DNA of 64,000 nt from Alphaproteobacteria bacterium (GTDB taxonomy: Bacteria; Pseudomonadota; Alphaproteobacteria; UBA9219; RGZA01). The stretch is taken from contig JAKFVN010000017.1 of assembly GCA_021732145.1 (NCBI GenBank), positions 91,661 through 155,660 on the forward strand, given 5' to 3'. Shown one piece after another: positions 1 through 64,000 of this stretch (within the stretch, counting starts at the first letter, position 1; every line of letters begins with the position of its first letter). The notes beneath the pieces were generated by a model that saw only the letters and a program-made list of their open reading frames with translations, did not search any database and was not told the DNA's origin. Made by a program: the position numbers and the translations under genes.

Positions 1-1286
1 AAGAAACCGATGCGGCATCCAAGGAACGCCTGGCGAAGCTGGATGCCGAGCTTGGTACGCTGGAACAGCAATCCTCCGAATTAACCTCGCGCTGGAAAGC
101 GGAAAAAGACAAGCTGAAATCATCGCAGCGCATTAAAGAAGAAATTGAACGCGCGAAGAATGAATTGGAACAAGCGCAGCGCAAGGGCGATTACAACCGC
201 GCTGGCGAGTTGACGTATAGCGTGTTGCCCGATTTGGAGCGCCGCCTGAAAACAGCCGAGCATACCGAAGACAATGCGATGCTGAAGGAAGAAGTGCATG
301 AAGAAAACATCGCCGAAGTCGTAAGCAAGTGGACAGGCATTCCCGTTGATAAAATGATGACGGGGGAGCGCGAAAAACTCCTGAAAATGGAAGATAAGCT
401 GAAACTGCGCGTGATTGGTCAGGATGAAGCAGTGGCTGCTGTTTCAAGCGCCGTGCGCCGTGCGCGTGCTGGGTTGCAAGACCCGCAGCGCCCCATTGGT
501 TCCTTCCTATTCCTTGGGCCAACAGGCGTTGGCAAGACCGAGCTTTGCAAAGCCTTGGCTGAATTCATGTTCGATGATGATACCGCCATGGTGCGCATCG
601 ATATGTCGGAATATATGGAAAAGCATGCCGTCGCGCGGTTGATTGGCGCACCGCCAGGCTATGTCGGGTATGAAGAAGGCGGTGTGCTTACCGAAGCCGT
701 GCGTCGCAGACCGTATCAAGTGCTGCTATTCGATGAGGTTGAAAAAGCCCATGCGGATGTCTTCAATATTTTATTGCAAGTGCTTGATGATGGCCGCCTG
801 ACCGATGGCCAAGGCCGCACGGTTGATTTCAGAAATACCATTATCATCCTCACCAGTAATCTTGGTTCTGAATTCCTCGCTGTGCATGAAAGCGAAGAAC
901 ATGAAGGCATTTCTGGCAAGGTACGCGATGCGGTGATGAACGCTGTGCGCAAGCATTTCCGCCCTGAATTTCTCAACCGCCTTGATGAAATCCTGCTGTT
1001 CCGTCGCCTTACGCGCGATAACATGGCGGGTATCGTTCACGTGCAATTGCAACGCCTGCACAAGCTTCTGGCTGACCGTAACATCACGCTGCAACTGGAT
1101 GACAGGGCCAAAACATGGCTTGCCGATACAGGCTATGACAGCGTCTATGGTGCAAGGCCCCTTAAACGTGTTATCCAGCGCAGCCTGCAAGATCCGCTGG
1201 CGCAACTGTTATTGCAGGGTCAAATCAGGGACGGGCAGCAATTAAAAGTCACAGCCGATGACAATGGCCTTGTAATTCAAGGTTAA
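1..1286 (+). CDS. clpB: ClpB disaggregase, C-terminal part (gene starts upstream of window)
   Basis: Frame continues from window edge. Middle-domain coiled-coil, then second AAA+ module with Walker [10 protein letters not shown], sensor motifs and the C-terminal small domain typical of ClpB/Hsp104. Confidence 0.9.
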
Positions 1287-1293
1287 TTGGCGT

Positions 1294-1322
1294 TTGACGG
1301 GTTTTGGTAAGTTTCTATTAGC
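1294..1322 (+). promoter_or_regulatory. Possible sigma70-like promoter for the pilin-like operon (TTGACG, 16-17 nt spacer, TATTAG)
   Basis: Near-consensus -35 hexamer TTGACG at 1294-1299 followed by a weak -10 about 17 nt downstream, in the 83-bp gap after clpB. Confidence 0.2.
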
Positions 1323-1369
1323 AATTGGTCATTTAGATTCGTCTGTCACCTTTCAAAAGGCAGAACCCA

Positions 1370-2014
1370 ATGCTGCAATCCCGTTCCAACGTTTCCCAGC
1401 GCCCATCATCCGAAGCTGGCATCGCGATTGGCGTAATCTTATTTGTCGTCGCCTTGCTTGCCGTGATTGGCGTTTCCCTGTCGGCTGGAAGTAATACGGT
1501 GGGCAGCACGATTGTGTCTGATACCGTGCGCAACAATATCAAAAGCCAGGCCAACCTTATCCGCAGCAAAATTCTGGAATGCAATCAATACTCCTTCGAC
1601 CGCGGTGAGCTTGGCGATAAATATCCCTATGCTGGCCCGAACGGTGTCAGCTTTGGCGTAACTCCGCAACTGGTCGAAGATTTGCATTGCATGGCGTTTG
1701 TTGCGGAAGGCACCGCGCTGCCTGATACACGCACCAGTTTGTGGTCTGGCGCCCATGCCGCAACGCTTCCTGCGCCAAGCCCCGGTTTTGATAAATGGGT
1801 TTATGTGAATGCTGGCCCATCAGGCGGCCGGTGCATTCGCGTGCAACCCAATCCCGGCAATGCGAATGATGTGGGCATTAAAACCGGCCTTGCGCAAGTT
1901 CAAGGTGCGTTTTCCAGCCAGGAAGTTGTCTATGACTCCAACAGTTCATCACAGCGCTTCATTCTTTGGATAACCGCGCCATCGGGAACGGTTAGCGCCG
2001 ATTGCTCTAGCTAA
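1370..2014 (+). CDS. Pilin-like / class-III-signal-peptide-like secreted Cys-rich protein, paralogue A (214 aa)
   Basis: N-terminus ...SSEAG-IAIGVILFVVALLAVIGVSL (Gly followed by about 20 hydrophobic residues). C-terminal Cys pairs. Motifs GGRCIRVQP and SSQRFILWITAP...DCSS are shared with the downstream paralogue. Operonic with an A24 peptidase gene. Confidence 0.55.
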   Translation: MLQSRSNVSQRPSSEAGIAIGVILFVVALLAVIGVSLSAGSNTVGSTIVSDTVRNNIKSQANLIRSKILECNQYSFDRGELGDKYPYAGPNGVSFGVTPQLVEDLHCMAFVAEGTALPDTRTSLWSGAHAATLPAPSPGFDKWVYVNAGPSGGRCIRVQPNPGNANDVGIKTGLAQVQGAFSSQEVVYDSNSSSQRFILWITAPSGTVSADCSS

Positions 2015-2025
2015 GGTAAGGTTTT

Positions 2026-2679
2026 ATGGAAAAGCGCTTATCACATGACTCCGGCATTGCAATTGGAATGGTCTTATTCGGCCTTGCGCTGCTTGCGGTT
2101 GTATCCGTTGCAATGGGAGTAGGCGGCAATAATAATCTTAGCTCCGTTATTTCCATTGACCGCTCAACGGCGGATTTAAAATCCCAAGGATTGCTGATTG
2201 CGACTAAAATCCGTGATTGCTTCAGCAATGGCATTGATAACAAAAAACTGGATTGCTCGAATAATACCTATATCCCAGGCACGGGCTGGTCACGCCCGGG
2301 ATGCAGCCCGATTGACCCAGCCGCCTTTTATCCAGCAAGCTCAGGTTCCGGCACGCCGGTTGAAAACTTGAACTGCCCATCGTTTGGCGCGGGCATTCAG
2401 AATTTATGGACAGGGCAAGTGCCGGCCTTATTGCCGCCGCCATCATCCGGGTTTGATATCTGGTATTATGTGAATGCGGGTGATGGCGGCGGGCGTTGCA
2501 TCCGGACGCAGCCACTTGCATCAACGGTTGATGATTCTTCCATGCGCGCTGGTTTGCTGGAAGCATCAGCATCCTTTTCAGCGAATGAAGTGAGCTATGT
2601 GCCAACCAGCACATCGCAGCGCTTTATTCTGTGGATTACCAAGCCAGCCGTCATAGCCAGTCCGGATTGCGCCCCTTAA
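2026..2679 (+). CDS. Pilin-like / class-III-signal-peptide-like secreted Cys-rich protein, paralogue B (217 aa)
   Basis: N-terminus ...SHDSG-IAIGMVLFGLALLAVVSV. Shares GGRCIRTQP and SSQRFILWITKP...PDCAP with paralogue A. AAGG RBS upstream. Stop overlaps the peptidase start (TAATG). Confidence 0.55.
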   Translation: MEKRLSHDSGIAIGMVLFGLALLAVVSVAMGVGGNNNLSSVISIDRSTADLKSQGLLIATKIRDCFSNGIDNKKLDCSNNTYIPGTGWSRPGCSPIDPAAFYPASSGSGTPVENLNCPSFGAGIQNLWTGQVPALLPPPSSGFDIWYYVNAGDGGGRCIRTQPLASTVDDSSMRAGLLEASASFSANEVSYVPTSTSQRFILWITKPAVIASPDCAP

Positions 2680-3221
2680 TGGAACAGCTAACTTCATCAG
2701 AAATGATGTCGACCATCTTGAACACGATGCTTTCCGGGCCATTCGCACCGTGGCTGCCGCTGGGCATCATGGTGATTTTGTTTGCCACGGCAGCATGGGA
2801 TGCGCGCACAGGCATTGTTCCCAATATCCCGCTGCTAATTGGCGCGATTGCAATTATCGCCGGACGCTTTCTTGCCAAGGGTTATAGCGATGCGATTATC
2901 AATCTTGCCTTGGGGCTTGGGCTATGGGCGCTGTTATGGGCGTTTAATGAGTTCTGGTATCGCTTTTTCAAAAAAGATGCCATCGGCATGGGCGATGCGA
3001 AATGGACAGCATTGGCCGCTGTCACCTTTGGCGCACTGCCCGCAGTGCTGGCATGGTTCATCGGTTCATGGCTTGCGATACTCTGGATCGGGCTTTGCTA
3101 TCTGTTCAGAAAACGCATCAGCAAGGTTTACTTCGCGCCGTTTTTGTTTTTTGGCCTGAACATCGGCATGCTGTTTACCAAAAAAATCATCGAGCTGCCT
3201 TATCCGTATAATATATTCTAA
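2679..3221 (+). CDS. A24-family aspartic prepilin peptidase, TadV/CpaA type (no N-methyltransferase domain)
   Basis: Polytopic membrane protein with AAWDARTGIVPN (first catalytic Asp in the D..R.IPN context) and GMGDAKW (GxGD second catalytic Asp). The ATG at 2679 overlaps the upstream stop. The ORF-track start at 2631 is an alternative. Confidence 0.7.
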   Translation: MEQLTSSEMMSTILNTMLSGPFAPWLPLGIMVILFATAAWDARTGIVPNIPLLIGAIAIIAGRFLAKGYSDAIINLALGLGLWALLWAFNEFWYRFFKKDAIGMGDAKWTALAAVTFGALPAVLAWFIGSWLAILWIGLCYLFRKRISKVYFAPFLFFGLNIGMLFTKKIIELPYPYNIF

Positions 3222-4153
3222 ACAGCAGCTTCGGTTGCCTTGCCAATTCCCGATGGAATGCCGCGCAGCGGCTTCATGTACAGCAGCAAGGCAGCTGCAA
3301 CATAAATGGACGAGAACGTTCCAACCACGATACCCCATGTGATGGCAACCGAGAATCCGTGCAGCGCCGGGCCGCCAAACAGCACCAGCGGCACAATGGC
3401 CAGCAAGGTGGTCAGCGATGTCATCAAGGTACGCGACAGGGTTTGGTTCACCGCATCATTGATGATGGTTTTCAGCGTTGCGTTCTTGTGCTTGCGCAGG
3501 TTTTCACGGATACGGTCGAATACCACCACGGTATCGTTCAGCGAATAACCGGCCAGCGTCAGCAACGCAGCAACGGCCGTTAAATCGAATTCAAGGCCCA
3601 GCGCGGCATAAAGCCCAACAGTCACGAATACGTCATGGAAGGTTGCGATAACCGCAGCAACACCAAACTGCCATTCAAAGCGGACTGCCACATATACGCC
3701 GATAAACAGCATGGCAAGGCCAAGTGCAAGGATGGCGGCATGGCGTAATTCTTCACCCACGCGCGGGCCAACCACTTCCACGCGGCGGTATTCATAATTC
3801 GTGCCCATGGTTTCACGCACTTTGGCAATGGCTTTGTTTTGCGCTTCTTCGCCGCCATCCTGGCGTTCCATGCGGATAAGCACATCTTTATTGGTGCCAA
3901 ACTCCTGCAACTCCACGCCGCCCAGCTCAAGGCTATCCAGTGTCTTGCGTAAGCCTGCAACATCCACGGCTTCGTTGGAGCGCGCTTCAATCAAAATACC
4001 GCCTTTGAAATCGGTGCCGAAGTTGAGACCCGGAACAAACAGCAACACAATAGCGCCAACCACCATCAATGCGGTGATGACAATTGCAATGTGGCGCTTT
4101 GATACAAAGTCGATATTGGTGTTTTCAGGGAAAAGGCGGATAGGGAATTTCAT
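3218..4153 (-). CDS. secF: Protein translocase subunit SecF
   Basis: 311 aa, 6 TM segments, typical SecF N-terminus and sequence. No secD is adjacent. Confidence 0.9.
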   Translation of the reverse strand: MKFPIRLFPENTNIDFVSKRHIAIVITALMVVGAIVLLFVPGLNFGTDFKGGILIEARSNEAVDVAGLRKTLDSLELGGVELQEFGTNKDVLIRMERQDGGEEAQNKAIAKVRETMGTNYEYRRVEVVGPRVGEELRHAAILALGLAMLFIGVYVAVRFEWQFGVAAVIATFHDVFVTVGLYAALGLEFDLTAVAALLTLAGYSLNDTVVVFDRIRENLRKHKNATLKTIINDAVNQTLSRTLMTSLTTLLAIVPLVLFGGPALHGFSVAITWGIVVGTFSSIYVAAALLLYMKPLRGIPSGIGKATEAAV

Positions 4154-4253
4154 GGGTTTATCGCTTAAATGATGTGAAATAAGTGATAAATGGGATAACG
4201 GCTTTTGAGTTTTCCATCAACCCGTATATTGCGGCGGTTGAATCAGTGCGGTT

Positions 4254-5765
4254 TTAAGCCCATTTCCGGCTGGTTTTTAAATCACGGCGGATTTCCACAA
4301 TGCGGTGATTATTGGTATCTGCGACTAAAAGGCGATTTTCGCCATCCGCCCAAATGCCCGCAGGTTCGTTAAACGGCAGGCACACATCATCGGTACAGTT
4401 CCATTCGTGATTATCCACATCACTCACGCTGCGGTCGTTCATGTCAATCAAGCGCAACGCATCATTATAACTATCCGCCACCAGAATACGGTCATCATCC
4501 AGCAAGCAAATACCCAGCGGGTGCTGCATGCTGGCATCCTGTATCTGGCCATTGGCGTGGCCGAATTCGAATAATCCCTTGCCGATGATGCTGCGGATTT
4601 TAATCTCGTGCATGTCGATGAAGCGGATGGCGGATGTTTCGCTATCGGTGAAAAACAATTTGCTCATGTCACTGTTCAGCACAAGGCCGGATGGTTGCGC
4701 CATATCTGCAACCAATGGTTCGCCGTCGCGTATGCCTTCGATACCGCTGCCGGCAACAACGCGCACAACGCCCTCCACCAAATCAATCGCGCCAATCTGG
4801 TGCGTTCCGGCATTGCTGAAAAACAGAATGTTGTTTTTGATTTCCAAATCCCAGGGGGAGGCAAGGGCGCGCCCAAACGCCTTCTCAAATTTGTTAATCA
4901 GCATCATGCCGCGCATGCCAGTGCCCGATAGCGTCGTTACGTCGCCCGTATGGCGGTCAATGCGGCGTATGGCGTGATTGCCTGTATCTGCGACATAAAT
5001 GGAATCATTATTGGCAATCAGCCCTTGCGGGGAATTGAACGTGGCATGGGTTTTATCGCCATCATCGCAGCCCGCGCGCCCCGCGCCATAACGTTCGATT
5101 TCATTGGCATTATCATCAAACAGCACAATCTGGTGGTGTCCGCTATCGGCGACCATCCATTGCTTTATCTGGCCGGGCATTTTTTTGATTTTTCCGGGGA
5201 AACGCAGCGTGCTTGGCTTCACCTCCGGTTTTGTCCATGAAAAGGGCGATGGTCTTAAAACGGCCTTCTCATCATACGTATCCAGCGCATCGCGCACCGT
5301 GTTCAAAAGGTGCAATGGTTCAGGCTCACCCGTATTCACGTAAGCGATGTAACCCAGCGGGTCGATGAACACCATAGTGGGCCATGCATGCACATTATAA
5401 TGCCCCCATAAAATATGCTTGGGGTCATGGATAACCGGATGGCGAATGTCATAACGCGCAATCGCCTGTTTGACTTTTTCAATGTCTTTTTCGGCTGAGA
5501 ATTTAGGAGAGTGAACACCAATCACCATCACTTCATGGCCGAAGGCGGCTTCGATTTTTTGCAAGGTTGGAAGGATATGGATGCAGTTAATGCAGCAGAA
5601 CGTCCAGAAATCCAGTATCACCAGTTTGCCACGTAAATCGGATAGCGAAAACGGCTTATCGGTATTGAGCCATGTCAGGCCCCCTTTTTCAAATTCCGGG
5701 CGGTTGATTTCTGGCGCATGGAGGGGGGATTCGGATGGTTCCATGAGAGGTAAGATAAACAACAA
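4254..5765 (-). CDS. Thioredoxin-like domain fused to an NHL-repeat beta-propeller (NHLRC2-like architecture)
   Basis: N-terminal redoxin fold with LVILDFWTFCCINC. C-terminal repeated ...ADTGNHAIRRID / VADTNNHRIVEI / VADSYNDALRLID NHL repeats. The true start is probably MEPSESP near 5744. Confidence 0.75.
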   Translation of the reverse strand: MLFILPLMEPSESPLHAPEINRPEFEKGGLTWLNTDKPFSLSDLRGKLVILDFWTFCCINCIHILPTLQKIEAAFGHEVMVIGVHSPKFSAEKDIEKVKQAIARYDIRHPVIHDPKHILWGHYNVHAWPTMVFIDPLGYIAYVNTGEPEPLHLLNTVRDALDTYDEKAVLRPSPFSWTKPEVKPSTLRFPGKIKKMPGQIKQWMVADSGHHQIVLFDDNANEIERYGAGRAGCDDGDKTHATFNSPQGLIANNDSIYVADTGNHAIRRIDRHTGDVTTLSGTGMRGMMLINKFEKAFGRALASPWDLEIKNNILFFSNAGTHQIGAIDLVEGVVRVVAGSGIEGIRDGEPLVADMAQPSGLVLNSDMSKLFFTDSETSAIRFIDMHEIKIRSIIGKGLFEFGHANGQIQDASMQHPLGICLLDDDRILVADSYNDALRLIDMNDRSVSDVDNHEWNCTDDVCLPFNEPAGIWADGENRLLVADTNNHRIVEIRRDLKTSRKWA

Positions 5766-5880
5766 ACCTCATAAAACAAGCTTGTTTTTGGCAGGTTTTT
5801 GGCTCTTTACCAATCATCAAGCTTGTTTTGCAAAACTATCCTGCCCTTTGTACTTTTGTGGCACGAATTATTGGGCAGCT

Positions 5881-6861
5881 ATGGAAAATATTCTCAACGA
5901 CCCCCGTATTAAGCGGGTCGTCACCATCACCAACCGCAGCGTTGATTTAAAGCATTTGCTTTCGGCAGAGCGCGCCGCGCGCGGCAGTTTTTATGCGACC
6001 CGTGTCGGCTTTGTCGCGATTAACCCGAAGGGGCACCGCATTGCACGTTCGCATAACGGGTTCCCTATCGGCATCACGGAAACCCGTGAACGGTGGAGCA
6101 AAGGCCAAAAAGATTTCTATCATCTGCATGCGGAATGTGCCGGCGTTTTCCATGCGCTGCGCGATGGGTATGCATGCAACAAGGCAACGGCTTATATCAC
6201 GCACCCGCCATGCCCCGGCTGTATGCGTGTGTTGATTGCAACCGGATTTAAGCGCGTAGTGTTCAGCGAGCAGGCATTATTGGAACGCCAGGATTGGCGC
6301 GATGATATGCTGCGCAGTTTTGATTTGGCGCATGCTCATAAATTGGAACTCAGCATCTACCGCGATAATGAACGTAGCATGAAAAATGCTGATATTACCC
6401 GCACCGAATTGCAGCTGAAGAAAATCTATGATGAATTGGTGCCGCAGGCGCGCTGGTCATCGGGTGATGTCAGTGAAATTTCTAGAGCCACCAAGCCCGA
6501 AAGCGGTGATTGGGTTGAACAGCCCGTTGTTAAGGCGTTATTGCACTGTGCGAAGCAAGGCATTGCGCTGGGCGGCAAGCGCGTATTGATGGATGCGTCG
6601 CCGGAATGCCGTGCGGCAACTGCGATGATACAGGCCGGCATAACCGAGATTATTATTTGCGATAATAAAAAAACCGGCGATGCGCGCTGGGCCGTGCCGC
6701 TGGAACTGGAGCGCGCCAAGGACATGCTGCTGAACGATGCAAAAATAAAAATGCATGTTGTTAACGCGCAAGAAGCGGAGCGTTTGGTGAATACCAGCGC
6801 GGTCGGCGTGTTGAACGCAGGCAGCCTTGCATTAAAATCCAGAAAATTTATGCAGCTTTAA
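5881..6861 (+). CDS. dCMP/cytidine deaminase-fold protein with a second degenerate deaminase-like domain
   Basis: Zinc motifs HAECAG ... PCPGCMRVL in the N-domain. The C-domain repeats the fold as SPECRAATAMIQAGITEIII without the HAE motif. Start at M101 of the track ORF (5881). The track ORF from 5581 extends across the divergent intergenic region. Confidence 0.7.
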   Translation: MENILNDPRIKRVVTITNRSVDLKHLLSAERAARGSFYATRVGFVAINPKGHRIARSHNGFPIGITETRERWSKGQKDFYHLHAECAGVFHALRDGYACNKATAYITHPPCPGCMRVLIATGFKRVVFSEQALLERQDWRDDMLRSFDLAHAHKLELSIYRDNERSMKNADITRTELQLKKIYDELVPQARWSSGDVSEISRATKPESGDWVEQPVVKALLHCAKQGIALGGKRVLMDASPECRAATAMIQAGITEIIICDNKKTGDARWAVPLELERAKDMLLNDAKIKMHVVNAQEAERLVNTSAVGVLNAGSLALKSRKFMQL

Positions 6862-7825
6862 GTTTTTTGAATAATCCTTTGCCTTCCTGAATTTGCCAAA
6901 TTAGCAATCCTGGTGCCATCACCAATATATCGCGCGTGCGGCGGATAAGCGCGAGCGCCATGCATATCTCGGTTGGAATGCCCAGCATTTGCCCGAATAC
7001 CAGAAAGGTTCCTTCCTGAACGCCAACGCTGGCGGGCACAAAAAATGCAGCGCTGCCGGTGGCCATAATCATTGCTTCCAGGATAATTCCATCGCTGAAT
7101 ACGGCGTTATAGCCAAGGAATTTAAGCGCCGCCCAGATTTCCAGCGCGCCAATAAACCATGCAAGGAATGACCAAAGGGCGCAGCCGAATACGCGTTCGG
7201 GCCGCGCATAAAACGCCATCACTGCGCGATCCAGTTTCGCGCCGGATTGATTGAAGGTTTTGAATTTATCCTGCGCAACCTTGTTAATCAGCTTGGCAAT
7301 GATTTGAAACCCCCCGGCATGCTGTAAAATCACTAGGCCGAATAAAATCAGTGCCGATACGCCAAGGCCCAAGGCCCATTGCAGGAACATGCCATGCTCC
7401 GGCACGCGCAAGGAAAAAACCCATAATCCCATGACGATAAAGATGAACGTGGTAAGTACCGATAAGGTTGTTTCAACCACAAGGCTGCCAACGCTGGATG
7501 CAACGGGCATTCCCGATTTTCTCATGATGCCCAGCGATGCAACCTCGCCGCCAATGCGTGCAACGGGCAGCAATGCGTTCACAGCTTCACGTATCCACAA
7601 TACCCAGATGAACAATGATAATTTTGGACGGCGAGATTTTGGCCACAATAATTGCCAGCCGCGTCCTGCCATTGCCATATGCAGGAAGTGGATAAGGCTT
7701 ACAACTACTACGCCCCAGCCGGCGGCAGCGAAGGTTCTAAAAATAAGTTCCGGCCCTTCGTTAATCACAAGCCATGTGGCAAAGCCGAGCCCAAGCAAGC
7801 CAATGATGATGGTAATGATTTTCAT
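6848..7825 (-). CDS. UPF0104 / lysylphosphatidylglycerol-synthase-TM-like (flippase-like) integral membrane protein
   Basis: 325 aa, about 8 TM segments, sequence typical of the LPG_synthase_TM family. Start overlaps the upstream IMPase stop by 4 nt. Confidence 0.6.
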   Translation of the reverse strand: MKIITIIIGLLGLGFATWLVINEGPELIFRTFAAAGWGVVVVSLIHFLHMAMAGRGWQLLWPKSRRPKLSLFIWVLWIREAVNALLPVARIGGEVASLGIMRKSGMPVASSVGSLVVETTLSVLTTFIFIVMGLWVFSLRVPEHGMFLQWALGLGVSALILFGLVILQHAGGFQIIAKLINKVAQDKFKTFNQSGAKLDRAVMAFYARPERVFGCALWSFLAWFIGALEIWAALKFLGYNAVFSDGIILEAMIMATGSAAFFVPASVGVQEGTFLVFGQMLGIPTEICMALALIRRTRDILVMAPGLLIWQIQEGKGLFKKLKAA

Positions 7826-8631
7826 TTCAGGAGTGCGAGTGCTTGCTTATGCAAGGTTTGATTGCCGGTTGCCAGAACGCAGCCATGCTGTGTTTCTACG
7901 CTGTCAAAATCCAATGTGCCGCCGCGCCAATCGGTCACCACACCGCCTGCACCTTCAATCACGGGAACCAGCGCCGCGTAATCATATAATTTCAGGCTGG
8001 TATCAATCTGGATATCGATGAACCCGCTGGCAACCAGCCCAAACGCATAGGCATCCCCCCCCCACAGGGAGTATTTGGCCGCATCTTCCAGAGGTTTGAA
8101 TTTTTTGCCAAAGGCTTCGTTCTTGCCAGAGAACATGCCGGGCGCGGTTGCGTTTAATACGGCCTTTGAAACATCGGTGCAGTTGCGCGTGGTCACGCGT
8201 TCGCCATTAAACGTGGTCGGGTGGCCATTGCCGCCAATCCAGCGCTCTTTTAAAACGGGCTGGTCAATCACGCCCATGACAAATTTCTTGTTATGGGTCA
8301 GGGCGATCAGCGTTGCAAAAACCGGCATGCCGCGGATGAACGCTTTGGTGCCGTCAATCGGGTCAATGACCCAGCTCCATTCGGCATCCATATTGCTGCT
8401 GCCGAATTCTTCGCCAAAAATGCCATCATCAGGGCGTTCGGCTTTCAACATTTTACGAATGGCTTCTTCTGCGCCTTTATCGGCAACGGTCACGGGCGTT
8501 TCATCTTCCTTGTTTTCAAAACCAACCTTGCGGAAATAGGGGCGAATGACATCGCCGCTGGCATCGGCCAGTTTGTGAAGGAGGGGAATGAAATCGACAG
8601 GGTTTTTTTGCATAGGTGAATTTATCATCAT
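7822..8631 (-). CDS. Inositol monophosphatase family protein (SuhB/HisN-like)
   Basis: Motifs WVIDPIDGTKAFIRG and ...ALVPVIEGAGG typical of the IMPase fold. Contains a G9 homopolymer at 8055-8063. Confidence 0.8.
   Translation of the reverse strand: MMINSPMQKNPVDFIPLLHKLADASGDVIRPYFRKVGFENKEDETPVTVADKGAEEAIRKMLKAERPDDGIFGEEFGSSNMDAEWSWVIDPIDGTKAFIRGMPVFATLIALTHNKKFVMGVIDQPVLKERWIGGNGHPTTFNGERVTTRNCTDVSKAVLNATAPGMFSGKNEAFGKKFKPLEDAAKYSLWGGDAYAFGLVASGFIDIQIDTSLKLYDYAALVPVIEGAGGVVTDWRGGTLDFDSVETQHGCVLATGNQTLHKQALALLK
8055..8063. repeat. C9/G9 homopolymeric tract inside the IMPase-family CDS
   Basis: Nine consecutive C on the + strand, encoding W-G-G on the coding (-) strand. Confidence 0.9.
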
Positions 8632-8703
8632 TGTTGAGCGGTTGTCTTATGTTTATTATAAAAATCTTGTTTCGAGTAGCGTTAAGTTGCAAGATTAATA
8701 TGC

Positions 8704-9720
8704 ATGACAACCCAGCATTTTCCTTTTTATCAATCCATCAAATCCTTAAGCCAGTTTCAGCAAACGCCATTTGTGTTGCTGGATGTGGGATGTCATGGCG
8801 GGTTGCATCCATTAGGCCGGCATTTTGCAGGCAACCTTGTGGGGGTTGGCTTTGATTTGGAAAAGGATGAAATTGCGCGGCTAAATGCCGCAGCGGATAA
8901 ACCGCGCGGCGCAGGATTTTTTCATATCAAACTGGTTGGCCCGAAGCACGCGGTTGAGCCAGCCGATGCGCCAAGCAGCGATATCATAGAGCGCAGCTCA
9001 GGTTACAAGGCCTGCACCATGCTGGGCGTTTATTCAGCGCAGCACATTAAGCAATCAACGGTCGCTGAAATAACCATGCTACAGGAAATGACACTCGATG
9101 AATTTACAAAACAAAAGAACCTGACCCATGTCGATTTCATCAAAACCGATACGGATGGATTTGATTTCCCGATTTTAAAAGGCGCAGAAGATTTGCTTTC
9201 TAAAACCGTATTGGGCTTGCAGGTGGAATGCGCCATTAACGGTTCGCAAAGCGACCAGTCCAACCTATGGCGCAATACCGATAAATTAATGCAGATGAAC
9301 GGGTTCTCGCTATTCGATATGCGCGTGTTCCGCTACAGCCGCGCGGTGATGCCGCGCGCCTTTGAAGGGCATGATCCCGCGCAAACCGAAAAAGGCCAAA
9401 TCAGCTGGTGCGATGCATTTTATTTCCGTGATTTGGGTGCGCCGGATTATGAAACCCGCACAGGTTTTGTTCCAACGGTTGAGCAAATGTTAAAGCAGGC
9501 GGCCCTGTTTGAATATTTCGGTTTTCCGGATTGCGCAGCGGAAGTGTTGATTAAATACAAAACCAGGCTTGCCGCGTTTATGGATGTGGATGCAGCGCTG
9601 AATGCGCTCACGCCCCAGGATATGGGCAATTTAAACTACAAAGAATATATGGGTGTTTTCGACCGCATGGTGAATACAAAGCAGATTTACCCGTTTGGCA
9701 GAATTAAGCTCCAAAAATAA
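8704..9720 (+). CDS. FkbM-family SAM-dependent methyltransferase-like protein (paralogue 1)
   Basis: FVLLDVGCHGG glycine-rich SAM loop, downstream acidic motif IKTDTDGFDFPIL. Same architecture as the ORF at 60848-61693. Confidence 0.5.
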   Translation: MTTQHFPFYQSIKSLSQFQQTPFVLLDVGCHGGLHPLGRHFAGNLVGVGFDLEKDEIARLNAAADKPRGAGFFHIKLVGPKHAVEPADAPSSDIIERSSGYKACTMLGVYSAQHIKQSTVAEITMLQEMTLDEFTKQKNLTHVDFIKTDTDGFDFPILKGAEDLLSKTVLGLQVECAINGSQSDQSNLWRNTDKLMQMNGFSLFDMRVFRYSRAVMPRAFEGHDPAQTEKGQISWCDAFYFRDLGAPDYETRTGFVPTVEQMLKQAALFEYFGFPDCAAEVLIKYKTRLAAFMDVDAALNALTPQDMGNLNYKEYMGVFDRMVNTKQIYPFGRIKLQK

Positions 9721-9745
9721 TTAAGAAAAATAACAAATTTCGGGT

Positions 9746-9773
9746 CTTGAAATCTGTCTTACCGAAATTATAT
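9746..9773 (+). promoter_or_regulatory. Putative RpoH (sigma32)-type heat-shock promoter upstream of hsp20
   Basis: CTTGAAA at 9746-9752, 17-nt spacer, then ATTATAT. This is close to the alphaproteobacterial RpoH consensus CTTG-N17-CYTATNT and would give a roughly 100-nt 5' UTR. Confidence 0.3.
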
Positions 9774-9783
9774 TTAATGGTGA

Positions 9784-9809
9784 TGCTGCAATGCCCATGA
9801 TGGGGTTGC
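9784..9809. promoter_or_regulatory. Imperfect inverted repeat CTGCAAtgCCCATgATGGGgTTGCAG in the hsp20 leader (operator or RNA structure)
   Basis: The 6-bp outer arms and 5-bp inner arms are exact reverse complements. Located just downstream of the putative -10. Confidence 0.35.
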
Positions 9810-9878
9810 AGCACGAACTAACATAGAGGCCGGCCATTCCCGGTGGCTTCAACCGCATATCGCTTTCAGGAGGATATT

Positions 9879-10346
9879 ATGCGCACCTACGACTTAACGC
9901 CCTTATTCCGTTCAACCATTGGCTTTGACAATCTCTCGCGTCTTATCGACAGCGCGATGAAGGTGGATGAAGCCGTTCCCGCTTACCCGCCCTATAACAT
10001 TGAAAAACTCAATGACGATGCCTATCGCATCACGATGGCTGTTGCGGGCTTTAACGAAAACGAGCTTAACCTTGTAACGCAGGACAATGTTCTTCTGGTT
10101 ACAGGCAAACAAACCAGTGATGACGCGGGTGAAGCCAAAGTATATCTCCATCGTGGTATCGCTGCCCGCAGTTTCGAGCGCCGCTTCCAGCTTGCTGACC
10201 ATGTAAAGGTCACTAGCGCAAGTTTGAGGGACGGCCTGCTTCACGTTGAACTAAAACGTGAAGTGCCGGAAGCCAAAAAGCCTCGCGCCATTAAAATTGA
10301 AAGTGGCGATGGTGGCGGTAAAGTTATCGACCAAACCGCTAATTAA
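9879..10346 (+). CDS. Small heat-shock protein, Hsp20/alpha-crystallin family
   Basis: MRTYDLTPLFRSTIGFD... IbpA-like N-terminus and alpha-crystallin domain. AGGAGG RBS 5 nt upstream of the ATG. Confidence 0.85.
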   Translation: MRTYDLTPLFRSTIGFDNLSRLIDSAMKVDEAVPAYPPYNIEKLNDDAYRITMAVAGFNENELNLVTQDNVLLVTGKQTSDDAGEAKVYLHRGIAARSFERRFQLADHVKVTSASLRDGLLHVELKREVPEAKKPRAIKIESGDGGGKVIDQTAN

Positions 10347-10364
10347 AACACGTGCAATAAAAAA

Positions 10365-10393
10365 ACCCCCGGTTCATCGCCGGGGGTTTCTTG
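10365..10393 (+). terminator. Rho-independent terminator after hsp20
   Basis: AAAAAA-CCCCCGG-ttcatcg-CCGGGGG-TTTCTTG: 7-bp GC stem followed by a T-rich tail. Confidence 0.65.
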
Positions 10394-10847
10394 TGCACGG
10401 CGTCCCGCGCGCGAATGGCTTTAAGTCCTGATATCTACCTTGCCACCACGGTCTGGTGTCACAGGTGAACTCGTGTCGATAATTGGCGGTTTTGGCGGCG
10501 GCGCAGCTTGCGGCGGCGGCAAAACGGTTTTAGGTGGCGTGACAATCTTCGATGATGTTGCTGAAACGCTCACGGCAAATCCCCTTTAAAATAAATTTCA
10601 ATATGCCAGCACTATAGCACAGGCGTGCTTAGGGATTTTTTAAGAAATCATCAAATGTGACGTATTCACCATGTTGTTTTGCTGCTGGTTCAACCAAACC
10701 GCTAACGATGCGTAAAGATTGGCTAAACAGTTGATTAAGGCCCGATGCAAAGACGCTGCTTTTAACCACCTTTTTGATTTTATTAAACGTTTTTGGGCTA
10801 ATCTGTTGGCCTTCTTGTGTTTATTCCGTTTTTTCGAGTGGTCTTCC

Positions 10848-13499
10848 TTGTCGCTTTATCTTGGCATTGATCTTGGCACTTCCAACAGTGTCGTCACAGG
10901 ATTGCTGGATTCTAAAATCCGCATTTTCCGTCCGGCTGACGGCGGTGAAACGCTGCCTTCAATGATTTACATTGATAAGCGTGGCCACCGTTTATTTGGC
11001 CGTCGCGCGCATGACCAGGCATTTATCGCGCCGGAAAATGTTGCGGCTGGTTTTAAGCGCCTGATGGGTACCAACACCAAGATTGAAGTTCCCGGCGCAG
11101 AGGTTTCGCTCACGCCTGAAGAATGCAGCGCGGAAATCATCAAGCAATTGATTGGCCAGGTATTCACCGAAATCGGCCAGCAGGAAATTGATGGCGTTGT
11201 CATCACCATTCCTGCCGCCTTCAACCAGATGCAGTCAGAAGCGACATTGCGCGCTGCCGAAATGGCAGGTATTAAACGCGTAGCGCTATTGCAGGAACCC
11301 GTTGCGGCTGCGATGGCTGCAATGGCCGGTACGCCGCGTGAAGGGCATTTTCTGGTTTATGATTTGGGCGGCGGCACGTTTGATTTGGCGCTCGCGCATA
11401 GCAAAGACGGCGAAGTAAAAATCGTATCGCATCAGGGCATCAACATGCTGGGCGGCCGCGATTTTGACCGCATGATTGTGCATGAAGTGGTACGCCCTTG
11501 GCTCAAGGAAACCTATAATCTTCCCGAGGATTTTTTCCGCAACAAGGAATACTCCCGTTTAATGCGCATTGCATCGCTGGCGGCTGAACGCGCCAAGATT
11601 GATTTAAGCCTGGTTGAGGAAACGCAAGTATTTGCCAGCGAAGAAGAAGTGCGCATGAAAGATTTGGCAGGCACTGATATTTTTATCGATGCAACACTGA
11701 CTCGCACGGTATTCGAAGGGCTGATTAAAACACCCGTGAACAACACCATCGATTTAATCCGCAGTGTTCTGGAAGAAGCCGAGCTTAAAACCGAAGATTT
11801 GGATTCGATTGTGTTTATCGGCGGCCCATCGCGCATTCCGCTCATTAAGGAAATGGTAAGCGAAGCATTGAAAGTGCCGGTGGATTTGAAGATTGACCCG
11901 ATGACCGCCGTGGCGATTGGCGCGGCATATCACGCCGAAAGCTTAACATGGGAAAGTGTTGCATCTGTCGCACCTGCAAAAGACAGTGAAGCAAAACCAG
12001 CCGAAGAAAAATTGCAAGCGAAGCCAAAACCCAAAGAAGCGCGGGTGGAAGTTGATAAAAAGCAAACCGGCCTTGATTTGGCATTTGATTATTCGGCGCG
12101 TACCGGCGCGGATAAAGCCAGTGTGCGCGTGGTGCTGCGCGCTAAGCCAGCCAAGGCGCGCTGGATGCGCGCATTCCGAAATGATGACAACGAAGAATGG
12201 CAATCGCCGCTTTATAAATTGGAAGATGGCTTAACGCTTACACTGCCATTGCCGCATATCGGCAAAAATGATTTTACGATTTCAGTGTTCGATGAACAGC
12301 GCGACCCGCTGCCGCATGGCGACCGCAAGATTACCGTAACGCGCACGGCTGCATCGGCCGCGCAAATTCCTGCCGCGCAAACCATTGCAGTGAAGTTGAT
12401 TGACCGCAAGGCTGGCGAGAATGTTCTCGACCCGCTTATTACCAAGGGCACGCAATTGCCCGCCGAAGGCAAGGCCATTTTCCGCGCCGCGCGCGATTTG
12501 AAATCTGGCTCGCAAAACGCTTTGGCGCTTGAACTATTCCAGTTGGAATATCCGGAAAAGGTTGAATTGAACCTTTGCATCGGCACTTTCTTTATTACCG
12601 GCAATGATTTGCCGGAAGGCTATATCATCCGCAAAGGTGAGCCTGTGACCTTTAACTGGCAAATGGATGAAAGCGGCATTTTGCGCTCCACCGTGCGCTT
12701 GCCTGCGCATAAAGACGATGGCAAAGAACATGAAGAAGGCGAGGCATTCGATGATGAAGAAGACCCCATCGAGCTTATCACGCCGCGTTTCTATTCGCCG
12801 CAATCGGCCGCGATTGCCTATGATGCAAAACACGGAACACCTTTTTCCAAGGCAATGTTGAAGCAGGCCGAAGAAGATTGGGGCGATTTGGCCGCGGCGA
12901 TTGGCCCGGCTGCAGGCGCGGATATTCAATTATTGAAAGATAGAATTGATGATCAAAAAGAAATCCTCAAAGATAGCCTTGATGATAGCGAAGTTATTCG
13001 CCAGGTATCTGAAGAAGCGCGTTTTTTAAGGCAGGATATCGCCCGCACCAGCCGCAAGCATCTTATTCCGTTATTGCAGCGCCGCTTGGGCCGCTTGCAG
13101 GCCATCTTTAACCGTGTGGCGCGTGCGTTTGCGAATGCCGAAGAACTGGAACGCTTTGAAAAGACAATTGCCGATATTAACGGCGTGCTGGATGAAAAGC
13201 GCGAAGCGGAATTGAATTACGCCGAACGCCGCCTTGAAGATTTAACCGATGATTTCTTTGATTTGTCATGGCGCGACCGCAATTTTGTGCGCTTATGGTT
13301 CAATCGCCTGAAGACCGAAAGCTATCTGTTCCCCGATTTGGAAGAGTTTCAATCGATGGTTGATGCCGGCGCGGTGCATGACCGCGAAAATGATGACGAA
13401 GCCTTGCGTGACCTTGTAAAGCGCATGTTTGATATTCGCGTGCGCCTTTCGGCCAGCGATACGGTTAGCGAACCTGCCACATTAATGCGCGGCGAATAA
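10848..13499 (+). CDS. Atypical Hsp70-family ATPase (about 880 aa) with divergent extended C-terminus
   Basis: Canonical NBD motifs: GIDLGTSNS, DLGGGTFD, IGGPSRIPL and GAAYHA. A divergent SBD-beta-like segment follows (LITKGTQLP ... GILRSTVRLP). Then an acidic stretch and about 300 aa of predicted helix. Start assigned to the in-frame TTG at 10848 (MSLYLGIDLG). The track ORF begins at ATG 10719 and would add an implausible 43-aa leader. Confidence 0.75.
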   Translation: MSLYLGIDLGTSNSVVTGLLDSKIRIFRPADGGETLPSMIYIDKRGHRLFGRRAHDQAFIAPENVAAGFKRLMGTNTKIEVPGAEVSLTPEECSAEIIKQLIGQVFTEIGQQEIDGVVITIPAAFNQMQSEATLRAAEMAGIKRVALLQEPVAAAMAAMAGTPREGHFLVYDLGGGTFDLALAHSKDGEVKIVSHQGINMLGGRDFDRMIVHEVVRPWLKETYNLPEDFFRNKEYSRLMRIASLAAERAKIDLSLVEETQVFASEEEVRMKDLAGTDIFIDATLTRTVFEGLIKTPVNNTIDLIRSVLEEAELKTEDLDSIVFIGGPSRIPLIKEMVSEALKVPVDLKIDPMTAVAIGAAYHAESLTWESVASVAPAKDSEAKPAEEKLQAKPKPKEARVEVDKKQTGLDLAFDYSARTGADKASVRVVLRAKPAKARWMRAFRNDDNEEWQSPLYKLEDGLTLTLPLPHIGKNDFTISVFDEQRDPLPHGDRKITVTRTAASAAQIPAAQTIAVKLIDRKAGENVLDPLITKGTQLPAEGKAIFRAARDLKSGSQNALALELFQLEYPEKVELNLCIGTFFITGNDLPEGYIIRKGEPVTFNWQMDESGILRSTVRLPAHKDDGKEHEEGEAFDDEEDPIELITPRFYSPQSAAIAYDAKHGTPFSKAMLKQAEEDWGDLAAAIGPAAGADIQLLKDRIDDQKEILKDSLDDSEVIRQVSEEARFLRQDIARTSRKHLIPLLQRRLGRLQAIFNRVARAFANAEELERFEKTIADINGVLDEKREAELNYAERRLEDLTDDFFDLSWRDRNFVRLWFNRLKTESYLFPDLEEFQSMVDAGAVHDRENDDEALRDLVKRMFDIRVRLSASDTVSEPATLMRGE

Positions 13500-13549
13500 T
13501 CACATCAATAAAGCTAGACCTCCACCCCCAACCCTCTATAATAACAAGC

Positions 13550-14971
13550 ATGTCGAAAATTCATCCTGTCATTATGTCTGGTGGGTCGGGCACACGCCTT
13601 TGGCCTATTTCCCGTGCCCTGTTTCCCAAGCAGTTTTTAAAGCTGACAACCGAGCACACATTGCTGCAAGACGCTGTCTTGCGCGTGAGTGACGCATCGG
13701 TTTTCGCTGCGCCCATTATCATCTGCGCGGAAGAGCACCGCTTCATGATTGCCGAGCAATTGCGCGAATTGAATATCAAGCCGCATGCCATTTTGCTGGA
13801 ACCATCGCCGCGCAGCACGGCTGCGGTTGCGGCGGCTGCGGCGCAATTCCTTGCGCCAACCAAGGAAGACCCGGATCCCTTGTTCCTTTTAATGCCAACC
13901 GATCATGCGGTGGGCAATGTGCCTGCCTTTGTAAAGGCGTGCAAGGATGCTGCGCTGGCAGCATCCGATGGTTATCTGACAACCTTTGGCGTGCTGCCGC
14001 AACGCGCGGAAACGGGGTATGGCTACATCAAGCCCGGCGATGGTGTTGGCGCTGGAACCGTGCGCAGCATTTCATTATTTGTTGAAAAGCCGGATATGGC
14101 GAAAGCTGAAACCTTCGTGAAGCAGGGCTATTTATGGAATAGCGGCATGTTCCTGTTTTCCGTGCGCAGCGTTGTGGAAGAACTCACCCGCTTGCAGCCA
14201 GAAATCATGGCGAAGGTGCATGACTCACTGACCAAAGCAGTGCGCGATTTGGATTTCATTCGTTTGGATAAAGATTCATTCGCCAAAGTGCCATCGGTTT
14301 CAATTGACGTTGGCATTATGGAAAAAACCCGAAAAGCCGCCGTGGTTCCGGTCGATATGGCATGGAATGATATCGGTTCATGGCAAAGCATGTGGGATAT
14401 CGCCAAAAAAGACGGGCAGGGAAATGTCGCAACGGGTGATACGCTGCTCGAAGACTCCAAAAACTGCTATGTGCACAGCGATGGGCGCTTAACCGTTACC
14501 CTTGGCACTGAAAATCTTGTTGTCATTACCATGGATGATGTGGTGATGGTCACGGATATGAAGCGCGCGCAGGATGTGAAGCTGGTGGTTGATAAACTCA
14601 AAGCCAAGAAGCGCCAAGAAGTACAACATGCCCGCCGCGTCTATCGCCCGTGGGGCTGGTATGAAAGCCTTGGCGAAGGCGAACGCTTTCAGGTCAAGCG
14701 CATCATGGTCAATCCCGGCAGCAAGCTGTCGTTGCAAAGCCATCACCACCGTAGCGAGCATTGGGTCGTTGTTAACGGCACTGCCTTAGTTACTAAAGGT
14801 GACGAAGAGATTGCCATTCATGAAAATGAATCTATTTATTTACCTGTTGGCACAAAACACCGTTTGCAAAATCCCGGGAAACTGCCTTTGATGGTAGTGG
14901 AAGTGCAGTCTGGTTCCTATCTTGGGGAAGACGATATTATCCGGTTCGAAGACACGTATGGCCGTTCATAA
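13550..14971 (+). CDS. manC: Mannose-1-phosphate guanylyltransferase / mannose-6-phosphate isomerase (bifunctional ManC/XanB type)
   Basis: N-terminal nucleotidyltransferase VIMSGGSGTRLWP, C-terminal cupin isomerase domain. Confidence 0.85.
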   Translation: MSKIHPVIMSGGSGTRLWPISRALFPKQFLKLTTEHTLLQDAVLRVSDASVFAAPIIICAEEHRFMIAEQLRELNIKPHAILLEPSPRSTAAVAAAAAQFLAPTKEDPDPLFLLMPTDHAVGNVPAFVKACKDAALAASDGYLTTFGVLPQRAETGYGYIKPGDGVGAGTVRSISLFVEKPDMAKAETFVKQGYLWNSGMFLFSVRSVVEELTRLQPEIMAKVHDSLTKAVRDLDFIRLDKDSFAKVPSVSIDVGIMEKTRKAAVVPVDMAWNDIGSWQSMWDIAKKDGQGNVATGDTLLEDSKNCYVHSDGRLTVTLGTENLVVITMDDVVMVTDMKRAQDVKLVVDKLKAKKRQEVQHARRVYRPWGWYESLGEGERFQVKRIMVNPGSKLSLQSHHHRSEHWVVVNGTALVTKGDEEIAIHENESIYLPVGTKHRLQNPGKLPLMVVEVQSGSYLGEDDIIRFEDTYGRS

Positions 14972-14988
14972 ATCCCATTCATAATAAA

Positions 14989-15510
14989 ATGCGTCGTAAG
15001 CTTTCGCTTTTAGTATTAGGTTTCATTTTTTGTTTTGCCCCACTGCTTCATGCAACTGAAACAGGCGGCGGGTTATCTTCGGCTGTCAAGCGCACTGGGC
15101 TGCCCGTGCCGCGTTTTGCAAGCCTGCGCAGCAATGATGTGAATATGCGTTCAGGCCCCGGTCAGCGTTATCCCATTGTGTGGGTTTATAAACGCAAAGC
15201 CATGCCGGTTGAAATTACGGCGGAGTTTGATATCTGGCGCCGCATCCGCGATGTGCATGGCGCAGAAGGCTGGGTTAATCAGGCAACCCTTTCGGGTAAG
15301 CGCATGGTGCTGGTGGTAGGCAAGACCATGCAGCCGGTTTTTAAGAAAAACGAAGCCAATTCAACGCTTCGCGGGCAGGCAGAGCCCGGCGTTCAAGGCA
15401 GGGCTTTGAAATGCGATGAGCAATGGTGTAAAATCGAATTCGATAGCGTAAAAGGCTATATGAAGCGGGAGAGCCTATGGGGCTTATATCCCGGCGAGAA
15501 AATTGACTAA
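14989..15510 (+). CDS. Secreted SH3-like (bacterial SH3b/DUF1058-type) domain protein
   Basis: Signal peptide, then a roughly 150-aa domain with the VNMRSGPG...PV motif. This family is often found upstream of coaBC in alphaproteobacteria. Confidence 0.6.
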   Translation: MRRKLSLLVLGFIFCFAPLLHATETGGGLSSAVKRTGLPVPRFASLRSNDVNMRSGPGQRYPIVWVYKRKAMPVEITAEFDIWRRIRDVHGAEGWVNQATLSGKRMVLVVGKTMQPVFKKNEANSTLRGQAEPGVQGRALKCDEQWCKIEFDSVKGYMKRESLWGLYPGEKID

Positions 15511-15516
15511 GGCATT

Positions 15517-16710
15517 ATGTCGTTAAAGCACAAAACCATTCTGCTGATTGTGACGGGCAGTATTGCTGCCTATAAAGCGCCGGAACTTATCCGCCTGCTG
15601 GTGAAAGATGGCGCGCGCGTTATCCCCGTGCTGACCAAAGGCGGCGCGCAATTTGTAACGCCGCTTACGTTGCAAACCCTCGCCGAAGAAAAATCATATT
15701 CTGAATTATTCTCACTGACCGATGAAGCGGAAATGGGGCACATTAAGTTAAGCCGCATTTCTGATTTGGTGGTGGTTGCACCAGCATCCGCTGATTTCAT
15801 GGCAAAGATGGCCTATGGATTAGCTGATGATTTGGCGAGCACATTGGTTTTAGCAAACACCAAACCCGTTTTATGTGCGCCAGCCATGAACCCGCAAATG
15901 TGGGCTGCTGCACCAACGCAGGATAATGTCAAGACGCTGACAAAGCGCGGTGTTGAATTTATTGGCCCGGCGTCGGGTGATGTTGCATGCCATGAAGATG
16001 GTGTTGGCCGGATGAGTGAACCAACCGAAATTTTCGAAGCGATTAAAAAAAAACTGGCACAAAGCAACGCGCTAAAGGGTAGGCGCGTGATTATCACCGC
16101 TGGCCCGACGGTGGAGGCGATTGACCCCGTGCGTTTCATTTCCAACCATTCATCCGGCAAGCAGGGCTTTGCGATTGCGCAGGCATTGGCATCAGCCGGC
16201 GCAGACGTCACGCTTATTCACGGGCCAACGGCGTTAACGCCGTCCGGTGGCATTAAGAAAACCGTGCCAGTGACATCGGCCGATGATATGAATAAAGCCG
16301 TGCAGGCAGCCTTGCCAGCCGATATTGCAATTTGCGCCGCTGCTGTTGCCGATTGGCGCGTGAAAGAAGCAAACACCAATAAGATAAAGAAGGGTACGAA
16401 AACACCCACGCTAACCTTGGAAGAAAACACCGATATTCTGTTATCGCTTAGCCAAAATAAAAAACGCCCCAAATTAGTCATCGGCTTTGCCGCAGAAACT
16501 GAAAGCCTTGAAAAAAATGCTGCCGCTAAGTTAGCGCGCAAGAAATGTGACTGGTTATTAGCCAATGATGTTTCAAATGGCGTTTTTGGCGCAGATACTA
16601 ACCAGATTCTGTTTTTAAGCAGTGGCAAGAAGCCGGAAAAATGGGATAAGCTGACCAAGTCAGATGTTGCTGAAAAACTGACACAGAAAATTGTATCCTA
16701 TTTTAAATGA
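15517..16710 (+). CDS. coaBC: Bifunctional phosphopantothenoylcysteine decarboxylase / phosphopantothenate-cysteine ligase
   Basis: N-terminal flavoprotein domain and C-terminal DFP ligase domain, 397 aa. Confidence 0.9.
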
Positions 16711-16717
16711 GGCCTAT

Positions 16718-17170
16718 ATGACCCAAGCTATTCCATTACAGATTCAACGTCTGCCGCATGCTGCTGATTTAGCGCTGCCTGCTTATGCAACCGATCAATC
16801 AGCGGGGATGGATTTATTGGCTGCCGTTGAAACTGATACCATTTTGGCACCCATGCAACGCACGCTTATTCCAACCGGAATTGCGATTGCATTGCCAGCA
16901 GGTTACGAAGCGCAGGTTCGCGCGCGTTCAGGCCTGACGATTAAAAACGGATTATGCGTGCTCAATGGCCCCGGCACGGTGGATGCCGATTACCGCGGCG
17001 AGATCAAAGTGATTTTGGCAAATATGGGCAGCGAGCCCTTTGTGATTACCAGAGGCATGCGCATTGCGCAGTTGGTGATTGCATCTTATACGCGCATCAA
17101 CTGGCAAGAAGTGCCGGAACTTACCGCATCAAGCAGGGGTGCTGGCGGGTTTGGATCCACCGGAACCTAA
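16718..17170 (+). CDS. dut: dUTP diphosphatase
   Basis: 151 aa, dUTPase motifs ([19 protein letters not shown]). Confidence 0.9.
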
Positions 17171-17803
17171 CGTCATTACGCGTTCCAGTTCAGGAAGCGC
17201 GCTGCGACGTACCCAGCCCATCGTCATTTCATCACAGCGTTTATTAGACAGGTTGAATAGCGTTTCCAATATTGCGCCATAGCTGCGGCCATGCGCTTGA
17301 ATAAAGTTAGGCCAGCCAATAAGGCGCTGATGATATGCTTCAAGCGTCGGTTGATCCAAACGCGGATTAAGAATGATGTTGCCGAGCGCATTATTTAAAT
17401 TGCCCATGCATGACATGGTCGCGCAGCCACTATCATCACGCATGTTGTCAATTTCAGATAAGATAACGAGCGCCATGCGCCGTGTTTCCGCATTGGCTTC
17501 TACAACCGTTTTGCCTTTTGGCAGTAAAGCGGGCGTTGCAATCTCCGCCTTTTCTGGGTTGAGGCAATCAATCAACACCCGTATCAGTTTGTCTTGCGCG
17601 GCATAGCCTGCTTCAACGAATGGGTTTTGGCTTAGCTTGCGTTGGATGAATATCAGATGCTTGATATTGTCCATCTTCATCTGGAAACGGGTGATAGGGC
17701 CGGTTTTGATGTCGTGTTGTAGATCATCAATAGCGGTCACCAACAACGCAGTGTTGGAAAACATGCCATAGGCTTGGGGCGGTTTGGGACGTGATTGGTG
17801 CAT
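17129..17803 (-). CDS. Hypothetical protein (224 aa), no family recognised
   Basis: Long ORF convergent with dut, overlapping its 3' end by about 40 nt. True start uncertain. Confidence 0.4.
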
Positions 17804-17870
17804 AGGCTTATTCAGTCACTAAAAACGTGACCATGCCATTTGAAAAATACTTTCAAACGTAGTTATTGGA

Positions 17871-18533
17871 TTAGGAGGCTTTTTTAACAGCTTCCAGCGC
17901 AACAACGATGTCTGCGGCGGTGTTTTTCTTAACTTCTTCCAATGTTACGCCTTCGGCGAGTTCACGAAGAATAAAGCCCGGCTTACCGTCGGTTGGAATA
18001 TCAAAAATGCCGAGTTCGGTAATGATGCGATCGACAACGCCTTGGCCAGTTAACGGGAGGCTGCAACGCTTCACCATTTTGGCTTCGCCCTTGGCGGTAT
18101 GTTCCATCACGATAACCACGCGCTTCACGCCAGCTACCAAATCCATTGCGCCGCCTGGGCCTTTCACCATCTTGCCGGGCACAAGCCAGTTCGCAAGGTC
18201 GCCGTTTTCAGCAACCTGCAATGCGCCAAGAATGGATAAGTCGATATGACCGCCGCGAACCATTGCGAATGATGTTGCGCTATCAAAGTAGGATGAGCGT
18301 GGCAGTGATGTAATGGTTTGCTTGCCTGCGTTGATTAGGTCTGGGTCTTCTTCACCTTCATAAGGGAAGGGGCCAACGCCCAACATGCCATTTTCACTTT
18401 GCAGTGAAACATCAACGCCCTTTGGAATATAATTCGCCACAAGGGTTGGAATACCAATGCCAAGGTTCACATAGAAACCGTCTTGCAATTCTTGTGCGGC
18501 TTTTTCAGCCATTTGTTCTCTTGTCCATGCCAT
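17871..18533 (-). CDS. scoB: 3-oxoacid CoA-transferase subunit B
   Basis: 220 aa, contains the catalytic SENG motif. Confidence 0.85.
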
Positions 18534-18536
18534 GAT

Positions 18537-28719: not shown

Positions 28720-29117
28720 TTATCGGCATTGGCAACGATATTTGCGATATTACGCGCATTGAAAAAACCTATGCCAAGTACGGGGAGCGTTTTTTAAAAC
28801 GCATTTTCACGCCCATTGAACAGAAAAAAGCATTGCAGCGTTCCAGCGTGCCGCCCACCTTGGCGAAACGCTTTGCGGCAAAGGAAGCCTGTGCCAAGGC
28901 ATTGGGCACGGGAATGAGCGCGGGCGTGTTCTGGAAGGACATGGGCGTTATGAATGACCCAAGAGGGAAGCCCACCCTTGCGCTGACAGGCGGCGCGCTA
29001 AAACGCCTTGAAGCCATGACCCCAAAAGGTCATACCGCCAGCATCCATTTGACCATTACGGATGAATATCCGCATGCACAGGCCTTCGTAATCATTGAAG
29101 CAATTAAAAAGGATTGA
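28716..29117 (+). CDS. acpS: Holo-[acyl-carrier-protein] synthase
   Basis: 133 aa, [16 protein letters not shown]..., overlaps the pdxJ stop. Confidence 0.85.
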
Positions 29118-29188
29118 CCAACCCCCCTTGACCAACCCTAGGCAAAGCGCCACATTCGCGCTTCAATCCACGCGTAAAGCAGTAGTTT

Positions 29189-30013
29189 ATGAAACAAAAT
29201 CAATCAGCCGTGCCTGCCAAAGAATCCCCAAAAGACGATGGCCTCTTTGAATTTCTTCGCACGCTAACCGTTGCCGCCCTCATTGCGATTGTGTTTCGCG
29301 CGTTCTTTTTTGAGCCATTCAGCATCCCATCGGGTTCTATGGTCCCAACCTTGCTGGTGGGTGATTATCTGTTTGTTTCAAAATACTCTTATGGCTATAG
29401 CGGGCTTTCCGTTGGTCTTGGTTTTTTGGAGCACAGCTTTGGCATCAAATTGCCTGAAGGCCGTTATGGTCAGGTGAACAAGCCGCAGCGCGGCGATGTG
29501 ATTGTGTTCAAGGTTCCCTATGATGGTAAAACGGATTACGTCAAACGCCTTATCGGATTGCCCGGCGATACCATTCAAATGGTTGAAGGCCGCTTGCATA
29601 TTAATGGTGAAGTTGTGCCGCGCGATGTTGCTGGCAGCTATAATATTACCGGCGATGATTTGGAAGAAGATCATGAAGCATTCCGCCAGCCCTTTAACCT
29701 GCCTGCGATTGAATATAATGAAACACTGCCCGCTGGCCGCCAGCACCACATTCTGGAAATGAGTGATGACAGGCAATTGGATGACACGCCGGCCTATAAA
29801 GTGCCCGAAGGCCATTACTTCGTGATGGGTGATAACCGCGATAATTCACAGGATAGCCGCGTCATGCGCCGTGTGGGCTTTGTGCCGGAAGAAAACCTGG
29901 TTGGCCGCGCGGAGTTTATTTTCTTCTCGCTCAAAAACGGTTCACCGTTCTGGCAAGTGTGGAAATGGCCAAGCCATTTGCGCTTTGACCGTATGCTAAA
30001 AGCTATTAAATGA
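29189..30013 (+). CDS. lepB: Signal peptidase I
   Basis: SGSMVPTL Ser box, KRLIGLPGD Lys box, GDNRDNSQDSR motif. Confidence 0.9.
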   Translation: MKQNQSAVPAKESPKDDGLFEFLRTLTVAALIAIVFRAFFFEPFSIPSGSMVPTLLVGDYLFVSKYSYGYSGLSVGLGFLEHSFGIKLPEGRYGQVNKPQRGDVIVFKVPYDGKTDYVKRLIGLPGDTIQMVEGRLHINGEVVPRDVAGSYNITGDDLEEDHEAFRQPFNLPAIEYNETLPAGRQHHILEMSDDRQLDDTPAYKVPEGHYFVMGDNRDNSQDSRVMRRVGFVPEENLVGRAEFIFFSLKNGSPFWQVWKWPSHLRFDRMLKAIK

Positions 30014-30690
30014 CACCGGCGCAGAAAAACCTCACTGCAAAACTGGGTTACACCTTTAAGGATGAAGCCCTGTTGCGCGATGCGATAACGCATCCCAGCC
30101 ATGACAGGGGCGATAAAAAAGCATCCAGCTATGAACGCCTGGAATTTCTGGGCGACCGTGTGTTGTCGCTGCTGGTTGCGGAATGGCTCTTTGAAATTTA
30201 CCCCAATGAAAGCGAAGGTGAATTAGCAAAGCGCCATGCTGCGCTCGTCAACCGCGATTGCTTGCTGGAAATTGCCGAAACGCTGGCGCTATCCGAATGC
30301 CTGCAACTGATTAATGCGGAAGATTTGCGCCGTGGCCGCGTGAATATCCTTTCCGATGCGCTCGAAGCGCTGATTGGTGCCATTTATAAAGATACATCGC
30401 AGCAATTGGATGTGCTGCGCAGCGTGGTGAAACAGCTATGGCAGCCTTTTATTCACCGTGAAGCTGCGCCGCAAGACGCAAAAAGCGCATTGCAGGAATG
30501 GGCGCAGGGCAAGGGGTTGCCGCTGCCGGAATACCGCGTCATCAGCCAATCGGGCCCCGTGCATGCACCGACCTTTGTTGTGTCGGTACAGGTTAAAGGG
30601 CACGAGGCGATTGAAGCAGATGGCGCATCAAAGCGTGATGCAGAAAAGAAAGCTGCAACTTTGCTATGGCAAAAACTGGTGAAGGCATGA
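30010..30690 (+). CDS. rnc: Ribonuclease III
   Basis: ERLEFLGD catalytic signature, C-terminal dsRBD. Confidence 0.9.
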   Translation: MTPAQKNLTAKLGYTFKDEALLRDAITHPSHDRGDKKASSYERLEFLGDRVLSLLVAEWLFEIYPNESEGELAKRHAALVNRDCLLEIAETLALSECLQLINAEDLRRGRVNILSDALEALIGAIYKDTSQQLDVLRSVVKQLWQPFIHREAAPQDAKSALQEWAQGKGLPLPEYRVISQSGPVHAPTFVVSVQVKGHEAIEADGASKRDAEKKAATLLWQKLVKA

Positions 30691-31595
30691 GCGAACAATC
30701 CTGCGGATATGTGACGTTGCTGGGTGTGCCGAATGCCGGTAAATCAACGCTGCTCAACCAAATCGTTGGTCAGAAATTGGCGATTGTCAGCGCAAAGCCG
30801 CAAACCACCCGTGCGCGCATGCTGGGCATCGTCATGGAAGGCGATGCGCAGATTATTTTTGTTGATACACCAGGTATTTTTAACCCAAAGAAGCCAATTG
30901 AAAAAGCTATGGTTGGTGCGGCATGGGGCGGCGCAGATGATGCGGATGTGATTTTGCTGGTGGTTGATGTAACGCACCGCCAGCCCGATAGCGGTACCCA
31001 GCAAATTCTGGAACACATTAAACAGCAGCATAAGAATAAACCCGTCTGGCTGGTAATGAACAAGGTGGACGCCGCAACCAATAAGGGCCGCTTATTGCCA
31101 ATCGTGGAAGCGCTGCATAAGGAATATGATTTCGCGCAGACATTCATGGTCTCCGCCAAAGACGGCGAGGGCGTAAAGGATATTATTGCCAAGCTTGGCA
31201 CATCGATGCCGAAGGGCCATTGGCTTTATGACCCTGAGCAAATCACCGATATGCCGGAACGCGTCATGGCAGCTGAAATCACGCGCGAGCAATTATTCCT
31301 GCAGCTATCGCAGGAACTGCCCTATAGCGCCACGGTTGAAACCGATGCATGGGAACAATTTGATAATGGGCAGGCCAAGGTTACCCAAACCATTTTCATC
31401 GAACGCGATGGGCAAAAAGCCATTGTGATTGGTAAGGGCGGCGAACAGTTAAAAGCCATTGGCGCAGCTGCACGCGAAGAAATGGCCAAGGCATTCGGCT
31501 TTAAAGTACATTTATTCCTTCACGTTAAAGTGAAGGAAGACTGGCAGGATCATAAAGAATTTTATGAAAGCCGTGGCCTGACCAAGCAGGACTGA
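30687..31595 (+). CDS. era: GTPase Era
   Basis: G1 motif GVPNAGKSTLLN, DTPG, NKVD, C-terminal KH domain. Start MSEQSCGYV overlaps the rnc stop (ATGA). Confidence 0.9.
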   Translation: MSEQSCGYVTLLGVPNAGKSTLLNQIVGQKLAIVSAKPQTTRARMLGIVMEGDAQIIFVDTPGIFNPKKPIEKAMVGAAWGGADDADVILLVVDVTHRQPDSGTQQILEHIKQQHKNKPVWLVMNKVDAATNKGRLLPIVEALHKEYDFAQTFMVSAKDGEGVKDIIAKLGTSMPKGHWLYDPEQITDMPERVMAAEITREQLFLQLSQELPYSATVETDAWEQFDNGQAKVTQTIFIERDGQKAIVIGKGGEQLKAIGAAAREEMAKAFGFKVHLFLHVKVKEDWQDHKEFYESRGLTKQD

Positions 31596-31610
31596 TTTTT
31601 ACCGCGCCCG

Positions 31611-32102
31611 TTACTTGCTACGCAATGTCGCACGCAGCATCCATGCGGTTTTATCCGCTTCGCGCAGCTGACCCGTCAGCAAATCTTCGCTATCCACATC
31701 ATCGGCATCATCCGCTGCTTCAATGCCTTCCTTGAGATCATGGGCCAGCGTTTCATAATCCGCCAGCAATTGCGCAATCATGCCTTGGGTGGATGGCACC
31801 TTGGTTTCTTCCACAATGTTGCCAAGGCGGGAGAATTGCGCGAAGGAAGCAGGGGCGTGGATGTCTAACGCGCGAAGGCGTTCAGCCACTTCATCGGCCT
31901 TTACAATCAACGCATCATACTGCGCTTCAAACATGGCGTGCAACTGCGGGAATTGCGGGCCTTCCACATTCCAGTGAAAGCCATGTGTTTTCAGCGCGAG
32001 TAAATAATTGTCTGCCAGCACTATGTTCAGGCTTTTTTGCACGGCATGGTGTGCCGGTGATTTGCGCGCTGGTTTCTTGGTCGCTTTTTTTGCTTTAGCC
32101 AT
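31611..32102 (-). CDS. dps: Dps-family DNA-binding ferritin-like protein
   Basis: 163 aa. Lys-rich N-tail, ferroxidase-site residues in the HW..G..F..LH..F..QYD context. Confidence 0.8.
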   Translation of the reverse strand: MAKAKKATKKPARKSPAHHAVQKSLNIVLADNYLLALKTHGFHWNVEGPQFPQLHAMFEAQYDALIVKADEVAERLRALDIHAPASFAQFSRLGNIVEETKVPSTQGMIAQLLADYETLAHDLKEGIEAADDADDVDSEDLLTGQLREADKTAWMLRATLRSK

Positions 32103-32120
32103 GATGTGTTCCTTGTAAGA

Positions 32121-34962
<2,842 letters not shown>

Positions 34963-35006
34963 GGCATTCAGTTATAGTTGCCATGCAGGTTTCTACATGA
35001 GTTCTC

Positions 35007-36242
35007 ATGGCCAATACCCTTGATAAAAAACATCTAACCCCTATTTCGCAGGCTGAACTTGATGTCGCAATCAAGAAGCACGCCATGTATGCAAATGCGA
35101 AAGTGGGCGGGGCGCGTGCAATCCTTAGCTATAAGGATTTATCGGGATTGGTATTGCGCGCGGTTGATTTATCCAGCGCGGATTTCAGCGGCTCCATGTT
35201 CTATGATGCCGATATGCGCAATTGCAAAATGGAAGGCAGTGTTTTCTTTTGCGCCAATTTACAAAAAGCACATTTGAATGATGCGCGCCTTGCGCGCATT
35301 GATTTGCGCGGCGCAAATATTCAAGGCGTCGATTTTTCCGGCGCGGATCTAACGCAGGCCGATATGCGCGAAGGTTCGATGGCCACCAAAGACCGCCGTG
35401 GCAATATCAGCGTGAAGCCGCTTGCAGGCGCAGCGCCAATGAAGGCCGATGGCAAGAAAACCGATGTTCCTGTGTACACGGATGATGTGGATGCGCGCGA
35501 AGCCCTGTTCATTGGCACGCGTATGCACCGCGCCATGCTGCGCGGCGCACGTATGCAGGGCGCGATTTTGGAAAATGCCGATTTAACCGGCGCGCAGATG
35601 GATGGCGCAAGCCTTCGTGAAGCCGTGCTGCTCAACACCACATTAGACGGTATTGAATTATCTCAGATTGATTTTGCCCATGCGCTGCGCGATGAAATTC
35701 AAGGGTTGGGTATTGAAGATACGTTTGAGCCCTTGCCGCAATTGTTCACGAAACATGCGGTCTGGGTTGAAAGCGGCGGGGTAATTGGTACGCGCCTTGA
35801 TTTAACGCGTTATGATTTGCGCGCGCATAAAAGCCAGTATATCGATTTCAAAGAACAGAATTTAATCATGATGAAAGCGCGTCAGGCGATTTTCTATCAT
35901 GTACGCTTCAGCAGCGCGCAAATTCAGGCATGCGATTTCCGCAATTGCGATTTCCGCCTTGCCCTGTTTGATAAGGCCGATTTGCGCGGCAGCGATTTTT
36001 CAGGTTCCAACATGATGCGCGCGCGCTTCCAGCTTGCGCTGCTTTATCCACTGAAACTTCCTGATGGCCGTATTGTTCCAACCAACATGAGCAATTGTAA
36101 TCTGCGCTATGCCGATTTTACCGGCGCGGATTTAAAGAGCGTGAATTTCACCGGCGCAGACCTTTCCTATGCCGATATGCGCGGCACGAATCTGGCGGGC
36201 GCGGATATCACTGGCGCAATCACTGAAAACACGCTGTTTTAA
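35007..36242 (+). CDS. Pentapeptide-repeat protein
   Basis: Long runs of A(D/N)L(S/T)x-type pentapeptides (ADLTGAQM, ANLAGADITGA, and so on). Confidence 0.75.
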   Translation: MANTLDKKHLTPISQAELDVAIKKHAMYANAKVGGARAILSYKDLSGLVLRAVDLSSADFSGSMFYDADMRNCKMEGSVFFCANLQKAHLNDARLARIDLRGANIQGVDFSGADLTQADMREGSMATKDRRGNISVKPLAGAAPMKADGKKTDVPVYTDDVDAREALFIGTRMHRAMLRGARMQGAILENADLTGAQMDGASLREAVLLNTTLDGIELSQIDFAHALRDEIQGLGIEDTFEPLPQLFTKHAVWVESGGVIGTRLDLTRYDLRAHKSQYIDFKEQNLIMMKARQAIFYHVRFSSAQIQACDFRNCDFRLALFDKADLRGSDFSGSNMMRARFQLALLYPLKLPDGRIVPTNMSNCNLRYADFTGADLKSVNFTGADLSYADMRGTNLAGADITGAITENTLF

Positions 36243-36292
36243 GCCCTAAAAACCCATTTTAGTTAGAACCGTTTTGGCATTAGAATGGCCTT

Positions 36293-38110
36293 ATGACCAT
36301 TCGTTTATTGCCATCACACCTTGTCAATCAAATCGCCGCTGGCGAAGTGATTGAACGGCCTGCCGCCGTTGCCAAGGAGCTTGTTGAAAACGCGCTTGAT
36401 GCGGGCGCAACCCGCGTTGATGTCACGACACGCGAAGGTGGTGTCAGCGCCATCACCGTTCAGGATAATGGCGATGGCATGAACGCGGATGAACTGAAAC
36501 TGGCGGTTGAACGTCACGCCACATCAAAGCTTCCTGAAGATAATCTTGAGCTGATTTCCAGCTTTGGCTTTCGCGGTGAAGCCTTGCCATCCATCGCGTC
36601 CGTCAGCCGCATGACGATTGCCAGCCGCAAACGCGGCAGCAGTGATGCATGGCAATTGCAGATTGATGGCGGCGCCATGCGCGATGTAAAACCAACGTCG
36701 CTTTCCCAAGGTACGCGCATTGATGTGCAGGATTTGTTTTATGCAACACCCGCACGGCTGAAATTCTTGAAATCCCTGCCAACCGAATACGGGCATATTC
36801 TGGAAACACTGGAGCGTTTGGCGATGGCCTGGCCCGGCGTAAGTTTTTCGTTGAGCGAAGAAGGCCGCAAGCCGTGGCGCTGCGAAGCCGTGCCGGGCCT
36901 GTTCCCTGAACAGCGTAAGGCACGTTTGGGTGCGATATTGGGCGCTGATTTTGCAGGTAACGCTGTGCCCGTTGATGCATCGCGAGCCAGCGTAAACTTA
37001 AGCGGGTGGATTGGATTGCCAACCCTGAACCGCGCCTTTGCGCGTGACCAATATTTATTCGTCAATAACCGCCCCGTGCGTGACCGCGTTTTATTGGGTG
37101 CGGTAAAGGCTGCTTACGGCGATTTAATTCCGCATGGCCGCCATGCCGTCGTCGCATTATTCTTGGATATGCCGATGGCGGAAGTGGATGTGAATGTTCA
37201 CCCCGCCAAACTGGAAGTGCGTTTCCGTGATGGCGCATTAATTCGCGGGCTTATCATCAGCACGCTTCGCCAGGCATTGCATGCAGAAGCCAAAGTCACA
37301 TCCAACACGCTTAGCGATGCAACCTTGCAAAGTTTTCAAAGCAGCCAAAGCTTTCAGCGCGCAGCATCGCCTTATGGCGCGCAGCCGTCTTATAGTTGGC
37401 AACAGCCGCCAGAACAACAACGTGAACAACAACGCAGCATGAGCGGGTTTAGCGATGTCGCGCAGCCATTTGGCCGCGATTTTGCCGCCGCAGCCCAGCA
37501 GGATAATTCACCTGTTGTGGAAGCGCAGGATTTTCCATTGGGCGCTGCACTCGCGCAAATCCATGAAACCTATATTGTTGCGCAAACCGCTGATGGCCTT
37601 GTGCTGGTTGACCAGCATGCTGCGCATGAACGCCTAACCTATGAACGCATGAAAACGGCGTTGGCGAGTGGCGGCGTGAAACGCCAAGGGTTGCTTATTC
37701 CTGAAGTGGTAGAATTGAGTGACCTTGATGCTACCCGCATCCTGGAAAAGCGAAGCGAGTTTGCGGAACTGGGTCTGATTATTGAATCCTTTGGCGGCAA
37801 TGCGGTGGTGGTGCATGAAATTCCAGCGCTGCTCAATAAAACAAATATTCAAAAATTGATTCAGGATTTAGCCGCCGAAATCGGTGAATGGGGCCATGCG
37901 ATTAGTCTCAAAGAAAAACTGGAAGAAGTGTGCTCGACCATCGCATGTCATGGTTCCATCCGCGCAGGACGCGCGCTGAACCGCGAAGAAATGAACACGC
38001 TGCTCCGCCAAATGGAAGCAACGCCGCATTCGGGTCAATGCAACCACGGTCGCCCGACTTATATTGAACTTAAGTTCAGCGACGTTGAAAAACTGTTCCA
38101 GCGCAAATAA
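36293..38110 (+). CDS. mutL: DNA mismatch repair protein MutL
   Basis: GHKL ATPase N-terminus (AAVAKELVENALDAGAT, DNGDGM), C-terminal dimerisation domain. Confidence 0.9.
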   Translation: MTIRLLPSHLVNQIAAGEVIERPAAVAKELVENALDAGATRVDVTTREGGVSAITVQDNGDGMNADELKLAVERHATSKLPEDNLELISSFGFRGEALPSIASVSRMTIASRKRGSSDAWQLQIDGGAMRDVKPTSLSQGTRIDVQDLFYATPARLKFLKSLPTEYGHILETLERLAMAWPGVSFSLSEEGRKPWRCEAVPGLFPEQRKARLGAILGADFAGNAVPVDASRASVNLSGWIGLPTLNRAFARDQYLFVNNRPVRDRVLLGAVKAAYGDLIPHGRHAVVALFLDMPMAEVDVNVHPAKLEVRFRDGALIRGLIISTLRQALHAEAKVTSNTLSDATLQSFQSSQSFQRAASPYGAQPSYSWQQPPEQQREQQRSMSGFSDVAQPFGRDFAAAAQQDNSPVVEAQDFPLGAALAQIHETYIVAQTADGLVLVDQHAAHERLTYERMKTALASGGVKRQGLLIPEVVELSDLDATRILEKRSEFAELGLIIESFGGNAVVVHEIPALLNKTNIQKLIQDLAAEIGEWGHAISLKEKLEEVCSTIACHGSIRAGRALNREEMNTLLRQMEATPHSGQCNHGRPTYIELKFSDVEKLFQRK

Positions 38111-39013
38111 ATGATAACCCTGCTTGAACCTTTTCTGGATATGCTGGTCGCCGAACGTAGCGTTTCCAAAAACACCAAAGCCGCCTATGAAGCTGATATT
38201 ATTCAGGCCGCGCAGTTCTTCACGCGCCGCAAGAAAGATATCGCCAGCGCTGATGAAAGCGATATTTCCGCATTTTTAAAATCCATATCCGCGCTCGCGC
38301 CAAAAAGCCGCGCACGCAAACTCTCGTCGCTCAAACAATATTATCGTTTCCTTGTTTCCGAAAATCACCGCAAGGATAACCCGACAACCGAACAGGAAGG
38401 GCCGAAGCTGGCGCGCAAGCTTCCCGATGTACTCAGCGTCGATGATATGCAAAAATTATTCGCGGCTGTTTCGGGAAACACGCCTGAATCCATCCGCATG
38501 AATGCGCTGCTGGAACTTGCCTATGGTTCGGGGCTGCGCGTTAGTGAACTCATGAGCCTTCCATTATCATCCTACAGCAATAAGCGCCGCGCCATGCTGG
38601 TGCGCGGAAAGGGCGATAAGGAACGCTTGGTGCCCTTATCGCAACCCGCGCATGCTGCCGTTGCAGCATACCTTGAAGTTCGCCAAAGGTTCTTGCCTAA
38701 AAAAGCAAAAGCATCGCCTTATCTTTTTCCATCGCATGGGAAGGATGGATATCTATCGCGCATCCGCTTTTATCAGATGCTGAAGGATGCTGCGGCCAAG
38801 GCAGGGCTGCCATTTAAAAAAATCCATCCGCATAGTTTGCGTCACGCCTTTGCAACGCATGTGTTATCGGGTGGCGCTGATTTGCGCAGCTTGCAGCAAA
38901 TGCTGGGTCATGCCGATATCGGTACAACACAAATTTATACCCATGTGGTGCGTGACCATTTGCAAAAAACCGTTGAAACACATCATCCATTGGCTAAAAA
39001 GCGCAAAAGTTAA
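38111..39013 (+). CDS. xerD: Tyrosine recombinase XerD (XerC/XerD family)
   Basis: 300 aa. Catalytic R...HxxR...Y pattern (HSLRHAFATH, IYTHV). No flanking att-like repeats or tRNA, so a chromosome-dimer resolvase rather than a mobile-element integrase. Confidence 0.8.
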   Translation: MITLLEPFLDMLVAERSVSKNTKAAYEADIIQAAQFFTRRKKDIASADESDISAFLKSISALAPKSRARKLSSLKQYYRFLVSENHRKDNPTTEQEGPKLARKLPDVLSVDDMQKLFAAVSGNTPESIRMNALLELAYGSGLRVSELMSLPLSSYSNKRRAMLVRGKGDKERLVPLSQPAHAAVAAYLEVRQRFLPKKAKASPYLFPSHGKDGYLSRIRFYQMLKDAAAKAGLPFKKIHPHSLRHAFATHVLSGGADLRSLQQMLGHADIGTTQIYTHVVRDHLQKTVETHHPLAKKRKS

Positions 39014-39076
39014 TGCGCCGATTTGCCATTCTTTGGCCGTTGTGCTATTTGCTTTGCTCCATTTTTTGAGGAACTG

Positions 39077-40033
39077 ATGCACTTATTAGATTTCGAACAA
39101 AGCGTTGCAGAACTGGAAGCCAAGATTGAAGAGCTTCGCCACCTTTCCGTCGGTGGCCAAGTCAGCATCGCGGGCGATGTTGCCAAACTGCAAGGCAAAC
39201 TCGATAAGCAGCTTAAAAGCCTTTATGCCAAACTGACCCCTGCACAAAAAGTGCAAGTTGCGCGTCATCCTGACCGCCCGCACACCATTGAAATTATCAA
39301 GAACCTGATTGAAGACTTCGTGCCGCTTTCGGGCGACCGTTTATTTGGCGATGATCAGGCAATTATTGGCGGCCTTGGCCGTTTCCGCGGCACAGCCGTA
39401 ATGGTCATGGGCCATGAACGCGGGCACGATACCGAAACGCGCTTAAAGCATAATTTCGGCATGGCTAAACCCGAAGGCTACCGTAAGGCACAACGCCTGA
39501 TGGAATTGGCTGCAAAATTCAATCTGCCGATTTTAAGTTTTGTGGACACCGCTGGCGCATTCCCCGGCGTTGATGCCGAAGCACGCGGCCAAGCCGAAGC
39601 GATTGCCAAGGGCATCGAAGTTTGTTTGCAAGTAGCAGTGCCATTCGTCACCACCATTATCGGTGAAGGCGGTTCGGGCGGTGCCATTGCGATTGCGGCG
39701 GCTGACCGCGTGTTGATGCTGGAACACGCGATTTATTCCGTGATTTCACCCGAAGGTTGCGCATCCATTTTATGGCGCAGCCCAACCCATGCCAGTGATG
39801 CCGCCGAAGCGCTTCGCCTGACCGCGCAGGATTTGAAGGAATTGGATGTAATTGATGAAATCGTGCCGGAACCTTTGGGCGGCGCGCACCGCCAGAAAGA
39901 GGAAACACTGGCGCGTCTCGCAGATGCGATAGAAAAGCACCTGAATGATTTGGTTGGCACGGAACCTGCCAAACTTATCAAAAACCGCCAGGACAAGTTT
40001 TTGAATATGGGTCAAAAAAGTCTGGCAGCTTAA
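39077..40033 (+). CDS. accA: Acetyl-CoA carboxylase carboxyltransferase alpha subunit
   Basis: 318 aa. MHLLDFEQSVAELEAKIEEL start, crotonase-like CT domain. Confidence 0.9.
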   Translation: MHLLDFEQSVAELEAKIEELRHLSVGGQVSIAGDVAKLQGKLDKQLKSLYAKLTPAQKVQVARHPDRPHTIEIIKNLIEDFVPLSGDRLFGDDQAIIGGLGRFRGTAVMVMGHERGHDTETRLKHNFGMAKPEGYRKAQRLMELAAKFNLPILSFVDTAGAFPGVDAEARGQAEAIAKGIEVCLQVAVPFVTTIIGEGGSGGAIAIAAADRVLMLEHAIYSVISPEGCASILWRSPTHASDAAEALRLTAQDLKELDVIDEIVPEPLGGAHRQKEETLARLADAIEKHLNDLVGTEPAKLIKNRQDKFLNMGQKSLAA

Positions 40034-40190
40034 CCACCCGGTAAATTACCGTGGCTGATTGTTACATAACCGACTCGGTTTATCGGGCTGCGACGCGGCT
40101 TCAGGCGTTTTTGCCTTGAATTATGCCTCGCGTTAATTAACATGAAGCCTTCATTTCGTTTCCCTATATCTCGTTCTTAAGGTGCTTCAC

Positions 40191-40505
40191 ATGCAATGCG
40201 AAAATTCCGGTCTTTGCGGCCGCCTCACTTTTATCGCCAGTGTTCTGGTATTGGTGATGTTTGTTATTAATGCTGGCTTCATCATGTCCAATCGTGCCTT
40301 GCAGGAAGATTTGATTGCGCAGCAAGCCGTGTTCACCGGCAAAAACAATAAAATTCAGCAAAACAGCACCTTTGCAAATATCAACCAAAGCCTCATTCAG
40401 GCTCTCACCACGGCGGTTATTGCGCGCAAGGATGAACAAATTAAAGCGCTGCTGATTCAAAACGAAGTGAACCTGTCTGGTATCGGCGGCGTGCCAAAGC
40501 AATAG
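40191..40505 (+). CDS. Small single-pass membrane protein (about 104 aa), hypothetical
   Basis: One N-terminal TM helix followed by a Gln-rich helical region. AAGG RBS about 10 nt upstream. GTG at 40182 is an alternative start. Confidence 0.4.
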   Translation: MQCENSGLCGRLTFIASVLVLVMFVINAGFIMSNRALQEDLIAQQAVFTGKNNKIQQNSTFANINQSLIQALTTAVIARKDEQIKALLIQNEVNLSGIGGVPKQ

Positions 40506-40543
40506 TTCCTAAACTCTATTCCATTTGAAATGAGGATTCCCCT

Positions 40544-40963
40544 ATGTCAGACCAAACCCAGAAATCAGTTACCATTCTTGCCGTAGCGCTGCTTGGTTTC
40601 ACCCTGTTCCAATTCACGCAGATTTTTGTCGATCGCGACAATATTCACGTGATGCAGGAACAAGTGAAGAAAAACATTGAACAAGCCGATAAGGTGCTTG
40701 CCGATAACCAGAAAATGCTGGACCAGTTGAACGCAATTGCAATTGGCACGCAGCGTTTGGCGGATGCAGGCAACGCCAACGCGAAGGAAATCGTGGTGCA
40801 GCTGAACCGCCTTGGCATCAAGATTAACCCAAACTTCAAGCCAGGTCAGGAAGGCCAGCCCGCACCGGCTGGCCAGCCCGTGCCTGCGCCAGCCCCTGCG
40901 GCGCATAGCAATGATGGCCCGCCAGTGGTGCCACCAGAGCCAAAGCCATCAGTTAAGCCATAA
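40544..40963 (+). CDS. Small membrane-anchored coiled-coil protein with Pro-rich C-terminus (139 aa), hypothetical
   Basis: N-terminal TM, coiled-coil-like middle, PAPAGQPVPAPAPAA tail. GAGG RBS. Confidence 0.5.
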   Translation: MSDQTQKSVTILAVALLGFTLFQFTQIFVDRDNIHVMQEQVKKNIEQADKVLADNQKMLDQLNAIAIGTQRLADAGNANAKEIVVQLNRLGIKINPNFKPGQEGQPAPAGQPVPAPAPAAHSNDGPPVVPPEPKPSVKP

Positions 40964-40991
40964 GCTCAATTCCGTTGAACGGTTTTTAAAT

Positions 40992-41020
40992 ATCCCCGCA
41001 AAAGCGGGGATATTTTTTTG
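40992..41020 (+). terminator. Rho-independent terminator
   Basis: ATCCCCGC-aaaa-GCGGGGAT followed by ATTTTTTTG: a perfect 8-bp stem plus T7. Confidence 0.75.
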
Positions 41021-41058
41021 TGATGATAAAATCCGCTTGGCTTTGTAATATATGTTTC

Positions 41059-41565
41059 ATGAGCGAAAACCCGAATTTAAAACCCTTTCCCGTTTCATGG
41101 GATGAGCTGCACCGTTATTCAAAGGCGCTTGCATGGCGGTTGCATGATGCCGCGCCAAAAGGCGAAACATGGAAAGGCATTATTGCCATTACGCGCGGTG
41201 GCTTGGTGCCAGCGGGCATTATCGCGCGCGAGCTTGAAATCCGCACCGTCGAAACCGTGTGCATCTCCAGCTACGACCACCAACAACAGCGCAAGGCCGA
41301 ATTACTGAAACCGGTGATGCAGGCGGTGGGCGATGGCAAGGGCTGGCTGGTGATTGATGATTTGGCGGATACCGGTCGAACACTGGAACTGGTGCGCCAG
41401 ATTCTGCCGCAGGCAACCTATGCAACCGTTTATGCCAAACCCATCGGCAAGCCGCTGGTTGACCATTACATCATGGAAGTAAGTCAGGATACGTGGATTT
41501 ATTTTCCGTGGGATGTTGAACTGCAATTCATCCAGCCCATTTCCGTGCAGCGTGGCAAACAGTGA
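41059..41565 (+). CDS. gpt: Xanthine-guanine phosphoribosyltransferase
   Basis: MSENPNLKPFPVSWDELHRYSKALAWRL... matches XGPRT. The PRPP loop is VIDDLADTG. Confidence 0.85.
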   Translation: MSENPNLKPFPVSWDELHRYSKALAWRLHDAAPKGETWKGIIAITRGGLVPAGIIARELEIRTVETVCISSYDHQQQRKAELLKPVMQAVGDGKGWLVIDDLADTGRTLELVRQILPQATYATVYAKPIGKPLVDHYIMEVSQDTWIYFPWDVELQFIQPISVQRGKQ

Positions 41566-42749
41566 CCACGGCCGCAAAGCTTCCCGCGATCTCCTTACAA
41601 AAGCGTCAGGAAAAACGCATTCAATTCGGCCATCCTTGGGTGTATTCCAATGAAGTGGTGATGGATGAAACCGCTAAAAAACTACCGCCCGGCAGCGTGG
41701 CACGCGTATTGGCCGCTGATGGCCAATTGCTGGGCATGGCGCATTTTAATCCGCACACGCTGATTGCAGCGCGAATGCTGAATAAATTTATCGAACCCGT
41801 TGATAAGGATTTTTGGGTAAAGCGGCTATCGCAGGCCTTGGCGATGCGTGACCGGTTGTTTGATAAACCCTATTACCGGCTTGTGCATGCGGAGGCTGAT
41901 TTATGCCCCGGCCTGATTATTGACCGTTACGGCGATGTGGTGGTGATGCAGGCCAATACGGCTGGCATGAATGCATCGCGCGATGATTTGGTTGCAGCGC
42001 TTGATGAGCTGATTAAACCAAAAACCGTTTTGCTGCGCGGCGATAATCCATCCCGCGCGTTGGAAAAACTGCCGGAAGAAGTCGTGCTGCTCAAAGGCAA
42101 TGCACCTGAAGGCCTCGATGTATTTGAAAACGGTTTAACCTATTGCGCGGATATATCGGGCGGGCAGAAAACCGGCTGGTTTTATGATCAGCGCGCTAAC
42201 CGCGCCATGATTGCCAAATTGGCCAAAGGCCGCACCATGCTTGATTTATATACGCATACCGGCGGGTTTGGCCTGTGTGCTGCAAAGGCTGGCGCATCAT
42301 CTGTGCTGTGTGTTGATAGAAGCGAGCATTCATTAGCGCTAGCAAAGCAAGCCGCAGCAAAACAAAACTTGTCGCAGGTCAGTTTTGAACAAGAAGAAGT
42401 TTTCGAATTCTGCGAAAAGCACGGCAAGAGCAAGCGCTATGATATTGTGGTGGCTGACCCTCCGGCTTTTGCCAAAAGCAAAAAGGATGTTGGCGCAGCT
42501 TCGCGCGGTTACCGCAAGCTTGCCAAGCATTGTGCAGATATGATGGAAAAGGGCGGTTTCTTTTTCATCGCATCATGCAGCCATGCCATCAACCGCGAAC
42601 GCTTTGATGAAGAAGTATTGCGCGGTGTTTCCGATGCACGTCGCGGTGCGCGCATTCTGGCGCGAACAGGTGCGGATATGGATCACCCGACCCATCCGCA
42701 ATTGCCGGAAAGCGCATACCTGAAGGGGATATTGCTGCATGTGGATTAG
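41562..42749 (+). CDS. rlmI: Class I SAM-dependent 23S rRNA m5C methyltransferase, RlmI-like (PUA + MTase)
   Basis: 395 aa. N-terminal PUA-like domain, Rossmann MTase with a DxP-type motif (VVADPPAF). Confidence 0.75.
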   Translation: MTTAAKLPAISLQKRQEKRIQFGHPWVYSNEVVMDETAKKLPPGSVARVLAADGQLLGMAHFNPHTLIAARMLNKFIEPVDKDFWVKRLSQALAMRDRLFDKPYYRLVHAEADLCPGLIIDRYGDVVVMQANTAGMNASRDDLVAALDELIKPKTVLLRGDNPSRALEKLPEEVVLLKGNAPEGLDVFENGLTYCADISGGQKTGWFYDQRANRAMIAKLAKGRTMLDLYTHTGGFGLCAAKAGASSVLCVDRSEHSLALAKQAAAKQNLSQVSFEQEEVFEFCEKHGKSKRYDIVVADPPAFAKSKKDVGAASRGYRKLAKHCADMMEKGGFFFIASCSHAINRERFDEEVLRGVSDARRGARILARTGADMDHPTHPQLPESAYLKGILLHVD

Positions 42750-43194
42750 GCACCGCAATAAAATCCTCGCTATTCTTGCTTTAAGCGTGCTGGCCAACTT
42801 TGTGGCCTTTTTCCATATCTCCATCTCCGGCCTTTCAAACGCGCAACCCCCTACAGTTATTGAACAAGCAGCATCCAGCGAGAAGGATGGCCTGGCGCAG
42901 AGTTTTAAAATGACCGATTACCGCCGCACGCATATTCTGGTCGGCAGTGAAACAGGCGGCGGGCACCGCTTTGGCGCAGGCAAACCCGGCAAGACGGAAT
43001 TTCCGCAAAACTGGAGTGATGATAAAATCATTACCACGATTATCCGTATTGCCAATGACCAAAGTCTGCCCATGCGGCCATCGGGCCGCTATTGGCTGCG
43101 CATGGGCGAAGCAGAAAATTTGCAAATCCGAGTTGTGCTCAATAGGGAACGCGGGGAAATCGTCACGGGATATCCGGTTGAGAAACGCAAATGA
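42739..43194 (+). CDS. Secreted bacterial EndoU-family ribonuclease (toxin-type domain), stand-alone
   Basis: The N-terminal signal peptide ends ...SNA-QPP. The domain carries THILVGSETGGGHRFGAGKPGKTEFPQNWSDDKIITTI...IRVVLNRERGEIVTGYPV. This matches the HIL.G...GGGH..G.G.PGK.EFP..WSD.KI...I...GIVTGYP pattern that I recall from EndoU_bacteria/CdiA-CT and Rhs C-terminal RNase toxins. Confidence 0.5.
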   Translation: MWIRHRNKILAILALSVLANFVAFFHISISGLSNAQPPTVIEQAASSEKDGLAQSFKMTDYRRTHILVGSETGGGHRFGAGKPGKTEFPQNWSDDKIITTIIRIANDQSLPMRPSGRYWLRMGEAENLQIRVVLNRERGEIVTGYPVEKRK

Positions 43195-43430
43195 TACCTA
43201 AAATTGAAGAACGGTTGCGTGATTTATGGAAAAGCGTGCGCAGTAAAAAAACACCTTATCCGGATGCCGTAGACGATATTGAAGAATTTCTGGCAGCTGA
43301 AGAATGGGGCTTGGCGCTGGAGCATATCCTTGATTGGGCAGCAACAGAGAAAAAACTGGCGCATGCCGAGAAAATGGCCGCTGAAATCCGCGCGGAAATG
43401 AAGAAATTACCTGCTAAAAAGGCCAATTAA
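43191..43430 (+). CDS. Putative cognate immunity protein (79 aa, acidic, helical)
   Basis: The start ATG overlaps the toxin stop (ATGA). The small acidic protein is in the position typical of immunity genes. No family recognised. Confidence 0.4.
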   Translation: MIPKIEERLRDLWKSVRSKKTPYPDAVDDIEEFLAAEEWGLALEHILDWAATEKKLAHAEKMAAEIRAEMKKLPAKKAN

Positions 43431-44660
43431 TTCGATATGGTGTGACCATAAAAACTGGTCAAACACATGGATATTGGTCAGCTTATATCCGCCTTGCACC
43501 AATATCCGCGCATCACGCATGAAGGTGGCAGGGTTACAGCTGACATAGGCAATTCTTTGAACCTTGGAACGCGCCAGTTCAGTTGCCTGTTCCTTGGCAC
43601 CAGCGCGCGGCGGATCAAGGCACACGGCATCCGCATTCTTTAATTCAATTGCCTTTAATGGATCGCGGAACAAATTGCGGCGCTGCGCTGTAAAGCCGCT
43701 CAGGTTTTGTGAGACAGTTTGCAGCGCGCTGATGGCTGCGCCATCCACATCAACCGCCAGCACGATTTTCTGCTTGGTATAAACGTTCAGTGCAAACAAC
43801 CCCGTGCCGCAAAACAAATCAACAATCGATTTCGATTTTTCGAAAAGGGGCTTGATGCAGGAAAGCATAGCGGCTTCTGCTTCATCACTGGCTTGCATAA
43901 ATGCAACGGGCGGTAATGCCACATCAACATCGCCGTAACGACCACAAAGTGCTGCTTGACCCAATAAAAGCTGATTTTCTGCGTTGTCGTCCGCCCGCGT
44001 AAATAGCTGCGCAAGTTGTTGCGCTGCGCCCCAGCTAATCAATTCCTTGGTTTGATCGGCATTCAACGATGCGCCGCTTAATGCTACTTCAATTGCGCCA
44101 TTCAGTACCGTTGCATGCACAGATAATGACTGGCCATTATGCAAAACGGTACCAAGAATAGTTCGCAATGATTCAATTAATGTGACCAGTTGTGGTTTTA
44201 AAACCATACAGGCATCGATATTTACTAATTCATGGCTTTCGCGCTTATGAAAGCCAATATGTGTTTTGTCGTTTTCTTTCTTTACCGCAAAGGTTACACG
44301 GCGGCGTGATGCAGGCGGGGTTACAAATACGCTTTCAACGCGCGCAGCAAAGCCGTTTTTCTCTAGCAGATGATTAACTGCATCCCGTTTCCAATCGCGG
44401 TAAGCATTATCATTCATATGCTGCAAACGGCATCCGCCGCATTCCCCAAAGACAGGGCAGGGCGGGGTGGTACGCGCGGGGCTTGGCGTTAAAACCTCCA
44501 CCAGCTTGCCATGCAAATGCCCTTTAAATTGCGTTATTTCTGCGCGAATGGCTTCGCCTGCCAGTGTAAAAGGAACATCCACCAAGCCGTCATTGGTTTG
44601 CGCAAGGCCGTCACCTTCATTCCCAATATGCGAAATGGTCAAATCGCGCAGATTGCTCAT
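43407..44660 (-). CDS. rlmD: 23S rRNA (uracil-5)-methyltransferase RlmD/RumA family (TRAM + 4Fe-4S Cys cluster + MTase)
   Basis: 417 aa. N-terminal TRAM domain, Cys cluster CPVFGECGGCRLQH, C-terminal m5U MTase with the catalytic ...VSCNP... motif. Confidence 0.8.
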   Translation of the reverse strand: MSNLRDLTISHIGNEGDGLAQTNDGLVDVPFTLAGEAIRAEITQFKGHLHGKLVEVLTPSPARTTPPCPVFGECGGCRLQHMNDNAYRDWKRDAVNHLLEKNGFAARVESVFVTPPASRRRVTFAVKKENDKTHIGFHKRESHELVNIDACMVLKPQLVTLIESLRTILGTVLHNGQSLSVHATVLNGAIEVALSGASLNADQTKELISWGAAQQLAQLFTRADDNAENQLLLGQAALCGRYGDVDVALPPVAFMQASDEAEAAMLSCIKPLFEKSKSIVDLFCGTGLFALNVYTKQKIVLAVDVDGAAISALQTVSQNLSGFTAQRRNLFRDPLKAIELKNADAVCLDPPRAGAKEQATELARSKVQRIAYVSCNPATFMRDARILVQGGYKLTNIHVFDQFLWSHHIELIGLFSR

Positions 44661-45082
44661 GTCTGTTCAAGCTTGGTGCGGATATCGGCTGGAATTCTCT
44701 CAGGGCGGCGCGTTTTGCTGCCAATCCACACCGATACGGTTTCACCTAAGGCAACGCAGGTATTGCCCACAAATATCCCGCCGCAGGATGTCATGGATGT
44801 TTCACCAAGACGCAGCAAGCGTTGGCCAACACGAATTTTATTTGGGTAGCGAAGTTCGTTGATAAACAGGATGGTATTCTTGGCGAGCACGAAATGCGCA
44901 TCGGTCGTCCAACCTTTGGGCTGCACCTTTTCCAAAAGCGCCATACGCGCGGTTTCAAAATAAATGCCAATCACATTATTGTTCACATGATTGTATGCAT
45001 CCAAATCATGAAAGCGCACGCTTTCATCAATCCAATGGGTGTAATAGCTAGGTTGTTCGCGTTCGGGGTGTTCGTTTGCCAT
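44657..45082 (-). CDS. Acyl-CoA thioesterase, 4HBT/YbgC (hotdog fold) family
   Basis: 141 aa. HDLDAYNHVNNNVIGIYFETAR hotdog active-site region. Overlaps the rlmD start. Confidence 0.75.
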   Translation of the reverse strand: MANEHPEREQPSYYTHWIDESVRFHDLDAYNHVNNNVIGIYFETARMALLEKVQPKGWTTDAHFVLAKNTILFINELRYPNKIRVGQRLLRLGETSMTSCGGIFVGNTCVALGETVSVWIGSKTRRPERIPADIRTKLEQT

Positions 45083-45193
45083 ATTTATTACCGGAAAAGG
45101 CCTGTTTTATTGCGATTTAGAGATTTCCCTATTCTTTTACGCCTGCTTCGATTAGAAGAAAACAAAATTAAACTAACCTTTTAAGGACACATC

Positions 45194-45451
45194 ATGGCCG
45201 ATACCCAGACACAAAGTGCTGAAGCATTATTTGAAAAAGCACTTGAAGTTGCTGACAAGCATTTAAGCGCAGCAGCAGCTGAAGCTGGCCCGCTCGCCGA
45301 TTACGTGGTGGTTGCGATGATTGAAACCGCCGTGAACCGCGCGGTGGATGTTGCCGGTCATGCCGATATTGTTGACATGCTGCGCGACCTTGCGACGCAA
45401 ATCGAATCCGATATGGATGATGAAGACGATCTCGAAGAAGACGACGCTTAG
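45194..45451 (+). CDS. Small acidic hypothetical protein (85 aa)
   Basis: ORF with a strongly acidic C-terminus (DMDDEDDLEEDDA). No motif recognised. Confidence 0.4.
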   Translation: MADTQTQSAEALFEKALEVADKHLSAAAAEAGPLADYVVVAMIETAVNRAVDVAGHADIVDMLRDLATQIESDMDDEDDLEEDDA

Positions 45452-45484
45452 TTTTAAAAGAAAATTCTACTATGGATGCCCTAT

Positions 45485-45973
45485 ATGGATGCTAGGGGAT
45501 ATTTTTCAGTCGGCGTTGAAGGCATCAGCAAATCTTTCAACCTTGGAAACCTGATGCGCACGGCGCATGCCTTTGGTGCCAGCTCCTTTTTTACGGTTAA
45601 CGATGCCATTGTGATGAGCGAGGTGCGGGGCACCGATACCAGCGATTCATCCCTGCATTTGCCGTTCTATCGCTACCCATCGGTGGCCGACCTTGTATTG
45701 CCAAAAGATTGCGTATTGGTCGGCGTTGAATTGCTGGATGATGCCGTGAACCTCCCCAGCTTCCGCCACCCGTTGCGTGCTGCATACGTGCTTGGCCCTG
45801 AAATGGGTTCGCTGTCACCGGAATTGATTAAGCGGTGCGAGCACACCGTAAAAATTCCTGCCAAATTCTGCGTGAACGTAGGCGTTGCAGGAGCATTGGT
45901 CATGTATGACCGCATGGTCAGCCTAGGCCGTTATGCCGAACGCCCTGTTGGTACCAGCGCGCATATTAAATAA
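45485..45973 (+). CDS. SpoU/TrmH-family (SPOUT) RNA 2'-O-methyltransferase
   Basis: About 160 aa. SPOUT C-terminal motifs LGPEMGSLSPE ... NVGVAGALVMYD. Confidence 0.75.
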   Translation: MDARGYFSVGVEGISKSFNLGNLMRTAHAFGASSFFTVNDAIVMSEVRGTDTSDSSLHLPFYRYPSVADLVLPKDCVLVGVELLDDAVNLPSFRHPLRAAYVLGPEMGSLSPELIKRCEHTVKIPAKFCVNVGVAGALVMYDRMVSLGRYAERPVGTSAHIK

Positions 45974-45984
45974 CGCGCAAATAA

Positions 45985-46629
45985 TTATTTCTTATCGCCA
46001 AATACAAACGACATCAGGCATTGCAGCAAGCTAGGCTTATCGCTTGGCGCAGGTGTAATCACCAGAAATAATGTTTCACTGGTGGTAGTCGCGCGGGCCG
46101 CTGATTTTGGTTTTACAATATCGCCGCGTTGATAATCATCCAGCCCGCCATTCAAAATCAGCAATATTGCATCTTTATCAAACACAATGCTTGCCAGTGA
46201 CTGGCGTGCACTGATTTTATAAATCATGGTCGTGCGTTCGCCGGGCATGCTCCAGCTGGAAATCATGCCGCTTGTTTCCCAGCGGATGCGTTCACCCGTC
46301 ACACCTGCAAAAGGCTGCAACGGTTCGGGGTAATGAAATGCGTTGGCCTGTTTAATTGGAATGGTCACGTCAATGCACGCAATTGGGCCATGCTCATCAA
46401 TTTTGGAAAGCAGGTTTTGCAAACAACCCACATCCAGTTCTTCCGGCGGCAAGCTTTCCAAACCCAAGCCAGCCTGCGATTCATAGGCCTGCAATTCCTG
46501 ACGGCATTGCGGGCAATAGGAGAGATGGCTTGCAACAAACATGTGCATCGTCGGGCTAAGCGTGCCCGCGGCATAGCGCAGCAAGGTATTGCAGCATGGA
46601 TGATGGTGTGGGTGCGATTGGGCTGTCAT
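45985..46629 (-). CDS. chrR: ChrR-family anti-sigma factor (zinc-binding ASD + cupin domain)
   Basis: N-terminal H..LL.Y..G.L...........HL..C..CR zinc anti-sigma motif, C-terminal cupin. Start overlaps the stop of the upstream ECF sigma gene. Confidence 0.75.
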   Translation of the reverse strand: MTAQSHPHHHPCCNTLLRYAAGTLSPTMHMFVASHLSYCPQCRQELQAYESQAGLGLESLPPEELDVGCLQNLLSKIDEHGPIACIDVTIPIKQANAFHYPEPLQPFAGVTGERIRWETSGMISSWSMPGERTTMIYKISARQSLASIVFDKDAILLILNGGLDDYQRGDIVKPKSAARATTTSETLFLVITPAPSDKPSLLQCLMSFVFGDKK

Positions 46630-47222
46630 ATCGGTTCTCTCTTTACTTTCTCACGTAGATGGTCGAGCGCAAGGCGCAAACGTGACTTAACGGTGCCAAG
46701 CGGAATTTTCCGCGCCTTGGCAATCATGCGCTGCGAGCGTTCCTTGAAATAAGCTTCTTCAATAATGTCGCGCTGCGCGGGGGAAAGTTTGGCAACGGCA
46801 CTGCGCAACTCAACACTCTGTTCTTCGGCAGCGATGCTTTGCGTCTGGTCATATGACCCTTCAGGCAGCAAGGCCGGGTCGCTGTAATCAACCATATTGT
46901 TTTTTTGCGCGCGCCACGCATCAATCAACCGGTTACGCGCAATCGTATAAATCCACGTGCTGGGACGTGATTTGGCGGCATCAAACTGACTGGCGCGGTT
47001 CCATACCTGCAGCATCACATCCTGCGTGATGTCATCGGCCTGCGTGCCGTCCACGCCCTGGCGGCGCAAATACGCCTTTACGCGCGGCGCGTAATAGTTA
47101 AAGAGCGCCACAAATGCAGATTTATCCTGCTGCGTGGTAATTTTGCCAAGCCAGATAATAGCGTCATCATGTGCTTGCGAAGCAGGCGGCTTAGGTGGTG
47201 TCTGGGGGGGGCTTGCGTCCAT
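46626..47222 (-). CDS. rpoE: ECF (sigma-70 family, RpoE-like) sigma factor
   Basis: 198 aa. Region-2 motifs (DITQDVMLQVW) and a region-4 HTH. Cotranscribed with chrR. Contains a C8 tract at codons 4-6. Confidence 0.85.
   Translation of the reverse strand: MDASPPQTPPKPPASQAHDDAIIWLGKITTQQDKSAFVALFNYYAPRVKAYLRRQGVDGTQADDITQDVMLQVWNRASQFDAAKSRPSTWIYTIARNRLIDAWRAQKNNMVDYSDPALLPEGSYDQTQSIAAEEQSVELRSAVAKLSPAQRDIIEEAYFKERSQRMIAKARKIPLGTVKSRLRLALDHLREKVKREPI
47204..47211. repeat. G8/C8 homopolymeric tract at the 5' end of the ECF sigma CDS
   Basis: Eight consecutive G on the + strand, encoding S-P-P at residues 4-6 on the - strand. Confidence 0.9.
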
Positions 47223-47349
47223 GCCAATAAACTAGACCGCGATCGCTTGGCAGGAAAGCCCCTTGATTTCATGCCAAACGTGAATCGCCGGTCTTGCATA
47301 AGGTTATGTTGTTCATCATTTTTCCACCTTTTTGAACTAAGCCATAACT

Positions 47350-47949
47350 ATGCATAATCGTTTATTCATCCTGCTTTTAATCATGCTGCTGGTACCCAAT
47401 GGTGCTTTTGCAAAGGACAATAACGCACCCAAAAAACTGGGCAGCTTTCAAGGCTGGGAAGTATATGAAACAAAGCAAGGGGCGACCCCCACCTGTTACA
47501 TGACCCTGCGCCCCGCCAAGCAGGATTATAAAATTCCTGCGCCTGTAAAAGCAAATATCGCAGCAAAGTCGAAAGACAAAGCCAAAAAAACTGAAACCGT
47601 TTCAGCAAAACGCAGCTCAGAACGAACAAATGTGTATTTGATGATTACGTTCCGCCCATCGGAAAGCATGAATCCGGTCGTCAGCTACCGCGCAGGGTAT
47701 ATTTTCAAACAGGCATCCGAAGTGCTGCTCAGCACCGGCGAAAAACCGTTTAATATGTTCACCGATAAGGATCAGGCATGGGCCAGAAGTGGCGCAATGG
47801 ATATCGCCATCACCAATGCCATAAGAAAGGCAAAGCGCATTACCGTTCAGGGCGGCTCAACCGATAATGGCAAAAGTAGCGATAGCTTTAATGCCGATGG
47901 CGCAGAAAAAGCATATAAAGCAACCACTAAAGCCTGTGGCATTACCTGA
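47350..47949 (+). CDS. Periplasmic IalB-like (invasion-associated locus B family) protein
   Basis: Signal peptide, about 170-aa mature protein. GWEVYE...C...LRP resembles the IalB family. Weak call. Confidence 0.45.
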
Positions 47950-48001
47950 TTTTAATTTGGCTTTTGACATCAGCAAGCCAAATCGCCACATTCCTTCCAT
48001 C

Positions 48002-49135
48002 ATGGAACAAGCTAAGAAATCCCTTATTGGTTTACCGCGCGAAGAATTGCTCGCGGCTGTTGCGCCTTTGGGCGTAGAGCCGTTTCGCGCCAAGCAACTC
48101 TGGCACTGGATGTATGTGCGCGGCGTGACCGATTTTGCGCTGATGACCAGCTTTTCAAAGCCACTGCGCGAAGAACTGGCGAAGCATTTTGTGGTGCAGC
48201 GCCCCGCGATTACCGAAGCGCAGAAATCGGTCGATGGCACGCAAAAATGGCTGCTATCCATGAACGATAATCAAAAAGTGGAAATGGTGCATATTCCATC
48301 GGTCACGCGCGACATTGGCGCGCTGTGCATTTCCAGCCAGGTGGGCTGCACGCTGACCTGTCGTTTCTGCCATACCGGTACGCAGCGTTTGGTGCGCAAT
48401 CTGGATGCCACGGAAATTATCGGGCAAGTGATGCTGGCGCGCGACCAATTGGGTGACTGGACTGCGCAAAGCCAGGATCGCTTGCTCAACAACATTGTCT
48501 TCATGGGCATGGGCGAGCCTCTCTATAATTACGACCAGGTTTCCAAGGCGATTAAGATGCTGACCGACCCTGATGGCATCTCCATCTCCAAACGCCGCAT
48601 TACGTTGTCCACTTCGGGTGTCGTGCCGATGATGAAGCAATGCGGTGAAGAATTGGGCGTGAATTTGGCCATCAGCCTGCATGCAACCAATGATGAATTG
48701 CGCAATCACATCATGCCGTTGAACCGCAAATACCCTATTAAAGAATTAATGGAAGCATGCCGCAATTATCCGGGCCTTTCCAATTCGCGCCGTATTACCT
48801 TTGAATATGTAATGCTAAAGGGCGTGAATGACAGCATTGCCGATGCCAAGGCATTGGTAAAATTGCTGGCGGGCATTCCATCGAAAGTGAATCTTATCCC
48901 GTTCAATGCATGGCCTGGCTCGGCATTTGAATGCAGTGATGATGATACGATTGAAGCCTTTGGCGATTATCTGAACAATGCCGGTTATGTCAGCCCCATC
49001 CGCCGCCCGCGCGGCCGCGATATTCTGGCGGCATGTGGCCAGCTGAAATCCGCATCCATGAAGCTCAGCGTAACCGAACGCGCGGCGATTGCCGAATTGC
49101 AGCGCGAAAAAGAACTGGCGCAAGGGTTGGTATAA
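48002..49135 (+). CDS. rlmN: Dual-specificity rRNA/tRNA adenosine-C2 methyltransferase RlmN (radical SAM)
   Basis: [11 protein letters not shown] radical-SAM cluster motif and a typical RlmN N-terminus from [16 protein letters not shown]. The track ORF starts upstream at 47867. Confidence 0.9.
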
Positions 49136-49136
49136 G

Positions 49137-49367
49137 ATGAACCATCCTGCCATTCCAACCCTGCTTGCCTGTATTCTTTCGCTTTATCCCCTTATGAAAC
49201 TGTTTGCGCGCGTTGGATTGCCGCGTTCATTTGCATTGCTCGTCTTCGCATCGATGGTTGTTCCATTTTCAGGCTACATGCTAACTGCGCTGATGCTTAG
49301 TCGGCCTTGGCCAAAATTTCCAAAAGCGGAGCCCAAGCCGAAACCCGTTAAGCTGGAGATTGTGTAA
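49137..49367 (+). CDS. Small 2-TM membrane protein (76 aa), paralogue 1
   Basis: ATG 1 nt after the rlmN stop. Shares the ...AR.G...ALL......V...G...LAL pattern with the next ORF. Confidence 0.45.
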   Translation: MNHPAIPTLLACILSLYPLMKLFARVGLPRSFALLVFASMVVPFSGYMLTALMLSRPWPKFPKAEPKPKPVKLEIV

Positions 49368-49612
49368 TGGAACAGCTTAAACCCATTCTGGATGCGCTTT
49401 ATGCCCCGCAGGCATGGTTCCTTGCGCAATCGCATTATGTGTCGATGACCATTGTGGGGCTGGTTATTGCGGCCACGCTTACGCTATCGGGCTTTGTGCT
49501 AGCGCGCCTTGGCTATAAGCCGCTTTGGGCATTGCTGCTTATCGTGCCAACGGCTAATGTTATTGGCTTGTGGGTCTTGGCACTGGTAAAGTTTCCAAGA
49601 GAGAAAAACTAA
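49367..49612 (+). CDS. Small 2-TM membrane protein (81 aa), paralogue 2
   Basis: Start overlaps the previous stop (TAATG). Paralogous to the preceding ORF. Confidence 0.45.
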   Translation: MEQLKPILDALYAPQAWFLAQSHYVSMTIVGLVIAATLTLSGFVLARLGYKPLWALLLIVPTANVIGLWVLALVKFPREKN

Positions 49613-49629
49613 GCTTCTAGGAGAAAAAA

Positions 49630-49902
49630 ATGGCAGCAGGAAATACAAAAACAATTATCATCACCGCGCTCGTTGTTGCGGTTATCTTGGTTGGCGGTTA
49701 CTTATTGTTCCAGCCGCCACGCCCGCAAACACTCGGCGAAAAGATTGATGCGGCTGCTGAAGAAATATCCAAGGGTATGGATAAGGCGGCAGGAAGCTTT
49801 GATGACCGCTCACCTGCGCAAAAAGCAGCTGATGATGCCGCCCAGGCAGCAAAAGAATTTGGCGATAAAGCCAAAGCCGCCATGGAAGGTAAAAAAGAGT
49901 AA
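49630..49902 (+). CDS. Small membrane-anchored protein with Ala/Lys/Asp-rich tail (90 aa)
   Basis: Strong AGGAG RBS 7 nt upstream. One TM helix, then a low-complexity helical tail. Confidence 0.5.
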   Translation: MAAGNTKTIIITALVVAVILVGGYLLFQPPRPQTLGEKIDAAAEEISKGMDKAAGSFDDRSPAQKAADDAAQAAKEFGDKAKAAMEGKKE

Positions 49903-49914
49903 GGCAAAAAAGGG

Positions 49915-52146
49915 TTAATCTTTAAAGCGATTGCTTCTTGGGAAGCCTTGCGGTGGCAGGCGGCCTGCTTGCGCGCGTTCGCCGCGCCATTCCTTCAAAT
50001 CGGTGAAAGCATAGTTGCGGCCATTATTGGTGCAATTCAGGCCATCCTTGTACGTAAAGGTCGCCACGTCGGAAAGCCCGCCATCCTTATACTTTTGCAG
50101 GATAACGCCTTTGCCGCGCGCCATTTCCGGCACTTCCTCAATCGGGAATAACAGCAGCTTGCGGTTGGTGCCAATCACGGCAACCGTATCGCCTTGCACT
50201 TCGCAATACGCAACGGCGCGTTCGGGCGCTTCCACATTCAAAATCACTTTGCCATTCTTGGTTTGCGCCAATACGTCTTCGGCTTTCACGATGAAGCCGC
50301 GACCTTCATTGCTTGCAACCAGATATTTGTGCTCCGGATTATACACCGCAAGCGCCAGAATATCCGCATCATTCGGCAAATCCAGCATCAGGCGAACGGG
50401 CTCACCATAACCACGCCCACGCGGCAGCTTGTCGCCGCCCAGCGTGTAGAAGCGGCCATTGCTGGCGAACAGCAAAATCTTATCCGTCGTTTCGGCTTGC
50501 AGCATAAGGGCATGCTCATCGCCCTCCTTATATTGCAGGGTCTTGGCATCAATGTTGTGCCCGCGCATCGCGCGTACCCAGCCCTTGGCGGAAAGGAAGA
50601 TGCTGATGGCTTCGCGTTCAATCATTGCCTCAATCGGAACATCGGCAATTTCAGGCGCGGTTTCAAACTTGGTGCGGCGCTTATCGCCAGCCTTTTTGCC
50701 AAAGCGCTCTTTAATGCCGGCAATTTCACCATCAATGTGCTGCCAGCGCAGCTTTTCATCGGCCAATAATTTTTTCAAGCCAGCCTTTTCCGCGGACAGG
50801 CTTTTTTCTTCGCCCTTGATTTCCATTTCTTCCAATTTGCGCAATGAACGAAGGCGCATGTTCAAAATGGCATCGGCCTGATTATCGGTCAGCTTGAAGG
50901 TCTTTATCAAAATTGGCTTGGGTTCATCATTTTCACGAATGATTTTGATAACCTTATCGAGATTGAGATAGGCGATAAGGTACCCTGCCAATAATTCCAG
51001 ACGCGCTTCAATCTTATCCAGACGGAATTTGGAACGGCGGATAAGCACCTGCTGGCGGTGGTCAAGAAATGATTGCAGCAATTCGCGCAAATTCATCACG
51101 CGCGGAATGCCATTGGCATCCAGCACGTTCATGTTAATGGAGAAGCGTGTTTCCAATTCGCACGTACGGAACAGGGATTCCATCAGCACATTGGGTTCTA
51201 CATTCTTGCTCTTGGGCACCAGAACAATACGGATGTCATCGCTGGATTCATCGCGGATATCATCCAGCAGCGGAACCTTCTTATTGGTAATCAGCTCCGC
51301 AATCTTTTCAATCAATCTGCCTTTTGGCACCTGATAGGGAATTTCCTTGATGATAATTTGCCATGTGCCGCGCGCTTGTTCTTCCATTTCCCATACTGCG
51401 CGCATGCGAATGCTGCCGCGGCCGGTCTTATAGGCTTCCTTGATACTGGCGGCGGGTTCCACAATCACGCCGCCGGTCGGGAAATCAGGGCCGGGCATGA
51501 AACTGAGCAATTTATCAAACCCGACATTTGGCGTGGTGATAAGGTAACGCAGCGCATCGCAAATTTCGGAAATGTTATGTGGCGGGATGGATGTCGCCAT
51601 GCCCACGGCAATACCGCTTGCGCCGTTTGCCAATAAATTCGGGAATGCGGCCGGCAATACAACGGGTTCGTTGCCATCGCCGTCATAGGTGGCGCGGAAA
51701 TCAACGGCATTTTCATTCATGCCTTGCAGCAAGGCCTGCGCCACATCGGTTAGCTTGGCTTCAGTATAACGCATGGCGGCTGCATTATCGCCATCCACGT
51801 TGCCGAAATTGCCCTGCCCGCTGATTAAGGGATAGCGAACCGAGAAATCCTGTGCCAAACGCACTAATGCTTCGTAAACCGCCACATCGCCATGCGGGTG
51901 GAATTTACCGATAACATCGCCCACCACGCGGGCGGATTTTTTAGGTGGCAGGTTTGGTTCCAACCCCAATTCATTCATCGCATGCATCAAACGGCGGTGA
52001 ACGGGTTTTAACCCGTCGCGCACATCGGGCAGCGAGCGGGAGGTGATGGTGGAAAGGGCATAGGCGAGATAACGTTCGCCCAATAAATCCGCAAAGGGTT
52101 TTTCTAAAATATCATTCGCAGGAACAAGGGCAGTTGCTTTGGCCAT
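49915..52146 (-). CDS. parC: DNA topoisomerase IV subunit A
   Basis: 743 aa. [14 protein letters not shown] region. Its length and the lack of a GyrA-box C-terminal extension favour ParC over GyrA. Confidence 0.8.
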
Positions 52147-52162
52147 TTAAACAAAATCCGAA

Positions 52163-52927
52163 TCACGAAACAGACAATAAAGGTTGCGGCGCAACCATAC
52201 GTTGTTTATTGACCAAATCAAGCACGCGTTCACGCTTTGCAGCCAGCTGGTTTAACGCATAGCTGGGCAAATGGTGAAACACGTGTCGTTCAATAAAATA
52301 GCCTGTTAATGCAAGGCCCGCGGCAATGTCATCCCATGATGGAATCAACGTCTTGTGCATAAAATCAGGGAGGATAAGCAGCTTCTCGGCCCAAGGCTGC
52401 GCGGCTGCGCGGTTCACAGCGCGGCCCGTCTTGGGGCTGACATAGGCCAGATCATCACGCGTTCCCGTTAATGCGCAGCGACTGAAATCAAGCCCATAAC
52501 CCAGTGCGCATAAGACTTCATTTTCAAACCGTACATAGCGCGCCAAATCATCCGCGCCTTCGTCCAATGGCAATAAATCGGAAATGCTTTGGAATAATCC
52601 CGTAAGCGGCATGCGTTCCGGTGTTGTCAAATCAACCAGCGCGCATGCGCTAAGCAGTGTCGCAAGGCCAAGCGGGCTATGCATCAGATTGGCTGAATTG
52701 TTTTTAATCGCTTCGCCGTTAAAGCTGCCCAGATGCTCGGAAAGCCGCGCGCGCCATGTGGCGTTGACAAGATGCCCGGGTTGCCAATGCGCTGAATGCT
52801 TTTGGGATTGCCCGCCGCGCACCAATCCCGCAAAGCGGCCATGTTCTTCAGTGAGCACACTAATCACGGCATCGCGTTCGCCAAAGGCGCGAAAGCTCAG
52901 CACATAAGCGGTGGCAGACCAATTCAT
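52163..52927 (-). CDS. recO: DNA repair protein RecO
   Basis: 254 aa, N-terminal OB fold starting MNWSATAYVLSFRAFGE. Confidence 0.85.
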   Translation of the reverse strand: MNWSATAYVLSFRAFGERDAVISVLTEEHGRFAGLVRGGQSQKHSAHWQPGHLVNATWRARLSEHLGSFNGEAIKNNSANLMHSPLGLATLLSACALVDLTTPERMPLTGLFQSISDLLPLDEGADDLARYVRFENEVLCALGYGLDFSRCALTGTRDDLAYVSPKTGRAVNRAAAQPWAEKLLILPDFMHKTLIPSWDDIAAGLALTGYFIERHVFHHLPSYALNQLAAKRERVLDLVNKQRMVAPQPLLSVS

Positions 52928-52989
52928 GGGGTATAATGCGGATATGAATAAATGAAATAAGGCAACGCGATGCCTTGGAATCTAATCCG

Positions 52990-55104
52990 TTACATGCTTT
53001 GTTGCAAGATGCGGTTCGCAGGCAAGATGATAGTCACCGTTGTGCCAACGCCAACCGTGCTGGCGATAGTCAGCGTGCCATCATGCAATTCAACCAATGC
53101 CTTGGTCAGTGGCAAGCCAAGGCCCGTGCCTTGATGCTTGCGGCTCAATGCCGATTCAATCTGGCCGAATGGTGCCAGCACCACCTCAATATGCTCCTGC
53201 GCAATGCCGATGCCCGTATCCTGCACGCTTAAATGCATCGTGCCATTGGCGTTCATCTCGCCGTTCACCGTAATGCTGCCGCCTTCCGGCGTAAACTTAA
53301 TCGCATTGGTCAGAAGGTTCACGATGATTTGCTTGAAGGCGCGCTCTTCGCCGCGGAAATCGGGAAAGTCTTTTGGAATTTTTACAATCAAATGCTGCTT
53401 GCTCATCTTCGCGCGGGAAGCCACGAGGCGCAGCGCGGTTTGCACCACGCGGCTGATGTTGATAACACTTTCTGCCAGATCGCGCTTGCCCGCTTCAATC
53501 TTCGACATATCCAGAATATCGTTAATCAGCGACAGCAACAACTCGCCGCTATCGTAAATGTCTTTCGCGTATTCAACATATTGCTGCTGGCCAACCTTGC
53601 CAAATAATTCATCCTTGATGATTTCGGAAAAGCCGATGATGGCGTTGAGCGGCGTGCGCAATTCATGGCTCATGTTCGCCAGGAATTCCGATTTGCTGCG
53701 GTTGGCATAATCGGCCTGTTCTTTAGCGGTAATCAGTGCCTGTTCACTGCGGCGGCGCTGCGTAATATCGTTAAAAGTTGCCTCAAAATGCAATAATTGT
53801 CCGTTTTCATTGCGCACGACATGGCTGTTAATGCTGGCCCAGATAATCTCGCCATCTTTGCGGCACATCGCTGCTTCGAAATCGCGTACCAATCCTTCAT
53901 GGCTTGTGTCGGTAATCCATTTCTCGCGCTGAGCAGCATCCACAAACAGCTTATTATGGAAATCCGGCTGGCTTGCCAGCAATTCCACCACATCGCGATA
54001 ACCAAGCAGCGTTGCCAGAATACGGTTTGCATTCAGCCATTCATTGCGCGGGGAAATCTGGCAAATGCCGATACTGGCGTTTTCGAAAATGGCGCGGTAT
54101 TTACGCTCGCTTTCACGAAGCGCTGCCGCCATCAATTCACCTTCCACGATACGCTGTTCAAGCTCACTCACCGTTTTGGTCAGCGATTGCGCCAGCGCAT
54201 TCACTTCATTGCCGCGCTGGTCGGTGTTCCATAAATTATAGCCAACCAGAAACGTGATCAGTAATCCCGCCAGCAATGCGACATAGGGCAGCACGATAAC
54301 CCATAAAATGAATTTATCGGGTGACGCGCCAAAGCGCAGCGATAGCGCAATATCGCCGATATACAGCGATATGTCGCCGCGGATAAGCGCGCTGAATCCT
54401 TCGCTGCCAGATACTGCAATATGCGCAAGGCGCTTCGTGCCATCAGGCGTATAAAGCGCCAATTCATCGAGCGAGCTGTTCGACAATACCGTTTTTATGT
54501 CATCCAGAAATTTTTGCACGTTCAGCGCGGCAAACACATGCGGCACGTCATAGCTATTGTTTTTTTGAATGCCGCGTTCGGAAAGAACCAGGTAAGTTGA
54601 CTTCCATTCACCCTTGCGCGGAAAGTCGCCCACAAAAATCCGCTCATTCAGTTTTTTGCCATCGGCAATCGCATCATTCCATTCCCTTGGCAGTTGCGGC
54701 AAGTCAATGTTCATCGCATTTTCGCCAAGCTGCGTCACGCTATCTTTCTTGACGATAAAGAACGAGAGATAGGGAAGGTTATCCGCCTGGTCATCAAACA
54801 GCTTGGAGATTTCTTCACCGCGCAGCCCGTTATTTTGCAGCAATGTATTTTGAATATGCACCAAAAGCCCCAATTGCTTTTGTGCCTGTTCCTGTTCCAG
54901 CATCACCAGCTTGTGCGTGACATCGGCCAGCTGTGCGCTGACATACCATTGCCCGAACAGCTGCATCATCCAGAACAGCGCAAAGGATATGACAAGGCCA
55001 ATCGCGGCAACCGGCACCACAAACCGCGTAGAATTATAATCAATGCCCGTTTCTTTCCGGGCATCGTCAGAGGATGATTGAAAGGTCGATTGCAAATCGG
55101 TCAT
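52990..55104 (-). CDS. Membrane sensor histidine kinase with periplasmic-type sensor and PAS domain(s)
   Basis: Two TM segments flank an extracytoplasmic region. PAS region. H-box EFLANMSHELRTPLNAI. HATPase N/G boxes. Confidence 0.8.
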   Translation of the reverse strand: MTDLQSTFQSSSDDARKETGIDYNSTRFVVPVAAIGLVISFALFWMMQLFGQWYVSAQLADVTHKLVMLEQEQAQKQLGLLVHIQNTLLQNNGLRGEEISKLFDDQADNLPYLSFFIVKKDSVTQLGENAMNIDLPQLPREWNDAIADGKKLNERIFVGDFPRKGEWKSTYLVLSERGIQKNNSYDVPHVFAALNVQKFLDDIKTVLSNSSLDELALYTPDGTKRLAHIAVSGSEGFSALIRGDISLYIGDIALSLRFGASPDKFILWVIVLPYVALLAGLLITFLVGYNLWNTDQRGNEVNALAQSLTKTVSELEQRIVEGELMAAALRESERKYRAIFENASIGICQISPRNEWLNANRILATLLGYRDVVELLASQPDFHNKLFVDAAQREKWITDTSHEGLVRDFEAAMCRKDGEIIWASINSHVVRNENGQLLHFEATFNDITQRRRSEQALITAKEQADYANRSKSEFLANMSHELRTPLNAIIGFSEIIKDELFGKVGQQQYVEYAKDIYDSGELLLSLINDILDMSKIEAGKRDLAESVINISRVVQTALRLVASRAKMSKQHLIVKIPKDFPDFRGEERAFKQIIVNLLTNAIKFTPEGGSITVNGEMNANGTMHLSVQDTGIGIAQEHIEVVLAPFGQIESALSRKHQGTGLGLPLTKALVELHDGTLTIASTVGVGTTVTIILPANRILQQSM

Positions 55105-55199
55105 AAACAGGAAGCGAGCAAGCAAGGCATCGGTTAGAAGCGTTGAACAAGTATCGCATAGATGGCATTAAAAAAAGCATTAAGAAAATTAAGGTTCAA

Positions 55200-56138
55200 C
55201 TAAGGCGCAGATTTTTCCCCGGCCTGCATTTCTTGCGTATTCAATGCTTTGGCGAGACGGCTTTGCGCTTCACCGGGCTTGAGTGGTTTTTGCTGGTTAT
55301 CGTGCGGTGCCCAGCCTGCAACGAATAAAACATCGAACGTCGCATCGATTTTTTCGGACGCGCCGATTTCCGATTTGCTAGCGTAACGATTTCTATAGAT
55401 ACGGTCTGCCTCGATGAATAGTTCGCTCGGCATAAACCGCTTATCGCGGGAGTTGAGGATATTGCTCTCGCCCATGCCACGCAACTCGCGCATCAACTGG
55501 AAACTGCTTTGATAGGTAAGGGTGAAGCGTTCCTTATCCACCACAGGCAATGTAAAGCCCGCGCGTTGCAGCAGGCTGCCGCAATCCTGAATATCGGCAA
55601 AGGGGGAGATGTGCTGGCTAACGCCGCCGCGCAATTGCATTTCTGCTTCGTATAGGCATTCGCGCAATTCACGCAAGGTTTCCCCGCCAAATAGCGCGCT
55701 TAGGAAAAAACCATCCGGTTTCAGCGCGCGGCGCATTTGAATAAGCGCGCCGGGCAAATCATTCGCCCAATGCAGATTTAGATTGCTGATAATCAAATCA
55801 AAAGACGCATCGCGGAATGGCAGCCATTCTTCATCCGCCACGCACACATGATGCGGCATAAGTTTTTTAACATCCGGCATGGCCGGCGCATGCACGATGA
55901 AGCGTGATGCGTCCTGTTTCGAAAGTGATTTTGAAAGCGAGAAATTACGTGATCCCAAATCCAGGATGCGGTTAAAGGAACGGTTGATGCCCTGCAACCG
56001 GTCAAGCAACTGCGTCGTTACTTCTTCGAACAAAACGTTATGGTCAGCGAAATTGGCCCGCGCGCGCTCACGGTTCTCGCGCAAGCGCTGGCGGTTAAAA
56101 AGCGCGGATGGTTGCGTATCGGGGCTGATTGCGTTCAT
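55200..56138 (-). CDS. Class I SAM-dependent methyltransferase (Methyltransf_11-like)
   Basis: ILDLGSRNF motif-I-like glycine-rich segment and FDLIISNLNLHW motif. Confidence 0.7.
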   Translation of the reverse strand: MNAISPDTQPSALFNRQRLRENRERARANFADHNVLFEEVTTQLLDRLQGINRSFNRILDLGSRNFSLSKSLSKQDASRFIVHAPAMPDVKKLMPHHVCVADEEWLPFRDASFDLIISNLNLHWANDLPGALIQMRRALKPDGFFLSALFGGETLRELRECLYEAEMQLRGGVSQHISPFADIQDCGSLLQRAGFTLPVVDKERFTLTYQSSFQLMRELRGMGESNILNSRDKRFMPSELFIEADRIYRNRYASKSEIGASEKIDATFDVLFVAGWAPHDNQQKPLKPGEAQSRLAKALNTQEMQAGEKSAP

Positions 56139-56175
56139 ATCACTTGTTTAGTAGATTTAGGCCAACACTAACCAA

Positions 56176-56976
56176 ATGGCCTTCATGATTCCAGTAGCAT
56201 CGTTTTTCCAGCAGTTACGGCAATCCACAGCGCGCAATCTTCATCAGGGGTTGAACGTGCTGCTGCCGCCCTTATGCGCCATGTGTGAAGAAATGGTTGG
56301 TGAAAGCCACGGCTTTTGTGGGAAATGCTGGCGCGGGTTTACATTTATTTCACCGCCTTTTTGTTCCTGCTGCGGTCTGCCATTTGAATATGAAGGCCAA
56401 GGATTAAATTCGGGCATCAATGATGCGGCGTTATGCGGCGCATGTCTTTTAGAACGGCCTGACTTCACTGTCGCGCGTGCGGCCCTCGTTTACAATGATG
56501 CCAGCAAAAATATGCTGCTGCCATTCAAGCATCAAGACCGAACGGATTATGCCCGCGCGCTTGCGCGCCTGCTTGGCAATGCAGGGCCGGCGATAATTGA
56601 AAAGGCGGATGCGTTATTGCCTGTGCCCTTGCATTTTTCGCGCCTGTTTTCGCGTCGTTATAATCAATCCGCATTATTGGTGCACCAGCTTGCAAAATTA
56701 TGTGGCAAGCGCATGGTGCTGCATGCGTTGATGCGCATCCGTTCCACGCAAAGCCAGGGGCATTTATCACGTGAACAACGTTATATGAACGTCAAAAATG
56801 CATTCCGGGTGCGGCCAAATGCGCTTGCGCAAATAGCAGGAAGAAACCTATTATTAATTGATGATGTGCTAACAACAGGTGCTACAGCCAATGCATGCGT
56901 CATGGCTTTGAAACAGGCGGGCGCAGCCAATGTGGATGTGTTGACGCTGGCACGGGTGGTCAAAACCAATAGTTAG
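56176..56976 (+). CDS. comF: ComF-family phosphoribosyltransferase-domain protein
   Basis: N-terminal Cys4 zinc finger (CAMC...CGKC), C-terminal PRT motif LLIDDVLTTGAT. Confidence 0.75.
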   Translation: MAFMIPVASFFQQLRQSTARNLHQGLNVLLPPLCAMCEEMVGESHGFCGKCWRGFTFISPPFCSCCGLPFEYEGQGLNSGINDAALCGACLLERPDFTVARAALVYNDASKNMLLPFKHQDRTDYARALARLLGNAGPAIIEKADALLPVPLHFSRLFSRRYNQSALLVHQLAKLCGKRMVLHALMRIRSTQSQGHLSREQRYMNVKNAFRVRPNALAQIAGRNLLLIDDVLTTGATANACVMALKQAGAANVDVLTLARVVKTNS

Positions 56977-57004
56977 GCCTATATTAATGGGCAGGGAGAT
57001 ATCT

Positions 57005-57262
57005 ATGGCGCAAGTCACCGTTTATTCAGGCCCGCATTGCCCGTATTGCGACCGTGCAAAGGCGTTGCTCAAAAAGAAAGGCGTTGCCTTTGACGTGATT
57101 GACGTGAAGGCCGATGCCGTGAAGTTCGAAGAAATGCTGGCGAAGTCAAACGGCAGACGCACCATCCCGCAAATTTTTATCAATGGCACCCATGTGGGCG
57201 GCTGCGATGACTTGCACGCGCTTGATGCCGCCGGAAAACTTGACTCCCTATTAGCAAATTAG
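57005..57262 (+). CDS. grxC: Glutaredoxin 3
   Basis: 85 aa, CPYC active site, start MAQVTVYSGPHCPYC. Confidence 0.85.
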   Translation: MAQVTVYSGPHCPYCDRAKALLKKKGVAFDVIDVKADAVKFEEMLAKSNGRRTIPQIFINGTHVGGCDDLHALDAAGKLDSLLAN

Positions 57263-57274
57263 GTTGGCCAGCTA

Positions 57275-58105
57275 ATGACAGCGCATCCCACACTCACCAT
57301 TTCTTGCATTCAGCTTAACTCGGTTCCCAGTCTTGCTGAAAACCTGAAAATTGCCGAAGGCCTTATTCGCCGTGCGAAGGAAGACGGCGCAGAAATGGTG
57401 GTGCTTCCTGAAAATCTTGGCTGCATGGCGCGTGAGCGCAAAGTAAAGCTTTCGCAGGCACATTCAGAAACCGAACATCCTGCGGTGGTATTGTTTGCAG
57501 CGCTGGCGCGTGAATTAAAAATCTGGATTGTCAGCGGCAGTTTGTCGATTACCAAGACGAATGATAAAATGGCGAACCGCAGTTTGGTGTTCAACCCATT
57601 TGGCGCAATTGTCGGGCGGTATGATAAAATCCATTTATATGATGCTACGCCAAAGCCCGGCGAGATTTACCGCGAGTCCGGTGAAATCGTGCCAGGCAAC
57701 AAAGCCGTGCTGGTTGAAACGCCGTGGGGCAAAATGGGCCTCACTATTTGCTATGACGTGCGTTTTCCACATCTTTATCGCGACCTTGCGAAAGCTGGCG
57801 CAGTCATGTTTACTGTTCCTGCTGCGTTCACGCAAACAACAGGAAAAGCGCATTGGCATACACTGTTACAGGCACGGGCAATTGAAACCGGATGCTTTGT
57901 ATTCGCAGCCGCGCAAACCGGAACCCATGATGGCGGGCGCAGAACCTATGGGCATAGCTTGATTATCTCGCCGTGGGGTGAAATTCTTGCCGATGGTGGC
58001 GAAGAAGTTGGCGTTATCACCGCCACAATTCAATTGAATAAAGTTGCAGAGGCGCGCAAAGCCATTCCTGCACTAAAACATGATAGAGACTTTGAATTAG
58101 AATAG
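57275..58105 (+). CDS. Carbon-nitrogen hydrolase (nitrilase superfamily)
   Basis: 276 aa. Catalytic E-K-C triad context (VVLPE, RYDKIHLY, ICYDVRFP). Confidence 0.85.
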   Translation: MTAHPTLTISCIQLNSVPSLAENLKIAEGLIRRAKEDGAEMVVLPENLGCMARERKVKLSQAHSETEHPAVVLFAALARELKIWIVSGSLSITKTNDKMANRSLVFNPFGAIVGRYDKIHLYDATPKPGEIYRESGEIVPGNKAVLVETPWGKMGLTICYDVRFPHLYRDLAKAGAVMFTVPAAFTQTTGKAHWHTLLQARAIETGCFVFAAAQTGTHDGGRRTYGHSLIISPWGEILADGGEEVGVITATIQLNKVAEARKAIPALKHDRDFELE

Positions 58106-58277
58106 GGATTTTTGATTTAGAATAGTTCCATACGCGGAATTTATAATAAATACGCTTGCACCCAATCCGAAATACTTCGTTAACTAATAAACGTTTAAAA
58201 TCAATGCACGATTATTGATCAATTGCGCTTACCAGCATTGAATTCATTCATTAGTCCCCCGAGTATCGAGGCACCCC

Positions 58278-60293
58278 ATGAATTTCCTGAATAATATCCG
58301 TTTGCTGCACAAAATCCTGATTATTGTAGGCATTTTGCTGCTGCCGCTCGCTTTTCAGCTTTATTGCGTTATCGATGCAAATAATGCGCTGATCAAGTTC
58401 AGCAAGGATGAATTAACCGGTGCAGAAATTCTGCTGCAGGTGCGCGACGTGGAAACGCAAGTGGCCAGAGGCCGCGTAAGCGAGATGCGTCATGAACGCG
58501 ATCCTTACGGTAAAATGCTCAGCGAATTTGCGGATGTAAAGAAAATTGCCGAAACCAGCCCTTGGATCAGCCATGATGATATCAAGAAATTTGAAAATGC
58601 AACCGATGCGGTCACGCGCCTTGATACCATTGCCAAAATCATTGGCGATGTTTCGGATAAATCAAACCTTACCCTCGATCCGGATGTGGATACCTATTAC
58701 ACGATGGATACCGTGACGATAAAAATTCCAAGCCGCATTATTGAAATGAGCGATGCGCATCTCGTGCTTTCCGAAGCCATTCAAATGGGGACATTGAATG
58801 AAGAAATGAAGCAGAAGATTTACCTGAAGCGTGCATTGCAGCAAAACTTCATTGATGGCCTTAGTGTAAACTTTGAAAAAAGCACCGCTGGTAACAGCGA
58901 TGGCGCATTAAAGCCCGCGCTTGAAATCTATTACCGCCAATCCGCGGATAAGGCGATGGCCATGATTAACATGATGACGGCTGCGCTGGCAAAAGGCGAT
59001 GCCAAGGATTTGTCGATGGAACGCCTTGATGCAGTCTATGCAGACTTCCTCAAGACCAACGAAACCTTGTGGGATAAATCCAGTGCTGAACTGGATCGCA
59101 TGATTAAAAAACGCATAGGCGGTTACGAAGCGAATGAGATTAAGAGCCTGGTTGTGACATTCGTGTTGCTGATGTTCGCATGGTTCGTGATGTATCTTGT
59201 TGCAAGTTCCATCACCAAGCCTGTTTCCGAACTGGTGCAGGTGATGGGCCGCCTTGCCAAGGGTGAAGCAAACCTTGTTGTTCCTGGCCAGGAGCGCAAG
59301 GAAGAAGTAGGTGATATTGCTCGCGCGGTCGTTGGCATTAGCGAAAGCGTTGCCGCGCGTTCCAAGAAGGAAGCCGATGCCAAAGCATTGGCGGAAGAAC
59401 AACGCCGTCAGGAAGCGCAACAACTGGAACATATGGCTGCCGTTGAACGCAAGAAGGCCATGAACGACATGGCTGACCGTTTTGAATCAAGCGTTGGCAG
59501 CGTCGTTGATACCGTTTCATCCGCTGCAACCGAGCTTCGTTCCAGCGCGGAAAGCATGACGCATATCTCAAACCAAACCACAGACCGCGCAACGGCCGTT
59601 GCCGCAGCAACCGAAGAAGCAACCGCATCGGTGCAAACCGTTGCAACCGCTTCTGAACAATTACTCTCAGCGATTAACGAAATTTCGCAAAAGGTTGAAG
59701 AATCCGCTGGCTTCACGCGCCAGGCGGTAAGCCGCGCGCAGGCCACCAATGTCACCGTGGAAGGCCTTGCGGAATCCGCAAAGAAAATCGATAACGTCGT
59801 GAAGATGATTCAAGACATCGCATGGCAAACCAATTTGCTGGCCTTGAACGCAACCATTGAAGCGGCCCGTGCCGGTGATGCCGGTAAAGGCTTTGCGGTG
59901 GTGGCAGCGGAAGTGAAGAACCTTGCCGACCAAACATCGAAAGCAACCGTTGATATCTCCGAGCAGATTTCAAACATGCAACACAATACGCAGGATGCGG
60001 TGAAGGCGATTAAGGACATCTCCAGCCAGATTGGCCAGATTAATCAGATTTCCGAAAGCATTGCCGCCGCGGTCGAAGAACAATCGGCATCGACGAAGGA
60101 AATCGCGCTTAATGTGCGTCAGGCTTCAACGGGCACGCAGGAAGTTGCCAAGAACATCGTGGAAGTCAGCCGCGCATCAAGCGAATCAGGCGAAGCCGCT
60201 TCGCAGGTGCTTGGGGCATCTGGCGAACTCTCGAAGAAATCGGAACAATTGCGCGGCTTGGTTGAAGAATTCATCGCGCAAATCCGCGGCTAA
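58278..60293 (+). CDS. Methyl-accepting chemotaxis protein
   Basis: N-terminal TM, extracytoplasmic ligand-binding region, second TM, HAMP. Highly conserved MA signalling domain ([32 protein letters not shown]). Confidence 0.85.
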
Positions 60294-60334
60294 TAAAGCT
60301 CCAATAAAACTCTAATAAAGCTCTAATAAAGCTA
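60291..60334. repeat. Tandem repeat, 11 bp x 4 (TAATAAAGCTC / CAATAAAACTC / TAATAAAGCTC / TAATAAAGCTa)
   Basis: Directly readable. Begins with the MCP stop codon. Each unit carries TAA TAA, so stops fall in all three frames across the array. Confidence 0.85.
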
Positions 60335-60394
60335 TTGAGTCGCAAACCGTTCTCGAACATCATTCAGGCTCTCTCTTATCCGGTTAGCCCAGCG

Positions 60395-60847
60395 ATGTTG
60401 GAATACATTCCTAATAAACCTACCGAAAAATCATGGCTTGCGCTGGTGGTCGATGACCACACCTATATGCGCAGCCTTGTACGCACCATGTTGCAGCAAA
60501 TCGGTTTCAAGCAGGTGGAGGAGTTTGATAACGCAGAAGCTTGCCTTGCCCGCGTTGGCATGAAAGAAGCCCATGTTCCTGATTTGATTTTCCTCGATTG
60601 GCACATGCAGGGCATGGATGGTTACGCGTTTTGCAATGCTGTGCGTCTTGATAAAGACATCCGCGCCAAGCACATTCCCATCATCATGGTTACGGGCGAA
60701 CAAGACCCCATGCTGCTGGAACAAGCGATGGATTTGGGCGTGAAGGCTATTTTGAATAAACCGGTATCATTGCCCAAATTGAAGGAAGCCATACGCGTCG
60801 CGCTTGCCAGCGCAGTGCCCGCCGAACCGAAAAAGACGGAGAGCTAA
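60395..60847 (+). CDS. Single-domain CheY-like response regulator receiver
   Basis: LVVDD acidic pocket, phospho-Asp in FLDWHM, conserved T and K (MVTGE... KPV). The track ORF starts at 60335. Confidence 0.75.
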   Translation: MLEYIPNKPTEKSWLALVVDDHTYMRSLVRTMLQQIGFKQVEEFDNAEACLARVGMKEAHVPDLIFLDWHMQGMDGYAFCNAVRLDKDIRAKHIPIIMVTGEQDPMLLEQAMDLGVKAILNKPVSLPKLKEAIRVALASAVPAEPKKTES

Positions 60848-61693
60848 ATGCTGACCATTTCCATTCCCAGCGGCGATATCATCCGGCACTTCGCCGATTT
60901 GGCGAAGCACTTCTTGGCATCGATTGCCGAGGACACATCCTTTGGCGGTGAATACAAGCATTTGCGGATGCTGAGCGAGAAAGTGAATATCACCAAGGGC
61001 TTTGTAGTGGATATTGCGGCGGCGGATGGCATCGACCAATCCTGTACGCTTGGGTTTTTCAAAGATACAAACTGGAATGGGCTGGCGGTGGAAATGGATC
61101 CGCTCAAATTTTCAAAGCTTGCGTTTTTGTACACCAATTTTCCAAACGCGAAGCTGGCGCGTGGCCGCGTGACGCCGCTCAATATCGCTGCGCTGCTTCA
61201 GGGGTTTGAAGTGCCCGCTGATTTTGACATCTTAAACCTTGATATCGATTCCTATGATTTGGATGTGCTGGACGCGATGATTAAATCCGGCTTCCGGCCG
61301 AAAATTATTTCAATGGAAATCAATGAAAAAATCCCGCCGCCGCTTTATTTCAATGTAAATTTCACGCCGACCCATGTCTGGCAGACGGATCATTTCTTTG
61401 GTTGTTCCTTAACTGCTGCGGCTGCGGTGATGCGTCCGCACGGCTATATTCTGGAAAGCCTGCAATATAACAATGCGGTGTTTGTTCGCGCAGATTTGGC
61501 CAAAGGTCTGTTCACTGACCAAGATGTTGCTGCGGCCTATGATGCGGGGTATCGCAATAAGCCCGACCGTGCCAAATTATTCCCGTGGAATGCTGATATG
61601 GATTGCCTGCTGGGCTATACGCCGCAACAAGCCATTACATTCGTGAATGACTATTACAAGAAGTATGCAGGCAAATATACGCTGCGTGCCTAA
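60848..61693 (+). CDS. FkbM-family SAM-dependent methyltransferase-like protein (paralogue 2)
   Basis: FVVDIAAADG and LNLDIDSYDLDVL motifs parallel the ORF at 8704-9720. ATG overlaps the cheY-like stop (TAAATG). Confidence 0.5.
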   Translation: MLTISIPSGDIIRHFADLAKHFLASIAEDTSFGGEYKHLRMLSEKVNITKGFVVDIAAADGIDQSCTLGFFKDTNWNGLAVEMDPLKFSKLAFLYTNFPNAKLARGRVTPLNIAALLQGFEVPADFDILNLDIDSYDLDVLDAMIKSGFRPKIISMEINEKIPPPLYFNVNFTPTHVWQTDHFFGCSLTAAAAVMRPHGYILESLQYNNAVFVRADLAKGLFTDQDVAAAYDAGYRNKPDRAKLFPWNADMDCLLGYTPQQAITFVNDYYKKYAGKYTLRA

Positions 61694-61697
61694 GCGA

Positions 61698-64000
61698 TTA
61701 CTCTAATGAACCGTGGCAATGCTTGAACTTCTTGCCTGAACCGCAAGGGCAGGGGGAATTGCGCTGCACCTTGCCCCATGTCGCGGGGTTCTTGGCATCA
61801 AAACCGGTTGCTGCAACCGCAGCAGCGCCTTTTCCATACGCAGTTGGCGCATAGGAACTGGATGAACCCGCCGCGCGGCGTGCCATGCCTTCCGGAATGC
61901 TGGTCGGTTCATCGTCACCGCGATTTTCAATCATCTGCTGGCCACGCCGCTGCGCCAGTACTTCTTCTTCGGTAGGTGCCCGCGTGCTATCTGCCAGCAA
62001 TCGGGATGTTGCCTCTACGCGAAGCAAATCAAGCATGGTACTGAACAAGTCGAACGCTTCACGGCCATATTCATTCAACGGGTCGCGCTGGCCATAGGCG
62101 CGCAAACCAATGCCGCTGCGCAAATGGTCAAGCGCCAGCAAATGGTCTTTCCAGACCTGGTCTAGGGTTGAAAGCAAAATCAGCTTTTCAACATGGCGGC
62201 GCATGCTGTCTTCAACTGCATTAATCTTGGATGCGTATTTTTCATCTGCCGCCTTCTTAATGCGCGCTTCAAATTCGCCCTCGGCAATGCCGTCTTCCTT
62301 GCCCCATTCTTCTATGGGTAAATCAAGGTGCAGGTTGTTCTTTACCTGATTGTGCAAGTCACCAAGCGACCATTGCTCAGGGTATGAATTGGCGGGCACC
62401 GCACCGTGTACCATGTTTTCAACCACATCGTGGCGCATGGCGGTAATGGTTTCAGATACGTTGTCGGCTGTCATGATTTCGCGGCGCTGTTCATAAATAA
62501 CCTTGCGCTGGTCGTTCATGATGTTATCGAATTTCAGCAAGTTCTTGCGGATATCGAAGTTGCGTGCTTCGACCTTCTCCTGCGCCTTTAACAATGCGCG
62601 GCTAATCCACGGATGTTCAATCGATTGACCATCACGCAGGCCAAGGCTCGCCAAAATCGCATCCATCTTATCCGCGCCATAAATGCGCAGTAAATCATCC
62701 TGCAATGAGAGGAAGAAGCTGGATGTGCCCGGGTCGCCCTGACGGCCTGAACGGCCACGCAACTGGTTATCAATACGGCGGGATTCATGACGCTCCGTAC
62801 CAATCACGTACAGGCCGCCGGCTTGGCGAACCACCTCGCGCGCTGCCTCCACTTCCTTGCGGATGTCATCGGCCTTTGCGTTTCGCGCGGCTTCGCCGTC
62901 CAGCATCGCGGCTTCCTGCGCAATGCGCATGTCTAAATTGCCACCCAGCTGAATATCGGTGCCGCGGCCTGCCATGTTGGTGGCGATGGTTACGGCGCCT
63001 GCACGGCCGGCTTGCGCAATAATATACGCTTCCTGTTCATGGTAACGCGCGTTCAAAACATTGTGCGCAATCTTGCGTTTCTTCAAAAGGTCAGACAGCA
63101 ATTCCGATTTTTCAATGGAGACGGTGCCAACCAGAACAGGCTGCTGGCGCTTTCTGCATTCTTCAATGACATCGATAATCGCATTGTATTTTTCAGCAGC
63201 GGTACGGAACACAACGTCGTCATGGTCAATACGCTGCACGGGCACGTTGGTTGGCATATCAACCACGGGCAGATTATAGATTTCTTCAAATTCTGCCGCT
63301 TCGGTCAATGCCGTACCTGTCATGCCTGACAGTTTGGGGTACAAGCGGAAATAATTTTGATAGGTGATGCTGGCCAGCGTTTGGTTTTCACGCTCAATGG
63401 TTACGTGTTCTTTGGCTTCCAATGCCTGGTGGAGGCCCTCGCCGTAACGGCGTCCTTCCATCATACGGCCCGTGAATTCATCGATGATGACCAGCTTGTT
63501 GTCCTTGACGATGTAATCCACATCGCGCGCAAATAATGTGTGGGCGCGCAAACCTTGTTGCACATGGTGCAGGGTGTTCACGTTGCTGCTGTCATACAAG
63601 CCACCGGGGTTCAAAAGACCTGCTTCGGACAGCCAGGTTTCCATATCCACCATGCCGGTTTCAGTCAGATTGACGGTGCGTGATTTTTCATCCTTTTCGT
63701 AATCTTCTTTTTTCAAATTTTTGACCAGAATTTCATCAATGCGGCGATAAAGCTCGGATGAATCTTCGGCAGGGCCGGAAATAATCAGCGGCGTACGCGC
63801 TTCATCAATCAAAATGCTATCGACCTCGTCAACAATCGCGTAGTTGAAAGGTCGCTGCACCAAATCGGATGAGCGGAATTTCATGTTATCGCGCAGATAA
63901 TCAAAGCCAAATTCATGGTTGGTGCCATAGGTAATATCAGCGGCGTAAGCTGCGCGGCGCTCATCTTCATTCAAAGCATGCACAATGCAGCCAACCTTTA
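61698..64000 (-). CDS. secA: Preprotein translocase ATPase SecA, C-terminal about 765 aa (N-terminus beyond window end)
   Basis: DEAD-motor NBD2, helical scaffold and wing domains. C-terminal zinc-binding [14 protein letters not shown]. Confidence 0.9.

What the first reader, a model, noticed from the sequence alone, without database searches (positions are those of the whole stretch)
1370..3221. Two tandem paralogous pilin-like Cys-rich proteins translationally coupled to a stand-alone A24 prepilin peptidase, with no pilus assembly genes nearby
Seen in sequence: ORFs at 1370-2014 and 2026-2679 (214 and 217 aa) share an almost identical N-terminus, ...S(E/D)(A/S)G-IAIG(V/M)(I/V)LF.(V/L)ALLAV... 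That is a Gly followed by about 20 hydrophobic residues. They also share Cys-rich C-terminal regions with the blocks GGRCIR(V/T)QP and SSQRFILWIT.P......DC. The third ORF starts with a TAATG overlap. It is a polytopic membrane protein carrying AAWDARTGIVPN and GMGDAKW. These correspond to the two catalytic-Asp motifs of family A24 aspartic prepilin peptidases of the short TadV/CpaA type, with no N-methyltransferase domain. Established knowledge: A24 peptidases cleave class III signal peptides right after the Gly that precedes the hydrophobic stretch. Their genes normally sit in tad/cpa or pil loci with secretin, ATPase and platform genes. Inference: the two paralogues are the dedicated substrates of this peptidase. 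They lack the Glu at +5 and are about 3x larger than Flp pilins. They do not resemble TadE/TadF or GFTLIE pilins, and the flanks are housekeeping genes (clpB, secF). This looks like a minimal, possibly new peptidase-processed surface/secreted protein module: minor-pilin or adhesin-like proteins delivered to an assembly machine encoded elsewhere.
Basis: partly seen in the sequence, partly recalled or inferred. Interest (0 to 1): 0.65.

Follow-up and report, generated by a model that had tools for sequence, protein, structure and literature searches.

The report
Detached pilin-like genes with dedicated peptidase
Two tandem genes encode proteins with a type IV pilin shape but no recognisable pilin sequence motif, followed by their own small prepilin-type peptidase; together they look like the tail end of a previously undescribed pilus-like gene cluster that, in this uncultured alphaproteobacterial lineage, no longer sits next to its assembly machine.

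Summary

A family member lies directly upstream of this peptidase type in 26 of 33 independent metagenome loci. Distant members are the pilin set of complete but divergent type IV filament clusters (secretin, ATPase, platform, A24 peptidase). One genome has that machine directly upstream of the same pilin/small-gene/secF junction seen here.

The window therefore most likely holds a prepilin/peptidase pair detached from its machine. No machine gene lies in the 64-kb window or in 433 kb of related flanks. Whether one exists elsewhere in the genome could not be tested. All three genes are under purifying selection (dN/dS 0.06-0.09).

The parts
1370..2014 (+). ORF1, pilin-like paralogue A (214 aa). 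Predicted class III (prepilin-type) signal: 17-residue leader MLQSRSNVSQRPSSEAG, putative cleavage after G17, mature N-terminus IAIGVILFVVALLAV... It has 4 Cys. This is the short form that occurs alone in single-copy genomes.
   Evidence: ORF and translation. 40% identity to ORF2, E=5e-45. Family alignments and invariant Gly. HMM hit A3 E=1e-45. dN/dS 0.09 against the L006 orthologue.
2026..2679 (+). ORF2, pilin-like paralogue B (217 aa). Leader MEKRLSHDSG, putative cleavage after G10, mature N-terminus IAIGMVLFGLALLAV... It has 6 Cys. Two of them (C77, C93) lie in an insertion of about 30 residues that is absent from ORF1-type proteins.
2679..3221 (+). ORF3, short A24 (GxGD) aspartyl prepilin-type peptidase (180 aa). 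Catalytic D41 lies in WDARTGIVPN and D106 in GMGDAKWT. Its start overlaps the ORF2 stop (TAATG). Its stop overlaps the stop of convergent secF by 4 nt.
3218..4153 (-). secF, a conserved convergent neighbour. It is context rather than part of the module, but it marks the junction shared with the machine-linked locus.
   Evidence: Translation. Convergent secF follows the peptidase in 18 of 30 informative metagenome loci, in L001, L006-L009, L011 and L063, and in the machine-linked GCA_041445565.1 locus.
1..1286 (+). 3' part of clpB, the upstream neighbour. It occupies the position where the machine genes lie in the GCA_041445565.1 locus.
   Evidence: Translation. clpB is syntenic in L001, L007 and L009. 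Contrast.

Best explanation
ORF1 and ORF2 are precursors of type IV pilin-like proteins from a previously unannotated family. ORF3 is their dedicated prepilin-type (A24, GxGD) leader peptidase.

Proposed mechanism. The precursors insert into the inner membrane through their ~24-residue hydrophobic segment. ORF3 cuts on the cytoplasmic face directly after the invariant Gly (G17 in ORF1, G10 in ORF2) and removes a short leader. The mature proteins begin with IAIG and are not N-methylated, because the peptidase has no methyltransferase domain. They keep a long N-terminal helix and a periplasmic head. Four Cys are invariant in the close family and could form two disulfides, with a possible third in ORF2 from its extra Cys pair; pairing was not checked in the model. 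The proteins are then substrates for polymerisation or extraction by a type IV filament machine (ATPase, platform, secretin).

That machine is not in the window. Comparative genomics indicates the module is the detached distal end of a divergent type IV filament operon with MSH-like gene order. The order is secretin, a choice-of-anchor-D/ASH-like protein, a GspE/PilB-like ATPase, a platform, two bitopic proteins, 3-4 pilins and an A24 peptidase.

Shown: the genes, paralogy, peptidase family and fold, pilin-like fold, invariant Gly, absence of Glu+5, conserved pairing, purifying selection, and the family's link to complete machines in other genomes.

Inferred: the cleavage site, the substrate relationship, disulfide pairing, and the existence of a machine elsewhere in this genome.
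For: Peptidase:
- Pfam A24 above threshold.
- Both catalytic Asp and the GxGD motif are invariant.

Substrates:
- Confident model with the pilin 'lollipop' architecture.
- Gly at -1 in 217/217 members. +1 is I, F, S or N. The uncharged run has a median of 24 residues.
- The G..+22 segment is the most conserved part (62% against 52% overall and 30% for the leader), as in pilins and unlike cleaved Sec signals.
- Weak hits of distant members to prepilin, GspG/H/J/K, PilA and ComGE NCBIfam models.

Pairing:
- TAATG overlap.
- The same order recurs in L001, L006-L011 and in 26 of 33 informative metagenome loci.

Machine link:
- L012, L014/L015 and L016 have the full cluster, with two strong family members in tandem and one to three weaker matches beside them.
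- GCA_041445565.1 has the order machine, pilins, 159-aa gene, convergent secF.
- The window-type peptidase profile is closer to the machine-linked peptidase (hhalign E=1e-5) than to a Tad CpaA (E=0.004).

Functionality: dN/dS 0.06-0.09 for all three genes, similar to secF.
Against: - Glu at +5, the hallmark of bacterial type IV pilins needed for assembly, is absent in all 217 members. No N_methyl, TadE or Flp profile matches.
- No machine gene lies in 64 kb of window or within 10 kb of any of the 45 related peptidase loci, 433 kb in total. A machine in this genome is therefore assumed, not seen.
- 7 of 33 loci lack an adjacent pilin-like gene. Six of these have a soluble coiled-coil protein there instead.
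- In CP064970.1 the pilin pair has no peptidase within 10 kb, so the pairing is not obligatory.
- The 159-aa gene in the 'missing link' locus could not be read because no DNA was returned.
- Cleavage has not been demonstrated.
Confidence: 0.68

Rival explanations
1. Machine-less module. The lineage has lost the filament machine. The peptidase-processed proteins then work as N-terminally anchored periplasmic or cell-envelope proteins without forming a filament, comparable to the non-pilus class III-signal substrates of archaeal PibD.
For: No machine gene lies within 64 kb of window or 433 kb of flanks in 45 related loci. All members lack Glu+5. The module is nevertheless under strong purifying selection. 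It keeps a fixed housekeeping context, clpB and secF.
Against: The N-terminal hydrophobic segment is the most conserved region, which is expected for subunit-subunit or machine contacts and not for a simple anchor. Distant members that also lack Glu+5 sit inside complete machines, so missing Glu+5 does not imply no assembly. Only a small fraction of each genome was visible.
Confidence: 0.17
2. The proteins are pseudopilins of a type II secretion-like apparatus (a periplasmic piston for protein export) and not subunits of an external pilus.
For: The ATPase of the related clusters scores best against GspE (253 bits, against PilB 228) and the platform against GspF. No retraction ATPase is seen in those clusters. 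GspG/H/J/K models are among the weak hits of distant members.
Against: All scores are far below the curated cut-offs. The secretin is nearest MshL/PilN pilus secretins. The best structural matches are type IVb pilins and PilA1, not GspG. The proteins, at about 200 aa, are larger than major pseudopilins.
Confidence: 0.1
3. The paralogues are ordinary Sec-exported periplasmic proteins or signal-anchored membrane proteins (SPase I site near ...SAG|S), and the neighbouring A24 peptidase is functionally unrelated.
For: The N-terminus has the generic layout of basic, then hydrophobic, then small residues. A small-residue motif (A-M/L-S-A-G) follows the hydrophobic run. Seven of 33 peptidase loci lack an adjacent family member.
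Against: The Gly before the hydrophobic run is invariant in 217/217 sequences. The hydrophobic run has a median of 24 residues, which is long for a Sec h-region. It is the best-conserved segment of the protein. The model continues it as one long helix into the head, as in pilins. Pilin fold matches. Translational coupling and recurrent pairing with the peptidase. Membership of pilin gene sets in complete machines.
Confidence: 0.04
4. The proteins are accessory components of the flagellum.
For: In CP064970.1 and a related contig, two family members directly follow flgI-flgJ-x-fliK-flgD and overlap the flgD stop.
Against: This context appears in one lineage only. Everywhere else the context is an A24 peptidase and/or a type IV filament machine. 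The fold matches pilins, not flagellar proteins.
Confidence: 0.01

Closest known systems
Type IVb pilins (ETEC CofA/CFA-III, V. cholerae TcpA) and C. difficile PilA1
   Different: No detectable sequence similarity. Glu+5 is absent in all 217 family members. The leader is short. There is a helix break or linker at about residues 33-44. The partner peptidase is a 180-aa enzyme with no extra domain.
MSHA-type pilus locus (mshL-M-N-E-G-F followed by pilin genes)
   Same: From my own knowledge of the msh operon, its gene order resembles the related complete clusters: secretin, accessory protein, ATPase, platform, small proteins, then several pilin genes. The secretin's best curated hit is MshL.
   Different: The MshL hit scores 110 bits against a cut-off of 250. 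The ATPase and platform fall under no curated equivalog. The accessory protein is a choice-of-anchor-D/ASH-like protein. The clusters carry their own small A24 peptidase, and the pilins lack the GFTLIE motif.
TadV/CpaA with Flp/TadE/TadF (Tad pili)
   Same: A small A24 peptidase with no N-methyltransferase domain that cleaves after Gly. Several pilin-like substrates are encoded next to it.
   Different: The substrates do not match Flp or TadE profiles and are about three times larger than Flp. The peptidase profile is only marginally similar to a genuine CpaA (hhalign E=0.004). It coexists with a separate CpaA in L028. The related machines have one PilC/GspF-size platform and a ~615-aa ATPase, not TadB/TadC and CpaF.
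FlaK/PibD and archaeal class III signal-peptide substrates
   Different: This is a bacterial (alphaproteobacterial) lineage. Sequence identity to FlaK is only 8%. Related clusters contain a secretin and a bacterial GspE/PilB-like ATPase.

Membership tests
Peptidase family A24 (GxGD prepilin/preflagellin peptidases) - ORF3 | Match to the family profile (Pfam PF01478) above the curated threshold | tested here: met
   E=5e-7, 30.5 bits against a gathering score of 26.5. Most homologues also carry PF01478. No NCBIfam model matched.
Peptidase family A24 (GxGD prepilin/preflagellin peptidases) - ORF3 | Two catalytic Asp, the second within a GxGD motif | tested here: met
   D41 (WDARTGIVPN) and D106 (GMGDAKWT). 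D41, G103, G105, D106 and K108 are invariant in 25 homologues down to 30% identity.
Peptidase family A24 (GxGD prepilin/preflagellin peptidases) - ORF3 | Polytopic helical GxGD-protease fold | tested here: met
Peptidase family A24 (GxGD prepilin/preflagellin peptidases) - ORF3 | Cleavage of class III signal peptides after Gly | not testable with these tools
   Requires co-expression and N-terminal sequencing.
Bifunctional PilD-type (A24A) peptidase/N-methyltransferase | Additional N-terminal methyltransferase domain (protein of about 250-290 aa) | tested here: not met
   ORF3 is 180 aa, and the single A24 domain spans nearly all of it.
Type IV pilin / pilin-like protein - ORF1, ORF2 | Class III signal: short leader ending in Gly, followed by about 20 hydrophobic residues | tested here: met
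   Gly at -1 in 217/217 members, uncharged run median 24 residues, leader median 13 residues. G10 is invariant in the 48-sequence divergent alignment.
Type IV pilin / pilin-like protein - ORF1, ORF2 | Glu at +5 and the N_methyl / GFTLIE-type motif (PF07963, TIGR02532) | tested here: not met
   Glu+5 in 0/217 members; +5 is P, Y, V, M or A. No N_methyl hit in Pfam or NCBIfam at E<=1. Only weak hits (E 0.01-0.08) of a few distant members to pilin or pseudopilin models.
Type IV pilin / pilin-like protein - ORF1, ORF2 | Long N-terminal alpha-1 helix packed on a beta-sheet head (pilin fold) | tested here: met
Type IV pilin / pilin-like protein - ORF1, ORF2 | Genetic linkage to a prepilin peptidase | tested here: met
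   TAATG coupling. Pairing in L001, L006-L011 and in 26 of 33 metagenome loci.
Type IV pilin / pilin-like protein - ORF1, ORF2 | Linkage to an assembly ATPase, platform protein and secretin | tested here: inconclusive
   Absent from the 64-kb window and from all 45 related peptidase loci. Present for distant family members (L012, L014, L016) and in GCA_041445565.1. The rest of this genome could not be searched.
Type IV pilin / pilin-like protein - ORF1, ORF2 | Assembly into a filament | not testable with these tools
   Needs microscopy, shearing or proteomics.
Tad/Flp system (Flp, TadE/TadF, TadV/CpaA) | Substrates match Flp or TadE profiles; peptidase orthologous to CpaA/TadV | tested here: not met
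   No Flp or TadE Pfam hit at E<=1. hhalign of the peptidase family against a bona fide CpaA gives E=0.004, probability 8%. A separate CpaA coexists in L028.
MSHA-type, T2SS, T4aP or T4bP machine (for the related complete clusters) | Secretin, ATPase and platform reach the curated equivalog cut-offs | tested here: not met
   MshL 110 against 250 bits, PilN 73 against 288, GspE 253 against 630, PilB 228 against 676, GspF 27 against 424.

The most novel reading that the evidence does not exclude
A widespread group of uncultured Alphaproteobacteria keeps a prepilin peptidase and one or two Glu5-less pilin-like substrates under strong selection, beside secF, after losing the cognate filament machine. 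The processed proteins would then act without a dedicated type IV filament apparatus, as envelope-anchored proteins, or be handed to an unrelated machine such as Tad. This would be a bacterial counterpart of the archaeal non-pilus class III substrates. More broadly, the family and its related clusters would define an undescribed branch of the type IV filament superfamily whose pilins assemble without the canonical Glu5.
Probability: 0.2. Interest if true: 0.75.

Novelty: new variant of a known kind. Interest (0 to 1): 0.58.

Why it matters
Type IV filaments are among the most widespread prokaryotic surface machines, and bacterial pilins are usually recognised by the G|FxxxE signature. This work turns up a family of at least 452 cluster representatives (at 50% identity) that standard annotation misses. 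The family has the pilin fold and an invariant cleavage-site Gly, but never Glu+5, and both the pilin-like protein and the peptidase are labelled 'hypothetical' in NCBI records.

The family belongs to a divergent machine type that fits none of the curated classes. In many uncultured Alphaproteobacteria only the pilin and peptidase pair remains together, next to secF.

If the machine sits elsewhere, this is a clear case of operon fragmentation, and a handle for annotating these systems. If the machine is gone, it would show prepilin-type processing reused for non-filament proteins in bacteria. Either way, the pair offers a compact two-gene system for testing how an A24 peptidase recognises Glu5-less substrates.

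Tried and rejected
- Pfam and NCBIfam scans of ORF1 and ORF2 found nothing meaningful; the only hit was a spurious Sex_peptide match at E=0.15.
- PDB sequence searches with ORF3 and with the family profile found nothing.
- The afdb50 fold library was unavailable.
- Promoter and terminator scans of 1100-4400 were no better than shuffled sequence.
- Rfam found nothing in the window.
- Two literature searches found no description of such a system.
- The genome-contig scan returned only four loci, all from unnamed MAGs.
- The window's own 774-kb contig was not returned with DNA. Neither copy of the key 'missing link' contig was returned with DNA. I therefore could not confirm that its 159-aa gene is the peptidase, nor obtain machine sequences close to this lineage.
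- I considered spending the metagenome scan on machine proteins. The available ones (L012, L014, L016) are 83-91% identical to each other, too narrow to reach this lineage, so I rejected that.
- I suspected the lineage might be Micavibrio-like and predatory, but found no evidence and dropped the idea.
- The Tad interpretation was rejected.
- The flagellar role was rejected because it rests on a single-lineage context.
Full report
**1. Observation**

The three ORFs exist as described. ORF1 is 1370-2014 (214 aa) and ORF2 is 2026-2679 (217 aa). They are 40% identical (BLASTP E=5e-45) and share the quoted N-terminal and C-terminal blocks.

The third ORF is listed from a GTG at 2631. The ATG at 2679 overlaps the ORF2 stop as TAATG. 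That start gives a 180-aa product 100% identical over its full length to database protein P0056. It contains WDARTGIVPN and GMGDAKWT.

Upstream is the 3' part of clpB. Downstream is secF on the opposite strand, and its stop overlaps the ORF3 stop. GC content is unremarkable across the region.

**2. The peptidase**

- ORF3 matches Pfam Peptidase_A24 just above the gathering score (30.5 against 26.5 bits, E=5e-7). No NCBIfam model matches, and NCBI labels a near-identical protein (same 90%-identity cluster) 'hypothetical'.
- In an alignment of 25 homologues down to 30% identity, D41, G103, G105, D106 and K108 are invariant.
- An AlphaFold2 model built on that alignment is confident (pLDDT 88.5, pTM 0.83, seven helices).

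ORF3 is therefore a short, single-domain GxGD aspartyl peptidase of family A24 with no methyltransferase domain.

**3. The paralogues**

Neither protein matches Pfam or NCBIfam, or any PDB sequence. Homologues are all unnamed proteins from uncultured Alphaproteobacteria. A profile search of 1.84 billion cluster representatives finds 452 relatives at E<=0.001 and 158 at E<=1e-10.

Conservation within the family:
- In the close family, four Cys are invariant, along with the blocks GGRCIR.QP and QRFILWIT.P.
- In a 48-sequence alignment with only 17% mean column identity, six positions are invariant: the Gly before the hydrophobic segment (G10 of ORF2), Q54, C65, P103, C117 and W146.
- Over 217 non-redundant members, the residue at -1 is Gly in all 217. 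+1 is I (51%), F (22%), S or N. +5 is P, Y, V, M or A and never Glu. The uncharged run after the Gly has a median of 24 residues.
- The segment from the Gly to +22 is the most conserved part of the protein (62% mean pairwise identity, against 52% overall and 30% for the leader). Pilin alpha-1N helices behave this way; cleaved Sec signal peptides and simple anchors do not.

Structure:
- The AlphaFold2 model of ORF2 is confident (pLDDT 88.6, pTM 0.77). It shows a helix from residue 13 to 77 with a small break at 34-35, followed by a compact head.
- Foldseek against the PDB is not significant; the top hit is a pilin at E=0.17.
- Several distant family members weakly touch prepilin, GspG/H/J/K, PilA and ComGE NCBIfam models.

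The proteins are thus type IV pilin-like in architecture and in signal-peptide layout. They fail the canonical sequence hallmarks (Glu+5, N_methyl motif).

**4. Pairing with the peptidase**

The order clpB, one or two pilin-like genes, peptidase, convergent secF is conserved in L001 (single copy), L006, L007, L008 and L009. Peptidases only about 40% identical to ORF3 are again preceded by a family member in L010 and L011.

A metagenome scan with the peptidase alignment returned 45 further loci at 34-49% identity.
- Of 33 loci with more than 700 nt upstream, 26 have a family member directly upstream on the same strand. There are 24 single copies, one double and one triple.
- 18 of 30 have a convergent secF downstream.
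- Of the seven exceptions, six carry a conserved soluble coiled-coil protein of about 165 aa upstream of the peptidase instead. L062 and L063 show the same.

All three window genes are under strong purifying selection against the L006 orthologues: dN/dS is 0.09, 0.06 and 0.09, and 0.06 for secF.

**5. Link to an assembly machine**

The window contains no assembly ATPase, platform or secretin. Pfam on the ten unassigned large ORFs gives an HSP70-like protein, a histidine kinase, an MCP, a pentapeptide-repeat protein, RlmN and similar. The remaining ORFs were judged housekeeping by eye only. HMM searches of all ORFs find only the two family members and one peptidase.

None of the 45 related loci has a secretin, platform or accessory-protein hit (20 loci are >=10 kb; 433 kb in total).

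Distant family members, however, lie in complete clusters in L012, L014/L015 and L016. The layout is:
- an A24 peptidase on the opposite strand, sometimes followed by a response regulator
- a secretin
- a ~500-aa choice-of-anchor-D/ASH-like protein
- a ~615-aa T2SSE ATPase
- a ~405-aa T2SSF-like platform
- ~350-aa and ~180-aa bitopic proteins
- three or four small genes of about 200-230 aa: two score strongly against the family profile, and one (L012, L014) to three (L016) score weakly (E 1e-6 to 1e-8). N-termini read for L012 are KG|NALFLILIAV, RG|SVLFYVFLAM and NG|SVILYIFIAI.

The machine proteins fall well below every curated equivalog cut-off: MshL 110 against 250 bits, GspE 253 against 630, PilB 228 against 676, GspF 27 against 424. 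This is a divergent type IV filament system with an MSH-like gene order.

A bridging arrangement occurs in GCA_041445565.1: lytB, secretin, ASH-like protein, T2SSE, T2SSF, 348 aa, 169 aa, then 231-aa, 187-aa (P0055, 34% identical to ORF2) and 196-aa genes, then a 159-aa gene whose end overlaps convergent secF. That is the same distal junction as in the window, with the machine sitting where the window has clpB. No DNA was returned for this contig, so calling the 159-aa gene the peptidase is inferred from its size and position.

The ORF3-type peptidase profile is closer to the machine-linked peptidase of L014 (hhalign E=1e-5, 28% identity over 114 columns) than to a genuine Tad CpaA (E=0.004). 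It also coexists with a complete Tad locus carrying its own CpaA in L028, L029 and L061. It is therefore a separate A24 lineage and not TadV/CpaA.

**6. Interpretation**

The best-supported reading has three parts.
- ORF1 and ORF2 are prepilin-like precursors cleaved after G17 and G10 by ORF3.
- The module is the detached distal part of a divergent type IV filament operon.
- The mature proteins, starting IAIG, are handed to a machine encoded elsewhere.

The substrate/peptidase relationship rests on fold, the invariant Gly, translational coupling and recurrent synteny. It is well supported but not demonstrated. The existence of a machine in this genome is not shown. An ordinary Sec-signal explanation and a flagellar role are unlikely.

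**7. Novelty**

The components are of known kinds: an A24 peptidase and type IV pilin-like proteins. The following are not described in the libraries or papers searched:
- the pilin family itself, which has no Pfam or NCBIfam model and universally lacks Glu+5
- the machine type it derives from
- the widespread detached two- or three-gene arrangement beside secF

I rate it a new variant of a known kind, of moderate to good interest.

Noticed in passing
L025 9478-9975; L026 9490-9972; L028/L029 9392-9892; L056 9369-9935; L061 9395-9904; L062 9517-9996; L063 1539-2048: In one sub-branch of the ORF3-type peptidase family, the gene directly upstream is not a pilin-like gene. It is a conserved soluble coiled-coil protein of about 160-170 aa (N-terminus MNQ..EQL.KVLAL.DS.H.GEA...). 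Pfam gives only a weak TPR_MLP1_2 hit. Its relation to the peptidase is unknown.
   Followed up: partly
L003 9980-11218 (CP064970.1) and L004 6845-8083: Two family members sit directly after flgI-flgJ-x-fliK-flgD, and the first overlaps the flgD stop. No A24 peptidase lies within 10 kb. This is the only lineage with such a flagellar context.
   Followed up: partly
L028 599-8028 (also L029, L061): A canonical Tad/Cpa locus (CpaA, RcpC/CpaB, secretin, CpaD, TadZ-like, CpaF, TadB) lies 2-9 kb upstream of the ORF3-type peptidase on the opposite strand. These genomes therefore carry two distinct short A24 peptidases.
   Followed up: yes
L012 2179-3714; L014 2735-4210; L016 2773-4287: The related complete clusters encode a ~500-aa protein with a choice-of-anchor D / ASH-like Ig domain between the secretin and the ATPase. 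They also encode two unannotated bitopic proteins (~350 and ~180 aa). None of these matches known pilus assembly families.
   Followed up: partly
window 2026-2679 (ORF2 residues ~68-97): ORF2-type paralogues carry an insertion of about 30 residues with two extra Cys (C77, C93) that ORF1-type proteins lack. Genomes with a single copy have the short ORF1-type form, which suggests ORF2 is the derived duplicate.
   Followed up: partly
window 4254-5765 (-): A 503-aa thioredoxin/AhpC-like protein with NHL repeats follows secF. It is syntenic in L001, L007 and L009. An unusually long (double-length) dCMP/cytidine-deaminase-like ORF lies next to it at 5581-6861.
   Followed up: no
window 10719-13499 (+): A 926-aa protein whose first ~410 residues match HSP70/MreB-type actin-fold ATPases. 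It has a ~500-residue C-terminal extension with no Pfam match.
   Followed up: no
window 24812-26293 (-) and 35007-36242 (+): A 493-aa protein with only a weak cold-shock-domain match near its C-terminus, and a 411-aa protein made almost entirely of pentapeptide repeats.
   Followed up: no

Follow-up and report, generated by a model that had tools for sequence, protein, structure and literature searches.

The window, by which we mean the whole 64-kb stretch of alphaproteobacterial DNA that was analysed, contains a gene for an IbpA-like small heat-shock protein (hsp20) followed on the same strand by a gene for a long Hsp70-like protein (Table 1). Their neighbourhood consists of housekeeping genes, namely inositol monophosphatase, manC, coaBC and dut, and is syntenic across species. 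The original prediction described the pair as a self-contained stress module; the promoter and leader of hsp20 agree with that description, but transcriptional unity and a family-wide linkage to hsp20 do not hold.

Table 1. Features of the hsp20 and Hsp70-like genes and the region between them (positions in the window)
Feature	Position	Strand	Basis
Sigma32 (RpoH)-type promoter of hsp20: CTTGAAA, 14 nt, ATTATAT	9746..9773	+	Motif and orthologous leaders
5' leader of hsp20, ~97 nt, three predicted hairpins, ROSE-like	9781..9878	+	Fold and Rfam alignment
First leader hairpin, loop CCCAUGAUGGG	9784..9813	+	Inverted-repeat search, fold
Predicted SD/AUG-masking hairpin, CGC-AUAUC-G-CUU-loop-GAG-GAUAU-UAU-GCG	9854..9883	+	ROSE consensus alignment
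hsp20, IbpA-like small heat-shock protein, 155 aa	9879..10346	+	Pfam HSP20, 5.5e-20
Intrinsic terminator, 7-bp GC stem, A-run before, T-run after	10367..10396	.	Folding, conservation
Conserved small Pro-rich ORF, 50 aa, convergent with hsp20	10421..10573	-	tblastn
Conserved non-coding region 5' of the Hsp70-like gene; presumed own promoter and leader	10625..10847	+	Conserved blocks
Hsp70-like gene, 883 aa, TTG start	10848-13499	+	ORF, homologue alignment
Nucleotide-binding domain (NBD), aa 1-367	10848..11948	+	Pfam HSP70, DnaK NBD structures, invariant residues
Variable K/A/E-rich linker, aa 368-404	11949..12059	+	Low pLDDT at 375-384, composition
Extra beta-sandwich domain, FN3/Ig-like, aa 405-500	12060..12347	+	pLDDT 85-91
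SBD-beta-like peptide-binding basket, aa 501-620	12348..12707	+	Fold, collinear alignment
Acidic, disordered stretch, aa 621-660	12708..12827	+	pLDDT below 50 at 626-654
Helical C-terminal domain, nine helices, aa 663-863, with conserved tail and stop codon	12828..13499	+	

The first gene is a small heat-shock gene of the class-A (IbpA-like) type that is standard in Alphaproteobacteria; its product scores 157 bits with the NCBIfam IbpA model, under the equivalog cutoff of 212. The RpoH-like promoter predicted before it lies at heptamers 9746-9752 and 9767-9773, with a gap of 14 nt; the 17 nt given earlier is obtained only by counting from CTTG. The pattern CTTGAAA-N15-YTATNT has a single exact match in the 64 kb, which is this site, and on its own it is weak evidence because allowing up to one mismatch gives two matches against 0.72 expected. 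Moreover, the CC of canonical sigma32 promoters is missing from the -10 element, and the site is also the top sigma70-like match of the region (TTGAAA-16-TATATT, 10/12). The assignment to RpoH is nevertheless borne out by comparison: a motif of the same spacing, CTTG(A/C)..-C(C/T)TATNT, recurs in the orthologous hsp20 leaders of eight related loci, several with the canonical CC, and the CTTG-N17-CYTATNT-type motif is present in all nine hsp20 leaders.

If transcription starts ~7 nt past the -10 element, the leader has nearly the length of roughly 100 nt anticipated for it. The ROSE RNA thermometers (Rfam RF00435, RF01832) are found upstream of rhizobial and enterobacterial sHsp genes, and the hsp20 leader resembles them in being the 5' UTR of an IbpA-like gene behind a sigma32-type promoter, in its several hairpins, in a last hairpin that pairs U(U/C)GCU, with a bulged G, to the Shine-Dalgarno sequence (SD), and in a basal stem that includes the AUG. 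It differs in that this last hairpin is shorter and lacks the consensus CCAUG/UAUGG segment, and in its full-length but sub-threshold Rfam scores (18.8 bits for ROSE, cutoff 45, and 18.5 bits for ROSE_2, cutoff 65, over 9776/9787-9885); neither it nor the leader of any relative passes these thresholds. The inverted repeat noted earlier is real (arms 9784-9791 and 9806-9813, extending to 13 bp), aligns with the first ROSE_2 hairpin and shows a U-A to C-G change in loci L001 and L007, but it is not the hairpin expected to act as the thermometer. The SD is masked instead by the predicted hairpin at 9854-9883, in which a UCGCU anti-SD with the bulged G faces GGAGGA. Its inner helix is 98.4% paired over eight leaders, with one pair covarying as AU/CG/GC, and its score over these leaders was matched by 3 of 500 shuffles; nearest-neighbour folding between 30 and 45 C gave no sharp opening of the leader. 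Heat shock would thus act on hsp20 twice, by raising transcription from the sigma32-type promoter and by melting a ROSE-like structure that at low temperature would hold the SD and AUG paired. Such an arrangement of promoter, leader and terminator is already known alphaproteobacterial biology.

The two genes are separated by 501 nt (10347-10847), rather than the 450 bp first estimated. A clean terminator had been proposed after hsp20, and folding confirms it: the stem 10367-10373/10381-10387, followed by TTTCTTGTG, has a dG of -29.4 kcal/mol (z -6.9) that none of 200 shuffles equalled, and it is kept in loci L007 and L001. It would end the hsp20 transcript and, with an A-run and a T-run around the stem, could work in both directions. 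A consensus terminator scan did not list it, we think because the flanking A/T runs lengthen the stem and consume the T tail. Next comes the small Pro-rich ORF, which tblastn recovers in L007 (70% identity over 50 aa), L009 and L001 with a shared end motif, TPDRG(G/S)(K/R)(V/L)(D/N)I. The region directly before the Hsp70-like gene contains blocks such as ATGCTTAGGGATTTTTTAAGAAA and TTTTAACCACCTTTTTGATTTTATTAAA..CAGGCTAATCTGTTGGCCTTCTT that are invariant in four genomes only ~81% identical overall. No CIRCE element was found in this region, and CTTG-N17-CYTATNT is absent from the 350 nt 5' of the Hsp70-like gene in all 37 related loci, as judged by one regular expression that is blind to divergent or more distant heat-shock promoters. 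The terminator, the convergent ORF and the absence of the sigma32 motif from all 37 loci contradict the notion of a single transcriptional module.

The start of the Hsp70-like gene, previously left uncertain between 10848 and an ATG at 10719, can be placed at TTG 10848 because all 42 aligned homologues begin there with M(SL)Y(L/I)GIDLGT and the extension upstream is not conserved; the codon at 10719 is itself TTG. This gives 883 aa, where roughly 880 had been predicted and canonical DnaK has ~640. Pfam HSP70 covers only aa 5-367 (2.7e-67), in keeping with the proposed N-terminal domain of about 375 aa, which matches DnaK NBD structures at 1e-68 and is ~31% identical to E. coli DnaK. As in DnaK, all catalytic residues are present, with D8, K70, E150, D172, G174-T177 and D179 invariant across 43 family sequences; judged by these residues, the ATPase site is intact.

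An AF2 model of the whole protein (pLDDT 82.7, pTM 0.79) has full-length DnaK and BiP as its top structural matches (E 1e-32) and a TM of 0.80 to domain-docked BiP. In this model a collinear SBD-beta packs against the NBD in the manner of ATP-state DnaK and BiP, which upholds the SBD-beta-like segment recognized earlier. What had been taken as a Lys/Ala-rich insertion of ~130 aa is in fact two elements: a low-complexity linker of 37 aa, variable in length among homologues, and a conserved, confidently modelled beta-sandwich of ~96 aa that, unlike the organization of DnaK, would stand with the linker between NBD and SBD. Secondary Foldseek matches of the beta-sandwich are to FN3 and factor XIII barrel domains, hhalign detected no relation to SBD-beta, and the domain is missing from the 771-aa homologue in locus L045. 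The acidic stretch is present as described, and is long only in the window's own clade. Likewise, the helical C-terminal region exists, but spans ~205 aa rather than ~300. It stands where the canonical lid would be but is unrelated to it, yielded no specific match, is specific to the family, and is followed by a tail reading ATLMRGE here and ELATIVKA in most homologues.

The protein is thus a true Hsp70 derivative of a small family with a fixed architecture, and the earlier view of it as a non-canonical paralogue is sustained, as no characterised subfamily matches it from end to end. Identity with DnaK, HscA or YegD was rejected, with scores far under the NCBIfam cutoffs (238 versus 823 bits, 214 versus 709 and 59 versus 331 for a YegD-type model, respectively). 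Like the specialised E. coli paralogues HscA, HscC and YegD, it has diverged in its C-terminal part and presumably serves a narrow range of clients, but they are shorter and have truncated lids or no SBD. CnuD of type III CoCoNuT systems resembles it in outline, combining an Hsp70-like NBD/SBD with HEAT-like repeats (PMC11090510). However, the Walker A-like motifs of CnuD are degenerate and its gene invariably accompanies McrBC homologues (PMC11090510), whereas the window protein has invariant catalytic motifs and is encoded beside hsp20 and manC. As predicted, and unlike the situation of DnaK, neither dnaJ nor grpE adjoins the gene; a crude motif scan of the 64 kb found no J-domain, and the window has no second Hsp70 gene.

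Members of the family are annotated just as "Hsp70 family protein" and come mainly from uncultured Alphaproteobacteria. A search of 1.84 billion proteins with the C-terminal half alone yielded just 227 cluster representatives; those that are full-length all measure 823-860 aa, and in each of them the C-terminal region begins near residue 385. The window protein is 95% identical to its L007 orthologue, with DNA ~81% identical; it is conserved over its full length under strong purifying selection and is vertically inherited.

Five distant relatives, from Halomonas, Dialister and metagenomes, lie in mobile-element contexts. A homologous ORF of 113-123 aa directly precedes the Hsp70-like gene in all five, and in four it is followed by an AAA ATPase of 406-476 aa with a match to IetA, from the defence system IetAS (1e-24 to 1e-32). 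Among the other genes of these loci are integrases, large helicases, an IS110 transposase and a BrnT/CopG toxin-antitoxin pair. Such contexts raise the idea that the protein belongs to a mobile Hsp70-AAA conflict system, or is its domesticated remnant, with a role in defence rather than proteostasis. We consider this improbable for the window gene: both partners are absent from the 64 kb and from ~40 alphaproteobacterial loci, the surroundings are syntenic housekeeping genes, the gene is vertically inherited and under very strong purifying selection, which is not typical of defence genes, and PADLOC gave only a marginal match to PDC-M61B (E 2e-4 over 29 residues).

Somewhat less doubtful, though still unlikely, is a function akin to Hsp110, in which the protein would bind canonical DnaK through NBD-NBD contacts and serve as nucleotide-exchange factor or disaggregation enhancer and not as a foldase. 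A 2026 review proposed such a role for uncharacterised bacterial DnaK derivatives, Hsp110 itself being restricted to eukaryotes (PMC13580251). The length of the protein, the acidic disordered insertion near the SBD, the extended helical region and the domain-docked model all recall Hsp110/Grp170, and Sse1 is among the structural matches. Yet Sse1 is far weaker than DnaK (2.7e-24 versus 1e-32, and 6e-4 versus 3e-6 in a second search), the acidic stretch is confined to one clade, and the helical domain has no specific similarity to the Hsp110 lid. Since the insertions occupy different positions, the likeness is best read as convergent. Further, the small ORF preceding each distant relative suggests that the family has an accessory protein of its own, rather than being an accessory of DnaK.

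Hsp70 is established as the recipient of sHsp-bound substrates, which makes a functional pair conceivable in which denatured proteins held by the sHsp are extracted or refolded by the long Hsp70 by means of its special C-terminal domains, the genes being kept together through joint work though transcribed separately. In the window clade hsp20 lies upstream on the same strand in 7/7 members. It also does so in a nested subclade (L038/L047), where DUF1800, DUF1501 and hsp20 stand between an epimerase gene and the Hsp70-like gene that otherwise adjoin, so that hsp20 appears to have been inserted between the ancestral neighbour and the Hsp70-like gene. This recurrence in two phylogenetically separate clades is more than would be expected of two genes paired at random, and a functional link could lie behind it. 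Constant association was however not observed: of the 33 informative alphaproteobacterial loci, 9 have hsp20 upstream, and there is none nearby in the other 24 or in any of the five distant relatives. Synteny in the window clade extends to the flanking genes, so adjacency there needs no selection, and the intervening terminator and convergent ORF, together with the failure to find a heat-shock promoter before the Hsp70-like gene, also weigh against joint work. We regard such a pair as a minority possibility; the juxtaposition is clade-level synteny and does not speak for co-regulation.

The reading we favour, and hold to be probable, is that of two adjoining but independent transcription units, a heat-controlled hsp20 and a stand-alone, vertically inherited, specialised Hsp70. 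The units are read as separate because of the terminator, the convergent ORF, the separately conserved upstream region, the lack of sigma32 motifs and the many loci without hsp20. The Hsp70-like gene would be expressed from its own promoter, probably at a low level given its conserved TTG start and weak SD. Its product is most likely a stand-alone, specialised ATP-driven chaperone, with ATPase activity and peptide binding suggested by the conserved residues and predicted fold. Like DnaK, HscA and HscC, it may undergo an ATP-driven cycle of binding and releasing polypeptide segments, in which case the beta-sandwich and helical tail would provide specificity for clients or partners.

The 883-aa Hsp70-like protein is a genuine uncharacterised derivative of Hsp70 with a fixed architecture. 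It belongs to the Hsp70 superfamily (PF00012), as it contains an actin-fold nucleotide-binding domain (NBD) with the phosphate-binding and catalytic motifs, and the Pfam HSP70 profile recovers it with 227.8 bits (cutoff 20.6), over aa 5-367 only, equivalent to profile positions 2-376 of 599. As originally predicted, it is a non-canonical paralogue: it forms a family conserved over its full length and scores far below the cutoffs of the models for canonical DnaK (TIGR02350, 238 bits against 822.55; NF001413, 237.7 against 648), HscA (TIGR01991, 214 bits against 708.55, NBD only) and the YegD type (NF008673, 59 bits against 331). The match to the DnaK model is limited to profile positions 2-375 and does not include the SBD-alpha lid. 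No HscC model was present among its NCBIfam matches, and the 883-aa length together with the domain insertions argue against membership of HscC, which has a short lid. An actin-like or MreB-like cytoskeletal protein was also rejected, with 73 bits for MreB against 228 for HSP70. Our literature search found no paper on this family of ~840-aa Hsp70-like proteins.

An alignment of 43 sequences is conserved over the full length of the protein, with D8, K70, E150, D172, G174-T177 and D179 being invariant and many further invariant residues lying in the C-terminal half. An AlphaFold2 model built on this alignment (mean pLDDT 82.7, pTM 0.79) resolves the protein into the domains listed in the table. 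Foldseek searches with the model retrieved full-length DnaK and BiP as best matches (E 1e-32), with a TM-score of 0.80 to domain-docked states of BiP. A peptide-binding sandwich of the SBD-beta type follows the NBD: hhalign aligned aa 524-618 collinearly with the SBD-beta of E. coli DnaK (31% identity over 85 columns, E 0.002), a register that HMMER had earlier given weakly. The possibility that the extra beta domain is a duplicate of SBD-beta was rejected (hhalign probability 1%). A 771-aa homologue (P0314) from a Rickettsiales metagenome-assembled genome (MAG; locus L045, match 8001-9083) lacks this extra sandwich, which shows that at least one lineage can do without it. The sequence features on which the original prediction was based were confirmed with corrections, and its picture of the protein is right in outline; the Lys/Ala-rich insertion consists of a 37-aa linker and a folded domain. 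Hsp110/Grp170 proteins are eukaryotic Hsp70 relatives whose extended SBD-alpha wraps around the NBD of the Hsp70 partner, on which they act in nucleotide exchange. In a 2026 review, bacterial DnaK derivatives were described as largely unexplored, and Hsp110-like co-chaperone roles were proposed for them (PMC13580251). The Hsp110/Grp170 protein Sse1 does match the fold of our model, but more weakly, and we regard a role as an Hsp110-like co-chaperone as very unlikely for this protein. Judging from its sequence and predicted structure, it is probably a stand-alone, specialised, ATP-driven Hsp70 chaperone.

Features of the locus, of the modelled Hsp70-like protein and of related loci (nucleotide positions refer to the window or, for L-numbered loci, to the locus; aa, residues of the Hsp70-like protein)
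Feature	Position	Strand	Remarks
hsp20 promoter	-35 CTTGAAA 9746-9752; ATTATAT 9767-9773	+	14 nt between elements; motif search
hsp20 5' UTR leader	9781-9878	+	directly upstream of hsp20
Pro-rich small ORF, 50 aa (VSVSATSSKIVTPPKTVLPPPQAAPPPKPPIIDTSSPVTPDRGGKVDIRT)	10421-10573	-	protein-level conservation
Conserved non-coding blocks upstream of Hsp70-like gene	10625-10847		invariant in four genomes, DNA otherwise ~81% identical
Model: NBD	aa 1-364
Model: disordered linker			after NBD, before first beta domain
Model: first beta domain (extra sandwich)	~aa 388-500
Model: second beta domain	aa 503-618
Model: disordered acidic stretch			between second beta domain and helices
Model: nine helices	aa 663-863
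Model: short terminal strand			after helices
224-aa ORF	L005 8609-9283		equivalents in L017, L019, L021, L024, L027, L042-L044, L046, L048
Cassette (113-123-aa ORF, Hsp70-like gene, IetA-like AAA)	L049 6657-10925; L050 6630-10920; L052 5634-9928; L053 5627-9929

Database searches recovered many full-length homologues of 840-900 aa from uncultured Alphaproteobacteria, annotated merely as "Hsp70 family protein" or "molecular chaperone DnaK". With the C-terminal half alone as query, only 227 cluster representatives were recovered from 1.84 billion proteins, with the full-length members all sharing one layout, and a profile of the C-terminal alignment run against a word-indexed database added little (18 matches). 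Scanning a single genome for each species yielded 42 loci, all in MAGs labelled Alphaproteobacteria, Rhodospirillales, Rickettsiales or Bdellovibrionales, the last probably being a mislabelling. In the closest of them (L007, an uncultured Rhodospirillales MAG) the orthologue is 95% identical in protein and ~81% in DNA, pointing to strong purifying selection on the gene; the products of the adjacent genes are 76-96% identical. Neighbour-joining placed the clade of the window protein as the sister group of all remaining alphaproteobacterial members. All seven members of this clade have hsp20 upstream on the same strand, 282-2421 bp away, and their flanking genes are likewise syntenic. hsp20 is also found upstream in a nested subclade (L038/L047), where genes for DUF1800, DUF1501 and hsp20 lie between an epimerase gene and the Hsp70-like gene, two genes that adjoin each other in related loci. 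In the remaining 24 informative loci hsp20 is missing from the neighbourhood; the linkage is limited to two clades and homologues do not always accompany hsp20. In 11 of these 24 loci, all from the second alphaproteobacterial clade, the Hsp70-like gene is directly followed by a 224-aa ORF without Pfam or NCBIfam matches, on the same strand and 29-118 bp away in 10 of them (720 bp in L042). This ORF is 66-87% identical among these loci and absent from the window.

The product of hsp20 contains a Pfam HSP20 domain (5.5e-20); its nearest NCBIfam model is IbpA, and as its score of 157 bits is below the cutoff of 212 we term it IbpA-like rather than an equivalog. Its promoter was assessed against the sigma32 (RpoH) pattern of a CTTGAAA -35 element and a CCCCAT or CYTATNT -10 element at the correct spacing. 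The -35 element and the spacing fit, and the -10 element, ATTATAT, has the TATNT core without CC. Nowhere else in the 64 kb is CTTGAAA-N15-YTATNT matched exactly, and this site is also the top sigma70-like match of the region. All eight orthologous hsp20 leaders, taken from as many related genomes, have CTTG(A/C).. at an equal distance from a C(C/T)TATNT-like element, with the canonical CC in several of them (CCTATTT in L010, CCCCTATTT in L004, CCCATCT in L047) and CC(C)TA/CAT in the sites of L004, L010, L011 and L047. These sites make the window promoter a probable AT-shifted form of a conserved RpoH-type promoter. A second sigma32-like motif, CTTGATA-N15-CTATTT at 35019-35046 (+), has one mismatch to the pattern and a CCCC run spanning the end of the spacer and the start of the -10 element. 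It falls right at the beginning of a pentapeptide-repeat ORF (35007-36242), and is probably either due to chance or a sign that the start of this ORF is miscalled. Between an inositol monophosphatase gene and hsp20 is a gene for an FkbM-type methyltransferase (8704-9720, +), present in this position only in the window and L007; its absence there in L001 and L009 points to a recent insertion or deletion adjoining the hsp20 promoter.

The leader of hsp20 is predicted to fold into three hairpins. The inverted repeat noted in the original prediction is present (9784-9813, +), but it corresponds to the first hairpin and not to the one masking the Shine-Dalgarno (SD) sequence. Two Rfam thermometer models align to the leader end to end, namely ROSE (RF00435, 18.8 bits against a gathering threshold of 45) and ROSE_2 (RF01832, 18.5 against 65), and none of the relatives' leaders scored reaches these thresholds. 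When the leader is aligned with the ROSE consensus, UCGCU together with a bulged G comes to lie opposite GGAGGA, and the basal stem takes in the AUG. This arrangement is the hallmark of ROSE-type thermometers, whose final hairpin pairs U(U/C)GCU, with a bulged G, to the SD. UCGCU or UUGCU occurs in all nine hsp20 leaders, and UAUCGCUY-loop-GGAGGAUA is retained in the eight that align cleanly, the L038 leader having UAUUGCUC in its place. Across these eight, the inner helix masking the SD is 98.4% paired and includes one covarying, compensatory pair (AU/CG/GC), a score reached by just 3 of 500 shuffles. In-silico folding gives -8.7 kcal/mol at 30 C against -5.9 kcal/mol at 42 C, a gradual weakening only. 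Given its place in the 5' UTR and the fit of its final hairpin, along with sub-threshold Rfam scores, the leader is a candidate ROSE-like thermometer. The hsp20 unit as a whole is of a known kind, probably an ordinary heat-shock gene of the sigma32/ROSE type, with nothing new about it.

Downstream of hsp20 is a very stable terminator (10367-10387, -29.4 kcal/mol, z -6.9). It was missed, as 10367-10396, by a consensus terminator scan, whose negatives consequently need caution; the flanking A/T runs probably extend the stem, leaving too few T in the tail window. The spacer between the two genes spans 501 nt. On its minus strand a Pro-rich ORF converges on this terminator; its protein sequence is conserved in L007 (70%), L009 and L001, the relatives sharing the end motif TPDRG..(V/L)(D/N)I, and is probably an unannotated small gene. 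The last ~220 nt before the Hsp70-like gene hold invariant blocks, such as ATGCTTAGGGATTTTTTAAGAAA and CAGGCTAATCTGTTGGCCTTCTT. We recognised no known motif in them; this stretch presumably holds a promoter and leader belonging to the gene itself. A GGCTAWAT-like element is also seen just before the ATG in the other alphaproteobacterial clade (L005, L017, L044), and a promoter or operator may be shared. The 350 nt ahead of the Hsp70-like gene contain no sigma32-type motif in any of 37 loci. A CIRCE/HrcA operator was rejected, there being no match with up to three mismatches anywhere in the window, as was a CIRCE-like AGCAC..GTGCT at ~10605-10630, which is not kept in relatives. All aligned homologues begin with M(SL)Y(L/I)GIDLGT, which places the start of the window gene at TTG 10848, preceded by a weak purine patch as its only SD. 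The suggested alternative, an ATG at 10719, fails because this codon is TTG and the extension is not conserved. hsp20 and the Hsp70-like gene are probably separate transcription units. Of the proposed self-contained stress module, which is partly supported, the hsp20 heat-shock unit and the atypical Hsp70 stand, but their probable separate transcription and the restriction of their linkage to two clades speak against a single module. The recurrence of this adjacency would accord with the Hsp70-like protein being a partner of the sHsp, a reading that, with these same points against it, we consider unlikely.

Distant members of the family, such as those of Halomonas salipaludis (WP_095619487.1) and an uncultured Dialister (WP_296956237.1), occur in a different context. 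In all five distant loci examined a homologous ORF of 113-123 aa lies immediately upstream of the Hsp70-like gene, and in four of the five a classical AAA ATPase of 406-476 aa, matching IetA at 1e-24 to 1e-32 as well as CDC48-, FtsH- and PAN-type domains, lies downstream. Integrases, IS110, a BrnT/CopG pair and large helicases surround these loci. The end of the small ORF (Y-D/E-P..., ...EP.I...G...V.V) resembles the GrpE beta-domain by eye, a tentative lead that no tool backed: phmmer and a four-sequence profile found no GrpE in the PDB, and Pfam and NCBIfam returned nothing. The cassette, found in Halomonas, Dialister and metagenomes, is not listed as a system by PADLOC, and represents a candidate for a new mobile chaperone/unfoldase system. 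The window and the alphaproteobacterial loci contain neither the small ORF nor the AAA partner.

With such relatives, the window protein could be viewed as the remnant of a defence system, which we hold to be highly improbable. A component of a known defence system was rejected, PADLOC giving only a marginal 29-residue match. The CoCoNuT protein CnuD, which combines an Hsp70 NBD and SBD with HEAT-like repeats and a degenerate Walker A and always occurs with McrBC (PMC11090510), is an architectural analogue only. Whereas CnuD is encoded with McrB/McrC homologues and has a degenerate Walker A-like motif, the Hsp70-like gene is flanked by hsp20 and manC and the catalytic motifs of its product are invariant; on both counts it is not a CnuD. 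A broader scenario, which we advance as speculation and think quite unlikely, is that the ~840-aa family is the core of an undescribed mobile three-gene chaperone/unfoldase conflict system (small ORF, Hsp70-like protein and IetA-like AAA). The window copy would then be a domesticated stand-alone descendant, twice placed directly behind a ROSE-controlled sHsp gene, and now aiding aggregate handling with the sHsp or, in Hsp110-like fashion, with DnaK.

The Hsp70-like locus is a clean and confidently modelled example of an Hsp70 derivative, with an NBD, an FN3-like sandwich, an SBD-beta and a new helical domain. The defined architecture, intact catalytic residues, very strong purifying selection and simple chromosomal context make it a tractable case for the effect of extra domains on the Hsp70 cycle. 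Further weight would come, on follow-up, from the distant relatives in mobile elements, with their AAA ATPase and private small partner, and from the adjacency to an sHsp gene, probably heat-controlled, that recurs in two clades.
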